A DNA stretch of 64,000 nucleotides from Bdellovibrionales bacterium (lineage in GTDB: Bacteria; Bdellovibrionota; Bdellovibrionia; Bdellovibrionales; UBA1609): contig CBDHDF010000010.1 in assembly GCA_965261545.1 (NCBI GenBank), positions 576,001 to 640,000 on the forward strand. The letters are read 5' to 3'. Under the pieces are notes generated by a model. It was not told the DNA's origin and did not search any database. It saw only the letters and a program-made list of their open reading frames with translations. The translations under genes and the position numbers were made by a program. This document shows positions 1 through 64,000 of this stretch, one piece after another; position 1 is the first letter of the stretch; every line of letters starts with the position of its first letter.

Positions 1-302
1 GCATCAAAATTATCTTCACCTTCACTTTTACCTTTCTTACCTTTTGATAATCCAGTGACTCCTAAAGAAGTTTTCAATTGATCTATGAGTTGAGCCTGCT
101 CTCCCAGTGAATCTGATATCTTAGATTCCCACTCCTCATCCTTTACAACCTCTCGAACTTCATGGGCTATTTGTATATTAGGTATATTGAGAACCTCCAC
201 AAGCTTTTTCGTCTCATCCACTGCCACCTCTTGGCCACCCACAGTAAGTATCCACCCCAAAGTCAGTAACACTTCTATTAAGATACATCTCCATAGATTC
301 AT
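1..302 (-). CDS. Hypothetical exported protein, 5' part only (runs off the window)
   Basis: Manual translation from ATG at 302: MNLWRCILIEVLLTLGWILTVGGQEVAVDETKK..., open to base 1. Hydrophobic signal-like N-terminus; GGGGGAG RBS-like sequence upstream. Confidence 0.6.
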   Translation of the reverse strand, partial: MNLWRCILIEVLLTLGWILTVGGQEVAVDETKKLVEVLNIPNIQIAHEVREVVKDEEWESKISDSLGEQAQLIDQLKTSLGVTGLSKGKKGKSEGEDNFD

Positions 303-456
303 GATAGCTCCCCCGCCTTTTCTCATTTTTGAACTGTCAACCCTAAATTGTTTAATGCAAGAATGTCGCCAAGTGAGAACCTCATTTATTTCAAAAGAAG
401 GCATCATGAGTGTTTAGGAATTACACAAAAGACTTATATTTAAACAAATATGTACC

Positions 457-496
457 TTCATGGGGGCGCCTTGCTTCCCCACCCACGCCCATGAAT
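457..496. repeat. 40-bp REP-like palindromic repeat, copy 1
   Basis: TTCATGGGGGCGCCTTGCTTCCCCACCCACGCCCATGAAT, identical to 1813-1852; the ends are self-complementary (TTCATGGG...CCCATGAA). Confidence 0.85.
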
Positions 497-834
497 GTTA
501 TGTATTAAAATAGGATTTATTAATAAATCCAGTATTTTAGACGAAAAAAATTCATAGGAACTATTTAGGGAGTACCGCATTAATTCGAGCAATAAAATTT
601 GCATCCTCACCAAAATCTGTGGGTTAAAGGAGGCTCTCAATCAAACAAATGGGCCTAGAATTTCTAGAAAAAATGCTTGGCTCTGGCTTTGCTAGGTTAC
701 ATTTCTCTTTGCGTCAAATTTTGGACCATTCTGGAAAATTTCAGAAAATTTTGGTGAAAATAGCTACTTTTTCTTGCAAATAGATCACAATCTGTCAGCC
801 TTACCTAGGATGTAAATTATACAAAGGAGCCACT

Positions 835-1722
835 ATCAATCGTATCAATCGTTTATGGTTAGCTTTTGTTTTCTTCCTTTACTCTTTTGTCGTCACGGCA
901 TCTCCATCTAACTCAGATAAATACTATGGTCCTTTCTTGGGTCATTTGCTGTATTCTCCACATATGACAAGTGATGAAGTTAGGTCTCACCTCTACAACA
1001 TACTCACAGGAACCCATGTGACTCACTCAGAGGGGGCTCCTGATATGATCTTTACATCTTGCACACCTGAAACATGCGAAATATGTACTGACAGACATTG
1101 TTATCGGCATATAACAAGAGATTATAGAATCACAAAAAGAATTCTCTTTGATATTGATATCAATGAAGATGGCGAGGATTTTTTCTTTCGCAGCTTTTAT
1201 TGCAAATATGATTTTCACTCTAAAGACCACCCCTCAGTGGCTCCGGGAAAAATTCCCAACTCCTTTAAATTAAATGTGGAACACCTATGGCCACAAAGCC
1301 ATTTCTCAAAACAGCAATCTAAAAAAGAACAAAAAAATGATCTCCATCACTTACAAATTGTCAATATGAGAGTGAACTCAACAAGAGGCAATAGAAGATA
1401 TGGTGAAGTTAAGGAAGTTTCAAAACAAATATGTGAGGGTACTTTTCTTGGAAAAGATCAATCTTCCGAAACTATCTTTCAGCCTCGTTTTGAAAATCGA
1501 GGAAATATTGCAAGGAGTCTTTTTTATTTTTCCATCAGATACCAAGTTGAGATCTCCCCGGAAGAGGAAAACTTTCTAAGGAAGTGGCATAGAGAAGATC
1601 CTGTGGATGCACAGGAGCGGGCACGCCATGAAATGATTGCCTTTTCACAAAAAAACCGAAATCCCTTTGTAGATTATCCACAACTAGAAGATAAGATCCT
1701 CAACTTTGGAAGCTCGAAATAA
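835..1722 (+). CDS. Secreted endonuclease I family (EndA/NucM-type) nuclease
   Basis: Motifs NVEHLWPQS, DLHHL, NSTRGN, RGNIARSLFYF, NRNPFVDYP. The track start is 937 (TTG), but the frame is open from 784, and a signal peptide begins at ATC 835, 5 nt after AAGGAG. Confidence 0.85.
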   Translation: MNRINRLWLAFVFFLYSFVVTASPSNSDKYYGPFLGHLLYSPHMTSDEVRSHLYNILTGTHVTHSEGAPDMIFTSCTPETCEICTDRHCYRHITRDYRITKRILFDIDINEDGEDFFFRSFYCKYDFHSKDHPSVAPGKIPNSFKLNVEHLWPQSHFSKQQSKKEQKNDLHHLQIVNMRVNSTRGNRRYGEVKEVSKQICEGTFLGKDQSSETIFQPRFENRGNIARSLFYFSIRYQVEISPEEENFLRKWHREDPVDAQERARHEMIAFSQKNRNPFVDYPQLEDKILNFGSSK

Positions 1723-1776
1723 AGCTGGTCTTTGATTTTTACTTCTGACTCCTGCTTTGATAACATCTTCATATCC

Positions 1777-1852
1777 GCGCCCCCATGAATGTTACAAACA
1801 TTCATAGTAACATTCATGGGGGCGCCTTGCTTCCCCACCCACGCCCATGAAT
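1777..1852. repeat. Compound REP-like palindrome (19-bp perfect inverted repeat plus copy 2 of the 40-bp repeat)
   Basis: GCGCCCCCATGAATGTTAC (1777-1795) and GTAACATTCATGGGGGCGC (1807-1825) are reverse complements; 1813-1852 equals 457-496. Confidence 0.85.
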
Positions 1853-2004
1853 CTTTCTAGGCCCCCACTTCTTTGCACGAAGCAACTCGGTGGACAGCTT
1901 CGCTGGTCTATATAATTGGCCTCTTTTAGTTACTCTGGACTTTTGATGGTATTTTTGTCATGTATGATTCCGATACAATAAAGGATAAAGCAATAACATT
2001 ATTG

Positions 2005-2191
2005 GAAGGTGATAAGATGAGTGGCCGTTGAATAGATTGGTAATTTTAATTCCGTGAAGTAACATGGTCTTGAGCTTTGGATCGAACCCACGCATGTACC
2101 TGCACTCTGAGTGTATGGACGTATAGTAAGTTGACCTATTTTCGCTTTAGAATTTATGGCAAAATCCCAAGGCTCTAGTTTTATCACCTTC
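2005..2191 (+). ncRNA. Candidate IS110 bridge RNA
   Basis: Lies in the long left non-coding end, closed by an 11-bp perfect stem GAAGGTGATAA / TTATCACCTTC spanning ~187 nt. Guide segments were not identified. Confidence 0.45.
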
Positions 2192-2219
2192 TTTTTTTCT
2201 AACAGAAAGGAGGAGTCAT

Positions 2220-3422
2220 GTGGATATTATTTATAGTTCTGTTTGTGGAATAGATGTTCATCAACATATGTTGATGTGTACGATTGTCAAAGTGGAAGAC
2301 GGTAAGAAGAAGTTTTTCACAAAAGAGTTCAAGAATTTTCCAAAAAATTTTCCTAGAATGCGCTCTTGGATGAAGCCACATAAGGTTGAGAGAGTTCTTT
2401 TTGAGAGCACAGGGATTTATTGGAATTCTTTATACGATGATTTGACAGAAAAAGGTTATGAAGTAGATGTTATCAATGCCTTTCATGTCAAAAATATTAC
2501 TGGTAAAAAAACTGACGTGTTGGATAGCCAGTGGATTGCAGAGCTTGGTGCTTGTGGTCTTCTAAGAGCTAGCTTCATTCCTCCACGTGAGATTCGTTCT
2601 ATTAGACTTTTGGCTCGTTATCGTACAAAAACGATCCGCCAAATATCTTCGGAACAAAATCGTATGTATAAGGTTCTTGAATATTCAGGCATTCGTTTAA
2701 CCTATGCAATGTCTAAAGCTGACTGCGTATCTGGTATGGCCATGATTCGTGCCATAGCTAATGGAGAGAGATCAGTTTCTAAATTGATGTCTCTTGCCAG
2801 AGGGTCTTTACGTCAAAAGACCGAAGAATTTTCTTACGCCCTGTCGGGAAAGATGACGGAAGAAAATCGTTTTGTTCTTCAACGCATTCTTGATCGAATA
2901 GATTTTTTGAAAAAAGAATGCTCTCAAATTGAAGAAGAACTTTTCATTCGTATGAAACCCTATGAAAGGCAGTGGCATCTACTCCAGACTATACCTGGAA
3001 TTGACGAATTAAGTGCAGCGCTTTTGATTGCAGAAATAGGAGGCAATGTGAAGTCTTTTAAAAATAAAGGAAATTTTTGCTCCTGGATGGGGATTTGCCC
3101 ATCCAATAATGAGAGCGCAGGAAAAAAAAAGTCTTCACGAACGAGGAAAGCGAACACATATGTGAAATCGTTGGTATGTGAGATGGCCAATAGTGCTATT
3201 AAGACGAATTCACAATTCAAAGGCAAATACCAATCACTTGTTATAAGGCGTGGGCACAAGAGATCAGTGATTGCCGTTGGTCACAAAATGATGGGAGTTG
3301 TTTATTCAGTCATAAGTAATGACACCCCCTACAAAGACCCTGGAATTGACTATGAAAAGCTCATGGTGAAAAAAAATGCACCAAGGTGGATTAGAGCGTT
3401 AAAAAAGTATGATTTCATGTAA
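2220..3422 (+). CDS. IS110 family transposase/recombinase
   Basis: GIDVH, FESTGIYW, KKTDVLD (DEDD), IPGI hairpin and SNNESAGK serine loop; AGGAGG RBS. Confidence 0.95.
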   Translation: MDIIYSSVCGIDVHQHMLMCTIVKVEDGKKKFFTKEFKNFPKNFPRMRSWMKPHKVERVLFESTGIYWNSLYDDLTEKGYEVDVINAFHVKNITGKKTDVLDSQWIAELGACGLLRASFIPPREIRSIRLLARYRTKTIRQISSEQNRMYKVLEYSGIRLTYAMSKADCVSGMAMIRAIANGERSVSKLMSLARGSLRQKTEEFSYALSGKMTEENRFVLQRILDRIDFLKKECSQIEEELFIRMKPYERQWHLLQTIPGIDELSAALLIAEIGGNVKSFKNKGNFCSWMGICPSNNESAGKKKSSRTRKANTYVKSLVCEMANSAIKTNSQFKGKYQSLVIRRGHKRSVIAVGHKMMGVVYSVISNDTPYKDPGIDYEKLMVKKNAPRWIRALKKYDFM

Positions 3423-3514
3423 TGTAGGATGATTTAAAAACTCGGACATTTGAAAAAATTCGAAGAACGGATAGTGGATTCGTGCGTCCAAACTACCCCG
3501 GAGATTCATAGTAA

Positions 3515-4579
3515 CTATTCATTATCGAGACCTTGATCAATAATGGTCCAGTTTCGAGCGATGAGAGCATTTCGTGCATCCACAGCACTATTGTTGTACT
3601 GTGAATTTCCTCCATGAAACTCAACGTCATCTTGTTGAGAAGTACTGTGAATTTGGTTGAGCAGGTGGCTATACATATCTGTGGGAAGAGTGATGCCTTC
3701 AAGCATGCTTTCCATAGTTGTAACACTGTGAAAATTCCATTGGGCCATATTGGGTTGTGCCACCTGGGCTTCTGAGAATATATTGCTCATGTCTGTGACC
3801 TTGGATGTATCCCAGCGACTGATATCAGGACTGGCAGCTCCTGTATCAGAAAACATATAACTCATATTTGTGACCTTGGATGTATCCCAGAGTCTTACGT
3901 CAGGATTGGCAGTTTCTGTGGAAGAAAACATATAACTCATATTTGTGACATTGGATGTGTCCCAGCGGCTTACGTCGGGATTGGCAGCACCTACATATGA
4001 AAACATATACCCCATGTCTGTGACTTTGGATGTATCCCAATGACTGATCTCAGGACGGACCATTATGGCATTATAAAACATAGAGTTCATGCTTGTGACA
4101 CTAGAGACGTTACCTCCGCTGAGGCTTTCTAAATTCCTACAGCTACTAAAGGCTCTGTTTAAATTTTTCCAACCCACATCACCGAGATCTTTCACAGATA
4201 TGAGTTTAATACTGTATTCGGGGGCAATGTCTTCAAAATTCCAAGCCTCAAGGGTTCCTGAAATGGTCACAGTGTAGTCTCCAGACTCTGCGTAGGTATG
4301 GGTGGTGTCACTGTCATCATGGGTTGTAATTTCGCTGAATGAACCATCTCCCCAATTCACCTTGAAATTATAATTATATCCAGGGGGCAAAGGGAGAACG
4401 ATAGCTTCGTTGTTGTTAGAAGTTCTCCAAATAGAGATAAAAGGAGGAGAGGTAGGACTACTGAAAGAGGATCCATATTGATCTTTTCCATCATTTCCAC
4501 AGCCCAGAAAATTAATGCTGGTGAGACAAATGATAATTAAAGAAAAAGTCCATTTTTTAAAAAATTTTAATTGAATCAT
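3515..4579 (-). CDS. BspA-like / DUF285 repeat surface lipoprotein
   Basis: Lipobox FLGC; PKD-like VNWGDG...HTY segment; ~25-aa repeats of WDTSKVTDMxxMF. Confidence 0.85.
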   Translation of the reverse strand: MIQLKFFKKWTFSLIIICLTSINFLGCGNDGKDQYGSSFSSPTSPPFISIWRTSNNNEAIVLPLPPGYNYNFKVNWGDGSFSEITTHDDSDTTHTYAESGDYTVTISGTLEAWNFEDIAPEYSIKLISVKDLGDVGWKNLNRAFSSCRNLESLSGGNVSSVTSMNSMFYNAIMVRPEISHWDTSKVTDMGYMFSYVGAANPDVSRWDTSNVTNMSYMFSSTETANPDVRLWDTSKVTNMSYMFSDTGAASPDISRWDTSKVTDMSNIFSEAQVAQPNMAQWNFHSVTTMESMLEGITLPTDMYSHLLNQIHSTSQQDDVEFHGGNSQYNNSAVDARNALIARNWTIIDQGLDNE

Positions 4580-4597
4580 GGTTTATTTCCTGACCCG

Positions 4598-4655
4598 GAG
4601 GAGTTAGAGGTTCAAATCTTTAAAGAATGGAACCTCTCACTAAACGAATGCCATG
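4598..4655. repeat. Orphan IS4 terminal fragment (inverted copy of 5380-5438)
   Basis: GAGGAGTTAGAGGTTCAAATC...CTCTCACTAAACGAATGCCAT matches the reverse complement of the IS4 end at 5380-5438 with a few mismatches. Confidence 0.8.
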
Positions 4656-4673
4656 CCCCCCATGGGTGGTGAC

Positions 4674-5066
4674 CTATTGACATTTTTTTCTTAGTTTATA
4701 GCTCCCTTGACTTGCGTCACTTAATTTCAAGTAGAGGCCTTTGTCCCCACAATTTCGCCAAGCACGCTGAGTTATTTTTGTAGGAAAGAAGTCCTCAGGA
4801 CTCCTATTCGCATAGAAGTCCATTCTCATGTAAGCACCATGGCAACTTCTAAAGTGGTTCTTCCCAGTTGTTCTCCAACTTCCACCTTTACCATACCGAT
4901 CATAACACTTTGTATAAACAGGATAATCACGCTTGTTGTCAATACGAATATATCCCCAATTATCTGTATTTGGTCCATCATGTGCCAAGACCATGGTCGA
5001 TATAAGACCCAAATTCATAAAAATAACTATGATAAAAGTTGTCATGAGATGAATAAATAAGTTCAT
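4674..5066 (-). CDS. Small secreted hypothetical protein (4 Cys)
   Basis: 130-aa ORF with signal peptide ending VLA-H; AGGAGG RBS; no family recognised. Confidence 0.65.
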   Translation of the reverse strand: MNLFIHLMTTFIIVIFMNLGLISTMVLAHDGPNTDNWGYIRIDNKRDYPVYTKCYDRYGKGGSWRTTGKNHFRSCHGAYMRMDFYANRSPEDFFPTKITQRAWRNCGDKGLYLKLSDASQGSYKLRKKCQ

Positions 5067-5378
5067 AAAACCTCCTATTGTTATACATTTGCAGTGATCT
5101 GGAAAGTCCGCAGTTTTCGGGCTTATTTCGGAAGATCACGCATAAAGTCTAGAAGTTCCCCCCCTCTTCTTCTTGTGTAAAATTGTTTTGCACAAAGGGG
5201 GACCATCTAGGTTTGATGGTAGCAAAATGGAATGTGCTTTGCAAATGCGAGAAGCTTTTTCTGAGGATATTTAGACCACAAAAAATCTGATAACTGGCCG
5301 TCTCTTTTTTCCGCGAAAGGTCCCTATTTTAGAAAAAGTCTATCCGCCCACGACCTTCCATCATCACCCCCCGCCGCC

Positions 5379-7932
5379 CAATGGCATTCGTTTAGTGAGA
5401 GATCCCATTCGGTTAAGGATTTGAACCTCTAACTCCTCGGGGGTGGGCTAACCCCAAGTTTTTTTCTTTGATCCATGTGATTATCCGTTGGCCATAGCCC
5501 CCCTAACCTCTTTACTGGGTCTCCATACTCCGATGGGTTTTCTAGAAACTCGGTCGTAATGCCTATTCGGACGTAGCCTTTGTCGGCAGGTCTTCATATT
5601 TGTAATGATGCAATTGAGGGTTTTACTAAGCACTACCTTTTGTTGAAGAAAAAGACCTTCAATATTTCTTGCAATTGTCAGTAAATTGTTTTTAAAGTTT
5701 GTCTGCATGGTTTGTTTTTTACTATGGGATTGAGATGTATTAAGACGGTCTTCCGTGTAGTTGGAAAATAATCTTGTCAGAGTGATAAGTGTGAAGTGTG
5801 CAAACAATTCTTGTTTGACTCCCCTTTCACTTTGAGAATGAAACTCTTCAATGGTCATCAGTTCTTTGGATATTTTGTACAGTTCCTCTATACTCCAGCG
5901 TCCATGATAGAGATTGGCCAGATCATCAATGGAATATTTTTTTTGATCCATTAAGGTTGTTCCTAGAACAAAAGTAGTTTGTCCAATTTTATATTTGACC
6001 AAACGCAAAGCGTAGGCTTTGAAGTCGTCTTGTGGCTTTTTTTTATGTAGTTCTTTCAGAATTTGCTTGCTAGAAATGACTTGGATCACTGAGTCTTTTT
6101 GATCATTATTAATAAATTCATCAAAAACAGTGTTGGCATTTCTCCTTATCCTAAACACCGCATGCAGACTTCGCACCTTATGCTCATGAAGCATTTCGTA
6201 GGAATAATAGCCACGATCATAAACCACAACATCGTTTTCAAACAATTTTTTGAAATGAGTTTGTGCAGCCTTTCTCTCATTGTTATGGGCAAAGAGATCA
6301 AAATCCACAGGAATCTTCGACTGTAGTTGGTACAGGCAACTGACAAGACCTTGAGGGTACCATGCTTTTTCCCATGGTTGCTGATACCCATTATCTACGA
6401 GTTGACGTGGTAAATTTATTTTCGATCCATCCACTGCGAAAACCTTATGGCCCTTCCATAAGGTACTAGAATTGGATATACCGTCTTGTTTAAGAATTTC
6501 ATCATGCAAAACTTTAAATATATTTTCATCTACTTTAGCCCGTGCACTACACATAGTGGATGCCCGAACTGGTTTAGGTTGAGGGAGTTCAATGTCTAAT
6601 ATGCGACACTGCTCCCAAAGTTCAATCAAAGTTGTATCATAACCTTGTTTTCCTTTAGAGAAAACAAGTCGGAAGATGAAAAGTATAATCAACAATGTAT
6701 TCAAGACACGTTGACGCTTTTGCCAGGTTCGGTCGTACTCATCTGCAATGATAACCACTGTCTTGATGATGTTTTGCCAAAGATGCACAAAAGAGTCCTC
6801 TAGCATAGGCTCAGCCAAGTTCTTATGTGGCTTGATGGTGGGTTTCCCGACGGGTTTCTTGATAGCGCATTGGGGGCCATTCAATAAGATAGACTGATAA
6901 TTCTTTGTCAGAGGTTGAACATAAACACCTTTTTGAGTTTTTCCCTTTACATTTTTGTAGGCACGACTCCCATTTGTTTTGCCCAAATAAAGCCAGTTGG
7001 CAGCACGATAGCTCGTGGCATTAAATTTGGTAAGGTCGACAAAAGTCTCCATGAGTACAGGTTTGAAAGCATGTTTTAACTCCCAGTCTGTGGGAAGTTG
7101 GCGAGTTGCCATAGATAAAGCCATCGAAGCAAGATGGCGAACCTTTACCCAGGGAAAGATCAAAAATCGACTATTGTTCACCACTAAATTCAAGTGCTTT
7201 TTGTAAGCTCGATTTTGCCAACCGATCCATTCATCACGGCAAGGCAACGTGGATGTGCCAGCTTCAAATAAAAGACAACCCAATCTTCGCCCACAATTAT
7301 CTAAGATGAAATAGCGTAAGTGGGGACCAAAGGGACGTCTGTAATTGAGATAATGATGCCGATCGACAACTTCATTCCATTCCTTAATGGCCTCTTGATC
7401 AGTTACGATTTGCAAAGAAAGTGGGGTCAATGAGTCTAGTTTATCGTTGATGAGAGGCTTTTCATCTGTTCGGTGTGTCCAAGTGATTTTTTTGGAGGGG
7501 ACACTCCGCTTTGACATGTCTTTTTCTGGCAGGGATAGAATGTCAAGTTCCTCTAGCGTCTCAAGCATACGAAGGCACGATTGGATGCGATGATCACCTT
7601 TGGGAGTTAGCCAACCAAGATGCTCACAAACTGTATAACCCAGTTCACGGCGACTTAAAGAAGGAAATAGCGCCACCGTCTTTTGAATGTCGGCAATTTG
7701 CTTGCGCGTCAAGCGTCTTCCAAAAAAAGTTGTTGAAGGCAATGTCTCTATGCGTGGGTCCATTTGAGTCTCTCCCCTTTGGGAATGGTTCAAATATAAT
7801 GTGACACAACGATGGGGTGGACTCAAGTATTTTTTTTCGGAAAAAGAAAAAAGATAAAAGCCCCCTTAACTCAGTATGTTAGAGGGAGTCAGAAAAATGT
7901 GGAAAAATCTTCTGCAAAAACGAATGCCATTG
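5379..7932 (-). mobile_element. IS4-family element encoding a DUF4338-DDE fusion
   Basis: 15-bp perfect TIR CAATGGCATTCGTTT / AAACGAATGCCATTG; 10-11-bp target duplication CCCCGCCGCC(C) on both sides. Confidence 0.9.
5481..7763 (-). CDS. IS4 family transposase with N-terminal DUF4338 (DruA-like) domain
   Basis: C-terminal half: AVDGSK, VYDRGY, YHGRWSIEELYKISK (IS4 YREK signature). N-terminal half: HHYL, RDEWIGW, NNSRFLIFPWV, ETFVD, YRAANW, G.T.G. Likely start ATG 7763 (ORF extends to 7826). Confidence 0.88.
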   Translation of the reverse strand: MDPRIETLPSTTFFGRRLTRKQIADIQKTVALFPSLSRRELGYTVCEHLGWLTPKGDHRIQSCLRMLETLEELDILSLPEKDMSKRSVPSKKITWTHRTDEKPLINDKLDSLTPLSLQIVTDQEAIKEWNEVVDRHHYLNYRRPFGPHLRYFILDNCGRRLGCLLFEAGTSTLPCRDEWIGWQNRAYKKHLNLVVNNSRFLIFPWVKVRHLASMALSMATRQLPTDWELKHAFKPVLMETFVDLTKFNATSYRAANWLYLGKTNGSRAYKNVKGKTQKGVYVQPLTKNYQSILLNGPQCAIKKPVGKPTIKPHKNLAEPMLEDSFVHLWQNIIKTVVIIADEYDRTWQKRQRVLNTLLIILFIFRLVFSKGKQGYDTTLIELWEQCRILDIELPQPKPVRASTMCSARAKVDENIFKVLHDEILKQDGISNSSTLWKGHKVFAVDGSKINLPRQLVDNGYQQPWEKAWYPQGLVSCLYQLQSKIPVDFDLFAHNNERKAAQTHFKKLFENDVVVYDRGYYSYEMLHEHKVRSLHAVFRIRRNANTVFDEFINNDQKDSVIQVISSKQILKELHKKKPQDDFKAYALRLVKYKIGQTTFVLGTTLMDQKKYSIDDLANLYHGRWSIEELYKISKELMTIEEFHSQSERGVKQELFAHFTLITLTRLFSNYTEDRLNTSQSHSKKQTMQTNFKNNLLTIARNIEGLFLQQKVVLSKTLNCIITNMKTCRQRLRPNRHYDRVSRKPIGVWRPSKEVRGAMANG

Positions 7933-8245
7933 CCCCGCCGCCCCTTCTTCGATCGCAGATGGGGGGGCCTTCAATATTAGGCATGGAAATTGAAAATAAT
8001 GGTACCGCAGCGACGTGGTTGTTTTGACACCTGTTAGGTTTATATTCAATTGGTCTTCTAGAGAAAATAAAAAAGTCCCATATTTCAATACCTTATCAAT
8101 AGTTCGTTTAGGCTCTAAATTTGCTCTTATCTAAAGATAAATAATTATATAAATCCATATCATCTCTGTAAATATCATATCAATATCAATTTATGGAGAG
8201 CATTGTAGAATATATTGTAGAGAATAATTGTAGGGGATATATATT

Positions 8246-9664
8246 ATGAAGAGTATATACATTATAATTATGAAGAATAAGCTCTTTAAGCCTAAAAAGT
8301 TCTTACAAGCCTTGGCTTGGACCTTTGTTCTCGTGATTCTTGTTGGGGGACATGTATTGAGGCAATTCCAAGCGGATCAACCTGATCTTGCTTTTAGAGC
8401 CATAGAGTTGAGTTCCATTCGTATTTCCCAAAAGAAGTTGAAAAAGGAAAAAGATATAAGGATGATCGACCCAGCCATGTCGCAAATGTGGGGTCTTCAA
8501 TCCGTTCAAACTCAGGAGGCATGGAAAAAACTCAATGCCCTGGGAAGTCGCCATATTAAGGTCGCCATTATTGATACAGGCATTGATAGAAGCCACCCGG
8601 ATCTGGAAGGCAATCTTTGGGTCAACCCAGGAGAAGTGGGTTATGATGAGTATGGAAGGAATAAAAGAAACAATGATCGGGATGACGATAATAATGGCTG
8701 TATTGATGATGTTCACGGATGTAACTTTATTAAAATGACGGGGGATATTACAGACAATCACGGACATGGGACCCATGTGGCAGGCATCATTGGAGCTATT
8801 CGAAACAACGGTATTGGAATTAGTGGCGTTTCTCCCAAAGTCAGCCTCATGGTTCTTAAATATTACGACCCTAAAACCACGGGCTTTGATAATCTTAGCA
8901 ACACTGTGAAGGCCATTTACTATGCGATTCGCCAAGGTGCTCATATTATCAATTATTCGGGGGGAGGAATTTCTCCTAGCTACCATGAGAAAAAGGCCAT
9001 AGAGCTTGCTCGCAAAAAGGGAGTTCTCTTTATCACGGCCGCAGGAAATGAAAAATCCAACCTTGATGCCAAATCTAAAAGCTATTATCCTGCCGATTAT
9101 TCATTGAGTAATATTGTTTCTGTCACAGCTTTTGACAAGGCTCAGAGGATTCTTCCCACCAGTAACTATGGGGCTATTTCGGTGGATATTGCCGCCCCTG
9201 GGAATAACATTTTTTCAACTCTTCCCGGTGGGAAGTATGGACATATGACAGGAACTTCCCAGGCCACAGCTTTTGTCACAGGTGTGGCAGCTCTTATCAT
9301 GTCACAATATCGAGACTTTGAAGCTTCTAAGGTGATTAAACATCTCACTCTTACAGGGGATTTGGAGCCCAATTTGATAGGCAAAACTATTTACCGCCGA
9401 AGACTTAACACATATCGTGCCCTTGCTATGCTTGACCAAGGGGTGAGTGTGACAGGTATTGTGGCAACCAATACCTCCAATATGGGAGCTTTTGATTCAT
9501 CATTTACAGGGAAAAAGGCGAAGGGCTGGGGGGGAAATAATTCCTTAGGCAGTTTGTCTTCGTCTTCTGGGAATTCTTCCATATCCTCCTTTGGTAAGAG
9601 CCTTTACAAAATGATCGTGAAAGATAGCCAGATGAAAAAGTCGAAACTCATGAAAAATAGGTAG
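8246..9664 (+). CDS. Subtilisin-like S8 serine protease
   Basis: Triad motifs IIDTG, HGHGTHVAG and GTSQAT; AAGNE oxyanion motif; N-terminal TM/signal. Confidence 0.93.
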   Translation: MKSIYIIIMKNKLFKPKKFLQALAWTFVLVILVGGHVLRQFQADQPDLAFRAIELSSIRISQKKLKKEKDIRMIDPAMSQMWGLQSVQTQEAWKKLNALGSRHIKVAIIDTGIDRSHPDLEGNLWVNPGEVGYDEYGRNKRNNDRDDDNNGCIDDVHGCNFIKMTGDITDNHGHGTHVAGIIGAIRNNGIGISGVSPKVSLMVLKYYDPKTTGFDNLSNTVKAIYYAIRQGAHIINYSGGGISPSYHEKKAIELARKKGVLFITAAGNEKSNLDAKSKSYYPADYSLSNIVSVTAFDKAQRILPTSNYGAISVDIAAPGNNIFSTLPGGKYGHMTGTSQATAFVTGVAALIMSQYRDFEASKVIKHLTLTGDLEPNLIGKTIYRRRLNTYRALAMLDQGVSVTGIVATNTSNMGAFDSSFTGKKAKGWGGNNSLGSLSSSSGNSSISSFGKSLYKMIVKDSQMKKSKLMKNR

Positions 9665-9795
9665 GGTCTATATGTCTGCTGCGGCCCTATTAGGTCGTGG
9701 TTGGAGTATTAGTGATGGTGGACTCGATGAAAGTGTCGATGATGGTGGTTAAAGTCAATGAGACAGCCGTTTCCTTGAGCCACGCTGGACTATAG

Positions 9796-10176
9796 CTATA
9801 GTAGGGAGGAGTTTTTATCTTCTGTTTCTAAACCAAGTTGGTTCCATAAAACCATTCCCCCTTGCATGTTAAATACATTTTTAAAGCCCTCTTCTAGGGC
9901 AAAGGCGGTGGCTCTTGCGGAGCGGCCCCCTGAACGACACACAAAGACAATGGTTTTGTCCTTGGGAAGCTCATGGGTTCTCTCGGGAAGGGTTTCCACT
10001 GTGAGAAGCTGAGCCCCTGGAATATGTCCCAATTCTCCCTTAAATTCATCGAGGCGACGGACATCAATAATGCGTATAGAGTTTTTCTTTTGAAGAACAC
10101 TATGAGGGTGAACATCCATGACTTGTTGCAAGGATGCGTTAGGCTCTGCATGACTAAAATTCACAAAGAATTCCAT
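9796..10176 (-). CDS. Rhodanese-like domain protein
   Basis: IIDVR, GHIPGA, CRSGGRS, NMQGGMVLW. Confidence 0.92.
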   Translation of the reverse strand: MEFFVNFSHAEPNASLQQVMDVHPHSVLQKKNSIRIIDVRRLDEFKGELGHIPGAQLLTVETLPERTHELPKDKTIVFVCRSGGRSARATAFALEEGFKNVFNMQGGMVLWNQLGLETEDKNSSLL

Positions 10177-10269
10177 ATTTCATAAAGTCCTTTGACATAG
10201 GTTTGAAATTGGTCTTGAAATAGGATTCTTATGTTTCTACTTTAGGTGCTCAAAGTCAAGGGTCTAGGA

Positions 10270-11076
10270 ATGATAAAATCAAATGCAGGGTGGCGAAAAA
10301 AGCTCTATGTCATTATTTTTGAAGCGGACACATATGGTGGAAAATTTTTTGATGTGGGCTTGTTGTGGGCCATACTTTTGAGTGTTTTTTGTATTGTTTT
10401 AGAGTCTGATGCTGAAATAAGGCGAGATTACGGAGTTTTTCTTCGCTATGTGGAGTGGAGTTTTACTATTATTTTTACCATTGAGTATGTCGTGCGCATT
10501 GTGTGTTCTAAAAATCCTTTCACCTATATAAAAAGTTTTTTTGGTATCGTTGATCTTATTTCGATTGTTCCAGCTTATTTGAGTTTGTTGATTCCTGGCG
10601 CTCAATTTTTATTAGTGACTCGCACCATTCGCTTGTTGAGGGTCTTTAGGGTTCTTAAGCTGGCGAGATATTTACAAGAGTCTCGTGTTCTTCTCCAAGC
10701 CCTTGGGGCGAGTCGTTATAAGGTGACGGTTTTCTTAGGGGTTGTTTTGACTGTGATCTTAATACTCGGAACTATTATGCATTTAGTGGAGGCAGGCAAC
10801 CCGGGGTTTTCAACGATTTTTCATGGTATGTATTGGTCCATTGTCACAATGACGACGGTGGGTTATGGCGATGTTGTTCCTCTCACTGGAGTAGGTAAGC
10901 TCCTCGCCTCCATCATTATGGTTATGGGCTATGGTATCATAGCCGTTCCAACAGGTATTATCAGTGTGGAAATCAACCAAGCTATGCGTCAACCCATGAT
11001 TAAATGTAATATCTGTGGAACAGGGAAAGCTCATCAACAGGCCAAGTTCTGCCATGAGTGTGGAGAGCTTTTTTAA
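10270..11076 (+). CDS. Ion transporter / voltage-gated K+ channel
   Basis: S4 RLLRVFRVLKLAR; selectivity filter TMTTVGYGD; C-terminal Cys zinc ribbon. Confidence 0.92.
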   Translation: MIKSNAGWRKKLYVIIFEADTYGGKFFDVGLLWAILLSVFCIVLESDAEIRRDYGVFLRYVEWSFTIIFTIEYVVRIVCSKNPFTYIKSFFGIVDLISIVPAYLSLLIPGAQFLLVTRTIRLLRVFRVLKLARYLQESRVLLQALGASRYKVTVFLGVVLTVILILGTIMHLVEAGNPGFSTIFHGMYWSIVTMTTVGYGDVVPLTGVGKLLASIIMVMGYGIIAVPTGIISVEINQAMRQPMIKCNICGTGKAHQQAKFCHECGELF

Positions 11077-11181
11077 TTTTAAGGAGTGGGGCATATTGAG
11101 GCATTGGGAGACTCAACACTATGTGTCAGAAAACAAAAAATGGGCCTTTCTGGACAGGAACTACTTAAGCAAGGGGCGCCC

Positions 11182-11604
11182 TTAAGAGGGTGGGGTGTGT
11201 GAAGAGTGCTTTTTAAGAATTTCGTTGAGGAGTCCATTGATAAAGCCAGGGGAATCCTTCGAGCCATATTTTTTGGCCAATTCCACGGCTTCGTTGATGG
11301 CCACTTTGGCTGGCACTTCATGGGAGTACTCTGTGATTTCAAAGCAGGCGAGGCGTAAAATACTTAAGTCCACAAGAGTCATGCGGTTGAGGTTCCATTG
11401 GGGGCTGACAGCTTGAATTCTCTCGTCAATGATGCTTTGCGCTTCCAACAAGTGAGTTCCCATACTGTGAGCGTACTTTTGAGCCTGCGGTGGTATCTTG
11501 GAAGTTGTATTAAGAAGCTGTAAGCTCTGCTTTATATCCAAGTCTCCATGGTATTCTCTTTGAAATAAAATTTTTAGCATGGCTTCGCGAGCGAGTCGTC
11601 TCAT
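11182..11604 (-). CDS. nusB: Transcription antitermination factor NusB
   Basis: RRLARE, D.SILRLA, VAINEAVELAKKYG, FINGLL. Confidence 0.95.
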   Translation of the reverse strand: MRRLAREAMLKILFQREYHGDLDIKQSLQLLNTTSKIPPQAQKYAHSMGTHLLEAQSIIDERIQAVSPQWNLNRMTLVDLSILRLACFEITEYSHEVPAKVAINEAVELAKKYGSKDSPGFINGLLNEILKKHSSHTPPS

Positions 11605-11686
11605 GACCTCTCCTTAAGAGGGTAGTTGCGATAGGTCAAGTTGTAATGCAGAATGGGGAAGTAATGAAAAGGAAAATAAAAACACC

Positions 11687-12784
11687 ATGAAAGTATCTTC
11701 TGAGATTGAAGACCTTATTCCCTATATACCCGGAAAGCCTATTTCTGAGACCCAAAGGGAATATGGGCTGGAGAGTGTTTTGAAGCTAGCTAGTAATGAA
11801 GCTCCCTATGGCCCAAGTCCAAAAGTGGTGGAGGTCATCATCTCCTCTCTCCACCACTTAAATCGTTATCCTGATGCTGGAGCCTATGAAATGGGGGAAT
11901 TCTTTGCCAATCACTATGATGTGTCAAAAGACAGTCTGGTCTTTGGCAATGGCTCCAATGAGTTGATAGATCTTTTGATCCGGGTTTTTTGTGAACCAGG
12001 TCAGTTTATACTGACATCGGAGTCTGCCTTTATTGCCTATAAAATTTGCGCCCAAGCTGCAAGGGTAAGGGTCTTGGAAACCCCCATGGTTAATATGGGC
12101 TTTGACCTGTCAGCCATGAAAGAAAAGGTGGAACAATACCCTGTGAGAATTGTTTTTATAGCGAATCCCAATAATCCCACGGGCACCTACCTCAATAAAA
12201 TGGAACTGTCAGGTTTTCTAAATTTTATGGACGACTATCCCGAAACTCTTGTTGTTCTGGATGAAGCTTACACTGAGTTTGTTCGAGCGGAGGATTATCC
12301 TTGTAGTTTGGAGCTATTTCGTCAACATTCCAATGTCGTTGTGCTTCGCACCTTGAGTAAGGTTTATGGCTTAGCGGGTCTTCGACTGGGGTTTCTTGTG
12401 GGGGACTCAGTCATCGCTAACTACCTTCATCGTGTGAGAAATCCATTTAATGTCAACTACTTGGCTCAGGTTGCCGGAAGAGCAGCTATTTCAGATAGGG
12501 ATTATGTGAACCAACTTTGCCAGATGCTTTGGAAGGAGCTTGATGGCTTTTATAAAAAATTTGAACAAATAGGCATCAAATACTTTAAGTCGCAGGGAAA
12601 TTTTGTTCTTATAGATTTGGAGCGTGAGGCGAGCCCCATTTATAAAGCTCTTCTTCAGAGGGGAGTGATCACTCGCCCTGTAAAGGGCTATGGACTCAAG
12701 AATCACTTGAGACTCACCGTGGGACTTCCCAGGGAAAATAAGGTCGCCATGGAGCATCTTGCTGATATTTGGAGAGGTTTGTGA
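11687..12784 (+). CDS. hisC: Histidinol-phosphate aminotransferase
   Basis: KLASNE, GNGSNELI, NPNNPTG, DEAY, RTLSKVYGLAGLRLG. Confidence 0.93.
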   Translation: MKVSSEIEDLIPYIPGKPISETQREYGLESVLKLASNEAPYGPSPKVVEVIISSLHHLNRYPDAGAYEMGEFFANHYDVSKDSLVFGNGSNELIDLLIRVFCEPGQFILTSESAFIAYKICAQAARVRVLETPMVNMGFDLSAMKEKVEQYPVRIVFIANPNNPTGTYLNKMELSGFLNFMDDYPETLVVLDEAYTEFVRAEDYPCSLELFRQHSNVVVLRTLSKVYGLAGLRLGFLVGDSVIANYLHRVRNPFNVNYLAQVAGRAAISDRDYVNQLCQMLWKELDGFYKKFEQIGIKYFKSQGNFVLIDLEREASPIYKALLQRGVITRPVKGYGLKNHLRLTVGLPRENKVAMEHLADIWRGL

Positions 12785-12867
12785 TGGGCCAGAATCACAA
12801 TAATCACGACCCCCATAAAGGGCATTGTGGTTACGATGGTCATAGTCATCACGGTCGTCATGAATAG
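12784..12867 (+). CDS. Candidate His-rich 27-aa small ORF
   Basis: MGQNHNNHDPHKGHCGYDGHSHHGRHE*; the ATG overlaps the hisC stop (TGATG) and the TAG ends 1 nt before the cmk ATG. Confidence 0.45.
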   Translation: MGQNHNNHDPHKGHCGYDGHSHHGRHE

Positions 12868-12868
12868 G

Positions 12869-13564
12869 ATGATGAGAGTTATCACCATTGATGGGCCAGC
12901 GGCTTCGGGAAAATCTTCTGTCAGCCGTGGAGTGGCTGAGAAGTTGGGGTGGCTCTGGTTGTCCACGGGGGCTTTTTACAGAGGTTTGGCTTTTGTTGCC
13001 CAGCAGAAGAGGGTGGATTTGGAGGCCGAGGAGGAGTTGGCGGCTCTGTGCAAGGACCCCTCCTGGGAGGTGAGTATGACTCCTGCCATCACCAAGGTTT
13101 TTTTGAATGGGGATGATGTGACAGATGGGATTTACACCGAGTCTATAGGGAGTGTTGCAAGCCAAATCAGTTTTTTTCCAAAAGTGAGAAAGAATTTACT
13201 TGTTGTGCAAAGGGCCTGCTCCCTTCAAGGTGTGGGGCTTATTGCCGAGGGAAGAGACTGTGGAACGGTGGTTTTTCCCCAGGCTTTCATTAAATTTTTC
13301 CTCACCGCAGAAAGTGGCCAAAGAGCCTTGAGAAGAACTATGGAGAAGCAAGGTAGGACTTCAGAAGATATTTCTACAACCCTTGAAGCGCAAAGAGAAA
13401 GGGATGCCAAGGACGCCCAGCGAGCTTGTGCTCCCATGAAAGTTGCTGCGGGAGCCCATGTGGTTTGCACAGATGATATGGGCCTTGATGAGGTCATCGA
13501 GTATGTTTACAGCCGCTGTGTGGAGTTTTTTTTCAATGCTGGAGAAAAAGTGAAGGATTCTTGA
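12869..13564 (+). CDS. cmk: Cytidylate kinase
   Basis: VITIDGPAASGKS, STGAFYR, AEGRDCGTVVFP; start placed at ATG 12869/12872. Confidence 0.95.
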   Translation: MMRVITIDGPAASGKSSVSRGVAEKLGWLWLSTGAFYRGLAFVAQQKRVDLEAEEELAALCKDPSWEVSMTPAITKVFLNGDDVTDGIYTESIGSVASQISFFPKVRKNLLVVQRACSLQGVGLIAEGRDCGTVVFPQAFIKFFLTAESGQRALRRTMEKQGRTSEDISTTLEAQRERDAKDAQRACAPMKVAAGAHVVCTDDMGLDEVIEYVYSRCVEFFFNAGEKVKDS

Positions 13565-13856
13565 TCTGTAAAGTGCGTAAAAGCATGTGAAAGTGATAAA
13601 AGTTACGTGAAGGAAAAGCACTTGAAAGTGCGTGAAAGCATTGTAGAGTAAATTTTTCTTTGACTTTCGCCATTTTACCTCTATAAAGAAAATCTTATAC
13701 CTCATAGATTGTAGGGGGCTCCGGTTATGGGTATCCCATGGATGGATTGTTAAGGATCCCATGGTCCCATGGATTATAATGGGTTATAAATTGTGTTATA
13801 AATCAATGAAGAGGGAAAGTCGTGGCGAGCTGCTATTTTCCAGGAGGAGGTTATGT

Positions 13857-15809
13857 TTGAAAGGTATGGAAAGTAAATCTACAAAGTCAAAGGCCCAGTT
13901 GGCCCAGGAACGAGTTCTCGCTGAGTTAGATGCTGCCGATGGGGAAGTTCCTCAAAATCCAGGTTATGAGTGGGAAGGCAATGGCGCATCAGATCACTCC
14001 TTTGCGGATCTATTTGAAATTTCCTTGGCAAAAGAAGGGGTGAGTGTTGGTGATGTTGTCAAGGGAGTGGTTACGGACGTCCATGATGATTTTGTTCTCG
14101 TGGATATTAATTACAAAAGTGAGGGTATGATTCCACGAAGTGAGTTTCGTACTTCTTCTCAGGAGATCTCTGTGAAAAAGGGTTCTGAGGTTGATGTTTA
14201 TATTGATCGTATCGAAAATGACAGTGGCATGGTGGTTTTATCCAAAGACAAAGCCGATATGCTTCGCGCTTGGAATGACATTGCCCAGGCGGCTGAAAAC
14301 GAGACAGTCATTGAGGGGACAATCATTGACAAGGTGAAGGGAGGACTTAGTGTTGATATTGGTGTGAAGGCATTTTTGCCAGGGAGTCAGGTCGACCTGC
14401 GCCCTGTTCGCAATATGGATACTTATATTGGTCAAACTTTTAAATTTAAGGTGATTAAATTTAACAAGCGCCGGGGCAATATTGTTCTTTCTCGACGAGT
14501 TCTCTTGGAAGAAGAGAGAGAGAGTTTGCGTTCACAGACCCTAGACTCCATTCAGGAGGGAGCTATTGTTAAGGGGATTGTTAAAAACATCACTGATTAT
14601 GGAGCCTTTGTGGATCTTGGTGGCATGGATGGGTTGCTGCATATCACAGATATGAGTTGGGGCCGTATCAAGCACCCTTCAGAAATTCTCAAGGTGGGCA
14701 ACGAAATCGATGTGAAGGTTCTCAAGTTGGATGACTCCAAGGAGCGTGTAAGCTTGGGAATCAAGCAGTTGCAAGAGGACCCTTGGTCCAATGTGGTGAG
14801 AGATTACCCTGTGGGTAGTAAATTGAAGGGCAAGGTGATCAGCCTCACCGACTATGGTGCCTTTGTGGAGATTGGAGAGGGCATTGAGGGCCTGGTACAT
14901 GTCAGTGAAATGAGCTGGACGAAGCGCATTAAGCATCCGTCTCAGGTGGTCGCTGTGGGTGGCGAAGTGGATATTATGGTTCTCGAAATTCGATCGGACA
15001 ATCGCCATATCATACTTGGAATGAAGCAAATGAAGCCCAACCCATGGCTTCAGGTCAAGGAGACCTATCCTGTGGGCACCATCATTGAGGGTGAAGTTAA
15101 ATCTCTTATCGAATTTGGTGTTTTTGTGGGTATTGAAGAAGGCATTGATGGGCTTGTGCATATTTCTGATTTTTCTTGGACCAAGCGTGTGAATCATCCC
15201 TCTGAAATTTTCAGCAAGGGCGAAAAAATACAGGCTGTGGTTCTTGATGTGGATGTGAGCCATGAGCGCATTAGCTTGGGTGTGAAACAATTACAGGAGG
15301 ATCCTTGGGCCAATATTGAAAACAAGTATGGCATTGGCACCCAACATGAGGTCAAGGTGGTCAAGACTGCGGACTTTGGTGTTTTTGTGGAGTTGGAGCC
15401 AGACCTTGAGGGTCTCATTCACATTAGTGAGCTTGCCACTCAGAGGGTTGAGAAACCCGAAGAGGTGGTCAAGGTAGATGATGTTATCAAGGCAGAGATC
15501 ATCACCATTGACAAGGATTCTCGAAGAATTGGTTTAAGTGCCAAACTAGTTGCTCTTCGCGATCAGCAAGTGGATGTGAAAGAACACGCTAAGAAAGTGA
15601 CAGCTACTTCACGGGCAAGCTTGGGCGATCTCTTTGGACAAACCCTTAAAAGTGCCAGTCAAGAAAGCTCCAGTACCGGTGGCACCAACCAAGAGAGTGT
15701 TACGGCCAGAGTTAGTGAGGAGAGTGCTACGGTCGGTGAAGCCAGCAAAGAGAGTGTTGCTCCAGGCCCTGCCGGTGAAGCCAGCGAAGAGAACTTCGAG
15801 AAAAATTAA
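13857..15809 (+). CDS. rpsA: 30S ribosomal protein S1
   Basis: Six S1 repeats; follows cmk; AGGAGGAGG at 13842-13850 favours TTG 13857 (or ATG 13866) as start. Confidence 0.96.
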   Translation: MKGMESKSTKSKAQLAQERVLAELDAADGEVPQNPGYEWEGNGASDHSFADLFEISLAKEGVSVGDVVKGVVTDVHDDFVLVDINYKSEGMIPRSEFRTSSQEISVKKGSEVDVYIDRIENDSGMVVLSKDKADMLRAWNDIAQAAENETVIEGTIIDKVKGGLSVDIGVKAFLPGSQVDLRPVRNMDTYIGQTFKFKVIKFNKRRGNIVLSRRVLLEEERESLRSQTLDSIQEGAIVKGIVKNITDYGAFVDLGGMDGLLHITDMSWGRIKHPSEILKVGNEIDVKVLKLDDSKERVSLGIKQLQEDPWSNVVRDYPVGSKLKGKVISLTDYGAFVEIGEGIEGLVHVSEMSWTKRIKHPSQVVAVGGEVDIMVLEIRSDNRHIILGMKQMKPNPWLQVKETYPVGTIIEGEVKSLIEFGVFVGIEEGIDGLVHISDFSWTKRVNHPSEIFSKGEKIQAVVLDVDVSHERISLGVKQLQEDPWANIENKYGIGTQHEVKVVKTADFGVFVELEPDLEGLIHISELATQRVEKPEEVVKVDDVIKAEIITIDKDSRRIGLSAKLVALRDQQVDVKEHAKKVTATSRASLGDLFGQTLKSASQESSSTGGTNQESVTARVSEESATVGEASKESVAPGPAGEASEENFEKN

Positions 15810-15820
15810 GGGAAAAAATC

Positions 15821-16756
15821 ATGATAAAGCACTTTACTGCCAACTTTGTCCATTTCTGTTTAACTATTTTTATTGTGATCTTTTTGGTAGCTCTAGGTTC
15901 TTTGATGTCGAGATTTTCCATTGATATGAAGATGCCTGTGCGAGAACCCTCCATTCTTAAGTTGAACTTAGAGGGTGTGATTATCGATGGTAAGGATTTT
16001 TTAAAGGAGTTGAAAGCATACCGAGAGGATAAGAATATTAAGGGCATTCTCATCCATGTGGATTCCCCAGGTGGTGTGGTGGGCCCTAGTCAAGAAATCT
16101 ATTCGGAGTTATTAAAGGTTCGCAATGAGCTACAAAAGCCTGTGGTTGTTTCCAGTGGGGCTGTGGTTGCCAGTGGAGCTTATTATGTGGCTCTAGCGGC
16201 TGACCAGATTGTCACAAATCCTGGCACTCTTATGGGATCCATTGGTGTCATTATGGAGTTTGCCAACCTCAAGGGACTGTATGATTGGGCCAAAATTCAG
16301 CGCTACACCATTAAAACGGGGGCTTTAAAAGATGCAGGAGCTGATTACAAGGAAATGACTTCTATAGAAAAAGAATACTTTCAGTCTGTGTTGAATCGAG
16401 TGCAAGTTCAATTTGAGTCAGCGGTGGAAGCGAACCGCAGCTTGGATAAATATGTCATTGATAAATATGCTGATGGTCGCGTTTTTACGGGAGAGACGGC
16501 GGTAAAGATAGGTTTTGCCGACCAGTTGGGAACTCAGTCAGATGCTCTTAGCATTGTTGGAGAGCTATCCGGGCTGGGAGATAGCCCCCCTGTTTTTACT
16601 CCTACCAAACTTTCAAAACATAGGTTTAATTTCCTGAATTTACTGCTAGATCAATGGACTTTTCGTTCCCCAGAATTGAAAGAGTTGAAGCACCCATTCA
16701 ATATGCTTAGGCTCTTAGGCAAGCCCCTTTATATCATGCCTGGAACTTTAGAATGA
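15821..16756 (+). CDS. sppA: Signal peptide peptidase SppA (36K type)
   Basis: DSPGG, ASGAYYVA, GSIGVI, ADGRVFTG. Confidence 0.93.
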   Translation: MIKHFTANFVHFCLTIFIVIFLVALGSLMSRFSIDMKMPVREPSILKLNLEGVIIDGKDFLKELKAYREDKNIKGILIHVDSPGGVVGPSQEIYSELLKVRNELQKPVVVSSGAVVASGAYYVALAADQIVTNPGTLMGSIGVIMEFANLKGLYDWAKIQRYTIKTGALKDAGADYKEMTSIEKEYFQSVLNRVQVQFESAVEANRSLDKYVIDKYADGRVFTGETAVKIGFADQLGTQSDALSIVGELSGLGDSPPVFTPTKLSKHRFNFLNLLLDQWTFRSPELKELKHPFNMLRLLGKPLYIMPGTLE

Positions 16757-16787
16757 AGATTTTATTGATAGTGGTGTTTTCATTTTG

Positions 16788-17309
16788 ATGGATGAAAAGA
16801 AGATTTTATCCCATGATATCTGGCCTCAAGAGCGTGACCTTATGGTGCGTCCCGAGCGCTATAGATATGTGAGAAAACTTATTAAGCCTCAGGGGTGTGT
16901 TTTTTGTAAGGCGGCCTGTGAGCCACCCAGCTTCAAGACCCTTTGTGTCCACAAAACAGAGCATTCCATGTTGCTTATGAATAAGTTTCCCTACAATACA
17001 GGCCATGCCCTGGTGATTCCCATCAAGCACCATGGGGATATGGATCAGTTGAGTGATGAGGAGTTTTTGAGCCTCAGCGTTCTCCTTAAAAAGACCATGG
17101 AGGTGGCCAAAGATACCTATGAGTGTCAAGGACTGAATGTGGGAATGAACCTTGGTAAGGTGGCAGGAGCAGGAATTCCTGATCATATTCATTGGCATGT
17201 GATTCCACGGTGGCATGGAGACACAAATTTTTTTCCACTTGTGGCAGAAACTAAAGTGCTTTCAGAGAGTTTAGAGCAAAGCTATGAGCGATTTAAAAAG
17301 TCCTTCTAA
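16788..17309 (+). CDS. HIT family hydrolase
   Basis: CVFC, NKFPYNTGH, GAGIPDHIHWHVIPRW. Confidence 0.92.
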   Translation: MDEKKILSHDIWPQERDLMVRPERYRYVRKLIKPQGCVFCKAACEPPSFKTLCVHKTEHSMLLMNKFPYNTGHALVIPIKHHGDMDQLSDEEFLSLSVLLKKTMEVAKDTYECQGLNVGMNLGKVAGAGIPDHIHWHVIPRWHGDTNFFPLVAETKVLSESLEQSYERFKKSF

Positions 17310-17811
17310 AAATCCTAGCCCTCGCCGACTCTCTCGTCCATCAAGTTCCTCAGCGGATTCCTCAGAGTGGAATCGGGGTCCTTGGGGAGGGGCTCTGGGA
17401 GACTACGAATTTGATCATGTGGGAATCGCCGTGCCTTCTATTAAAGAAGGGGCTTTTTTTTACAATGCCTTGGGATACCAGTTGGGTGAGATTGAAGAAG
17501 TGCCCAGTGAATTTGTTCGTGTGGCGATGTTTGAATTGGCCAATAGCTCTCGCATTGAGCTTTTAGAACCCCTGGGAAATGAGGGCCCTGTGGCCAAATT
17601 TTTATCCAAGAGGGGACCGGGGGTTCACCACATTTGTCTCAGGGTGCACAAGATTGAGAATGTGGTGGATCGTCTCAAAGAGGCGGGTGTTCATTTGATC
17701 AATGAAAGACCTCGTTTGGGAGCCGGGGGTTGTCGGGTTGTCTTTGTGCATCCATCTTCTCACAATAAAATTTTGTTGGAGTTATCTGAGAAGGCGGGGG
17801 AGAACCTGTGA
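17284..17811 (+). CDS. mce: Methylmalonyl-CoA epimerase (VOC family)
   Basis: DHVGIAV, IELLEP, GPGVHHICL, FVHP, LLELSE. Confidence 0.85.
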   Translation: MSDLKSPSKNPSPRRLSRPSSSSADSSEWNRGPWGGALGDYEFDHVGIAVPSIKEGAFFYNALGYQLGEIEEVPSEFVRVAMFELANSSRIELLEPLGNEGPVAKFLSKRGPGVHHICLRVHKIENVVDRLKEAGVHLINERPRLGAGGCRVVFVHPSSHNKILLELSEKAGENL

Positions 17812-18554
17812 ATCAACACCAATTTCAGGCAGTGGTTCCCCTCACTCCTATGGTGAAAAAGCTTATCATACTCAACACGGGTCTTTGGATTTTCTTAGTT
17901 CTTATTGTTCAGCAGTTCTTTATGAGTCAAGACTACATCTTTTTTGGTCTGGGTTTGTTGCCCATGAGACTGATCGAAAACTTTTGGTTATGGCAGCCTT
18001 TCACCTATATGTTTATCCATTCTCACAATGTCTTTCATGTGTTGTTTAATATGATTCTCCTATGGTGGCTGGGTTCGGAATTGGAGCAGCTTTGGGGACG
18101 AAGATTTTTTCTTCTCTACTACATGGTTTGTGGCGTGGGGGCTGCTTTGATTTACCTGTTTGGAGTGTTTTTATATTATGGCATGACGGGCCACAGTGGC
18201 CCATTACAGAGCCCTGTGGTGGGAGCCTCGGGGGCCGTCTTTGGCCTTTTGTTAGCCTATGGGATTCTCTTTTCTGAGAGAACGATCTATTTGTTCTTTA
18301 TATTTGCCATGAAGGTGAAGTATTTTGTAATGCTTCTAGGGTTTATTGAGGTTGTCACCCTCTTAAGTTCGGGCTTTAATAATGATGTGGCAAATTTAGC
18401 TCACCTTGGAGGACTTATAGCGGGCTTTATCTTTTTGAGCACATGGACCTATCTTAAGAAAAAGAAGGATCGGAGACAGACAAAGAGGCGTGGACGACGG
18501 CTCAAGTTGGTGATAAACAACAAAGAAGAAGGTTCCCCTAGATATTGGCATTAG
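17808..18554 (+). CDS. Rhomboid intramembrane serine protease
   Basis: WQPFTYMFIH, HVLFNM, GASG, AHLGG. Confidence 0.93.
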   Translation: MNQHQFQAVVPLTPMVKKLIILNTGLWIFLVLIVQQFFMSQDYIFFGLGLLPMRLIENFWLWQPFTYMFIHSHNVFHVLFNMILLWWLGSELEQLWGRRFFLLYYMVCGVGAALIYLFGVFLYYGMTGHSGPLQSPVVGASGAVFGLLLAYGILFSERTIYLFFIFAMKVKYFVMLLGFIEVVTLLSSGFNNDVANLAHLGGLIAGFIFLSTWTYLKKKKDRRQTKRRGRRLKLVINNKEEGSPRYWH

Positions 18555-18607
18555 TTTAGTTAACATTAATCTAAGTGCGCCACGAGGCGCAAATACGAGG
18601 TGAAAAA

Positions 18608-18844
18608 ATGGGTGAAATAAATTCAATGAAATACAACCTTCGCACGGCCACAGAAAAAATGAAGTTTGATATTCGCCTTCTTGAGACTCATCTCAAGAAG
18701 GAGGAAGGCTCCACTGATGAGTACCAGCAATACCTCTCCCAGTTGCCTGACCTTATTGATGAATGCACTCAATTTAAGTTGGGTGAATTTATCGGTGTGG
18801 GTGAGGTTAAGAGTGAAAGTGAGGGTGATGAAGTTCAGGGTTAA
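18608..18844 (+). CDS. Small hypothetical protein
   Basis: ORF co-oriented with the operon, with GAGG RBS; acidic C-terminus. Confidence 0.55.
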   Translation: MGEINSMKYNLRTATEKMKFDIRLLETHLKKEEGSTDEYQQYLSQLPDLIDECTQFKLGEFIGVGEVKSESEGDEVQG

Positions 18845-18902
18845 CCTGAGGCTGAGGGTGTCAGCGTCAGTGTCAGTGTCAGTGTCAAAGTATGAGCGAA
18901 GA

Positions 18903-19913
18903 TTAGGGGACTGTGGGTGGGACCTTTTCGTGCAAGTCCCAAAGAAATTTTACAATTGTATTTTTACCTTTTTCCTTAGCATCGTAAAGGGCGTGGTCAG
19001 CATGGCGCACAAGCTCTTTTGAACTCATCCTTGATTGAGAATTGGCCACGATAAAACCTAAGCTCACTGTAAGCGTGGCTTCATGGAGGCCATCTTTGAA
19101 ATGGTATTTTTCGATGGTGCTTCGGAGGTGTTCACAAAATACTCTGACTTCATCCTCGCTTTTGACTTTTTTCATGACAATGAGAAACTCATCCCCACCG
19201 TAGCGTGCAGCAAAGCTATCGCTCTGGAGGGCTTGGGCAATGATCTCACCTGTTTGCTTGATGACAAGGCTTCCGAATAAGTGGTCATTCCTGTCATTGA
19301 CAAGTTTGAAGTCATCCAAGTCTAGCATGATGCAGGCTATGTGGCCTTGGGAGATTTCAGTATAATTTTGAGAGGTCTCAGTATCACTCAGGGAAGTTTT
19401 AGTGGCTTCAAGGGCGGAGTCGATCTTATCGTAGACAGACCTCATATTGTAAAGGCCGGTGAGATAATCCAAATCCACAAGTTCTTGGAGTTTTTTGTTG
19501 GTTGCAAGAAGATTCTTACGAAGATCATTGCTTTTGAAGATAGATTCAATGCGTACCAGAAACTCCTGGAATTGAAAGGGCTTATGGATAAAATCATCTG
19601 CTCCTGCCTTGAACGCATCTGTCATTATATTGGAACCTTTTCGATCAGACATCACAATGACATTGGTGTGGATTTTTTGTTGCCTTAACTCCCTGAGAAG
19701 CTCCAGTCCCGTCAAGCCTGGCATTTCACAGTCTGTAATGACAAGGTGGGGAACAAAAGACCTTATGGTATCAAAAGCTTCTTCAACATTTTCCACAAGG
19801 TGAGTTTCGTAGCCGTGGAGAGATAAAGATTCTTGGATAAGGCTTCTAACTGCTTCCTCATCATCGAGAATCAGCACTCTTTTGGGAATCGTTGGTTCTT
19901 TTACGCTTTTCAC
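18903..19913 (-). CDS. Response-regulator diguanylate cyclase (REC-GGDEF)
   Basis: VLILDD, VITDCEMP, KPF; DYLTGLYN, ARYGGDEF. Start moved to in-frame GTG 19913 to avoid a 155-nt overlap. Confidence 0.9.
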   Translation of the reverse strand: MKSVKEPTIPKRVLILDDEEAVRSLIQESLSLHGYETHLVENVEEAFDTIRSFVPHLVITDCEMPGLTGLELLRELRQQKIHTNVIVMSDRKGSNIMTDAFKAGADDFIHKPFQFQEFLVRIESIFKSNDLRKNLLATNKKLQELVDLDYLTGLYNMRSVYDKIDSALEATKTSLSDTETSQNYTEISQGHIACIMLDLDDFKLVNDRNDHLFGSLVIKQTGEIIAQALQSDSFAARYGGDEFLIVMKKVKSEDEVRVFCEHLRSTIEKYHFKDGLHEATLTVSLGFIVANSQSRMSSKELVRHADHALYDAKEKGKNTIVKFLWDLHEKVPPTVP

Positions 19914-19920
19914 AAAAAAA

Positions 19921-20847
19921 TTAGGCTTCTGATACAGTGACTTTATTTCGACCATTTTCTTTGGACCGATACAAAGCCTTGTCTGCTCTTTGAAAAATGT
20001 TTTGCCAGGATTCATCCCCTGCCATGCGAGAGGAGACTCCTGCGGATATGGTGATGGGAATTTTCGTATCTTCAAAAGTGAAATTATACCCTTCGATGGT
20101 AGTTCGAATGCGTTCAGCCACCTCTTCGGCCTGGCTTAATTCCCCACCCAGTAGGAGGAGGCAAAACTCTTCCCCTCCTGAGCGAGCAAAAAAATCATTG
20201 TCACGGATCAATTTAGTGCGGATTTCTGTGGCGACTTTTTTGAGAACATAGTCTCCAGCGGCATGGCCATGGGTATCATTTACTTTCTTAAAAAAGTCGA
20301 TATCAAAGGTGACGAGGCTGAGAGGGGCTCCAAGGAGTTCGGCCCGTTTGAAAAACTCCATGCCTCGAACCTCTAGGGCTCCTTTGTTATAAATTTCTGT
20401 CAGTGCGTCCATTTGGGCTCGGTCAAAAGCTTGGGCCGCAGAAATAGACTCAATATTTCCCTCTTCAAGGAATTTAAAAATGACATTTCCTGTTTTGACC
20501 TGGTCGTTATTGCTGAGTTTGTGGGGAATCTGTGGAGGAAGAATGGCTCCGTTGATAATGGTCTTATTTGTGGATTGAAGGTCTGTAATAGAAACTTCAC
20601 CTTCGTGCACTGTGATCTTTGCATGTTTTTTGCTTACGCTTCGATCTTCCACACAAACATCTGAGGTCTCTCCACGTCCAATGGTGCAATCCTTTTCTTC
20701 AAGTTCCCATTGTCGACCTACAGAGTGGGAGGGGCCGACCAACATGACTAGGCTAGGTGGGGCCTGTCCCGCTTGTTGCAGGCGTACCTTAAAGGTATCA
20801 CTTTGAACAATGCTTGTTTTATCTAAGGGGTGGTCATCTTCTGACAT
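19921..20847 (-). CDS. dgcB: FHA-GGDEF diguanylate cyclase, Bdellovibrio DgcB-like
   Basis: N-terminal tail DKTSIV, FHA motifs (IGR, SVSKKHA, STNKT), GGEEF with RxxD I-site. Confidence 0.85.
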   Translation of the reverse strand: MSEDDHPLDKTSIVQSDTFKVRLQQAGQAPPSLVMLVGPSHSVGRQWELEEKDCTIGRGETSDVCVEDRSVSKKHAKITVHEGEVSITDLQSTNKTIINGAILPPQIPHKLSNNDQVKTGNVIFKFLEEGNIESISAAQAFDRAQMDALTEIYNKGALEVRGMEFFKRAELLGAPLSLVTFDIDFFKKVNDTHGHAAGDYVLKKVATEIRTKLIRDNDFFARSGGEEFCLLLLGGELSQAEEVAERIRTTIEGYNFTFEDTKIPITISAGVSSRMAGDESWQNIFQRADKALYRSKENGRNKVTVSEA

Positions 20848-21106
20848 GTGTATATATTACAATGCAAAGGGGGGTGAAGTCCATCATTTGTTGAGAAGCT
20901 GGGCTTTTCATTTTGGTCCAAGTTGTTTGTATTTTAGGTGAAAAGTGGTTCGTATTTTAGGCTAAAGTTTCTTGCACTGCTTTAGATAAAGTCTTTTGCA
21001 TTTTAGTCGAGGTCCTTCGTTCTTGAGTCCAGGCCATTTGCGCTTTAGCCCAAGTCTCTTGCACGCTCACTTAGTTTTTTGAGCGGTGCTCCTCAACAAA
21101 TGACTA

Positions 21107-22234
21107 TTACTTTTTGAGAAGCGGTTGTAACTTTTTTTTGATCTTAGGCAGTTGGCTGAAGATGGCATAGGCTTTTCGAGCTTGTGAAAATGGCATGAGG
21201 GGAAAGCCCATGTACTGTCCGGATTTTTCGACATTACGGTGGACAAAGCTGTAGGCATTGAACATGGATTTATTGGTGATGTGGAGATGGTCCCCAATAA
21301 GGGTGCGCCCTCCAATAATGCAATGGCTTCCAATAGAGGTAAAACCACCAAAAATGACACCTGCGAGGAAAATATTGTGGGCACCTATAGTGGCGCTTTG
21401 GGAGATATAGCAATGATTATCGATTTTGGTTCCCTCGCCAATAAGAGTGTTGCCTAAGATGCCCCTTTCCACTTGAACGCAGGAGGCTAACTCGACAAAA
21501 TCTTCAAGAATCACTCTTCCATAAAAGGGGTTGTTGGAGGTGTTAGAACCTAGGGTGGATTGGGATTGAATGCGGCAGTGATTCCCAACGGTGACATGGT
21601 GGTGAAGCGTAACACTTGGTTCAATAAGACTATGGTGACCGATATGGGAGTGCGGACCCAAGTAGGAGTTGGCTCCAATATAGCTATGATTTCCAACAGA
21701 CGTTCCCTCCGAGATAATGGCGTGTGGGCCAATGACAACTTGTTCCCCGAGGCTTGCCGTGGGAGAGATGATCGCTGAGGGGTGGATGCTGTGCCCATTC
21801 ACTTTTTGGGGGGTGAGAGGGGCTTTGAAAAACTCTTTGAGAATCAGGGCCATGGAAAGGGAAAGCATGGGGGTGGATAAAATGCAAGGAGAGTGGGGTG
21901 GTTGTTCTTGAGACAGCTTTGGGTGGGATTGTTTCCATGGAGTAGGCTGCTCCATGGGGGAGGAGGTAAGCTTAGTATTTAGCTTTTTGGCAATCTTGGC
22001 ATCTACGATGATCACACTGACTTCGGCGTCAAAGCAGGGGGTGAGCCACTTGGGGTGGGAGACGAAGCAAAGGGCTTTGATCTGGGGGGCCTCGCAGGAG
22101 CAAGGAGCTTCGGCTTGAAGTTCAAGGGGGCCTCTTACATGTTGGATAAGATTGGGGAAGATTTTGAGAATTTGTTGTCCATTGACCACGAAGGGGCTCC
22201 TTTGAAGGGTATTGCTGGAGGTGGCATTTGGCAC
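21107..22234 (-). CDS. lpxD: LpxD-like hexapeptide-repeat acyltransferase homolog (divergent active site)
   Basis: N-terminal LpxD domain, IHPSAII, hexapeptide repeats, GTKIDN, C-terminal G.P...LP helix; the GFG and QIAHN motifs are absent. Confidence 0.7.
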   Translation of the reverse strand: MPNATSSNTLQRSPFVVNGQQILKIFPNLIQHVRGPLELQAEAPCSCEAPQIKALCFVSHPKWLTPCFDAEVSVIIVDAKIAKKLNTKLTSSPMEQPTPWKQSHPKLSQEQPPHSPCILSTPMLSLSMALILKEFFKAPLTPQKVNGHSIHPSAIISPTASLGEQVVIGPHAIISEGTSVGNHSYIGANSYLGPHSHIGHHSLIEPSVTLHHHVTVGNHCRIQSQSTLGSNTSNNPFYGRVILEDFVELASCVQVERGILGNTLIGEGTKIDNHCYISQSATIGAHNIFLAGVIFGGFTSIGSHCIIGGRTLIGDHLHITNKSMFNAYSFVHRNVEKSGQYMGFPLMPFSQARKAYAIFSQLPKIKKKLQPLLKK

Positions 22235-22422
22235 TTGAAGCTCAAGGCATGGAACTTGAAGTCGGTAGAGATTAGAGATTCAAGTTCTAGCTCTTCATAG
22301 AACACTTGGGGGGTTGAAAAAAGTATAGGTGCGTCGCTACAGAGTCGAACTTTTTAAGATTTTATTGTATACTACCCCGTAAGTGTTAAATGTGTAGGTG
22401 GTAGGGGGGTTGAGCGTGGGTC

Positions 22423-22728
22423 ATGGGGTGTGCTGGGAGGTATGGTTTGGTGACAGCCAAGAGTAAAAGCAAAAGCAAGAAGATGACCAAGGTGGAGTTA
22501 GAAGCTCAAGAGCTTCAGGGGAAGTTGGCTAAGAAGTGGATTGGCCTTTACAGTCGATCTAAATCCATTGAAACTTTACCTTACAATATGAAGCAAACGT
22601 TTCAAGAAAAGACAGCTATTGCTCACAAGGTTTTAGGTTGGGGTTATATTTTATCCAATGAGAACCATCGCCTTGAGGTTCTGTTTAAAGATGGTGTAAA
22701 ACAACTTATTTCTAACTACAAGGTGTGA
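22423..22728 (+). CDS. Hypothetical protein
   Basis: C-terminal H..LGWG.I...RLEVLF.DG small beta-barrel-like pattern; precedes infA; start uncertain. Confidence 0.6.
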   Translation: MGCAGRYGLVTAKSKSKSKKMTKVELEAQELQGKLAKKWIGLYSRSKSIETLPYNMKQTFQEKTAIAHKVLGWGYILSNENHRLEVLFKDGVKQLISNYKV

Positions 22729-22775
22729 GTTTATGTACAATTGGGGTGGCTTGATGGCAAAACTATGGTGGGCTT

Positions 22776-22994
22776 ATGGCAAAAGATGATTTAGCTCAAG
22801 TGGAAGGCACAGTGATTGACTCTGGAGTGGGGGGGCTTTATAAAGTGAAGTTGGAAAACGAGGTTGAAATTTCAGCCAAGCTCTGTGGGAAGATGAGGAG
22901 ATTCAACATTCGTGTGGTGGTGGGGGACCGGGTGGTTGTTGGAGTTTCTCCCTATGACCTCTCCCATGGTCTTATTATGTATCGTCATAAATAA
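22776..22994 (+). CDS. infA: Translation initiation factor IF-1
   Basis: MAKDD, GKMRRFNIRVVVGDRV, SPYDL. Confidence 0.97.
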   Translation: MAKDDLAQVEGTVIDSGVGGLYKVKLENEVEISAKLCGKMRRFNIRVVVGDRVVVGVSPYDLSHGLIMYRHK

Positions 22995-23063
22995 ATAAGT
23001 ATGTATTGTCAGTATTATCATAAATAAAATATCCCTTGGGGTGAGTGGTAACAAGGTCGATTT

Positions 23064-25595
23064 ATGGGGCTTTCTTTAGATCCAAATTTTCAAAAGTATT
23101 CAGATGTTAAGCTCAGTGGCTTGTCTAAGTCATCCATTGCAGCGGTGTTGTCTTTGGCCTCCGAGGGAGGCACCATTCCATTTATTTCCAGATATCGCAA
23201 GGAGGCCACAGGTAACTTGGATGAAGTTCAGGTTCGTACCATTGTGGAGGCTTTTGAGGACTGGAAGGAATTGGACAAAAGAAAGACCTTTATTCTGTCT
23301 GAAATCGAGAAAAAAGGTGGTCTAACCCCGGAGTTCAAATTACAAATTCAGACTTCCTTGGAGATGTTTGAATTGGAGGAACTTTATCGCCCCTTTAAGC
23401 GACAAAAAAAAACCAAGGCTCAGTTGGCCAAGGAGGCAGGAATAGAGCCATTGGCTCATTGGATTTGGTCTCAGGGACAGGGTGAAGCCCCTGAGGGTTC
23501 CACCACATTGGAGGTGAAGGCCAAGGAGTACATCAAGCCTTCTGCGGGGTATCCGACTTACGAGGAAGTGCTCCGTGGCGCCCAACACATCATTGTCGAG
23601 AAGCTCGTGAGTTTTTCAAATTTGCGCCAAGCTATTAAAGATGAGGCTTTTCAAAGGGGAACAGTGAGTTCCAAGCCGACCTCTAAGTTCAAGACTCATT
23701 CAAAATATGAAATGTATGCTGACTTCTCAGATTCTGTACAAAATCTTTTATCTAAGAAAGCTTCCCATCGGTACTTGGCTTTGCGTCGTGGCTGGCAAGA
23801 GGGGGAGTTAAAGGTCAGTTTGGAGTTTCCCGAGGAAGAACTTGTCAAGCAATTTGAGGCTGTGGCTGTGAAGCGAAAAGAGAGCCATGTGAGTTCGTTG
23901 CTAAAGCAGGCGGCGCAGACAGCTCTTAAGGTTCATCTCATTCCATCGGTGGTCAATGAGCAACACAGCTTGCTTAAGGAAAGTGCGGATAAATTTGCCA
24001 TCGAGGTGTTTTCTCAGAATGTGCGAAAAATATTGATGTTTAGCCCCTTTGGGGCCCGTGTTGTCTTGGGGGTGGATCCTGGTTTGAAAACGGGCTGCAA
24101 GCTTGCTCTTGTGGATGAACGTGGGCAATTTATTTCTAGTACGGTTTTGTACACCTTGGGAGAGGGAGCGAAGGTCAAGGCAAAGAATTTGTTTGAGGAG
24201 GTGTTGAAGCAAATTCAGATAGAGGCCATTGCCGTGGGTCACGGAACGGGAGGTCGTGAGGCAGAGACTTTTATTCGTGATGCTTTAAAAGAAATTGGCA
24301 AAGAAGAGGTGCCAGTGGTGATGGTCAATGAGGCAGGAGCCAGTGTTTACTCAGCCTCGGATGTGGCCCGTGAAGAGTTTCCCGACTTGGATCTCACGGT
24401 GAGGGGAGCTATTTCCATTGCTCGTAGATTGCAGGATCCCCTTGCGGAGTTCGTCAAGGTTCCACCTAAGAGCATCGGTGTGGGGCAATACCAACATGAT
24501 GTCTCCCAGGGTCGTCTTAAGAAATCCCTCTACGGAGCTGTGGAATCATGCGTGAATGAGGTGGGTGTCGATTTAAATACAGCATCGAGTTCATTGCTTC
24601 AGTATGTGGCGGGGATTGGCCCTGCTCTCGCGAAGGCCATTGTGAGCCATCGCAAAGAAAAGGGTCTTTTTAAGGAGCGTGGTGAGTTGATGAAAGTGGC
24701 TCGCTTTAGTTCCAAAGTTTTTGAACAGTCCGTAGGCTTTCTTAGAATACGGGGAGGGGGTGTGCCCTTGGATGGGACGGGTATTCACCCCGAGCGCTAC
24801 ATGGTGGTAGGGGACATGGCCCGTGAGGTGGGGGTTTCTGTGGCTCAACTTCTGCGTGGATCAGGACTGGAGACTTTGAGACTCCAGGGTGACAAATGGT
24901 CTCACCTTGTGGGGGAGTACACGCTGGGAGATATTATGGTCGAGCTTGAAAAGCCCGGGCACGACCCCCGTGATCCCTATAAGGTTTTTAAATTTCGGGA
25001 AGATATCCACGAGATTAAGGATTTGAAAAAAGATATGCTGTGTCCTGGTGTTGTTACAAATGTCACAAACTTTGGTGCCTTTGTGGACATTGGGGTTCAT
25101 CAAGATGGTTTGGTTCATATTTCTGAACTGTCCCATGTTTTTGTTTCTGATCCCCAGCAGGTGGTGGGTCCAGGAGAGCAAGTTCAGGTGAAAGTTCTGG
25201 CTGTGGATAAAGCAAAAAATCAGATTTCTCTCACCATGTGTTTGAAAGACAAAGTTTTGTCATCCATGAATCAGAGTCGTTCTTCGGATTCGTTGAAAGT
25301 GGGTTCAAGCCGCCCCTCTCTGCCCTCTCATCCAAATCGGCAGCAGAAGGTGGAAGATCGGCAGCAAAATTTGGGGGCGAAGCCGAAGCTAAAAAGCCTT
25401 TTTAAGCAAGATAAGATTAAAAAAATCAAAGGCAAAGGCTCCTCAAAGACATTTCAACATAGAGCGAAGAGCGAGGGAGGGGGGCATAGAAAGGCTTCTT
25501 CAGGGAAAACATCTTCAGGGAAGGCTCGCTTGGGACGACGAACTTCTCAACCCTTTAACAATCCTTTTGCCGCTTTGACGGAGCTTAAAAAGTGA
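23064..25595 (+). CDS. tex: Tex family RNA-binding transcription accessory protein
   Basis: TIPFISRYRKE, GVDPG..TGCK, EAGASVYSAS, SIGVGQYQHD, C-terminal S1 domain. Confidence 0.95.
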   Translation: MGLSLDPNFQKYSDVKLSGLSKSSIAAVLSLASEGGTIPFISRYRKEATGNLDEVQVRTIVEAFEDWKELDKRKTFILSEIEKKGGLTPEFKLQIQTSLEMFELEELYRPFKRQKKTKAQLAKEAGIEPLAHWIWSQGQGEAPEGSTTLEVKAKEYIKPSAGYPTYEEVLRGAQHIIVEKLVSFSNLRQAIKDEAFQRGTVSSKPTSKFKTHSKYEMYADFSDSVQNLLSKKASHRYLALRRGWQEGELKVSLEFPEEELVKQFEAVAVKRKESHVSSLLKQAAQTALKVHLIPSVVNEQHSLLKESADKFAIEVFSQNVRKILMFSPFGARVVLGVDPGLKTGCKLALVDERGQFISSTVLYTLGEGAKVKAKNLFEEVLKQIQIEAIAVGHGTGGREAETFIRDALKEIGKEEVPVVMVNEAGASVYSASDVAREEFPDLDLTVRGAISIARRLQDPLAEFVKVPPKSIGVGQYQHDVSQGRLKKSLYGAVESCVNEVGVDLNTASSSLLQYVAGIGPALAKAIVSHRKEKGLFKERGELMKVARFSSKVFEQSVGFLRIRGGGVPLDGTGIHPERYMVVGDMAREVGVSVAQLLRGSGLETLRLQGDKWSHLVGEYTLGDIMVELEKPGHDPRDPYKVFKFREDIHEIKDLKKDMLCPGVVTNVTNFGAFVDIGVHQDGLVHISELSHVFVSDPQQVVGPGEQVQVKVLAVDKAKNQISLTMCLKDKVLSSMNQSRSSDSLKVGSSRPSLPSHPNRQQKVEDRQQNLGAKPKLKSLFKQDKIKKIKGKGSSKTFQHRAKSEGGGHRKASSGKTSSGKARLGRRTSQPFNNPFAALTELKK

Positions 25596-26899
25596 AAAAT
25601 GGATGTTGCAAAATGAAGAGTGGGTGCTACAAACTCCTTAAATTTCTTAAACTTCTTAAATTTCTCTGTGTCCATGTTTATGTTTGTTTTTCTTCTTTAT
25701 TTTCTTCTTTGTTTTTTTCTTTGTTCTTATGTTTATTTTCTGGAGAAACTCCTCACCTACATGCTCAGTCCTTGGTGGAAGAAAGCTACGAGGGTGTGAG
25801 TTCTAAAACTTCGCCTCTAGAGGCTCGCCAAAATATTTTGAAGAATGCAAGGAGGAGTGCTTCCTTAAAATACATTCAACATCTTGCCTCTCACTTCAAT
25901 ATTCTTCAGCGTTTGCCTGTTTTTGAGCAGAAGATTCTTAAGCACCATGAAAAGTATATTCTTTTTATGAGTGGTGGGGAGCTTCAGAAGGTAGAAGATG
26001 GTTATACAATGTTGGTAAAAATGAAGATTTCTTTGAAGAATCTTCGTGAAATATTATTGGCAGAGGGATTGTTGTACAAATCTGATGGGCCGCCAGCCAT
26101 TATTCCTGTGGTTTCCTTGAGGGATAAAGTTCATGGAGTTCAACTGAACTGGTGGGATCAGGGGTCTTCTTCCAATACCTATCTCTATGAGTACGGGACT
26201 CACTGGGAGCGACATCTGAAGAAACAACTTTTAGAAATGGGGTTTTATCTTATTTCTCCCATGGAGCATCGCCTTCAAAACTCACTGCCCTTGGCTTTAC
26301 GTAGGGAAAAACTCACAGAAGCCGACCGTCAAAGTGTGGCTGCCTTTTTAGGGGCCACAGTAGTGGTGGATGGAAGCATCACTCTTCAAGATGCCCCTGG
26401 GAAAAAGGCCCTAGGGGCTGATAAATCCAAGGGGGCTTTTAAGATTGATATTCATTTACGGGGAAGCTCTACCTACAATGGGCGAGTGATTGCTGAGGTT
26501 GTAAGAACTTATACCACTCCTGTGGGTTCTTTGAATCAAGTTGTCTTTCAGAAGCTTCTTGAGGTTTATCCTGGTATTGCCAAGGATTTAACGGCTCAGT
26601 TCCATGACTCATGGAAGCGGGGAATATTGGATTCCTCTTTGGTGAAACTCACTCTTCATGGCTCTGTGAATTACCATCAGCTTAAGCAGTTTAAAAAACT
26701 TCTTATCCAACAAGTGAAGGCGATTAAACAGGTGAAAGAAAGGCTGTTTGAACCCTCAAAAGTTACATTGGATTTAGAAGTGGATGGGAGTTCCCAGGAA
26801 TTGGCTGTTCATCTACAAAAGGAACAATTTCCCCGTTTTCATGTGGAGGTTTCCTATGTGGGGGCCCAGCGGATCGATCTTAAAATCTCAAGTTTGTAA
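25592..26899 (+). CDS. Hypothetical exported protein
   Basis: 435-aa ORF in the operon; hydrophobic N-terminus; start uncertain. Confidence 0.7.
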   Translation: MKNGCCKMKSGCYKLLKFLKLLKFLCVHVYVCFSSLFSSLFFSLFLCLFSGETPHLHAQSLVEESYEGVSSKTSPLEARQNILKNARRSASLKYIQHLASHFNILQRLPVFEQKILKHHEKYILFMSGGELQKVEDGYTMLVKMKISLKNLREILLAEGLLYKSDGPPAIIPVVSLRDKVHGVQLNWWDQGSSSNTYLYEYGTHWERHLKKQLLEMGFYLISPMEHRLQNSLPLALRREKLTEADRQSVAAFLGATVVVDGSITLQDAPGKKALGADKSKGAFKIDIHLRGSSTYNGRVIAEVVRTYTTPVGSLNQVVFQKLLEVYPGIAKDLTAQFHDSWKRGILDSSLVKLTLHGSVNYHQLKQFKKLLIQQVKAIKQVKERLFEPSKVTLDLEVDGSSQELAVHLQKEQFPRFHVEVSYVGAQRIDLKISSL

Positions 26900-26906
26900 G
26901 TAAATT

Positions 26907-28454
26907 ATGAACTTTAAGGTGAAGACTCTGATTCAAAAAATCATTCAAGCCACGGCCTCCTTGAAATTGGCAGTTGTTGTTATCTTATTGTTGGGTACTA
27001 TTTCGGCTGTGGGGACTCTTGTAGAGTCTCGCTATGATGCCATTACAGCCCAGAAACTTGTTTATCACTCTTCTTACATGTATGCCACCATAGCTTTATT
27101 GTGTATCAACCTTATTGGTGTCATGGTGGACCGGTGGCCTTGGAGGTTTCACCACATGGGTTTTGTCTTTGCTCACACAGGCATTATTATCACTATTTTG
27201 GGTGCTTGGTTGACCAAGGAGCATGGTATTGATGGTTCTTTACAGATTCCTGTGGGAGAAAAAAATCGATTTGTGATTTTGCCCCAGGAGGAGTTGAGCA
27301 TTTCTTCCGCTTTTTTAGGAACTCCCATGGAGATTCTTTTAAGAAAGGAGGTGGATTTTTTAACGAAACCTCCAGAGAGGTATCCCTTGGTGTATCCTTT
27401 GGAAGAGGGAAATTTGCATGTGAGACGCTATTGGCCCTATGCCGTGCCACGGGAGAGAATGATACATTCCAAGGATCATCGTGGGGGGCCTGCCGTGCGA
27501 ATTCAGTTGTTTAATGACAAAATTTCTGAGACCCATTGGCTTTGGCTGAAGCGGCAAGGAGAAGAGAAAAGTGAGGTGAACCTAGGACCTGCCAAAGTCA
27601 TTTTGGCACCTCACCCCTATACATACACGGAGAATGGCAATGCCATTGTCTTAGAGGTTGTTGTCAATGAAAAGTCCCTTGCCTTGGAGGGTGACACAGG
27701 CAAACCGGCTTCTTTAGATGGTGGCAAGCCTGCTTCTTTGGGTGGTGACTCTGGAAAATCCCTGGCCTTGGAGGCTGAGACCCGCTCTGTTCAGCTGCTC
27801 CAATCTCTAAGGTATCAAATCCACTCCCAGCGAAGGGGAGGTTTGTTAAAAAAGGGGAAAGTGACCCCTGGTGATATTGTCGACACCGGCTGGAGAATGG
27901 ACCTTCAGTTGAGAGTGATTTCCTTTCTTCCCAGTGCCCAGAGGGAGTACCTCTATGAAAAGAGAGAAAGACCCTTAGAAGGGATGACAACTCCTGCCAT
28001 TGAGATCGAATACAGGGGGGACAAGCGTTGGTTGGGGCTTGGTGCCATCACTCGTTACTTTTTAGAGAATCGTGCCTATATTGTGAGTTACCGTCGTTCT
28101 TATTTGCGTCTTCCCTTTGACTTGGAGTTGAGAGATTTTCGTGTAGGAAGGTACAAGGGATCCATGAGAGCGGCTTCTTACGAAAGCGATGTGTTTATCA
28201 AGGGCTTTGGAGAGGTGACAATTTCTATGAACCAACCTTTGAAATATCAAGGTTTGACCTTTTATCAATCAAGCTTCCAAGAGGCTGAGTCAGGGCGCCC
28301 CTATATATCGATTTTTTCTGTGAATCATGATCCAGGGCGATATATTAAGTACTTTGGTTGTTTTCTCGTTGTTTTGGGTTCTATTCTTCTATTTTATTTG
28401 AAGCGTAGAAAGATGTACCCCTCCAAGGTGCACTCCCCAAAGGTGTATCTTTAG
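26907..28454 (+). CDS. Cytochrome c biogenesis protein, ResB/Ccs1-like
   Basis: Three N-terminal TMs with H.G, ISMNQPL, FYQSSF, VNHDPG plus final TM; upstream of ccsA. Confidence 0.85.
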   Translation: MNFKVKTLIQKIIQATASLKLAVVVILLLGTISAVGTLVESRYDAITAQKLVYHSSYMYATIALLCINLIGVMVDRWPWRFHHMGFVFAHTGIIITILGAWLTKEHGIDGSLQIPVGEKNRFVILPQEELSISSAFLGTPMEILLRKEVDFLTKPPERYPLVYPLEEGNLHVRRYWPYAVPRERMIHSKDHRGGPAVRIQLFNDKISETHWLWLKRQGEEKSEVNLGPAKVILAPHPYTYTENGNAIVLEVVVNEKSLALEGDTGKPASLDGGKPASLGGDSGKSLALEAETRSVQLLQSLRYQIHSQRRGGLLKKGKVTPGDIVDTGWRMDLQLRVISFLPSAQREYLYEKRERPLEGMTTPAIEIEYRGDKRWLGLGAITRYFLENRAYIVSYRRSYLRLPFDLELRDFRVGRYKGSMRAASYESDVFIKGFGEVTISMNQPLKYQGLTFYQSSFQEAESGRPYISIFSVNHDPGRYIKYFGCFLVVLGSILLFYLKRRKMYPSKVHSPKVYL

Positions 28455-28486
28455 AGGTTCTCTTCAGCAAAGGATGAAAACGCAGT

Positions 28487-30286
28487 ATGGTTTTATTGTC
28501 TTCGTATTTATGGACTTGTCTTTTATGGATTTTGCCCTTTTTTTTTCTCTGCCCATGGGTTCAGGCTTCGGAGGATCGTGAGGCTCTTAGGTACCTGCCT
28601 GTTCAAGATTCCCACGAGGGTCGCATTAAGCCCTTTGATACTTTTGCCCGTGAAACCTTACAACTCATTTATGGGCGAGAGACCTTCAAGAAAACAGTGA
28701 AAAATCGATGGCATGAAGAACTTTTGAGTTCTCAAGGGGAGGTTTCTACAAATTCCCAAAGGGAGACCACTATAAAGACTGTAAAAATTGAGGCTGTGGA
28801 TATGGTGGCCATGTGGGCCTTGTGGCCCGAGGAGTGGGGGCAGCAGGAAATTGTTCAAGTTCGGCATGTTGGTTTACGAGAAGCTTTGGGTTGGGAGAAC
28901 AAGGCAAGAATTTACTTTTCTCCCTCGGAGATTATGGATAACCCCAACTTTGCATTGCTGACCCAAGAACTTCGCTCAAAGCAGAAGTCTCGTGAAAAAC
29001 TCACCCCCTACTTTCAAGCCATTCAAACCCTTGAAAGTCAGATTCGTATTTTTGTGGCCATTGCCAAAGGAGTGATTCCTCGAATCATGCCGCAGATTGA
29101 AGGTGACCACTGGCTTTCCATGGGTGAGTTGAAGGGTGAAGATGCTAGGTCCTTTTACCCTGTCATTGAAAACCTTGTGGGCTATATCGCCACCCATGTG
29201 GCTCATGTCAAAAAAGAAGAGGGTCGCACTTTTGATGAGGGCCGCCTTCGCAGTTCTCTTGAGCAATTTCAAGTGAGAGCCTACGGTAAGTTTCCAGATA
29301 AGTATGGAAATCCCACTTTATTAAGGGCTGAGGTTCACTATGAGAAAATGCAGCCTTTTATGTGGGCATGGATTCTTTATCTCATGACTATCTTTTTCTT
29401 GATGGCTTCCCAAGGGCAAGGGAGACTTTCCCTCTCCCTTTACAAGGTGGGTTGGTTCTTTGTCGTCCTAGGTGGGGCTTTGCACACCTATGGAATGGGC
29501 CTTCGTATATTTATTCAGCAGCGTCCCCCCGTGGGCACTATGTACGAAACAGTGATTTGGGTTCCCTGGGTGGCCTTGGTGGTCGCTATGGTTATGGAGA
29601 TTCGAAGAAGGAAGCGAGGCCCTGTGGTGAAAAAGGGGATTGTATTGATGTGTGCCTCCCTGATTTCTGTTCTTTGTCTCATGGTGTCTGATCTCGCCCC
29701 TGTGATTTTAGATGATTCTATGAAACCCCTAGAGCCTGTATTGAGAGATAATTTTTGGCTTCTCACCCATGTGGTGATTATTGTCTCTAGTTATGGGGTT
29801 TTCTTTTTATCCTTTGCCTTGGCAGATATTGTTCTCTTTTATTTCCTTTGTGGAGAAAAAAAATATAGAAAAGAAATTAAAGCAGGGGCTCACGCCATTT
29901 ACAAATCCATCCAACTGGGTTTTTTATTATTGGCTGTGGGAACTATTCTTGGTGGGATTTGGGCTGATTACTCTTGGGGTCGCTTTTGGGGTTGGGATCC
30001 CAAGGAGACTTGGGCTTTTATAGCACTTATGGGTTACTTGGCTGTGCTTCACGGACGACTTGCAGGATGGTTGAGAGACTTTGGCATGGCCGCAGGGGCA
30101 TTGCTTAGTTTTTCCCTTGTTATTATGGCTTGGTATGGGGTGAACTTTGTGTTGGGAGCGGGGCTTCACTCCTACGGCTTTGGAGCTGGGGGCGTGGAGT
30201 ATGTGAGTGGTTTTGTCCTTGTTCACTTTGTATACTTGGGCTATGTAGCCACAGTGTTGCGCTATAGAAGAGTCCGGGGCGCTTGA
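28487..30286 (+). CDS. ccsA: Cytochrome c biogenesis protein CcsA (system II)
   Basis: WADYSWGRFWGWDPKETW WWD domain; WLLTHV; GLHSYG. Confidence 0.93.
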   Translation: MVLLSSYLWTCLLWILPFFFLCPWVQASEDREALRYLPVQDSHEGRIKPFDTFARETLQLIYGRETFKKTVKNRWHEELLSSQGEVSTNSQRETTIKTVKIEAVDMVAMWALWPEEWGQQEIVQVRHVGLREALGWENKARIYFSPSEIMDNPNFALLTQELRSKQKSREKLTPYFQAIQTLESQIRIFVAIAKGVIPRIMPQIEGDHWLSMGELKGEDARSFYPVIENLVGYIATHVAHVKKEEGRTFDEGRLRSSLEQFQVRAYGKFPDKYGNPTLLRAEVHYEKMQPFMWAWILYLMTIFFLMASQGQGRLSLSLYKVGWFFVVLGGALHTYGMGLRIFIQQRPPVGTMYETVIWVPWVALVVAMVMEIRRRKRGPVVKKGIVLMCASLISVLCLMVSDLAPVILDDSMKPLEPVLRDNFWLLTHVVIIVSSYGVFFLSFALADIVLFYFLCGEKKYRKEIKAGAHAIYKSIQLGFLLLAVGTILGGIWADYSWGRFWGWDPKETWAFIALMGYLAVLHGRLAGWLRDFGMAAGALLSFSLVIMAWYGVNFVLGAGLHSYGFGAGGVEYVSGFVLVHFVYLGYVATVLRYRRVRGA

Positions 30287-30386
30287 TTTGTTTAGGCACG
30301 AACCCAACAAGTGCCACTACAAGGCAATGTTCCAAAATGGAGATGAACGATCTGAACACCATCGGCAAATGTATATAATATTATAC

Positions 30387-33272
30387 CTACACATAATTAA
30401 GTAAATATTGACCAGTATGACTCTGTCGACACTTCATAATTTTATCCGGAGAGCCTTGGGCAATGATTTGCCCTCCCTTTTGTCCGGCCTCGGGGCCAAT
30501 ATCTATAATGTAATCAGAGTGACGAATAAGTTCCAAGTTGTGCTCAATCACAAGAACGCTTCCCCCTCCTTCAATAAGACGATTTAGAACCTTAATAAGT
30601 AATTCAATTTCTCTAAAGTGAAGTCCCGTTGTGGGCTCATCGAGAATATAGAGAGTTCCTTTCTGTTGGGTCGAGTTGAACTCTCTGGCAATTTTAAGCC
30701 TCTGACTCTCCCCTCCACTAAGAGTACTGGAAGGCTGGCCCAGTTGAATATAATCGAGACCCACTTCCTTAAGAATAGAAAGACCCTTTCGAATAGAGGG
30801 GTGGGAAATAAAAAAAACCATAGCTTCGCTCACGGTCATACTTAAAATATCATTAATATTCTTCTTGTTATAAACAATTTCAAGGACTTCATCACGGTAT
30901 TTAGAGCCACCACAAGCCTCGCAGATGATTTGAAGATCATCCATAAAGACCATGTCAATGACTTCAAAGCCCAACCCTTTACAAACAGGGCAACGCCCCT
31001 TCTCCGTGTTAAGGCTGAAAGTACTCGCGGTGTATCCACGGCGACAAGCCTCATCGGTTCTGGCCATAATGGATCGAATGGCATCAAAGACCTTTAAATA
31101 AGTGGCTGGCTGACTTCGAGCGGAGGTACTGATAGGAGATTGGTCAATAAATAGAACATGGTTTAAGTGCTGAAAGCCATGAATAGACATATAGGGAAGG
31201 CTTTTTTTATAATCAACCTTGAGTTCCTTTGCCAAAGCCGGATAAAGGGTCTGGCTGATAAGAGATGATTTTCCGGAGCCACTCACACCTGTGACGGTGA
31301 CAAAGCGATGGAGGGGAGTGGACAGGTCTATATTTTGCAGATTATTTCCCTGGCACCCCTTAATATCCAGAGTGTAATTGTAATCCTTAATTTCAGTGGG
31401 GCGAGTGGAAAGCAAACCTCTTTGGCCTTTTTTAGTTATGAGATATTCCACCGTATTGGATTCCTTGGCTTTGTAAAAATCTTGTTTTTTGCCAGAAAAA
31501 ATAACCTTTCCACCAAGATGGCCTGAACCAGGACCCATTTCAATAATATGAGAACTATTTTGAATGACATCCTGATCATGTTCAACAACGACAAGAGTGT
31601 TTCCCAGTTCTTGAAGTTCGTGAAGTATATGAATGAGACGGGTGTTATCTCTTGGGTGAAGGCCAATTGTGGGCTCATCCAAAACATAGAGAGTTTGTGA
31701 AAGCTCCATTCCCAATTGATTGGAAAGCATGATTCTCTGATACTCACCACCAGAAAGCGTAGAGGTAGGGCGATTCAATGTGATATAGCCTAAACCCACT
31801 TGATTTAAGAATTGAAGGCGAGAAATCATTTGTCGATAAACTTCTTGGCAAATGGTCTTTTGCTCCTTCGTCAAGTGAAGAGACATGATAAATTCATAAA
31901 GATCCTCTATACTCATAGATGTAATTTCTGCAATGGACTTGCCTCCCACAAGAACCTGTCGTGCCTCAACCTTGAGTCTCGTTCCCTCGCAAGACTCACA
32001 GGGGAAAGGGCTTTTGTAACGAGCTAAAAAGACCCTAACATGCATTTTGTATTTTTTTTTCTCCAATTTATGAAAAAGCCCCATCACACCCAAAAACTTT
32101 TCATGCCCGCTCCACAGAAAGTCCTGTGCCTTTTGAGATAGTTTTCCCCAAGGCTCACTGATGTCTATCTTATGAGAATTGCAAAACTGAATGAGAGATA
32201 GATAGTCTTTATAGGCGCTTGGCATGGAGAAGGGTTTAAGGGCCCCTTGAGTGAGGCTAAGTTCTTGATTGGGTATTACTTTTTGAGGATCTATTTCCAG
32301 AAGATTTCCAAAGCCTTTGCATTTTTCACAAGCTCCAATAGGACTATTAAAACTAAAAAGTCTCGAATCTATTTCAGGGAAACTGTAATCACAAATGGAA
32401 CAAGAATAGCGCTCGTCAAAGCGTATTGCCCAACCCTCAGTTGTGAGAACCTTTGCTTGGGCACAGTGAGGCTCTTTGTTGTACTTAAGACTCGTGGAAA
32501 AAGCCTGGGACAAAGAATCGATAAGGCGAGAAGAATCGCTAAACCCCAGACGATCCATGACAATATAAAAATCTTTTTTAGGCAATGACTTTTGACCCGA
32601 TTTAAAGACCTCAAGCTCAACAATATCACCAAGTTTCTCTTGAACCCAAAAAATCTGCTCAAGAGCACCTCCTTGAGTGGAACTTTTCTTGGAGGATATG
32701 TTGGAAGATTTATTAACAATCGTCCTCTTGGGAATAAGAAGGCGCATAAAGCCATCGTTCACAAGTTGAGCCAATAGCTTTTTACCTTGAAGAAATCGAC
32801 CCTTGGCTAAAACAGGAGCCAATATATATCCTCTTTTCTCACCAAAGATATGAAGAACTCTTTGTGCAGCACTTGTGGGCGAATCTTTACACAATGCAAC
32901 CTCGTGGTGAGGGCAGTGAGCCACTCCCACCTTCTCATAGAGAAGCCTTAAATAGTCAAGAACTTCAGTGGTGGTTCCCACTGTGGAACGAGAAGACCGT
33001 ACGCCATTTTTTTGTTCAATGGAGATAGCGGGAGGGATGTTTTCAATGAATTCTACATCAGGCTTTGGAGCCTTATTTAAGAACTGCTTGGAGTAATTAG
33101 AAAGACTTTCAATATAGCGCCGCTGTCCTTCGGCATAAAGAGTCTCAAAGGCTAGCGAACTTTTCCCTGAACCACTAGGTCCACAAATTGTGGTGAAGGA
33201 TCCTAGGGGGATGGAAACATTGATAGATTGTAAATTGTTTTGTCTCACTCCAACTAAATGTATGCTCTTCAT
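30387..33272 (-). CDS. uvrA: Excinuclease ABC subunit A
   Basis: Two ABC ATPase modules (GPSGSGKSS, GVSGSGKSS, LSGGE, LDEPT), zinc fingers, AEGQRRYIES. Confidence 0.95.
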   Translation of the reverse strand: MKSIHLVGVRQNNLQSINVSIPLGSFTTICGPSGSGKSSLAFETLYAEGQRRYIESLSNYSKQFLNKAPKPDVEFIENIPPAISIEQKNGVRSSRSTVGTTTEVLDYLRLLYEKVGVAHCPHHEVALCKDSPTSAAQRVLHIFGEKRGYILAPVLAKGRFLQGKKLLAQLVNDGFMRLLIPKRTIVNKSSNISSKKSSTQGGALEQIFWVQEKLGDIVELEVFKSGQKSLPKKDFYIVMDRLGFSDSSRLIDSLSQAFSTSLKYNKEPHCAQAKVLTTEGWAIRFDERYSCSICDYSFPEIDSRLFSFNSPIGACEKCKGFGNLLEIDPQKVIPNQELSLTQGALKPFSMPSAYKDYLSLIQFCNSHKIDISEPWGKLSQKAQDFLWSGHEKFLGVMGLFHKLEKKKYKMHVRVFLARYKSPFPCESCEGTRLKVEARQVLVGGKSIAEITSMSIEDLYEFIMSLHLTKEQKTICQEVYRQMISRLQFLNQVGLGYITLNRPTSTLSGGEYQRIMLSNQLGMELSQTLYVLDEPTIGLHPRDNTRLIHILHELQELGNTLVVVEHDQDVIQNSSHIIEMGPGSGHLGGKVIFSGKKQDFYKAKESNTVEYLITKKGQRGLLSTRPTEIKDYNYTLDIKGCQGNNLQNIDLSTPLHRFVTVTGVSGSGKSSLISQTLYPALAKELKVDYKKSLPYMSIHGFQHLNHVLFIDQSPISTSARSQPATYLKVFDAIRSIMARTDEACRRGYTASTFSLNTEKGRCPVCKGLGFEVIDMVFMDDLQIICEACGGSKYRDEVLEIVYNKKNINDILSMTVSEAMVFFISHPSIRKGLSILKEVGLDYIQLGQPSSTLSGGESQRLKIAREFNSTQQKGTLYILDEPTTGLHFREIELLIKVLNRLIEGGGSVLVIEHNLELIRHSDYIIDIGPEAGQKGGQIIAQGSPDKIMKCRQSHTGQYLLNYV

Positions 33273-36064
33273 CCAGACATATCCTCTTTGAGAAAATCTT
33301 GGGTACTTTCATCGGATTTACCGCTGCGATCTTCTTCTTCCTCCAAATAAGATGAAGGCTCTGTGCCCTCTAAGAAGGCTTGCTTCACAATCGCGGAGGA
33401 CTTCGTCGAAGCAAGCCGACCCGTTTCATTATCAATGTTGGCAAATACAATGCCCTGTGGAGTAGAAAAATTTCTCGAAGGCAAATCCCTGTGGACAAAT
33501 TTCATGTACTCCAGCCATATGGGAAGGGCGTTGTTTCCACCAACCTCTCCCTTTCCCAAACTTTTTTCATTGTCATAGCCCACCCATACCCCCGTAGTAA
33601 TATCGGGGGTATAGCCCACAAACCAACCATCAAAGTAGCCATTGGTGCTCCCCGTTTTACCGGCCACAGGTCGCTTCAAGGCACGAGCCTTCCCCCCAGT
33701 GCCCCGGGGCTCTGTCACAACCCCTTGTAAAAGACTTGTCACAAGATAAGCCGTGGAAGGCTTCACCAATTGATCCAAGCTTTCAAAAAATAATGGGGGT
33801 TCATTCAACTCATTCAATGGGGGTTCATTTAATGACGGTTCATTCAATGACGATTCATTGGGCGACATACTACGAAGATAGGCTTGTCGACGCTCTTCAA
33901 ATTTTTCTTTCAAGGCATCTATATCTTCTTGAAGCCGATCATCAAGGCTAACATTCTCAAGAAGAATATTTCCCTTTCTGTCCACAACTCTGTGAATCAC
34001 CCTCGGCCTGACTCGCCTTCCAAGGTTGGCAATATGGGAAAAAGCCTTTGTCATTTCATAAAGGGTGACACCACTTGACCCAAGGGCCAGGGTTAAGTCC
34101 ATATTTAGTGGGCTAGACACGCCTAGGCGTTGGGCGTAATCAGCCACCAATTTCACACCAAGTTTTTCAATAATGCGAATAGTGGGAACATTGAGAGACC
34201 GTACAAATGCATTCCTCAAAAGAATATCACCACCAAATTTTGTAGAATGATTTTTCGGTTTCCATTTTTTTATTTGCTTGTCTGAAGCATCCCCATCATC
34301 ACCCAAAGAGTCCCCCTCTTCAAAGCCCTGGCCCTCATTTTCCGAACTCTGGCCCTCATCTTCACTTTCAAAGACCATGGGAGCATCAATAATGGGTGTG
34401 GCGGCTGTATAACCGTGGTCCAGGGCCGCCGCATAGACAAAGGTTTTGAAGGCAGAGCCTGTTTGTCGGCGAGCCTGGTAGGTGCGATTAAATTTAGATC
34501 GCTGAAAATCATAACCTCCCACCATGGCAATAATGTCAGAGCTTTTTTGATCCACAGAGAGAAGGGCCCCCTCGACCACAGGCTCTTGTTCCAATTCAAG
34601 GTGGGCAAATCTATGAAACTCAGGTAGATCGGTGGGACGCTTCCCCTCTTTCCAACGAAATTTCCCTTTGGCAAGCACTTTCTCAAGTCGTGGAGATTGA
34701 AATTTTTCTCCTTTGATTCGAACCTCAATCACATCCCCTTCCTTGAGAACTTGAGAGGGTTTTTTGATCTTTTCATAAATCCATCGAATCTTGGGGTTGG
34801 GCTTTCTCGCCCAATCCATTGTCTTAATGTCAATGAGGCCACGATTCTCAGCAAAGCGTACTTTCACAAGCCCCCACTTGTCACTGACCTCTATGACAAC
34901 TCCCTGAATAATTTGATCCATAGTGAGATATGGGGGAATATTTGGCAAATCTTTACCCTCAACGTCTTGACCACTAAGGTTGAGAGGCTCCTTAGGTGGG
35001 AAAGCTCCATCAGGTTGCAACTGGCGAACCTGGTTGAACTCATCCATAAGTTCATTGCGTGACTCCAACAAAAAAACATGGACTTCTTCCACTGTTGTAA
35101 GACTTTTCTTGGGGCCGCGAAAGCCCTGGCGTTTATCAAGAGCCCTTAAACCCTGCTCCACTTGTTTCTGAGCCTCCTTTTGACTATCGAGGTCAAGGCC
35201 GGTGTAAATTTGAACTCCCTCATCGAGTAAAATCTCTTCCCCCAAGTGCTCCACAATCATTTGGCGAACAACCTCAAGGTAATAAGGCGCCGAACTATTT
35301 TGATTTTTCCTGAGAAAGATTTGAAGAGGAACCATCTTTGCACTTTGGGACTGCTCCTCTGTAATATAGTTCTCATCCACCATTCGTTGAAGAACATACT
35401 GTTGACGCCTTTTCGCAGCCCCAGGCTCATAGGTGGGCGTGTAGCGACTGGGTGCTGGAGTCAAGCCCGCAAGGAGAGCGGCCTCTGCTAGAGATATTTC
35501 TTGGAGAGGTTTTCGAAAATAGTTTTCACAGGCTTTTGCAACTCCATAGGCCCCTTGCCCAAGATAGATTTGGTTAAGATAGAGATAGAGGATATCCGAT
35601 TTGCTGAGGCTCTGCTCCATGCGATAGGCGAGGAGAATTTCTTTGATTTTTCGAGTGTAGGTTTTCTTATTCGTAAGCATGATGGTTTTAGCCACCTGCT
35701 GGGTAATTGTCGATCCTCCCTGAACCTTCTTGCCCGCCTTTAGGTTGGCCACAACCGCACGGGTCAGCGACTTAAAATTCACTCCCCTATGCCTGAAAAA
35801 GGAAGCGTCTTCAGCGGCCAAAAAAGCCTGGATGACAATTTTTGGAATATCTTCGTAGTTAACAAGGGTTCTACGCTCACTCCGTGAGAACTCCCCGATT
35901 TTGCTCCCCTCACGGTCAAAAACATTTGAGACCAAGAGGGGGTTATAGCTCTCAAGACTCACAACTTCAGGAAGGCTATCAAATAAAGTCATCAATAAAT
36001 AGCCTAGGATCAAAAAGCCTATAAATACAAAAGCACAGCAAAGAACAAAGATTTTTTTAAACAT
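33269..36064 (-). CDS. Penicillin-binding protein 1A
   Basis: AAEDASF, QGGSTITQQ, RKIKE; transpeptidase motifs SAFK, SLN, GKTG. Confidence 0.95.
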   Translation of the reverse strand: MFKKIFVLCCAFVFIGFLILGYLLMTLFDSLPEVVSLESYNPLLVSNVFDREGSKIGEFSRSERRTLVNYEDIPKIVIQAFLAAEDASFFRHRGVNFKSLTRAVVANLKAGKKVQGGSTITQQVAKTIMLTNKKTYTRKIKEILLAYRMEQSLSKSDILYLYLNQIYLGQGAYGVAKACENYFRKPLQEISLAEAALLAGLTPAPSRYTPTYEPGAAKRRQQYVLQRMVDENYITEEQSQSAKMVPLQIFLRKNQNSSAPYYLEVVRQMIVEHLGEEILLDEGVQIYTGLDLDSQKEAQKQVEQGLRALDKRQGFRGPKKSLTTVEEVHVFLLESRNELMDEFNQVRQLQPDGAFPPKEPLNLSGQDVEGKDLPNIPPYLTMDQIIQGVVIEVSDKWGLVKVRFAENRGLIDIKTMDWARKPNPKIRWIYEKIKKPSQVLKEGDVIEVRIKGEKFQSPRLEKVLAKGKFRWKEGKRPTDLPEFHRFAHLELEQEPVVEGALLSVDQKSSDIIAMVGGYDFQRSKFNRTYQARRQTGSAFKTFVYAAALDHGYTAATPIIDAPMVFESEDEGQSSENEGQGFEEGDSLGDDGDASDKQIKKWKPKNHSTKFGGDILLRNAFVRSLNVPTIRIIEKLGVKLVADYAQRLGVSSPLNMDLTLALGSSGVTLYEMTKAFSHIANLGRRVRPRVIHRVVDRKGNILLENVSLDDRLQEDIDALKEKFEERRQAYLRSMSPNESSLNEPSLNEPPLNELNEPPLFFESLDQLVKPSTAYLVTSLLQGVVTEPRGTGGKARALKRPVAGKTGSTNGYFDGWFVGYTPDITTGVWVGYDNEKSLGKGEVGGNNALPIWLEYMKFVHRDLPSRNFSTPQGIVFANIDNETGRLASTKSSAIVKQAFLEGTEPSSYLEEEEDRSGKSDESTQDFLKEDMSG

Positions 36065-36574
36065 AACTATGTTTTTTAGTATATTATGGGGTTATGGAAG
36101 AGTCTACAGAAATGAGTTATTTGGGACATCGAGGCAGATTTGTTGCAGCGCAATCTTTTCTAGGGACAGCAGCGCGATTTGACCAAGCTGCGCCATGGGC
36201 TTTGACAAGAAAAATTAAGAAAACCAGCTTTTAGCTTATTCCAAAAAATATTCTTCGAATTAAGACCCATTCCAATAATGAAACGAAAAATATTATTTTA
36301 AATTATATAATAAATTATATAATAATTTATATAAAAATATTTTAGCGCAAATTATTGAAAAAGATATGGAAAAATATGTAAGGTATGAGTAAAATAAAAG
36401 TATATTCTGTGGTCTCTTGAAATAAAACCCTACAAGTATAAAAAAGGGGGCCGCCTCTGCCAATGTTGTGCATACTCAGTCATTGAGGAGCCTAAAACAT
36501 TGTTATGCAGCCGCCCACATGGTGACTAGGGGTTTTAAATTCAATGAGTTCCACAGATTTTTTTTTAAACTCAT

Positions 36575-36769
36575 TCATTCAATTGATGGGGCCAGAGGCT
36601 TGGTGTTGGTGTTTTGAGTAAGCAACTGACTGAGCCAAGTTCGGCATTGGCCGCAGTCAGAGCCTGCCCCTCGGCATTGGCTAGAGAGGGCCTCCAGAGA
36701 TGAGCAGCCGAATTTAATGGCCTCAATGACCTCTGATTCTTTGACAGCTTTACATAAACAGGCATACAT
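36575..36769 (-). CDS. Bfd-like [2Fe-2S] ferredoxin
   Basis: MYACLCKAV...GSDCGQC. Confidence 0.85.
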   Translation of the reverse strand: MYACLCKAVKESEVIEAIKFGCSSLEALSSQCRGAGSDCGQCRTWLSQLLTQNTNTKPLAPSIE

Positions 36770-36884
36770 GTTTTCTGACCTCGATGTACCTTGCCTCAGC
36801 TTATAATTTTATATACTTATATTACCACATTATTGTAAGATTCTGAAGAGAAGGCTTCTATTCAGTAAATAGGGAGCACTTAGT

Positions 36885-37649
36885 TTGCAGTCAGTTTTCA
36901 TTATGGCGTCTACTTCCATCTTAAAATACACTCAGACTTTTGTTAGCTGTGGTTACAGGTATGCAAGGAAAGACTGGTCTCGTACAAAGAACATTGAGGT
37001 TTACGGAGATGACCACTCAGATGATGGCATGGGTTGCAATCTAAGAATTGTGGCTTGTGGCACTAAAGATTTTCAAGCCTCACTGAGTGATTTATCCAAG
37101 GTGTGGGACCATCAGTTTCTCAATGATCTCCATGGGTTGAGCACAATAGTCCCCACAATGGAAGCTTTGGCAGCTTACGGTTTTACATTTATGGCGGCAC
37201 CTGAGCTTGAGTCCATAAAAGTCCAAGCGGGGGAGAACCTGTGGGCTGAATTTTCTCGTCATGGTAAGGCTTCGGTGACTAGGGTTTACCGTTTGAATTG
37301 CCTCCACCGCCATCACAACCCTAACTTGTCAGAGGAGGAAAATAGGCAACTCTACGGAAAATGTTCAAAGATCCATGGCCACGAATATCACTTAGAAGTT
37401 TGTGTCACAGGTCATATCCATAGTGAGACCCACTTGGTAGTGCCACGCCAGTGGATGGACTCATGGGTGAGTCACCTTGTTATTGAGCCTTTGAATAAGA
37501 CATTTTTAAATGATTCCATTGGCAATACCTCTGGAGAGATTATTGCCCAAAGGTTTTATGATATTTTGACCCCTCGTCTTCTCAAGGGGCTAGAGTTGAG
37601 CCTTTGTCTGCGCGAGACACGAAAAAATTCATTTATTATCACTGGGTAA
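36885..37649 (+). CDS. Tandem-domain 6-pyruvoyl-tetrahydropterin synthase / QueD-like protein
   Basis: C-terminal domain with HRH, YGKCSKIHGHEY, SGE and ET; degenerate N-terminal domain. Confidence 0.8.
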   Translation: MQSVFIMASTSILKYTQTFVSCGYRYARKDWSRTKNIEVYGDDHSDDGMGCNLRIVACGTKDFQASLSDLSKVWDHQFLNDLHGLSTIVPTMEALAAYGFTFMAAPELESIKVQAGENLWAEFSRHGKASVTRVYRLNCLHRHHNPNLSEEENRQLYGKCSKIHGHEYHLEVCVTGHIHSETHLVVPRQWMDSWVSHLVIEPLNKTFLNDSIGNTSGEIIAQRFYDILTPRLLKGLELSLCLRETRKNSFIITG

Positions 37650-37682
37650 AGCCTTGTAGATCCAAGTACCCCTAGCCAAATA

Positions 37683-38054
37683 TCAGTTTGGCTCACTGTT
37701 AAAAAACTGTATGGCTTCATTTCTTGTTTTACCCACTTTAATGAGAGTGCTAAAACCTGAAATGGAAAACACTTCTTGAACAGTTTTATTCAAAGAACAA
37801 ATGGCAAACTCAAACTTTTTAGATTTCATCTTTTTAGATGTAGAAAGAAAAACTCGGAGTCCGGAACTACTCACAAAGGTGGTGTCTTTGAGATCAATGA
37901 GTAATTTTGTATTCTCGCTACCACCTTCGATAATATCGTTAATATGGGTTTCCACATCAATAGAAGTATTTATATTGATAGGTCCACTGATTTCTAGGAT
38001 CGTAACATTATCCTGTGTGACTGTTTTTGCTTCCATTTCCATAATGACCTCCAT
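37683..38054 (-). CDS. STAS anti-sigma factor antagonist
   Basis: LIDL...FVSSSGLRV, EVFSISGF. Confidence 0.9.
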   Translation of the reverse strand: MEVIMEMEAKTVTQDNVTILEISGPININTSIDVETHINDIIEGGSENTKLLIDLKDTTFVSSSGLRVFLSTSKKMKSKKFEFAICSLNKTVQEVFSISGFSTLIKVGKTRNEAIQFFNSEPN

Positions 38055-38090
38055 TGGTATAATATTTTATTATATATAATAAAATACGTG

Positions 38091-40268
38091 TTATAGTTTT
38101 TTAGTAAGTGTTAAAATATTTTGATCAACCTTTCTTCTGTAATGACAATCATCGACAATATTTTTGACAAGGTGAATGCCTAACCCTCCAATGGATCTTT
38201 CATCAATGGATAAGTTGATGTCAGGAGTATTGGCGAGGAGAGGGTTGAAGGGAACTCCATTGTCTGTAATAGTAATTATAATTTGCTTTGAGTAGAGAGT
38301 GCATTCAATAATCACAGTAGACTCACTTTTTTCATGCTCACCTTTATCCGCATAGGCATATTGTACAATGTTGCTAAGAATATCATCAAAGATAAGATTT
38401 ATTTTCATTAGAATTTCATTGAGAATTTGGTGTTCTTGAGCAAATTTCTCAAATTCATCAATGACATAAGTAACTTCTTTTATTGTACTTTTCATTTGAA
38501 TGGTTTTGGACGCTACAGGAGTGTCTTCTGAGCTTTTAATATATTTCAAGCAAAGGGCTGTGGTATCATCAAAAGGCTCTAAGCCATATTCAAATTTTCG
38601 AACATCTTCATAAAGGTCTTCCATGAATTCTTTTGCAGAAGTGACTTTATGGTCTTTTAAGAATTGAATCAATTTTTTTTCGGAATACATTTCATTGTTG
38701 TGGTTATGGGCCTCTGTGACACCATCGGTGTAGGCGAAAAGAGTATCTGCTGCCTTGAGGGTTCGGTGGGACTCCTCGTAGGCAAAGTCATCAACAATTC
38801 CAACCACAGGGCCATGGATTTTAGATAGTAATTCCACATCTCCTCCCTTATTTTTTATAAGGGTGGGGTTGTGGCCTGCGTTGGTATAGGAAAGCTGTCC
38901 CGTGCTAATATTGAGGACCCCAATAAATATGGTAATAAACATACAATTGGGATTTTCTTTGGCAATCTCATTATTGACATGTGTGATGATACTTGCTGGA
39001 GAAAAATCGTCTTGAGCGCGAGCTTTAAGTAGAGTGCGGCACACAGCCATCATAAGAGCTGCTGGCACTCCTTTGCCTGAGACATCTCCCACAACAAAAC
39101 ATAAGTGATCTTTATCCACAAAGTAAAAATCATAAAAATCTCCACCCACTTCTCTTGCGGGAATAAGCTTGGCAAATATGTCAAATTCTTCGTGTTCAGG
39201 ATAGGCTGGAAATGTCAGTGGCACCATGCCCATTTGTATATCCTTGGCGACATTAAGTTCTGACTCCATGTTTGATTTTGCGGCTGTGAGCAGTGTCAGT
39301 GTTTCTGCCAACTGAGAAACCATTTTATCAAAGGCTCTTCCAAGGGTGCCCAGTTCATCTTTGCCAACAATTTCACTTCGGCCCTGAAGATCTCCATTAG
39401 AAATTTTAACTGAGGCATTGACCAAGCTATTAATTCTTAACAAGACTTTTCTGTAGACCACAAAAAAGAGAATCAGGAGCAGGGCGAAGAGCACCCCTGT
39501 GGAGATGAGAGCAAGTATGAGGTAGAGTTGAGCCTCATACTGCACTGCACGAAGCTCCCTTTGGGTGCGCTGATCGATGTGTTGGTGAAAAGCCTCAATG
39601 GGCCTCATAATGTCAGCCTTGGCCTGAAAGTATTCTTGGTTGTGGAGAAGTTTTTTGGCAAGGCTGTGGCCCGAGAGGGTCCGTTCTTGACTTTTGCTAT
39701 TTTTATTGGCTTCAGTTTTGGTGCCTGCTAAATCTCCAGTGTTGGGTACATCCTCGGTGCTTGTTAGATCTCCATTGTTTGGTGCAGCCTCTATGGCTTG
39801 GAATGCTTGAGTTTCAATTTGGGTGAGCTTATCAGACAGCTTTTGGGCCTTCCAAAGGTATTCAATTTCTTCGGAGGAGAGGTTGTATTTTTCCATGAGT
39901 TTTTCCATGGAGACTTTCTTATAGGTGGATGACTGAAGTAAGTTTGTTTCTCCAGAAAGAACAAAGTCCCAGAAGGCTCTTTGATAGTTCTGGGGGCGCG
40001 GGGCTTTTCCACTCCGGATATTGAGGACTTGATAGAAATAATCTTTGAACTTCTTGTCGTTTGTTTCGACAAAAAGCCTGGCAAGGTTGGTGAGATTATT
40101 AGAGGACTGGAGGAGTTCGCTGGAGAGTTGGATGGAGTGAAAGCGTCGCTCCTGAACTTGGGATATTTTGGAAAGGGAGTTTTCTAATTGGATCGTGAAG
40201 AAAATAATGCAACAAGACACAGCTAAGGCACTGGTGAGGAATAAATAGAGTGTATGTTTAACTTTCAT
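38091..40268 (-). CDS. Membrane sensor: HAMP + PP2C/SpoIIE phosphatase + RsbW-like ATPase
   Basis: Two TMs, HAMP (DELGTL), VGGDFYD, GDVSGKG, NAGH, YTDGVTEA, DDTT; C-terminal N..YAY, D.G.PFNP, GGLGIHLV. Confidence 0.92.
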   Translation of the reverse strand: MKVKHTLYLFLTSALAVSCCIIFFTIQLENSLSKISQVQERRFHSIQLSSELLQSSNNLTNLARLFVETNDKKFKDYFYQVLNIRSGKAPRPQNYQRAFWDFVLSGETNLLQSSTYKKVSMEKLMEKYNLSSEEIEYLWKAQKLSDKLTQIETQAFQAIEAAPNNGDLTSTEDVPNTGDLAGTKTEANKNSKSQERTLSGHSLAKKLLHNQEYFQAKADIMRPIEAFHQHIDQRTQRELRAVQYEAQLYLILALISTGVLFALLLILFFVVYRKVLLRINSLVNASVKISNGDLQGRSEIVGKDELGTLGRAFDKMVSQLAETLTLLTAAKSNMESELNVAKDIQMGMVPLTFPAYPEHEEFDIFAKLIPAREVGGDFYDFYFVDKDHLCFVVGDVSGKGVPAALMMAVCRTLLKARAQDDFSPASIITHVNNEIAKENPNCMFITIFIGVLNISTGQLSYTNAGHNPTLIKNKGGDVELLSKIHGPVVGIVDDFAYEESHRTLKAADTLFAYTDGVTEAHNHNNEMYSEKKLIQFLKDHKVTSAKEFMEDLYEDVRKFEYGLEPFDDTTALCLKYIKSSEDTPVASKTIQMKSTIKEVTYVIDEFEKFAQEHQILNEILMKINLIFDDILSNIVQYAYADKGEHEKSESTVIIECTLYSKQIIITITDNGVPFNPLLANTPDINLSIDERSIGGLGIHLVKNIVDDCHYRRKVDQNILTLTKKL

Positions 40269-40739
40269 CTCAATCTAGCCTACTTGTTCATCGGGCCAAG
40301 TCGCCCATTTCGTCGATGCGTTCACCTAACCTCCTCAGCCTTGCCCTAGTTTTAACCTTTGTGGTGGTGTGACTGGTGTGACTCAAAATTTTAACCTTAA
40401 TCCAACCATAAGTAACTATGTAAATAACTATGAATGTCATAGCTTTCAATAGCTTTTTTTTAAATTTATTGTTTTTATTGCCTTGCGTGCACCTTATGCA
40501 TATACTTTTGTCTGTCCATAAACGCACATTATCCACAGACGGATTGACGGATGAAAATTTGACTGGCATTTTAGCTAAAGGTGTAGAAGGGCTGTATAGG
40601 GTCGTAAGGGTCGTTTTAGCTAAGGATTTGGGGGATTGATTGAATTGGATCAGGTCGAGGGTCGGTCGGTTTTGTTGTTAATGGACTGGCTTGTCATCAC
40701 ATGGAGTTTATGTGAAAGTGATTAGGGGAATCATTAGCT

Positions 40740-41159
40740 ATGGATAATACATTTCACTTTGATCTTAAAAAAGTTGAGGATTTTTCTAAGTTCATGGATG
40801 CCTTGTCTGAGTATCACGTTTACCATATCTCCAATATGTCTAGCTACCTGGATCTCAAAACTTGTCTTGAAGAGTTAATTATGAATATCTTTCAGCATGG
40901 TGGCTACGATGGGACAAAGAAGGAGCCTGAAGTTAAAGTAAGATTGTATAAGGACAATGACGAAATTGTGGCTGAGGTCACAGATAATGCCGCACCATTT
41001 AATTTACTCACCAGTCAGCACAAGGCAGATACAACGTCTTCCTTGGAGGAAAGGGCTCTTGGTGGACTAGGCATTCACTTGGTGAAGAAACTCTCCGATC
41101 GCTTGGAATACATACCGGTCGAACATGGAAATCGAGTGGTTTTGGCCAAGCATCTATAA
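40740..41159 (+). CDS. RsbW/SpoIIAB-like anti-sigma kinase
   Basis: EELIMNIFQHG, DNAAPFN, GGLGIHLVK, GN. Confidence 0.88.
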   Translation: MDNTFHFDLKKVEDFSKFMDALSEYHVYHISNMSSYLDLKTCLEELIMNIFQHGGYDGTKKEPEVKVRLYKDNDEIVAEVTDNAAPFNLLTSQHKADTTSSLEERALGGLGIHLVKKLSDRLEYIPVEHGNRVVLAKHL

Positions 41160-41180
41160 ATCTTAGATGAATGAGTCCCT

Positions 41181-42311
41181 TTAGGATAAGTCCTCTGGTT
41201 GGAGACGGGGAGAGGCTTCGTGGTTTTGCTTTGAAACTTCCCCTCGATTGAGTCTTTGAATGCCCACATAACCTATCATGGCGGCGTTGTCTGTGCAGTA
41301 GCGAAGGGGGGGGGCCATAAGATGGTAGCCATTTTTTTGAGCCCACTCCTCGCTGCGGGCTCTTAATCTTGAGTTGGCACTAACCCCCCCTGTGATAATC
41401 ACTTGGCGTTCATTGTATGTGCGAACAGCTCGGTCGAGCTTGCCCAAAAGGACATCGCAAATAGCCTCTTGGTAACTGGCGCAGAGATTGCTTCGTTGTT
41501 TTCTTTGGGCCTCTGGAGACATGAAGAGAATTTTTCGCTGGGCAGCGGCTTTTAAGCCAGAAAAGCTCATTTGAAAGTTATTTTCTTTGAGCATCGGGCG
41601 AGGAAAACAAAAGGCTTTGGGGTGGCCCTTACGAGCCCATTCATCGACTTTCACTCCCCCTGGAAAACCGAGCCCCAACATTTTGGCAAATTTGTCAAAA
41701 GCTTCTCCGGCGGCATCGTCCACGGTTTGACCCAAAATTTCATAGATTCCAAACTCGGGAACTCGGTAGAGTTGACTGTGACCTCCGCTGACAGTGAGGG
41801 CGAGAAAGGGGTATTTTAATTTGTATCGTGGCGTGTGGAGTTTATCTCTTAAGAAGGGGGCAAAAAGGTGCCCCTCCAAGTGATTGACCCCTAAAAAAGG
41901 TCGCTCTTTGGTGAGTGCAAGGGTTTTTGCTGTGATAAGACCCACAATGAGGGAACCCAGCAGGCCAGGTCGAGAGGTGACAACAATGCCGTCAATGTCA
42001 CTCCACCCTTGGAAAGGCTTTTTATGAAAGCCAGTTTCTTTAAAACCAGCCTTTTTGAGGTTAAGGCAAACCTTTTTAAAACAAGCCTCTATGAGGGGAA
42101 GAATATGGAGGGTGTGATTGCGGCCAGCAATTTCTGGCACAACTCCACCAAAGGGTTCGTGGGCAAGGTCTTGGTGGGCTGAGCACATGGACAGCACAAA
42201 ACCATCGTGGGTCACAATGGCCACTGAGGTATCATCGCAGCTGGTTTCAATGGCTAAGACCTGGCGAAAGGGTGGTGACTTCATAGAGGGAGGCTTGGTT
42301 GACTCATTCAT
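41181..42311 (-). CDS. tsaD: tRNA threonylcarbamoyltransferase TsaD
   Basis: IETSCDDT, HLEGH, SGGH, DDAAGEAFDK, CTDNAAMI. Confidence 0.96.
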   Translation of the reverse strand: MNESTKPPSMKSPPFRQVLAIETSCDDTSVAIVTHDGFVLSMCSAHQDLAHEPFGGVVPEIAGRNHTLHILPLIEACFKKVCLNLKKAGFKETGFHKKPFQGWSDIDGIVVTSRPGLLGSLIVGLITAKTLALTKERPFLGVNHLEGHLFAPFLRDKLHTPRYKLKYPFLALTVSGGHSQLYRVPEFGIYEILGQTVDDAAGEAFDKFAKMLGLGFPGGVKVDEWARKGHPKAFCFPRPMLKENNFQMSFSGLKAAAQRKILFMSPEAQRKQRSNLCASYQEAICDVLLGKLDRAVRTYNERQVIITGGVSANSRLRARSEEWAQKNGYHLMAPPLRYCTDNAAMIGYVGIQRLNRGEVSKQNHEASPRLQPEDLS

Positions 42312-42336
42312 AATGAATTCATATCACGAGACGTCA

Positions 42337-44832
42337 TTATTGATGCAAGGGTTCCCAGGTTTCTCTAGTCGAAGGTGTTTGTTTGGCTTTAATGCCTACC
42401 GGCTGGGTGAGGCAAGCCAAAGATTTTGCTTCTTTGGAGTAGAGTTTCTTATAGGTGTGAAAGTGACTTACAACTTTCTTAACATAATTTCTCGTCTCCA
42501 CAAAGGGAATATGCTCAATAAATTCATCTATATCTAATATTCCAAATTTGCCAATCCAATCCTCCACTCGATGGGGGCCGGCATTGTAGGCGGCTGCTGT
42601 CAAAGGGATGCTTCCTTTAAATTTGGTCAATAATCTTTTAAGATACCTTCCCCCCAAGCGAATATTCATTTTTGGTTCAAGAAGTTGGTTCTCGCGAAAA
42701 CTCTGGTGCTTCATCAATGAGGCGACTTTGCGAGCTGTATAGGGCATCAGTTGCATTAATCCTTTGGCTCCTACAGGTGAAATGGCCTGAATTCTGAAGA
42801 AAGTTTCAGCTCGCATGATAGACCAAATAAGCTCTGTGGGAATATCAAATTCCTTTGCCGTTGGATAAACAAGATTTTTATAGGCTTGTGGGTAGGCAGA
42901 AAACCATAGGGGCCCACTTCCTCCCTTGTTTCTTTCGCCTCTGAGATAGGTGGCACTAATGTAAGCCGATCTATGAAAAGATCCAATTTCTTCGTAAACT
43001 TTGACAAGCTTTTTTAGATAAGGTCTATGTTTGGTTCTTGTTTCAATTTCATAGAGTTCCCATCTGGCCCACTTCCACAGGCCCACCTTGGTTAAGCTCA
43101 AGGCTCGTTCAAACCTTTTTTGTAACTTATTTGGAGAGATCTTACCTTCACTGGGAGGTTGTATGGGAGATGAGGGTAGGGTTTCCATATTTACGGGGAG
43201 ACTTTGACCATTTTTCACCTTCGGGTTCACTTTGTGGTGGGAGATATAACTAGGGATGAGTTGGAATCTATAGTTGGCTGCCACAGAGTAAAAGCCTTTT
43301 GCATCATTATTTTGTGTGAGTTTTTGAAACAACTTATGGGCCTCTTTGTAATTCTTTAAGTGCATGTGGCTCATGGCAAGCCAATAGTTGATTCTTTCCA
43401 TGGGGTATTTTCTCCAAAGTCGTCGGTGTTGCTTTTTTTTCTTAAGAATATCGTTAAATTTTTTGATGGCTCCTTGGTGATCGCCCTTGAGGTATTGAAG
43501 CCAGGCCAGGTGGTATTGAGCATCTTGGCGTAGACCAGAGCGGCGGTGCACCCTTATGAATTCTTCAAATTTTTTTGTGGCTCCATCGTAGTCTTGAAAT
43601 TGATAGCTTAAGAAGGCTGCGCTGAAGAGAGCTTTTCTTCCCTGTTTTCCCTTTGGCTTAAGCTTATAGCCCTTGTAGTAGGTTCCTACAGCTGTGGGGT
43701 ACTGTCCCGCTTTGGACATGACCTTGGCAAGCAACATCAAGTAGTCAAAATCATTTTTTTTTGGCTCGTAGTACTTGAGAAGAATATTCATAGCTTTGTG
43801 AATATAGCCTTCATTGATAAAGAAATTGGCAAATATGGTGTCGACATCGTATTTTGCTTGAGGAGTTGTGGCTGTTTTTTGAAGTGCTTCAAGTTCTTCT
43901 TGAGCTCGCTTTGACTCTCCTGACCATTGCAGGCGGCGCACCCTCTGTGCTTGATCTTTAGAAGTGACGGTACAGCCAAGATTTTGGCCTTCATAGTTGG
44001 CTTTTTTCAGGTCGATATCCCAATCATAGATCAAGGCATGGGCTGGATATTTAATGTAGAGTTTTCGTGCCCATTGACAAGCAGTTTTTTTTTGTTTTCT
44101 TTCTTTTTCGATTTTGATGAGGCTCCAAAGAGCTTGGGGATGTTTGGGGGTGTTTTTCCATTTTCTTTCAATAAGGCGAAAATGTTTGCGAGCTATGGAC
44201 CATTGCTTTTTTTGGAGGGCGATCTGTCCTAGCCAAAAGTGGCTTTCATAGAGAATATTTGCTGTGGGTTTGGATGCAATGAGCGTCTGGAACTCTTGAG
44301 TGGCCACTTTGTAGTTTTGTCGTTTATAGGCTCTTTGACCCAGTAGGAAGTGATGATACGTTTTTCTTAGAGGGGATTTATCCTCTGCGATCCACTGGGG
44401 AATTTTCTCATAATGCCCTAATTCTTGGGAAACAAAGGCCATGGTAAAGGCTCGAAGATATCGATCTTCAGGACTTAAATCATGGGCTGGCATGTTTGTG
44501 AGTTCTTGAAAAGCTTCTTCCATGCCTGCTTGGGTGATGAGTTTTTGTACTTTAGAAAAGTTTTGGGAAGCACCTAGGCTGAAGCTTGGATTTATAAGGA
44601 GAACTCCAAGAAGTGTTCTCAGAAGAATTCTTGGAAGAATCCTAGAAAGAATTCTAGGAAGGTTGATTCCAAAGGAGGGCCAGGTCATACAATGATTGTA
44701 CTGCTCTATTTCCGTGAAATTAAGGCCAGATTTTTTTTGACATGCCCCTGCTCTGAATGAGTTGTTCTTCATACAGGGGTCGGTAAGATTAGAAAAAGAA
44801 GCTAGTTTGTAAGGGAAGATTATGTTAAACAC
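42337..44832 (-). CDS. Soluble lytic transglycosylase (Slt70-like) with TPR repeats
   Basis: IMRAET.F, GAKGLMQLMP, AAYNAGP, ETRNYV; true start probably downstream of 44832. Confidence 0.9.
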   Translation of the reverse strand: MFNIIFPYKLASFSNLTDPCMKNNSFRAGACQKKSGLNFTEIEQYNHCMTWPSFGINLPRILSRILPRILLRTLLGVLLINPSFSLGASQNFSKVQKLITQAGMEEAFQELTNMPAHDLSPEDRYLRAFTMAFVSQELGHYEKIPQWIAEDKSPLRKTYHHFLLGQRAYKRQNYKVATQEFQTLIASKPTANILYESHFWLGQIALQKKQWSIARKHFRLIERKWKNTPKHPQALWSLIKIEKERKQKKTACQWARKLYIKYPAHALIYDWDIDLKKANYEGQNLGCTVTSKDQAQRVRRLQWSGESKRAQEELEALQKTATTPQAKYDVDTIFANFFINEGYIHKAMNILLKYYEPKKNDFDYLMLLAKVMSKAGQYPTAVGTYYKGYKLKPKGKQGRKALFSAAFLSYQFQDYDGATKKFEEFIRVHRRSGLRQDAQYHLAWLQYLKGDHQGAIKKFNDILKKKKQHRRLWRKYPMERINYWLAMSHMHLKNYKEAHKLFQKLTQNNDAKGFYSVAANYRFQLIPSYISHHKVNPKVKNGQSLPVNMETLPSSPIQPPSEGKISPNKLQKRFERALSLTKVGLWKWARWELYEIETRTKHRPYLKKLVKVYEEIGSFHRSAYISATYLRGERNKGGSGPLWFSAYPQAYKNLVYPTAKEFDIPTELIWSIMRAETFFRIQAISPVGAKGLMQLMPYTARKVASLMKHQSFRENQLLEPKMNIRLGGRYLKRLLTKFKGSIPLTAAAYNAGPHRVEDWIGKFGILDIDEFIEHIPFVETRNYVKKVVSHFHTYKKLYSKEAKSLACLTQPVGIKAKQTPSTRETWEPLHQ

Positions 44833-44949
44833 AGAATCTTGATTCTGTTCTTAAAGCAATTTATACGAACAAAGAAATTCATACGCATTTTTAAAAATAG
44901 GATATAAGACCGCTGAGGTCTTTAGAGGCCGAGGCCCTTAGTCATAATT

Positions 44950-46359
44950 ATGGTACGAGCAAAGACGATTTATATTTGTCAGCATTGTGGAGCCCAGCAC
45001 CCCAAGTGGGGGGGGCAGTGTGGTGAATGTCAGCAGTGGAACACTCTTGTGGAAGATGTGGCGGTGAAAGAAGTGAAAGGAGGAGGGCTTCGTGGCTGGA
45101 GCATTCAATCCAAGGAGTCTTCACAGCCCCGTGTGATTCCCCTCAATCGCCAAATCACGGAAGACAGCCCCCACGAAAGATGGAAGACAGGCTTGGACGA
45201 GTTGGATCGTGTTCTCGGTGGCGGGCTTGTTCCAGGAAGCTATATTCTCCTTGGGGGAGACCCCGGTATTGGCAAGAGCACTTTACTTTTGCAGATGGCG
45301 GGAGGACTTGCCAAGAACTCCTGTGAAACTCTCTATGTTTCTGGTGAGGAAAGTGTGAAGCAGACAGCTTTACGGGCAAAGAGGCTTGGAATTCTTTCTC
45401 CCCATGTGCAAGTGGCGGCAGAAAGTCGTTTGGATGTGATTCTGGAGCTTGCCAAGAAGCATAAGCCCCAAGTGTTTATCGTTGACTCCATTCAAACCGT
45501 GTATCTGCCTGATATGAACTCCGCTCCTGGGTCTGTGGCCCAGGTCAGGGAGTGCTCCAGTCAACTTATGGGACTGGCAAAGAGTTATAACGTGAGTATT
45601 TTTCTTATTGGTCATGTCACTAAGGAGGGGCATATTGCCGGCCCCAAAGTTTTGGAACACATGGTGGACACGGTTCTTTCTTTTGAGGGAGATTCGGGTC
45701 ATCAATTTAGATTGCTGCGCGCTTTGAAAAATAGGTTTGGTGCCACCAATGAGTTGGGGGTTTTTCAAATGGACACCCATGGTCTTCGCGAGGTTTCCAA
45801 CCCTTCGGAATTGTTTTTGGAGGAGCGAGGGCAGCAGCTTATTGGTTCGGCGGTTTATGCGGCCATGGAGGGAAGTCGTCCCCTTCTATGTGAGATTCAA
45901 GCCCTCAACATTGCAAGTCCCATGGCCATGCCACGGAGAACCTCACTGGGTTTTGACACCAATCGGGTTCACTTACTTGCCGCTGTTTTGGATAAACAAC
46001 TGGATTTAGAACTTGCCAAGTCCGATGTGTTTATCAATGTTGTTGGAGGGCTCAAAGTGACAGAGCCCTCCGCAGACCTTGCTGTGGCGGCAGCTCTTAT
46101 CTCAAGTGCAACATCTCAGGAAATTCATGCTGAAAGTTGTTGGTTTGGAGAGGTGGGTCTTACGGGAGAGGTGCGCGCAGCGAGCTTTAGTGAGGATCGA
46201 TTGCGAGAGTCAGAGAAGTTGGGTTTTAAATATTTTGTTATTCCCCACTCCAATAAAAAGCATTTAAAAAATTGGAAGTTCCGTCAAGGAACTGTGAAGT
46301 GGGTGCGCCATATTTCAGAACTTCCAGGTATTATTGATGGGCTCAAGTTGATTTCATAG
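44950..46359 (+). CDS. radA: DNA repair protein RadA/Sms
   Basis: C4 zinc finger, GDPGIGKST, KNRFG, Lon-like C-terminus. Confidence 0.97.
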   Translation: MVRAKTIYICQHCGAQHPKWGGQCGECQQWNTLVEDVAVKEVKGGGLRGWSIQSKESSQPRVIPLNRQITEDSPHERWKTGLDELDRVLGGGLVPGSYILLGGDPGIGKSTLLLQMAGGLAKNSCETLYVSGEESVKQTALRAKRLGILSPHVQVAAESRLDVILELAKKHKPQVFIVDSIQTVYLPDMNSAPGSVAQVRECSSQLMGLAKSYNVSIFLIGHVTKEGHIAGPKVLEHMVDTVLSFEGDSGHQFRLLRALKNRFGATNELGVFQMDTHGLREVSNPSELFLEERGQQLIGSAVYAAMEGSRPLLCEIQALNIASPMAMPRRTSLGFDTNRVHLLAAVLDKQLDLELAKSDVFINVVGGLKVTEPSADLAVAAALISSATSQEIHAESCWFGEVGLTGEVRAASFSEDRLRESEKLGFKYFVIPHSNKKHLKNWKFRQGTVKWVRHISELPGIIDGLKLIS

Positions 46360-46414
46360 GTAACAGAGATGGTATAGGTGTAAATAAGAAGGTCGCTCTG
46401 TCTATCTACTCCTA

Positions 46415-47530
46415 TCATTGTGATATAAGAACCACATTCCAGAGTTTGTTTTCACTAGAGGCTCCAACACAAAAGATCATATCTCTGCGAGAATGTCCTA
46501 TATTCTGACTGAGATAACACATTGTTTTAAGTAGTGACGTCAAGTTTTTACCTAAAGAAGCTATTTTGAAAAAGCCGTCCTGAGGTTGATTGGGACTATC
46601 AAAAATAATAGGAAAAAAATTTCCAGTTTCTCCACTTTCTAAATCCACAATGGATTGTGCAACCCCATTAGTAAGACCTAGGGTGTTACTCACATTCAAT
46701 TGAATGGGGACAGTCACGCCCTTTCTCTCATCTATAATGGCACCTAGATAAGAACCTTCGAGGTCACGAAGAGTTATCGAGTTGATCGGGCTGGCTAATA
46801 GAACACCTTTTTTATTGTCTTTTACAAGACCTATTCCAGAAGTTGTTAAAAAAGCAGTGGCTTTGTTAGGAAGGGACAGCAAACCATTGGAGCAGGAATT
46901 CATATTTATAGTCTCGTTGGTTCCCGTGATACGATGATCAGACAGTCTGTATTTAAAACGGTGTGTGAAACTCTCTGTGGCAGAAGAATAGTCCATAAGC
47001 CCGTAACTACTAAGGTTTAAAGTGCTTCTTGATTTGGCGGTAGCTGTTGCTCTTGCTAATATCCAATTAAATGTGACCTCAGTCTCCGGACAAGTATCTT
47101 CAGCTATCATAGGAACAAGGACAGCGCCTGATAGGCTCATAAAAAAAAGATCTCCTGGAAGCTCTAAGCCATAGATGACTCTTCCCTCAGGGAGGGCATT
47201 GGGTCCTGAAGATGATGTTACAGTAAAGCCTAGAAACCCCGAACTAAGTTTTTGGTGGGTTCCCTCAGCAGTCAAAGAAGCAGGAGAGTTGGTGTTAGCT
47301 CTCGCCTCAAGAATAAAAGTGTTATTATCTTGAATGTGAATATTATAAATCAGATCTTCTGTCGCTCCTCTGTACTTGCCGCGGAGATTCTCTGGAACAT
47401 TTTCTTCTACACTTTCTTTTGTAAGTTCATTGTCATTTTGGCCACAGCCAATTAATAGAGGGACCATCATTAATGAACTTGCTATCAATGAGCTTGCTAC
47501 ACAAGATTTAAATTTTAGGTATATATTCAT
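46415..47530 (-). CDS. Hypothetical lipoprotein
   Basis: Lipobox LIGC; GGAGG RBS; beta-rich; no family recognised. Confidence 0.75.
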   Translation of the reverse strand: MNIYLKFKSCVASSLIASSLMMVPLLIGCGQNDNELTKESVEENVPENLRGKYRGATEDLIYNIHIQDNNTFILEARANTNSPASLTAEGTHQKLSSGFLGFTVTSSSGPNALPEGRVIYGLELPGDLFFMSLSGAVLVPMIAEDTCPETEVTFNWILARATATAKSRSTLNLSSYGLMDYSSATESFTHRFKYRLSDHRITGTNETINMNSCSNGLLSLPNKATAFLTTSGIGLVKDNKKGVLLASPINSITLRDLEGSYLGAIIDERKGVTVPIQLNVSNTLGLTNGVAQSIVDLESGETGNFFPIIFDSPNQPQDGFFKIASLGKNLTSLLKTMCYLSQNIGHSRRDMIFCVGASSENKLWNVVLISQ

Positions 47531-47647
47531 ATTTGTAATCCTCCGTTTTATTTTCTATTCATTTCATTTCCATTCAAAAGCATATGTTGTAATTTTTGAT
47601 AAAACAAGTCTAGAATTTCTATCAGTGGATTCAACATTCGATTTGTC
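47458..47647. repeat. 190-bp target duplication of IS1634, left copy
   Basis: GAGGGACCATC...TCGATTTGTC identical to 52821-53010. Confidence 0.92.
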
Positions 47648-47826
47648 CCGAGTTTGACAGCAGCATCTGCGTTAAAATGCGAAATTTCCAGAAATTGGGG
47701 TTGTACTGAAATATAATGGTAGCTGCTGGAAAAATTAAAATTGACGCAAAAAAAGTGTAGAAAACAAAATAGGATTTTATCGTTTTAAATATTGATATAT
47801 CATAGAAATATGTAGAAAATATCCTC

Positions 47827-49425
47827 ATGTACATCCAAACGACTAAAAACTCAAAAGGTCAGTGCTACTACCACCTTGTGGAGTCCTACAGAGAAAAAGG
47901 CAAATCCAAAAAACGCATGCTCATGTCCTTAGGTAAGGCTGGAGAAGGAGGAGAGGATAAGATTAATAGTTTGGCGCAGGCCGTATCTCGCCACCGAGAG
48001 CTTCTCACTGTGAGTCAATTGGCTAAGGAGCTTTACATCGAAGAGACTTTCATTTTGGGTCCCTTGCTGATTTTACAAAAGTTGTTTGATCAACTGGGTA
48101 TCAATAAGACCCTCAAAGACATAAAAGATTCTCATGAGAAAGTTCAATTTGATTTATGTAAGGTGATTTTTACCTTAGTTGCCAGCCGATTTATTGCTCC
48201 TAGTTCCAAGTTAAAGGTTTTTGAGTATTGGCAAAAATCTTTTTACCCAGACATGATTAAGGGTGATTTGAGTCTCCAGCATATTTATCGGTCTATGGAC
48301 TTACTTGCCTCCCATAAGGATGAAATAGAGAACTCGCTTTATTGGGTGGGGCGAGATTTATTTAATTTCCAAGTAGACATTGTGTTGTATGATTTAACAA
48401 CCTTACGCTTCGAGAGTACAAGAACAGACTTAGGGAAACTTCGTCAATTTGGCTATAGTAAAGAGAGACGATCAGACTGCACCCAAGTTGTCTTTGGTTT
48501 GTTGGTGAATCGGGATGGCATCCCTTTAGGTTTTGAGGTTTTCCCTGGTAATACTTTTGAAGGCAAGACGCTTTCAGATATTGTTGATAAAATGAGAAAA
48601 AAGTTTAATGTACGCCGTTTCATTTTTGTGGCTGATAGGGGGCTTTTATCAAAGGCTAATACTGACAAACTCAGTGAGGATCAAAGCGAGTTTATTGTTG
48701 GTATGAAGCTTGGATCTTTAAAAAAAGAAAAGAAACAAGAGGTCTATGATTTAAATCGTTTTAGCTGGGTATATGAGAATGAGCTTGCTGTTTACGAAAC
48801 AGACCATGGGGGGCATAGATGTATTGTGACTTGGTCTAGGAAAAGAGCAGAGAGAGATAAAAAATCTAGAGAATCCCTTCTTGAAAAGATCGAAGGAAAA
48901 CTATCTTCTAAAGGTGTTCAGTCTAGTACTTTTGTTTCCAATAAAGGTTATAAGAAATATGTAAAGATGGCTGACGACAAAAATAAAAAACCTGAATTAA
49001 ATGCAGAACAAATAGAATTAGATGAAAAAATTGATGGTTTTTTTGCCGTCCTTACAAATGTCAAAGACTTGACGGCAGATGAGATTATTATCAACTACAA
49101 AGAATTGTGGAAAATTGAAGATGCTTTTGGTGAGTTAAAAGGGACTTTGAAAACACGTCCTGTTTTCCATTGGACAGACCAGAGGATTATTGGACATTTA
49201 ACTCTATGCGTTTTAACTTATCTTTGTGAGGCCCACCTTACAAAATGTTTAAGAGATAAGAAGATGAACCTAAAAAGCCCAGCCATAGGCATTGGTCATG
49301 TTAAAGAGCGACCTTTAACTGTTGTAGAGGCCATGAGGGAACTCAAGGAAGTTAGGGCTATCCCTGTTAAAATTCGTGATCAAGTCATTTGGACCCGCAC
49401 AGATATCACTGGCAATGCCAACTGA
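47827..49425 (+). pseudogene. IS1634 family transposase, C-terminally truncated by IS256 insertion
   Basis: LYDLTT, FGYSKE, VADRG, WKIEDAF; the remaining 21 codons lie at 51258-51316 and 52745-52750. Confidence 0.85.
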
Positions 49426-49496
49426 GCCTGTAAACTATTTTGTGTAACTGCCGAATCATATTAGGATGAACTATCATCCTGAAAGGAGAAGGCAGA

Positions 49497-50699
49497 ATGG
49501 ATATCAAGACAATAGGCAAGGAACTAGCGAAGAACGTCAAGACCCAAAAGGATTTATCCGACATAACGGGTCAACTGATGAAGGTTGTTTTAGAGACAGC
49601 TCTTAATGCGGAAATGGACGATCACCTAGGTTATGAGAGGCATGAGAAGTCTGAGACCCGCAAATCCAACACTCGCAATGGTTACAGTAGAAAGACCATA
49701 AAGGGAGAGAAAGGCGAGGTGGAGCTTCAGGTCCCCCGTGACCGAAGTGCCTCCTTTGAGCCCCAAGTCATTCCCAAAGGCAAGACTCGTCTTGAGGGCT
49801 TTGAAGACAGTATTCTGACCCTCTATGCGAGGGGAATGACGACCAGGGATATTCAAGGAGCTATCAAAGACCTCTACCATGGTGCAGAGATATCCCACTC
49901 AGTGATAGCCAACGTGACGGATGCTGTTATTGATGAAGTTACGGCTTGGCAGAACCGCCCCTTGGATAGCACTTACCCTATCGTATTTTTGGACTGTATC
50001 GTGGTGAAGGTCCATCAAGACAAGAGAGTTATTAATAAGGCGATTTACCTAGCTCTTGGTATTACAGAGGAGGGTCAGAAAGACTTGTTGGGCCTATGGA
50101 TTTCTGAAAATGAGGGTTCAAAGTTTTGGTTGAGTGTTTTGACTGAGCTGCAAAATCGAGGGTTGAAAGACGTATTTATATTTTCTGTAGATGGTCTTAC
50201 AGGTTTTCCTCAAGCCATTTCAGCGGCTTTTCCCAAGTCTAAAGTGCAACTGTGCATTGTCCATATGGTCCGCAATTCCCTTCGCTATGTCCCTTCCAAG
50301 GATATGAAAGCTGTCGCCCAAGACCTCAAGTCCATTTATGGCTCTACGACTCTGACAGAAGCTGAAAAGGCCCTTGAGGAATTTTGTACCAAGTGGTCTT
50401 CAAAGTATCCGAATATTGAAAAGTCTTGGCGTAGGAATTGGGACAATCTCATCACTATTTTCGATTATCCGGATGAAATCAGAAAGATTTTTTATACCAC
50501 AAACGCCATAGAGTCGTTAAATAGCGTGATCCGCAAGGCGATCAGAAATCGTAAGATATTTCCCAGTGATCGGTCGGCTTTAAAAGTTGTATATTTAGCG
50601 ATAAAAATGGCCTCTAAGCGATGGACACGACCATTACACAACTGGAAGCCAGCCATGAACAGGTTTGCCATTGAATACGGTGACCGTTTTGACAACTAA
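49497..50699 (+). CDS. IS256 family transposase
   Basis: RNGY, VPRDR, FLDC, VDGL.G, CIVH..RN, TTNAIESLN. Confidence 0.96.
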   Translation: MDIKTIGKELAKNVKTQKDLSDITGQLMKVVLETALNAEMDDHLGYERHEKSETRKSNTRNGYSRKTIKGEKGEVELQVPRDRSASFEPQVIPKGKTRLEGFEDSILTLYARGMTTRDIQGAIKDLYHGAEISHSVIANVTDAVIDEVTAWQNRPLDSTYPIVFLDCIVVKVHQDKRVINKAIYLALGITEEGQKDLLGLWISENEGSKFWLSVLTELQNRGLKDVFIFSVDGLTGFPQAISAAFPKSKVQLCIVHMVRNSLRYVPSKDMKAVAQDLKSIYGSTTLTEAEKALEEFCTKWSSKYPNIEKSWRRNWDNLITIFDYPDEIRKIFYTTNAIESLNSVIRKAIRNRKIFPSDRSALKVVYLAIKMASKRWTRPLHNWKPAMNRFAIEYGDRFDN

Positions 50700-50723
50700 G
50701 TTTTTTAATAAGGTCCACCACCT

Positions 50724-50757
50724 GCCTTATAAGGGGGCTTAAAAGCCCCTCTAAGGC
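50724..50757. terminator. Hairpin downstream of the IS256 transposase
   Basis: GCCTTA..AGGGGGCTT AA AAGCCCCT..TAAGGC inverted repeat; no U-tract. Confidence 0.4.
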
Positions 50758-50793
50758 GTTGACAGAAGTACTGGAATACCGAGACTATGGTTA

Positions 50794-50986
50794 GGGTAAT
50801 ATAGTATGGGAACCTAAATACATGCCCTCTTGGTGCAGATTTGGGTTTCCATTTTTTTTCATGTTTCATCCCAATGCTGGTATTTCTCGAATATCCCAAG
50901 TTAAAAAAAATAAAAAAAAGGGGGTAATATAGTATGGGAACCTAAACACATGAACCCTTTGATGAGATTGGAATTTCCATTTTTTT
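50794..50986 (+). repeat. Two ~65-bp hairpin units, period 128 bp
   Basis: GGGTAATATAGTATGGGAACCTAAA at 50794 and 50922, each followed by a variable loop, TTTCCAT and a T-run. Confidence 0.8.
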
Positions 50987-51316
50987 GAGAGAGCTATTGC
51001 TGATTTTTTTCCAATCAAGATGATAATTATTTATTTGAGTTCTTTCCAGTTCTGATATGATCCCATTACGGCTCCATCTCCCCATTAAATTATAATGCAT
51101 TGTGACTGACAAAATCGCTTGAAGGAAAAAATGTCAATTATACATTGACGAATAATATGGGGCTGTGCTTTTTACTAGGAGTGGAGCCACATAAGTGGCT
51201 TTAAGATTTAAGAAAAAAATTGCAGTTACACAATTATTTTTACAGTCCCTGCCAACTCCTTATTTAAAGCCGCAGGCGTCCCCATCCCTCCCAGAATCCT
51301 TAATGCCCACAAGTGT

Positions 51317-52733
51317 CAATGCCGTTTCCTTAAGCCACCACACCCCTCTGCCTCTGCGTTAAGCTATTTCTTTTAAAAGAACTCCCAGCCCTTTTGATAG
51401 ACCTTTCATAGCTTCTTTTGAAGTGCCTCCTCTTCTCCATTGAAATCTTCATCAGCAACTTTATCTGCTTCCTAAATTTCTGATAGAGCCCCGCAACAAA
51501 AAGGGGGATGCTATCCATTATGAAATCAAGAATCAGTTTAAAGTTAGGTTTTTTGTAGTCATTTTTTACCAACTGATTCACACTGTCTTCATCCTCATTT
51601 ATGCTCATTTGAATCTTTGTATAATTGAAGAGCCAAAAATAAGAATACAGCTCTTGCAATATTCCATTAAGGCTTGTTGAGTGCCACTGCTCCATTTTCA
51701 TTGTCGATGTAAAATCACGAAATGTCGTTTCTATTTCCCAACGACGAGAGTAAAGAGCAACCATATCCTTCTTGTCCAAGGAGCCATGCGGAAGATTAGT
51801 GGCCAAAACAGAGAACTCCCCAGTCTTTGGGTTTTTATACTTATAGAGATGAATGACCACCCCCTCAATAACCATTTGTGAATACCAACCTGGGCCATTA
51901 AATAAATTTACGATGGGGATAAAAGTAGAGCCTCGCTTACAACGCGCAATAAAGAAGTTACTGGCTTGAGCATGGGCCTTAATAATCTCTGTAGATAAAT
52001 AAAGCCTATCGTAGAGAGTTATGCTATTACTCTCAAAACTACCTATCATTTGAATAGCATTGGCGATTTCGTTGAGAGCGGGAGAATAGCAAAGATTCTT
52101 TGTCACACCCGATAAAACGTCATAAGCATGAGATAGATACATACGTAAGAAATGAGTTTCCATCTCATTTGGGCAAGGGTACCCACAATAACCCTCCTTT
52201 AAAAGATCTTTAGAGCGAGGAAGTGCTAATTGGTCGCCATCTATGGCATAGATATAAAAGCCATGAAACGTTTTTCTCAATGGTTCGTAGTCTGTAATCA
52301 GAGATTCAAAGATATTTTTAAAAAATAGGTAAGAAATACTTTGACGTATCTTGCTGAGACTGCTTTTGACTGGCATGAGAAGCAGGTCACCAAAATGAGT
52401 CCATACCGTCTTAAGAGCGATTTGGTAGCCTTCGTAATTTGTTCCGGAAATAAGATAGATAATAGTAAAAAAGAAAATTTGAGGATTAAATTTTCGATTC
52501 CTTTTTTGTTTTTCTGGATCGACAAGGTGCTCTGGCTTGAAGGAAGAATCAAGTTTTGGTAGAATAAAATGGTCATCTGTGACGCGAACTCGTCATTTGG
52601 GGGCTTTCGAGATCAATATTGGATTGCATGTGACTTACTCCTTGGTTGAGGGTTGGGTGTAAAATAAAACAAGTCTTATTCTTGTCGATTTATCTAATAA
52701 TTTCAAGAGATTTTTCTTAAGGAAACGGCATTG
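51317..52733 (-). mobile_element. IS4-family element
   Basis: 18-bp perfect TIR CAATGCCGTTTCCTTAAG; 11-bp TSD CCCACAAGTGT (51306-51316, 52734-52744). Confidence 0.93.
51330..52629 (-). pseudogene. IS4 family transposase with 5' frameshift
   Basis: AIDGD, LYDRLY, YSRRWEIE. The main frame is open to ~52590 with no standard start codon before 52376; the RBS-preceded ATG at 52629 is one base out of frame. Confidence 0.7.
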
Positions 52734-52820
52734 CCCACAAGTGTGGATAAACAAAATACAACTGTATGCGTTAATCCTTTAATATCATTCGTTTGACGCA
52801 GATGCTGCTGTCAAACTCGG

Positions 52821-53010
52821 GAGGGACCATCATTAATGAACTTGCTATCAATGAGCTTGCTACACAAGATTTAAATTTTAGGTATATATTCATATTTGTA
52901 ATCCTCCGTTTTATTTTCTATTCATTTCATTTCCATTCAAAAGCATATGTTGTAATTTTTGATAAAACAAGTCTAGAATTTCTATCAGTGGATTCAACAT
53001 TCGATTTGTC
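52821..53010. repeat. 190-bp target duplication of IS1634, right copy
   Basis: Identical to 47458-47647. Confidence 0.92.
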
Positions 53011-54112
53011 TGTCATTATTCCCTGCCTAAATGAGGCTCACCACCTACCTAAGTTATGGGATCAACTCCAGGGACAGGAGCATATAAATCTAGAAATTAT
53101 TTTGGCTGACGGAGGATCTAAAGACGACAGTCTTGCCTTGGCCAATAAGAGGGGAATTGCTTTTTGTGTGACTTCGCCGGGGCGAGGTTGTCAGATGAAC
53201 CAAGGGGCCTTATTGGCGAAAGCTCCCTATTTTTTATTTCTTCACGGTGATTCGGAAATAAGGGACCCCTTGCTACTTTCTAGGGCTTTTGAGGACTTTC
53301 AAAAGCGAGACCGTCCTTGCTTGGCAGGTCATTTTGGCTTGAAGTTTATACGCAAGAAAGTGGCCTGTAAAATGGTTTGTAAAGTGGTCTATGACAAGGC
53401 TTATCGCTATATGGAGGAAAAAACCTTTATGAATCGCCCAGGAACAACTCATGGGGATCAAGGGCTGCTGTTGCATCGAGATTTTTTTTTTGAACTTGAG
53501 GGCTTTGATGAAAGCTTAGGTTTTTTGGAGGACCAAGCCATAGCTGAAAAAATTCATCAACAGGGGGAGTGGGTAACTCTTCCAGGAATTCTTTACACGT
53601 CGGCTCGTCGCTTTGAGAGTGAGGGATTTTTTCGTCGCTATACACTCATGGCTCTCATGATGGGGCTTTATCATGGGGAGATGAAGAAATTCTTTGAAGT
53701 GGCCCCTAAAGTCTATCGTCATCAGAGTCAAACCACATATTTGCATATTTACCCTTTTTATTGTGTCATTGGTAAGTTGTGCAAGGAGCTCGGGTGGTGG
53801 AGAACTCTTTGTTTATGGTATCGAGTGGGGAGATATGTTCGAGGTCAATTCTGGCAAGTCTTTTATCTTTTGGATCAATGTTTGAGACCTCTTTACAGAA
53901 AAAAGCATGATCCCAAACAGCCTTATTCTAAAAAGCATTATCCATTGGTGGGGTTTTGTGACAAAATTTTGGCTCCTTTGATGAATCACCGTATGGGAGA
54001 CATCATTTTTACATTGTTGAGTTATTTTTTCTTTGGAGTTATCTTGAAGACTTATTTTTACTTTCAAGACAAAGGAAGTCAGAATGAGAATCGAGAATCT
54101 GTAAGGAAGTAA
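52988..54112 (+). CDS. Glycosyltransferase family 2 (TIGR04283-like)
   Basis: LSVIIPCLNE, ADGGSKD, GRGCQMNQGA, FLHGD, GDQGL, LED, TSARRF; start placed at GTG 52988. Confidence 0.88.
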   Translation: MDSTFDLSVIIPCLNEAHHLPKLWDQLQGQEHINLEIILADGGSKDDSLALANKRGIAFCVTSPGRGCQMNQGALLAKAPYFLFLHGDSEIRDPLLLSRAFEDFQKRDRPCLAGHFGLKFIRKKVACKMVCKVVYDKAYRYMEEKTFMNRPGTTHGDQGLLLHRDFFFELEGFDESLGFLEDQAIAEKIHQQGEWVTLPGILYTSARRFESEGFFRRYTLMALMMGLYHGEMKKFFEVAPKVYRHQSQTTYLHIYPFYCVIGKLCKELGWWRTLCLWYRVGRYVRGQFWQVFYLLDQCLRPLYRKKHDPKQPYSKKHYPLVGFCDKILAPLMNHRMGDIIFTLLSYFFFGVILKTYFYFQDKGSQNENRESVRK

Positions 54113-54126
54113 TGATTTGAAGCAAA

Positions 54127-54154
54127 GGAGGACTCTTCTTGTGAAGAGTCCTCC
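54127..54154. terminator. 12-bp perfect hairpin after the GT2 gene
   Basis: GGAGGACTCTTC TTGT GAAGAGTCCTCC. Confidence 0.55.
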
Positions 54155-54169
54155 CTATGAATGTTTTTT

Positions 54170-54488
54170 TCCTACCGTAACGAAGGGAGATCTGACTACA
54201 ACGGATAGCTTGCCCAGGGTAAGCAGCCAAAAGAGAAGCACTTTTCACTAAGCGTGCTGTGAGCCTCTTGTCTCCTGTTAGACGACAATTAAAATTGGAG
54301 CTAATAAGAGTGCTTTTTCTCGCTGAGTAGTGGTTCAAGGACCGCGGTTTGTGGATCCGATCTGAGGATAAACTCCAACACTGGAAACCAGTGATGGAGG
54401 TATGGGTTCGATAGCATGAGGAGCTGTGTACGGACCCGTATACAGTTCTGTGAGAGGACGGGGCCTCCCCCTCACTCGATCCGAACCC
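54170..54488 (+). ncRNA. ORF-less structured RNA ending in a group II intron DV/DVI-like module
   Basis: GAGCTGTGTACGGACCCGTATACAGTTC-TGTGAGAGGACGG...ACTCGAT (54421-54480) resembles a group II 3' end; several further stems lie upstream; 5' boundary uncertain. Confidence 0.6.
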
Positions 54489-54648
54489 TTAAAAGCTTGA
54501 AAGGAAGTTTCCGAGCCTACAAATGGTGCAAGAGCTTTGCCCGTGCAAGGCCACAACTATTTGTGCATTGGCGAGTAGCCCCTCCGTTGCTGCTGTCAAC
54601 TCGGGAGGAGATTTACTCCTCAAAACGTTTACATTATGTTTAGACACA

Positions 54649-55083
54649 TTATGGTTCAGATATAATTATCGTAGTCGCTGCGGTATCATTATTTTCAACA
54701 TGTTCATGCTTAACATTGAAGGCCATGTTTGTAGCTCCAAGACTGTCTTCCCAACAACGGAAGGTGAAAGAATTCCCCTCCTTGTTCATTTGGATATTAT
54801 CAATCCCCTCGTTGCACGAAGGGGTAAGAGAGGAATCCTCAAGAGTCAACTTGATCTCCTCTAGAGAGATTCTTTCATGGGCTCCTCCCCCACTGGAATT
54901 AAATACCAAAGACGCTCCTAAAAGGGCGTAAAAAAAGAAGGCACTTAGCCTCTTCATGGACTTTATGGCTTTCGTTACTTTTATCATCATGGCTCCTACT
55001 TTAGATAATACGCAGCACATCTGCTCTATGAAAGTCCCCATATGAAGACTTTCGATTATTCTGACTTTAAACTCCAAGAACAT
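54649..55083 (-). CDS. Small hypothetical exported protein
   Basis: Signal-like MKRLSAFFFYALLGASL internally; true start likely downstream of the ORF start. Confidence 0.5.
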   Translation of the reverse strand: MFLEFKVRIIESLHMGTFIEQMCCVLSKVGAMMIKVTKAIKSMKRLSAFFFYALLGASLVFNSSGGGAHERISLEEIKLTLEDSSLTPSCNEGIDNIQMNKEGNSFTFRCWEDSLGATNMAFNVKHEHVENNDTAATTIIISEP

Positions 55084-55398
55084 AGCCCAACGTCATAGTT
55101 AAAAGTAGTCATATTACTCTGCGCCATTCCATTGAGACCATAAAAATTGGTATCTGCCCAGGGGGCATGACTTACAGAGAGAAATTTACACCTCATTGAG
55201 AGTCGATGTCTTTGCTGAATTGCATACGATTAACCAATTCAACTTTGATTCTGAAAAAAGATTCTCACTTACTTTTAGTGGGACAAGAATAACCTTCTTG
55301 ATAAATTGAAGTATAGAACTTCTCTTCCCCTGGATCACACCTGTGAATTCCTTAACTCAACGAGTTAGGGGAATGATGTTTAGGTGACACGAGGGAGC

Positions 55399-55896
55399 TT
55401 ATGTCTTTGGTAGAGACGCTCGGTATTCGCGGAAGTCCTCATTAATTTGCAAACGAGATGTTTCATCGAGCTTTTGCAAGAGGTTAATAACTTGATCGGC
55501 CTGGTCTCCTTCGAGGATTCGACTGAAATACCTTAGAAGTTCTCGTCTTCTCTGGTGTTTTTGTTCGTCAGGGACAGGTTCAGAGATAATAAGTATCTTT
55601 CTTGAATAAACTTCTTTTTCCAAAAGGCAGTCATTCACGCCTTCTCGAAACTCAACATCCAACTGCAAGGGGATGAGCATCCAAGCGGAGCAGAGCTTAT
55701 GGTGTTCATGGCCTTTAGAGCATTGATCCGCCAAGGCCGAATGGTTCTTTAAGAAGTGGAGAAAAGCTCCAATGTCCTCAGAGAGTTCTTTCAGAGAAAT
55801 TTTAGCATTTTGGTGTTCGATATCAATTTTTAAGCTTTGATGATCTTCTCTTGATTTTGTCATGGTACCTGTCCTTTTGTCTACCCATGTGTCCAT
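55399..55896 (-). CDS. Hypothetical protein A (paralog of 56952-57179)
   Basis: Shares the QL.VEFREGVND.LLEKEV.S.KI.I.SEPV...R.ELLRYFS block with the 75-aa ORF. Confidence 0.7.
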   Translation of the reverse strand: MDTWVDKRTGTMTKSREDHQSLKIDIEHQNAKISLKELSEDIGAFLHFLKNHSALADQCSKGHEHHKLCSAWMLIPLQLDVEFREGVNDCLLEKEVYSRKILIISEPVPDEQKHQRRRELLRYFSRILEGDQADQVINLLQKLDETSRLQINEDFREYRASLPKT

Positions 55897-56059
55897 GTGT
55901 TATGTAACCCATGGTACCTAATTCTTAGTGTTGTGTAATTATGTGTTTCACATATTATTTCTATGAATACAAGTTTCTTGAGAGGATTATTTAAGTTATT
56001 TTTAAAAAATCTTCAAAAAACTATTGAAGTTTGCAGCAATCTTAGTTTAGCTGATAAAA

Positions 56060-56425
56060 GTGGCCAATGATAACAAGACCTACCTTCTCAATGAAATGCT
56101 TGGGGCCTACCTAAGAAAAATTTTTTCCGACGCTAAATCAGCCATGGATTGGGCAGAAGAAAAAGATATCAACAGGGCCACGATGCGTGATGTCTTCTAC
56201 AAGAATGGCAATTGTGGACGCAAGGTCTTTGATCAGATTGTGACCCAACTTTTTGATATTAACCCTGAAAAAGTGGCTGCTCTCGTCGATTATGTCAAAA
56301 ATTGTGAGCCCATGGCTGAGTCTCAAAAAATATGGAATTCCATTGAAACCCCTGAACTCACGAAGCAGCGTCTTGCTTTGGTGGCAAAAATGATGGTGGA
56401 AATGGAGAGCAAAGAAGATAAGTAA
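56060..56425 (+). CDS. Putative HTH DNA-binding protein B
   Basis: SAMDWAEEKDINRATMRDVF resembles an XRE-type helix-turn-helix; close paralog of 56493-56879. Confidence 0.6.
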   Translation: MANDNKTYLLNEMLGAYLRKIFSDAKSAMDWAEEKDINRATMRDVFYKNGNCGRKVFDQIVTQLFDINPEKVAALVDYVKNCEPMAESQKIWNSIETPELTKQRLALVAKMMVEMESKEDK

Positions 56426-56492
56426 CACAATGTATGTTGAATTTTACTTATTAATTTTTTTTATGTGAATTGCGCAGTGCTTATGTAGGCCG

Positions 56493-56879
56493 TCATAGTT
56501 CATCCTTGTTTTGGAGGGAGGCTTCAATTTCTAGGGTGGCTTTTGCGACAAGGGCCAAGCGGCGTTTTGCGAGTTCAGGGGTTTCAATGGAATTCCATAT
56601 TTTTTGAGATGGGGGGATGGGTTGGAGATTTTTGACAAACTCAATGAGTAGAATAGCTTTTTCTGGAGTGATATCGAAGAGTTGGGTCACAATCTGATCA
56701 AAGACCTTGCGTCCACAATTGCCATTCTTGTAGAAGACATCACGCATCGTGGCCCTGTTGATACCTTTTTCTTCTGCCCAATCCATGGCTGATTTAACGT
56801 CGGAAAAGACTTTTCTTAGGTAGGCTCCAAGCATTTCATTAAGAAAGTAAGTCTTGTCATCATTGATCATGTTCGTCAT
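56493..56879 (-). CDS. Putative HTH DNA-binding protein B'
   Basis: Near-identical N-terminal 70 aa to B; divergent middle and C-terminus. Confidence 0.6.
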   Translation of the reverse strand: MTNMINDDKTYFLNEMLGAYLRKVFSDVKSAMDWAEEKGINRATMRDVFYKNGNCGRKVFDQIVTQLFDITPEKAILLIEFVKNLQPIPPSQKIWNSIETPELAKRRLALVAKATLEIEASLQNKDEL

Positions 56880-56951
56880 CCTATATCATAGCGTTGAGGT
56901 GGTTCATTTGCCAAGTGAGTGAATTTGATGATATGAGGTGTTATATGTTAC

Positions 56952-57179
56952 TTGATGTACTTGATACCAATTTACTTGATGTACTTGATACCAATATGGA
57001 GGCTGACCCCCATGCAGCTATCTGTGGAATTTCGGGAAGGTGTTAATGACTTTCTCCTCGAAAAAGAAGTGGGCTCTCAGAAAATAATTATTGTTTCTGA
57101 GCCTGTTGGAGAAGATCGGAAACTCCAGAGAAGATCGGAGTTACTTAGGTATTTTAGCCAAATTCTCCATAGGTTTTAA
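56952..57179 (+). CDS. Hypothetical protein A' (truncated paralog of A, possibly a pseudogene)
   Basis: Matches the central/C-terminal part of A; begins in a 24-bp tandem duplication (56948-56995). Confidence 0.5.
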   Translation: MMYLIPIYLMYLIPIWRLTPMQLSVEFREGVNDFLLEKEVGSQKIIIVSEPVGEDRKLQRRSELLRYFSQILHRF

Positions 57180-57193
57180 AAAGGGAAAAGACC

Positions 57194-58204
57194 ATGGATT
57201 ACAAGCAGGCGGGTGTGGATGTGGAGGTGGGTGAGTCTTTGGTGGATTGGCTTCAAAATAAAGGACCAAAGCGTTGGCCTCACCAGGAGCGTTTGGTTTC
57301 TGGGGTAGGTGGATTTTCAGCTCTCTTTCGTGGAGGTTTTCCAGAGATGGAGTCTCCTTGCCTTGTGAGTGCCGCAGATGGGGTGGGGACGAAGGTTCTT
57401 TTAGCTTCTTATTTTGGTGAGTTTCAAGGTGTGGGCCAGGACCTTGTCGCCATGTGTGTGAATGATCTCGTTTGCTGTGGGGCTCGCCCTCTTTTTTTTC
57501 TCGATTATTATGCCACTGGGAAGCTCAATGCAGAGAGAGCTCAGCTGTTTCTGAAAGGTGTTCAAGAGGCTTGTCTGGCTTCGGATTGCGCCCTCGTGGG
57601 AGGAGAGACCGCTGAGATGCCTGGTGTTTACAAGGGAGACGATTTTGACTGTGCGGGTTTTGCAGTGGGTGTGGTGGATGAGAAAGAAGTCTTAGGAGCC
57701 CACTTGGTTCAAGGGGGAGACCGGCTTATGGCCTTTGGGAGTTCAGGTTTTCACAGCAATGGTTTTTCTCTCCTTCGCCAGGTTTTTGAGAAAGATTTAG
57801 CTCAGTGGCAAAAATGTCTTATGACTCCCACAAAGCTTTATGTCAAACCCCTTCAGCAGCTCTTAGAATTAGAGGGGGGGGGGCTTCATGCCTTGGCCCA
57901 TATGACTGGAGGAGGTATGGATAATTTGTGTCGAGTCATGCCTTTGGGGATGAGGGCCGGTCTTCGCGAATGGGATATCCCGCCCCCTTTTTTAGAGGTT
58001 CAGAAACGAGCCTCACTGGATCGCATCTCTCTTTTAAAGACTTTTAACTGTGGAGTGGGGATGGTGGCTTTTGTGGCCCGTGAGAATTGGGGAGGAATCT
58101 TTGAAAAAGCTGTTCAACTGGGGCTGGCTCCTTTCGACTTAGGGTGGGTGGAGCCCTTTGAATCCACACCCTCTCGACCCCATTGGTTTTTGGAGAAAAA
58201 TTGA
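57194..58204 (+). CDS. purM: Phosphoribosylformylglycinamidine cyclo-ligase
   Basis: YKQAGVD, DGVGTK, GGETAEMP, SSGFHSNG, HMTGGG, TFNCGVG. Confidence 0.96.
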   Translation: MDYKQAGVDVEVGESLVDWLQNKGPKRWPHQERLVSGVGGFSALFRGGFPEMESPCLVSAADGVGTKVLLASYFGEFQGVGQDLVAMCVNDLVCCGARPLFFLDYYATGKLNAERAQLFLKGVQEACLASDCALVGGETAEMPGVYKGDDFDCAGFAVGVVDEKEVLGAHLVQGGDRLMAFGSSGFHSNGFSLLRQVFEKDLAQWQKCLMTPTKLYVKPLQQLLELEGGGLHALAHMTGGGMDNLCRVMPLGMRAGLREWDIPPPFLEVQKRASLDRISLLKTFNCGVGMVAFVARENWGGIFEKAVQLGLAPFDLGWVEPFESTPSRPHWFLEKN

Positions 58205-58225
58205 AGAATTGGAGAAAAATGAATT

Positions 58226-59584
58226 ATGAAAAATGATGTTCTCGTGGTTTCAGCTTTTGGGCGTGGTCACTGGATGGCCGCAGAGATGGCCGTAAGGGGT
58301 CTTTCTGTTCATCTTGTGGATGTGACCGATGAAATGGGGAGATGGACTCCAGAGGATTGGGAGGGGCCTTTTGGGTTGTTTTTCTCCGAAGAACTGACCG
58401 ATCTTCAGCGAGAGCGTCTTGCCGAAGATGATTATTTAGACCCTGTTGAATGCGGCTTTACGCTGTGGCTGAAGGGAGGGGCTCTAGAGATGAGAGACCC
58501 TCTTTTTCCCTACAGGTTCCAAAGGCAGGGCTATTCTGCAAAGCTCAAAGAGTACCTGAAAATGGCAAAACATCAGGACAGAGAGTTGATCCAGAGTATT
58601 CAAGGCATGGCCTTTGATAAAAACTGGATGGCTCACTTGGCCCATCAGCTTTCATCCCATATTTTCTTAGAAAGCCCCCGTGGTATGGATCATGGTTGTC
58701 CCTTACCCTTACTTTCTCCCTACTGCATTCGTCGAGTGAGTCGTCGTGGTTATGCCAAGGGGGTGAACTGGGTGCGCTCAAAAGGAGTCGAGGTGACTTC
58801 GGGAAGTGTGGTCGATATTTTTCTTGAGCGAAAAGGCTGTCGAGCGGTGGAAATATCTCTTGAAAGTGGAGAACTTATGGCGGAGGCGAGCCAGTTTATC
58901 TGGTGTCTTAATAGTGAGGAATCCCAGTTCTTATCTCCAAAAATTTCCGAAATATTATTTCCTCAAGGTTGCGTTTCTCCTCAATGGAATTGGTTGCGCT
59001 ATCGGGTTCAACTCCTCCTTCTCTATAATCACCATGTTCATAGCCATACAGAGGCTGATCCGGAGTTATTTCAGGCCATTCCCATCAAATTCACTATGAT
59101 TGATGATATTGAGTTGCCTTGGACTCACACCAATTTGTGCATGGTTCAAAGAACCTCCAAAGAATCCGATTACGATGTTTGGGTGAGGCTCCCTCATTTT
59201 TACTGTTTTAAGAAGGATTTGCTTGAGGAGGTTTCTCAAGAAATTCTTGACTCCTTTCGTCGGCGCCTCCCCCACTGTGCTCCCAAATTGCTTGATATGC
59301 CCCAAGAACATCGATACGAAGAGGGAGACATTGGGCCAGGGCTCTTTCCTGTTTATGACAAAAAAACTCTAAGAAAGTTCAAACCTTCGTTGATAAAAAA
59401 TTTGCACTTTGATGGCTCTGAGGTGTGGGACTCTCTCGATTGGGGAGGGCAATTTCGAAGTCAAGGTGAAATTCTTCAGAAGATTTATGCCTTTTACAAG
59501 AAATACAGTTTAAAAAATTTAAAAGGAGAACCCGTGGGTGGGTGGTCCAAGGAGGCGGATCATGATTGCGCGCTACACCCGTGA
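58226..59584 (+). CDS. Hypothetical protein (possible degenerate Rossmann/FAD fold)
   Basis: 452-aa ORF between purM and purB; N-terminal beta-alpha-beta-like DVLVVSAFGRG...VHLVD. Confidence 0.65.
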   Translation: MKNDVLVVSAFGRGHWMAAEMAVRGLSVHLVDVTDEMGRWTPEDWEGPFGLFFSEELTDLQRERLAEDDYLDPVECGFTLWLKGGALEMRDPLFPYRFQRQGYSAKLKEYLKMAKHQDRELIQSIQGMAFDKNWMAHLAHQLSSHIFLESPRGMDHGCPLPLLSPYCIRRVSRRGYAKGVNWVRSKGVEVTSGSVVDIFLERKGCRAVEISLESGELMAEASQFIWCLNSEESQFLSPKISEILFPQGCVSPQWNWLRYRVQLLLLYNHHVHSHTEADPELFQAIPIKFTMIDDIELPWTHTNLCMVQRTSKESDYDVWVRLPHFYCFKKDLLEEVSQEILDSFRRRLPHCAPKLLDMPQEHRYEEGDIGPGLFPVYDKKTLRKFKPSLIKNLHFDGSEVWDSLDWGGQFRSQGEILQKIYAFYKKYSLKNLKGEPVGGWSKEADHDCALHP

Positions 59585-60887
59585 AGCCATGGGTCATATT
59601 TGGTCCCAGGAAAGCCGGTTTGAATTTATGAGACAGGTGGAGGTGGCCGTGGCTCAGGTTCAAGCTTCCATGAATATTATTCCCCGAGAGGCGGCCACGG
59701 ACATTGCTAAAAAGTCCCATTCTGTTGATATTCATCGCATTGAAGAGATCGAAAAAGTGACCAAGCACGATGTCATTGCTTTCGTTTCTCATTTGGCTGA
59801 GAAAGTGGGTCCCCATGGACGATATATCCACTTTGCTATGACTTCGTCGGATGTCTTAGATACCGCCTTAAGTTTACAGGTGCGGGCCGCAGGGGAAGAA
59901 CTTATCAAGTCTCTTCAGAAATTTGAAAATGCTTTGGAACAACAGGTGAAGAAGCATGCAATGACTCTGTGTGCAGGAAGAACCCACGGTGTTCACGCAG
60001 AACCTACCTCTTTTGGTCTCAAACTGGGAGGATTCCTTGCCGAACTTCGCCGCAATGAACTTCGCCTGAGGAGTTCTTTAAAGGACATGGAAGTGGGAAA
60101 ATTAAGTGGAGCGGTAGGAACCTACTCGGCTCAAAGCCCCCAGGTGGAGCTTGGAGTTTGCCAGAAACTCAAACTCAAGCCTGAGACCATTGCAACACAG
60201 GTGATTCCCAGAGATCGCCACGCCCAGCTTTTTCATAACCTTGCCATGTTGGGGGGAGGTTTGGAGAGGCTTGCTGTGGAGTTCAGGCATTTGCAGCGCA
60301 CAGAAGTTTCAGAGGTGAGTGAGGGGTTTTTCAAAGGGCAAAAGGGTTCGAGTGCCATGCCCCATAAGAAGAATCCTATTGGAGCAGAAAATATCACGGG
60401 GGTGGCTCGTCTGCTTCGTTCCTACAGTCAAGCGGCCATGGAAAATATTGCCCTTTGGCATGAAAGAGATATTAGTCACTCCTCTGTGGAAAGGGTGGCC
60501 CTTCCCGATGCCTTTATTCTATGTGACTATGCTGTGGATCGCATGGCCCATGTGGTGCAAGACCTTCAAGTCAACCCCAAGCGCATGCTTGAAAATATGG
60601 CTCTTTCCCAGGGGCAACTTTATAGCTCTCACATTTTGTTGGCTTTGGTTCACAAGGGGTTGTCGAGGGAGGAGGCTTATAAGATGGTTCAGCGTGTGAG
60701 CTACAGCCTCAAAGAGGGGGAGGGCTTTGAGGCTCGGTTGGTAGAGGACAAAGAGTTGTCACAGTACTTTGGTGCTGATGAGTTAAAGAAAATATTCAGT
60801 GGAGAAGTTCATAAGAAGGCCATTGCTGAGGCTCTTCGTCGAGTGGGGAGGGAGAGTGGAGACTTTGAATGTCCCCATCCACTGTGA
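59562..60887 (+). CDS. purB: Adenylosuccinate lyase
   Basis: MIARY, TKHDVIAF, GRTHGVHAEP, SSAMPHKKNP, WHERDISHSS. Confidence 0.97.
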   Translation: MIARYTREAMGHIWSQESRFEFMRQVEVAVAQVQASMNIIPREAATDIAKKSHSVDIHRIEEIEKVTKHDVIAFVSHLAEKVGPHGRYIHFAMTSSDVLDTALSLQVRAAGEELIKSLQKFENALEQQVKKHAMTLCAGRTHGVHAEPTSFGLKLGGFLAELRRNELRLRSSLKDMEVGKLSGAVGTYSAQSPQVELGVCQKLKLKPETIATQVIPRDRHAQLFHNLAMLGGGLERLAVEFRHLQRTEVSEVSEGFFKGQKGSSAMPHKKNPIGAENITGVARLLRSYSQAAMENIALWHERDISHSSVERVALPDAFILCDYAVDRMAHVVQDLQVNPKRMLENMALSQGQLYSSHILLALVHKGLSREEAYKMVQRVSYSLKEGEGFEARLVEDKELSQYFGADELKKIFSGEVHKKAIAEALRRVGRESGDFECPHPL

Positions 60888-60950
60888 CCATGACGGCGTG
60901 ACTACTTTAAGGTTGAGTTCAACTACTGGACAGACGATATTGCCGAAATT

Positions 60951-61026
60951 TGGTAGGGAGTACCGGGATCGAACCGATGACATCCACCTTGTAAGGGTGG
61001 CGCTCTACCAGCTGAGCTAACTCCCT
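60951..61026 (-). tRNA. tRNA-Val (TAC)
   Basis: AGGGAGTTAGCTCAGCTGGTAGAGCGCCACCCTTACAAGGTGGATGTCATCGGTTCGATCCCGGTACTCCCTACCA; full cloverleaf with encoded CCA. Confidence 0.96.
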
Positions 61027-61037
61027 ATTATGGACTT

Positions 61038-61178
61038 AACAACCGCCTTGGCAGCGAGCGGGTCTCGTAACTTCTTAGGACTCTCTCGCAGCAATTAACT
61101 TTGAACTGAACTTTGTGAGAATACGAGCCGCAAGCAGTAAGAGGCGAGTGGCAGCACCCTAACCCCAAAGCAGTCGTC
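61038..61178 (-). ncRNA. Candidate structured RNA / tRNA leader
   Basis: 14-bp closing stem with G-U pairs valid on the minus strand only; begins just after an extended -10 element. Confidence 0.45.
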
Positions 61179-61183
61179 ACTGT

Positions 61184-61192
61184 AGTATATCA
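61184..61192 (-). promoter_or_regulatory. Extended -10 promoter element (TGnTATACT)
   Basis: Minus strand reads TGATATACT, 5 nt before the 5' arm of the stem at 61178. Confidence 0.5.
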
Positions 61193-62548
61193 TCACGACT
61201 CTTGTAAATAAGTTTTCTCTTTATATCTAGTAGCAACAAATATGTACAAGCACCCTGCCGCTAAAATCAACCAAACAAAAAGCATGAAATAGTCCACACC
61301 ACTTATGACAGATTGACCTTGGTCATCTTGAATAAACCAGTTGACCATAGCAGTTATAATATTGCCCAAAGTCACAGACAGAAGCAAGAAGCCCATAATA
61401 ATAGACTTCAGAGAGTTGGGCGCTTGGGTGTACGAAAACTCCAAGGCTGTGATTGAAATAAGGATTTCGGCTGCTGTTATGATGACATAAGCCCAAAAGT
61501 GCCAAGCGATGGAAGGTGTTTGCCCAAGTTCAATTAAGTGCTCAACATAGGCAGGAATGACAAATGATGCAGCTGCTATAAAAAAACCAAGTCCAATTTT
61601 CCTCAGTGGAGTGATATGAAACCAGCGTCCCACCATGGGGTAAATAATAAAATTAAAGAGGGGGATAAATATCATCACCAGAATGGGATTCAAAGCTTGA
61701 ATTTGTGAAGGAAGCAGCTCAAATCTCAACCAATCCATTTGTATGGGGCCCCAGCGCAAATCTATCCACTTATTCATATCAACGGCTTGTTGAACCCATG
61801 ATGAAGCTGTTTGGTCAAAAAGAGCCCAAAAGAAAGCAATAAAAACATAAAGGGTGCAAAGGCTAAGAATAGTTTTCATACCCTCCCCCGTAAAAGCTTT
61901 TTTGGATACAGTCCCCCACCCCTTGGGCTCAGCATGGATATAGTGCTTTCTCCCTATCCAAATAATAATGGTGGCCAAAAACATAAGAAGTCCTGGAATT
62001 CCAAAAGCCACACTGGGACCAGCTGCTTTGAGGGTCCATGGGATCAGAGCTGCGGCAAAAGTGGAGCCAAAGTTAATAGAAAAGTAAAACCAGCTGTAGA
62101 CCTTAGGTATAAGGTGGCTACTTTCCTTATTGAACTGATCGCCCACAAAAGCAGAAACACAGGGTTTAATGCCCCCCGACCCAATAGCAATGAGAGTGAG
62201 GCCCACGGCAAGGCCCATTCGGGTCTCAAACAAGGCCAGTGTAAAATGGCCTAGACAGTAAACAATAGATAAGCGAATAATTGTCTTGTATTTCCCCCAA
62301 AAGGCATCGGCAATAATGGCCCCTAAGATGGGAAAGAGGTAGACACCACTGGTAAACCAGTGAAACCAAACATTGGCTTCGGCTTCACTCATAAAATCGG
62401 GAGTAAGCCCATCAGCCTGCATCATGTACTGGGTCATGAATACAACTAAAATTCCACGCATCCCATAGAAACTAAAACGCTCTGCGGCTTCATTGCCTAC
62501 AATAAATGGAATGCTTTGAGGCATTTTGTTTGCTTTTTGTTCCTGCAT
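61193..62548 (-). CDS. POT/PTR2 family proton-dependent oligopeptide transporter
   Basis: EAAERFSFYG (ExxER), GSGGIKP, FYFSINFG, AEILIS, EFSYTQAP. Confidence 0.95.
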   Translation of the reverse strand: MQEQKANKMPQSIPFIVGNEAAERFSFYGMRGILVVFMTQYMMQADGLTPDFMSEAEANVWFHWFTSGVYLFPILGAIIADAFWGKYKTIIRLSIVYCLGHFTLALFETRMGLAVGLTLIAIGSGGIKPCVSAFVGDQFNKESSHLIPKVYSWFYFSINFGSTFAAALIPWTLKAAGPSVAFGIPGLLMFLATIIIWIGRKHYIHAEPKGWGTVSKKAFTGEGMKTILSLCTLYVFIAFFWALFDQTASSWVQQAVDMNKWIDLRWGPIQMDWLRFELLPSQIQALNPILVMIFIPLFNFIIYPMVGRWFHITPLRKIGLGFFIAAASFVIPAYVEHLIELGQTPSIAWHFWAYVIITAAEILISITALEFSYTQAPNSLKSIIMGFLLLSVTLGNIITAMVNWFIQDDQGQSVISGVDYFMLFVWLILAAGCLYIFVATRYKEKTYLQES

Positions 62549-62581
62549 CTCAGCATTGGTATTACTTATTTATGACTATCG

Positions 62582-63706
62582 TCAATGCTGCCAGTGAATT
62601 TTTGTGGATTTGTGTAAGTAGTACCCGTTTTTGGCCTTGAAAATATAGCGTGGCTTTGTTTCATCGGGCTCAATCATTCGCCTAAATCGCCGGATCGTCA
62701 CATAAATCTTGTTGTCGTGAACCCTAGGATTATAGTTTTGATTCCATACCTTTGAGGCAAGATCCTTTTTAGAGTACATCTGTCCAGGGTTACCCAAGAA
62801 AAGTTTTAACATTCTCATAAGAATCGAGGGGTGTTTAATAAATATCTCCCCCTTGTGCCTTTCTACTAAAATACCCATGGACTCTTCAAAGGTGAGGTCA
62901 CATTTACGATCATCCCCTGGCCACCTTAGAGGCTCTAGGGCCTCATTGATAAGGCGACTGAGGTGAATCATATTTTGGGGATCTATGATTTTTTTGGCAA
63001 GTAACAAGTACCAGTGTGCTTTCTTCGTATCCCCCATTCCGAGGTGAATCATCCCTGCCATGTAGAGAAAGTGCATGTGGAAGTAAAGGCTTTTCTGACT
63101 TTGCAACCCTTTCTCTCCTTCCTCCCAAACCTCCATGGCTTCTTCGTACTTTTCAACCTTATAAAGAATATGACTACGAATAAGCTGACTTCTAAGATAA
63201 AGCCCCGGAAAATTTAAAGCGCTAGAGAGCACAAGAAGATTTGATGTTTCCTTAAGGGCCTCCTCAAAACGATTCCACTTTATATAAATCATCGCCAAGG
63301 TTGTGATGGCAAGGCAGACGTCCCTTCTTTGATTTTGGAACAAGGCAAGGGATAAGGATTTCTGAGCATCGTTAAATGCGGATTCCACTTGTTGGCTACA
63401 TAGGGAAGACAAGGCAAGAGCGTTGTATAGCTTAGGACTTGAAAGGCCGATGTTTTGATGAAACAATTTTTGAAGTTCACTTTGAGTGGCGAGGCCACTT
63501 TGTATGTCCTCCTGCTCCATATAAATATGTAATAAAAAGTGGTGACATGCTAAGTAAGAATCGAGGAGGGTAGGCATATTGGAAGCATAAAAAGAGGCTG
63601 CTTCATGCAGTATAGGTATTGCCAATTTAAAGTCTGCTTTTTCATAGTACAAGCGTCCTACTTCAAAGGCCCACTTACCTGAGATAGAACTCACTTTCTT
63701 CCTCAT
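62582..63706 (-). CDS. TPR + C-terminal OmpR-type winged-helix regulator
   Basis: Helical repeats; YSKKDLASKVW...IYVTIRRFRRMIEPD...GY. Confidence 0.85.
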   Translation of the reverse strand: MRKKVSSISGKWAFEVGRLYYEKADFKLAIPILHEAASFYASNMPTLLDSYLACHHFLLHIYMEQEDIQSGLATQSELQKLFHQNIGLSSPKLYNALALSSLCSQQVESAFNDAQKSLSLALFQNQRRDVCLAITTLAMIYIKWNRFEEALKETSNLLVLSSALNFPGLYLRSQLIRSHILYKVEKYEEAMEVWEEGEKGLQSQKSLYFHMHFLYMAGMIHLGMGDTKKAHWYLLLAKKIIDPQNMIHLSRLINEALEPLRWPGDDRKCDLTFEESMGILVERHKGEIFIKHPSILMRMLKLFLGNPGQMYSKKDLASKVWNQNYNPRVHDNKIYVTIRRFRRMIEPDETKPRYIFKAKNGYYLHKSTKIHWQH

Positions 63707-63726
63707 TTAGTTATATATCTTATATC

Positions 63727-64000
63727 CTACCTGGCATACCTTTTTACAAGGCTCTCACGTATCTCAGCTCCCTCAATACTCAATCGTGTCCAAGGAATCG
63801 CCAGTAGCCTTTCTGGCTCAATAAGCTCTTCGGTTTCTTCACAAATACCGTAGGTGCCAGAGTCAATACGGGAAAGAGCCATTTCAATTTCAAGTAACTG
63901 CTTTCTAAGTCGTTCATTATTGCGTAAAAATTCATCTTCAGCTAAAGCGCGGAGGGTTTGGTCTCCCTCGTCTCCCCCCTTGCTATCATCACCCGAGTGG
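63727..64000 (-). CDS. DksA/TraR family protein, 3' part (5' end outside the window)
   Basis: Manual translation: ...GGDEGDQT...EIEMALSRIDSGTYGICEETEELIEPERLLAIPWTRLSIEGAE...YAR*. Confidence 0.88.
   Translation of the reverse strand, partial: HSGDDSKGGDEGDQTLRALAEDEFLRNNERLRKQLLEIEMALSRIDSGTYGICEETEELIEPERLLAIPWTRLSIEGAEIRESLVKRYAR

Follow-up and report, generated by a model that had tools for sequence, protein, structure and literature searches.

The structured stretch at 54127-54488 of the window (the whole 64,000-nt piece of DNA analysed here, G000:C10:576001-640000, from a 4.3-Mb Bdellovibrionales genome) is very probably a catalytically dead relic in a graveyard of mobile elements. Judged by its sequence, 54328-54480 is the 3′ tail of a class C (IIC)-like group II intron that encoded a reverse transcriptase (RT). 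The first-pass annotation had read the stretch as one ORF-less group II intron-like RNA, either a decayed intron or, as a new class, a domesticated RNA that does not splice. Decay is supported by the profile of the intron family and by small deletions in this copy. The single ORF-less RNA gives way to the tail of an RT-encoding intron within a locus made of blocks of separate origin, in which the supposed upstream domains are pieces of IS21 elements and the 3′ flank of a gene.

A BLAST search of 54001-54700 against its own genome splits the locus into these blocks, which are listed below with strand, identity and, in brackets, the evidence.

54052-54200, plus strand: end of a family-2 glycosyltransferase gene, which stops at 54112, together with the flank beyond it (PF00535).
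54127-54154, plus strand: 12-bp hairpin, 15 nt past the glycosyltransferase stop (fold z -6.3).
54169-54181, plus strand: 13 nt that recur, unchanged, as the 3′ terminus of an RT-encoding intron family with 12 copies in the genome, a weak match (blastn-short E 6.2).
54201-54275, no strand given: piece of no assigned origin, with a second copy in contigs of the same sample (X3 record 13).
54276-54298, plus strand: terminal repeat, diverged in sequence, from an IS21-family element of high copy number (genome motif matches).
54294-54329, minus strand: 36-nt istB scrap (YSARKSTL) from a second IS21 family (PF01695).
54331-54414, plus strand: C-terminal codons of a IIC-like intron RT/maturase, WFKDRGLWIRSEDKLQHWKPVMEVWVR and then a stop (C-terminus profile).
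54421-54448, plus strand: domain V (DV), of short IIC-type geometry with an AGC triad (folds, alignments).
54449-54480, plus strand: domain VI (DVI) and 3′ end, with the branch-A position at 54474 and the end at 54480 (alignments).
54481-54587, plus strand: stretch coding for the C-terminus of a class D intron RT, RTLKSL...ARARPQLFVHWRVAPP (E 9.6e-26).
54588-54608, no strand given: terminal repeat of a DDE transposon, one base missing (17-mer with 75 genome occurrences).

A DNA profile built from 27 intact introns of the parent family matches, within 53500-55000, the interval 54296-54480 alone (E 1.9e-25, model positions 1845-2036), and a profile of the first 560 nt of those introns has no match in 53500-55000 at E ≤ 10. 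Domains DI-DIII were not detected at the locus. The annotated absence of a GTGCG 5′ end holds in the wider form that no GTGYG occurs between 53170 and 54420. At the other end, the triad is AGC at 54422-54424 and the DVI-like stretch terminates, as had been described, in ACTCGAT at 54480.

No RT ORF had been visible at first reading, but the C-termini of two are present, one from the maturase of this intron (54331-54414) and one from the RT of another (54482-54587). The first of these, WFKDRGLWIRSEDKLQHWKPVMEVWVR (54331-54411), is the top match in the six-frame genome of a maturase profile made from 38 C-termini (E 5.5e-4; runner-up, 0.56); in 39 loci among the matches listed, the protein ends H/Q-W-x(5-7)-W-x(3-5). 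The identity of both short window peptides is based on comparison with purpose-built profiles and with copies in the genome itself; both are too short for Pfam, which returned nothing, and a PDB search with the 27-amino-acid peptide, likewise too short, gave one match, a cellulase at E 0.18. Because the C-terminus and DNA profiles both match there, maturase codons account for the hairpin at 54373-54399, which does form as proposed, and for GGGTTCG, which lies in W-V-R codons. ATCTGAGGATAAA at 54360 resembles a motif of the family's 5′ consensus and was considered as a DIII remnant; it was rejected, as the 5′ profile is silent there and the bases are in-frame maturase codons.

In the window, a tRNA alone reaches the gathering score in Rfam and no intron family does; 54328-54480 has no RF00029 match at gathering score, and the weak DV-type match is to RF04357, which scores 22 bits where the cut-off is 53 (E 0.17). 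In the host genome RF00029 matches 44 times at E ≤ 1, with 27 of these exceeding the cut-off and none falling at 54127-54488, and RVT_1 matches 30 times. What survives of the parent family in this genome is fragmentary: two 5′ ends (C10:997546 and C10:111604), one piece of the ORF (C11:335539), and the 3′ ends on C2, C4 and C7 and in the window. The 5′ pieces cover model positions 1-116 and 1-58 only. The host genome yielded no full family copy, no DII-DIII from this family and no fifth copy (the model includes the four relics, whose top scores are therefore by construction).

The homologue search proposed with the first reading shows what the parent looked like. Intact members (L041, L147, L176 and others; 225 loci among the matches listed) occur in Planctomycetes, Spirochaetes, Chlamydiae and others. 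These homologues keep the bulge, and most of those with enough upstream DNA follow an ORF, the outcome that the first-pass annotation had named as telling against it. Among the matches listed, 145 loci extend 200 nt or more upstream, and in 128 of them an ORF of at least 60 amino acids ends within 40 nt of DV; an ORF longer than 380 amino acids with a YADD-type motif is present at 52 loci, and 28 are full introns with both ends visible, giving lengths of 2019-2153 nt. When seven homologue loci were scanned, RF02001 and RF00029 each matched 6/7, intact members scoring 48-97 bits (six members) with the former and 48-52 bits (five homologues) with the latter. The 5′ flanks of 20 intact members fold with a median z of -0.66, 5/20 lying below -2. 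Three intact members (L175, L155 and L198) stand directly after or before the end of another intron, an arrangement that fits tandem or nested insertion.

By similarity, taking one member and no tree, the parent RT is nearest to the GsI-IIC RT (E 1.3e-102, 347 bits; LtrA, 122 bits; 6ME0 maturase, 114 bits), and two family members have RVT_1 and GIIM and no endonuclease domain. The family DV is shortened, with 9 bp, a 2-nt bulge and 3 bp, the distal stem being 2 bp shorter; it measures 30 nt at 225/225 loci among the matches listed, a length fixed by the search pattern. The triad is AGC in the window and its sister relics, except for AGT in C4, and is AGC in the homologues by construction of the pattern. 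On RT similarity and short DV we call the family IIC-like, yet we do not file it as class C, given AGC rather than CGC. These introns of about 2.05 kb may represent an under-described variety with an AGC-bearing short DV: we did not find the family described in the literature searched, which misses most subscription papers, and the accessible text of PMC3552965 gave no help in classing it.

The missing bulge is the feature that had set this locus apart, and its description was borne out: 54421-54448 forms a fully paired 12-bp hairpin (fold of 54418-54451, -18.2 kcal/mol, z -4.7). Two bases are absent after 54441, and the AU bulge is thereby drawn into the helix. Over 66 aligned positions the relic on C7 shows no difference from the window, apart from carrying three bases that the window lacks: one ahead of the ORF stop and two within DV. 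With those bases present, DV takes the canonical fold of a 9-bp lower stem, the AU bulge and a 3-bp upper stem. The base lost near the ORF end is present in both the C7 and C2 copies, and the window's maturase frame stops two codons early. In DVI the loop is shortened and 2 nt are absent directly before branch A, a position preceded by CCT or CCC in 118/118 distinct intact DV-DVI sequences and by the window form in 0/118 (among the matches listed). The C2 and C4 relics have deletions different from those of the window, and three relics of other intron families in the genome have deletions of 1-7 nt in or near DV/DVI.

Across 11 aligned sequences, 126/126 filled cells pair in the canonical DV structure, and a C-G to U-A change is common to the window and two sister relics. 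Because of this pairing and the comparison with C7, we take the parent DV to have been normal and under selection, with the window copy losing two bases later; on the alignments, the loss of the bulge is a 2-nt deletion private to that copy. The bulged DV motif has at least 120 matches in one metagenome collection, where a version lacking 1-3 bases at the bulge has none, and 105 in GTDB contigs. Across 390 genomes of the class, a pattern accepting either form finds the window and C7 only, the intact form being absent from the 389 other genomes as well as the bulge-less one; in its own genome the bulge-less DV is single-copy. Viral contigs gave 0 matches to the either-form pattern and 0 to a looser bulge-less pattern, an uninformative result in that the intact form is absent there too. 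In sixty relatives, with no same-genus genome among them, a single weak match in the DV-DVI region stood out (G040, E 7.8e-5). Since the DV triad and AY bulge coordinate the catalytic metals (PMC4424553), we infer that the window DV is inactive.

It is hardly likely at all that the fragment is otherwise ordinary and its deletion an artefact of assembly or sequencing. Small indels are common in assemblies, and one sample alone contains the stretch, but the contigs of that sample match across DV with 0 gaps: X1 record 4 covers 54201-54559 with 0 differences, and X2 record 9 covers the whole stretch with 4 substitutions and 0 gaps. These contigs come from two runs of one sample, which may be the window's own source, and so serve as a check on the assembly rather than on the population. 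Neighbouring long ORFs are uninterrupted, and the DV-DVI of another intron is present in 14 identical copies. Among the sequencing runs listed as containing the stretch none is an RNA run, a result without bearing on its expression.

The second unusual feature, a stem said to enclose DV-DVI across the would-be splice site, is likewise predicted: GGGTTCG (54404-54410) and CGAACCC (54482-54488) are paired in both the minimum free energy and the centroid folds. Its 3′ arm, however, lies in frame within RTLKSLKGSFRAYKWCKSFARARPQLFVHWRVAPP, in a stretch (54481-54587) that has 91% DNA identity, with a 3-nt deletion, to an RT end at C11:345969-346078. The RT in that region carries RVT_1 and GIIM, and 6/7 substitutions of the window fragment relative to the intact ORF fall at third codon positions. 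The fragment ends just short of the stop codon and DV. Its CKSFARARPQLFVHW fits the class D C-terminal motif LX3AX3PXLF[V/A]HW, as given in the accessible part of PMC4615759, with C replacing the first L.

Watson–Crick stems of at least 7 bp across the splice site occur at 4/164 distinct intact junctions among the matches listed, against 1.8% of random genome 20-mers; with G-U pairs allowed, enclosing stems are found at 37/164 of these junctions (again among the matches listed) and in 42% of random 20-mers. GGGTTCG is present within 30 nt upstream of DV in 0/201 homologues among the matches listed, and neither conservation nor covariation of the enclosing stem was found among homologues. The single-trial odds of about 2% for a 7-bp Watson–Crick stem are the main point in favour of the first reading. 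Because an event of about 2% was chosen after the fact and is not conserved, the stem is best read, from the sequences compared, as a chance match between codons in the RT genes of two separate introns.

These results bear most directly on the proposal of a domesticated RNA or cis-element, in which the clamped, bulge-less DV-DVI would have been kept, for example to protect or end a read-through transcript of the glycosyltransferase gene. The element lies on the sense strand about 300 nt downstream of that gene, 54400-54490 folds stably (z -3.9), and the RmInt1 remnant FRE652 has been suggested, as a suggestion only, to persist as a cis-element (PMC5894124, accessible part). We nevertheless consider domestication very improbable: the arms of the stem come from two unrelated RT genes, the loss of the bulge is confined to this copy, the bulge-less form is absent from metagenomes that hold at least 120 intact ones and is single-copy in its own genome, and three further small deletions lie within 200 nt in the pattern seen in other relics. 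For the related idea that the clamped DV-DVI has been retained as a non-catalytic structured RNA, serving as a 3′-end element downstream of the glycosyltransferase gene or as a maturase decoy in a genome rich in introns, we found nothing in support, and its chances appear very slim. The whole of 54120-54500 does fold better than shuffled sequence (z -5.4), as is expected from the several real hairpins there.

Upstream of the tail, the parts first taken for intron domains belong to other blocks. The interval 54052-54200 is duplicated at C10:837042-837185 (about 88%); this second copy of the glycosyltransferase 3′ end and hairpin lies 207 kb away, about 110 nt past an IS21 end. GGGAGATCTG, claimed as part of the intron, sits within 54052-54200, reads differently in the duplicate, and matches neither the 5′ profile of the parent family nor five other intron families of the genome. 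The hairpin at 54127-54154 is real, but the terminator scan does not call it, and its T-run starts several bases past the stem; it may be the glycosyltransferase gene's terminator-like element, and nothing was found linking it to the intron. The 13 nt at 54169-54181 may be a scrap of a third intron or a chance match. For 54201-54275, tblastx and blastn-short gave no assignment; its second copy, in a contig with loose ends, has other flanks, and neither that copy nor those flanks were found in the assembly. The IS21 end motif of 54276-54298 has 137 matches in the genome, 63 + 63 of them to two common ends, with IstB identified by Pfam, and the istB scrap at 54294-54329 has 27 other copies. The stem proposed near 54233/54310 was rejected as an RNA domain: it folds no better than shuffles (z -0.56), and istB codons make up its 3′ arm. 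Against 250 genomes of the order, 54113-54295 gave three matches of 26-27 nt only, at E of about 0.005.

Introns of class IIC insert after terminators (PMC1702495), the hairpin is real and the parent RT is IIC-like, a combination that would fit insertion behind 54127-54154 with the intervening DNA as eroded DI-DIII. We give this reading very little credence, because 54155-54295 is unmatched by the family 5′ profile, by RF02001 and by the five other intron families, 54276-54329 is IS21 DNA, and the 3′ flank is a class D ORF rather than a continuation of the terminator region.

For the preferred reading, a dead relic among mobile elements, we infer the following course of events. An RT-encoding IIC-like intron of roughly 2.05 kb, with a short DV and an AGC triad, would have invaded the genome, and one copy would have come to adjoin a class D intron's RT gene, probably by insertion into it. 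The 5′ ~1.85 kb of the intron would then have been removed by insertions of IS21 and by deletions around them, and another transposon would have severed the class D host downstream, with loss of its DV-DVI; the repeat at 54588-54608 is that of the DDE transposon with ends at 47646-47676 and 52792-52822. Small deletions would then have eroded the remaining tail, taking 1 nt ahead of the ORF stop and 2 nt each from DV and from the neighbourhood of branch A. With the loss in DV the register shifts, such that the AU bulge pairs and a perfect hairpin results. Fragmentation and inactivation by point changes are a described fate of bacterial group II introns (PMC4496777, PMC5894124; accessible parts). 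The clean ACTCGAT end against the class D ORF favours a true insertion, in which case the relic was possibly once nested in the class D intron as a twintron; the 5′ exon of such an insertion was not found, the 5′-end relics at C10:997546 and C10:111604 not being preceded by a class D ORF, and 54480/54481 could instead be a deletion junction.

That the tail is one of two pieces of a trans-splicing intron, or that a 5′ half elsewhere in the genome uses its DV-DVI in trans or as an alternative 3′ splice site, is vanishingly improbable: such variants are known (PMC4424553) and two 5′-end pieces and one ORF piece of the family lie elsewhere in the genome, but the 5′ pieces span model positions 1-116 and 1-58 with no DII-DIII detected, the bulge that binds metal is gone from DV, and the branch site of DVI is damaged.

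Other mobile elements were observed in the window and its genome. The interval 47458-53010 of the window holds a DDE transposon with 31-bp inverted ends (47646-47676 and 52792-52822), flanked by a perfect 190-nt direct repeat, and IS256-family and IS4-like elements are nested inside it. Elements of the IS1634 type have long, variable target duplications. An ORF-less group II intron of 626 nt forms a full tandem pair at G000:C2:405046-406297 and has 16 near-identical 3′ ends in the genome, of which 8/16 are followed by the start of an IS256-family transposase gene like that at 49497-50699 of the window. A second ORF-less intron family, of about 645 nt, is found at C2:910161-910805. At 56052-56406 and 56524-56878 of the window, two paralogous small ORFs (121 and 128 amino acids) face each other as an 82% inverted repeat. 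Introns stand at the ends of introns, and transposon ends lie inside DV-DVI regions, at C11:344900-348328, C4:186056-186125 and C4:188595-188822. From such arrangements, mobile elements appear to have been nested repeatedly in this host genome.

As found, the locus is of little importance, being another dead intron fragment, although it illustrates that a small deletion in DV can yield a perfect hairpin and that unrelated scraps can mimic a designed RNA fold. Were the clamped, bulge-less form under selection in sister strains, it would matter as a case of a group II catalytic core turned non-catalytic in a bacterium.

Among known systems, IIC introns (B.h.I1, GsI-IIC of PDB 6AR1 and the RT of PDB 7UIM) resemble the parent family in RT, short DV and the lack of an endonuclease domain; unlike intact IIC introns, the window copy is the last ~150 nt only, and damaged. 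ORF-less IIC introns and HYERs keep their ribozyme domains and bulge. The window copy shares with them a short DV and the lack of a complete RT ORF in the stretch, but has no detectable DI-DIII and no bulge, and still has ORF codons. The IIC triad is described as CGC (PMC1702495, PMC7923331; accessible parts), whereas the parent family and the window copy have AGC. In the class B introns B.c.I4 and B.th.I6, a 3′ extension or domain VII forms a hairpin conserved in intact introns (PMC3261151, accessible part); structure is predicted past DVI in the window too, but it draws on the ORF of another intron and shows no conserved pairing.

Twintrons, with introns inside the ORFs of other introns, are known from Methanosarcina (PMC4424553, accessible part), and the likeness here is that the window's ACTCGAT end adjoins class D RT coding sequence, although its 5′ junction is lost and nesting would be a reconstruction. 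The RmInt1 remnant FRE652, inactivated RmInt1 copies and the 5′-truncated UHB.F1 are, like the window relic, immobile, disabled remainders among mobile elements (PMC5894124, PMC4496777, PMC7923331; accessible parts). In contrast to FRE652 as presented there, the window relic shows no sign of persistence across genomes, and the two are damaged at opposite ends: FRE652 keeps DI-DIII and has lost its 3′ end, whereas the window retains the ORF end, DV and DVI only.
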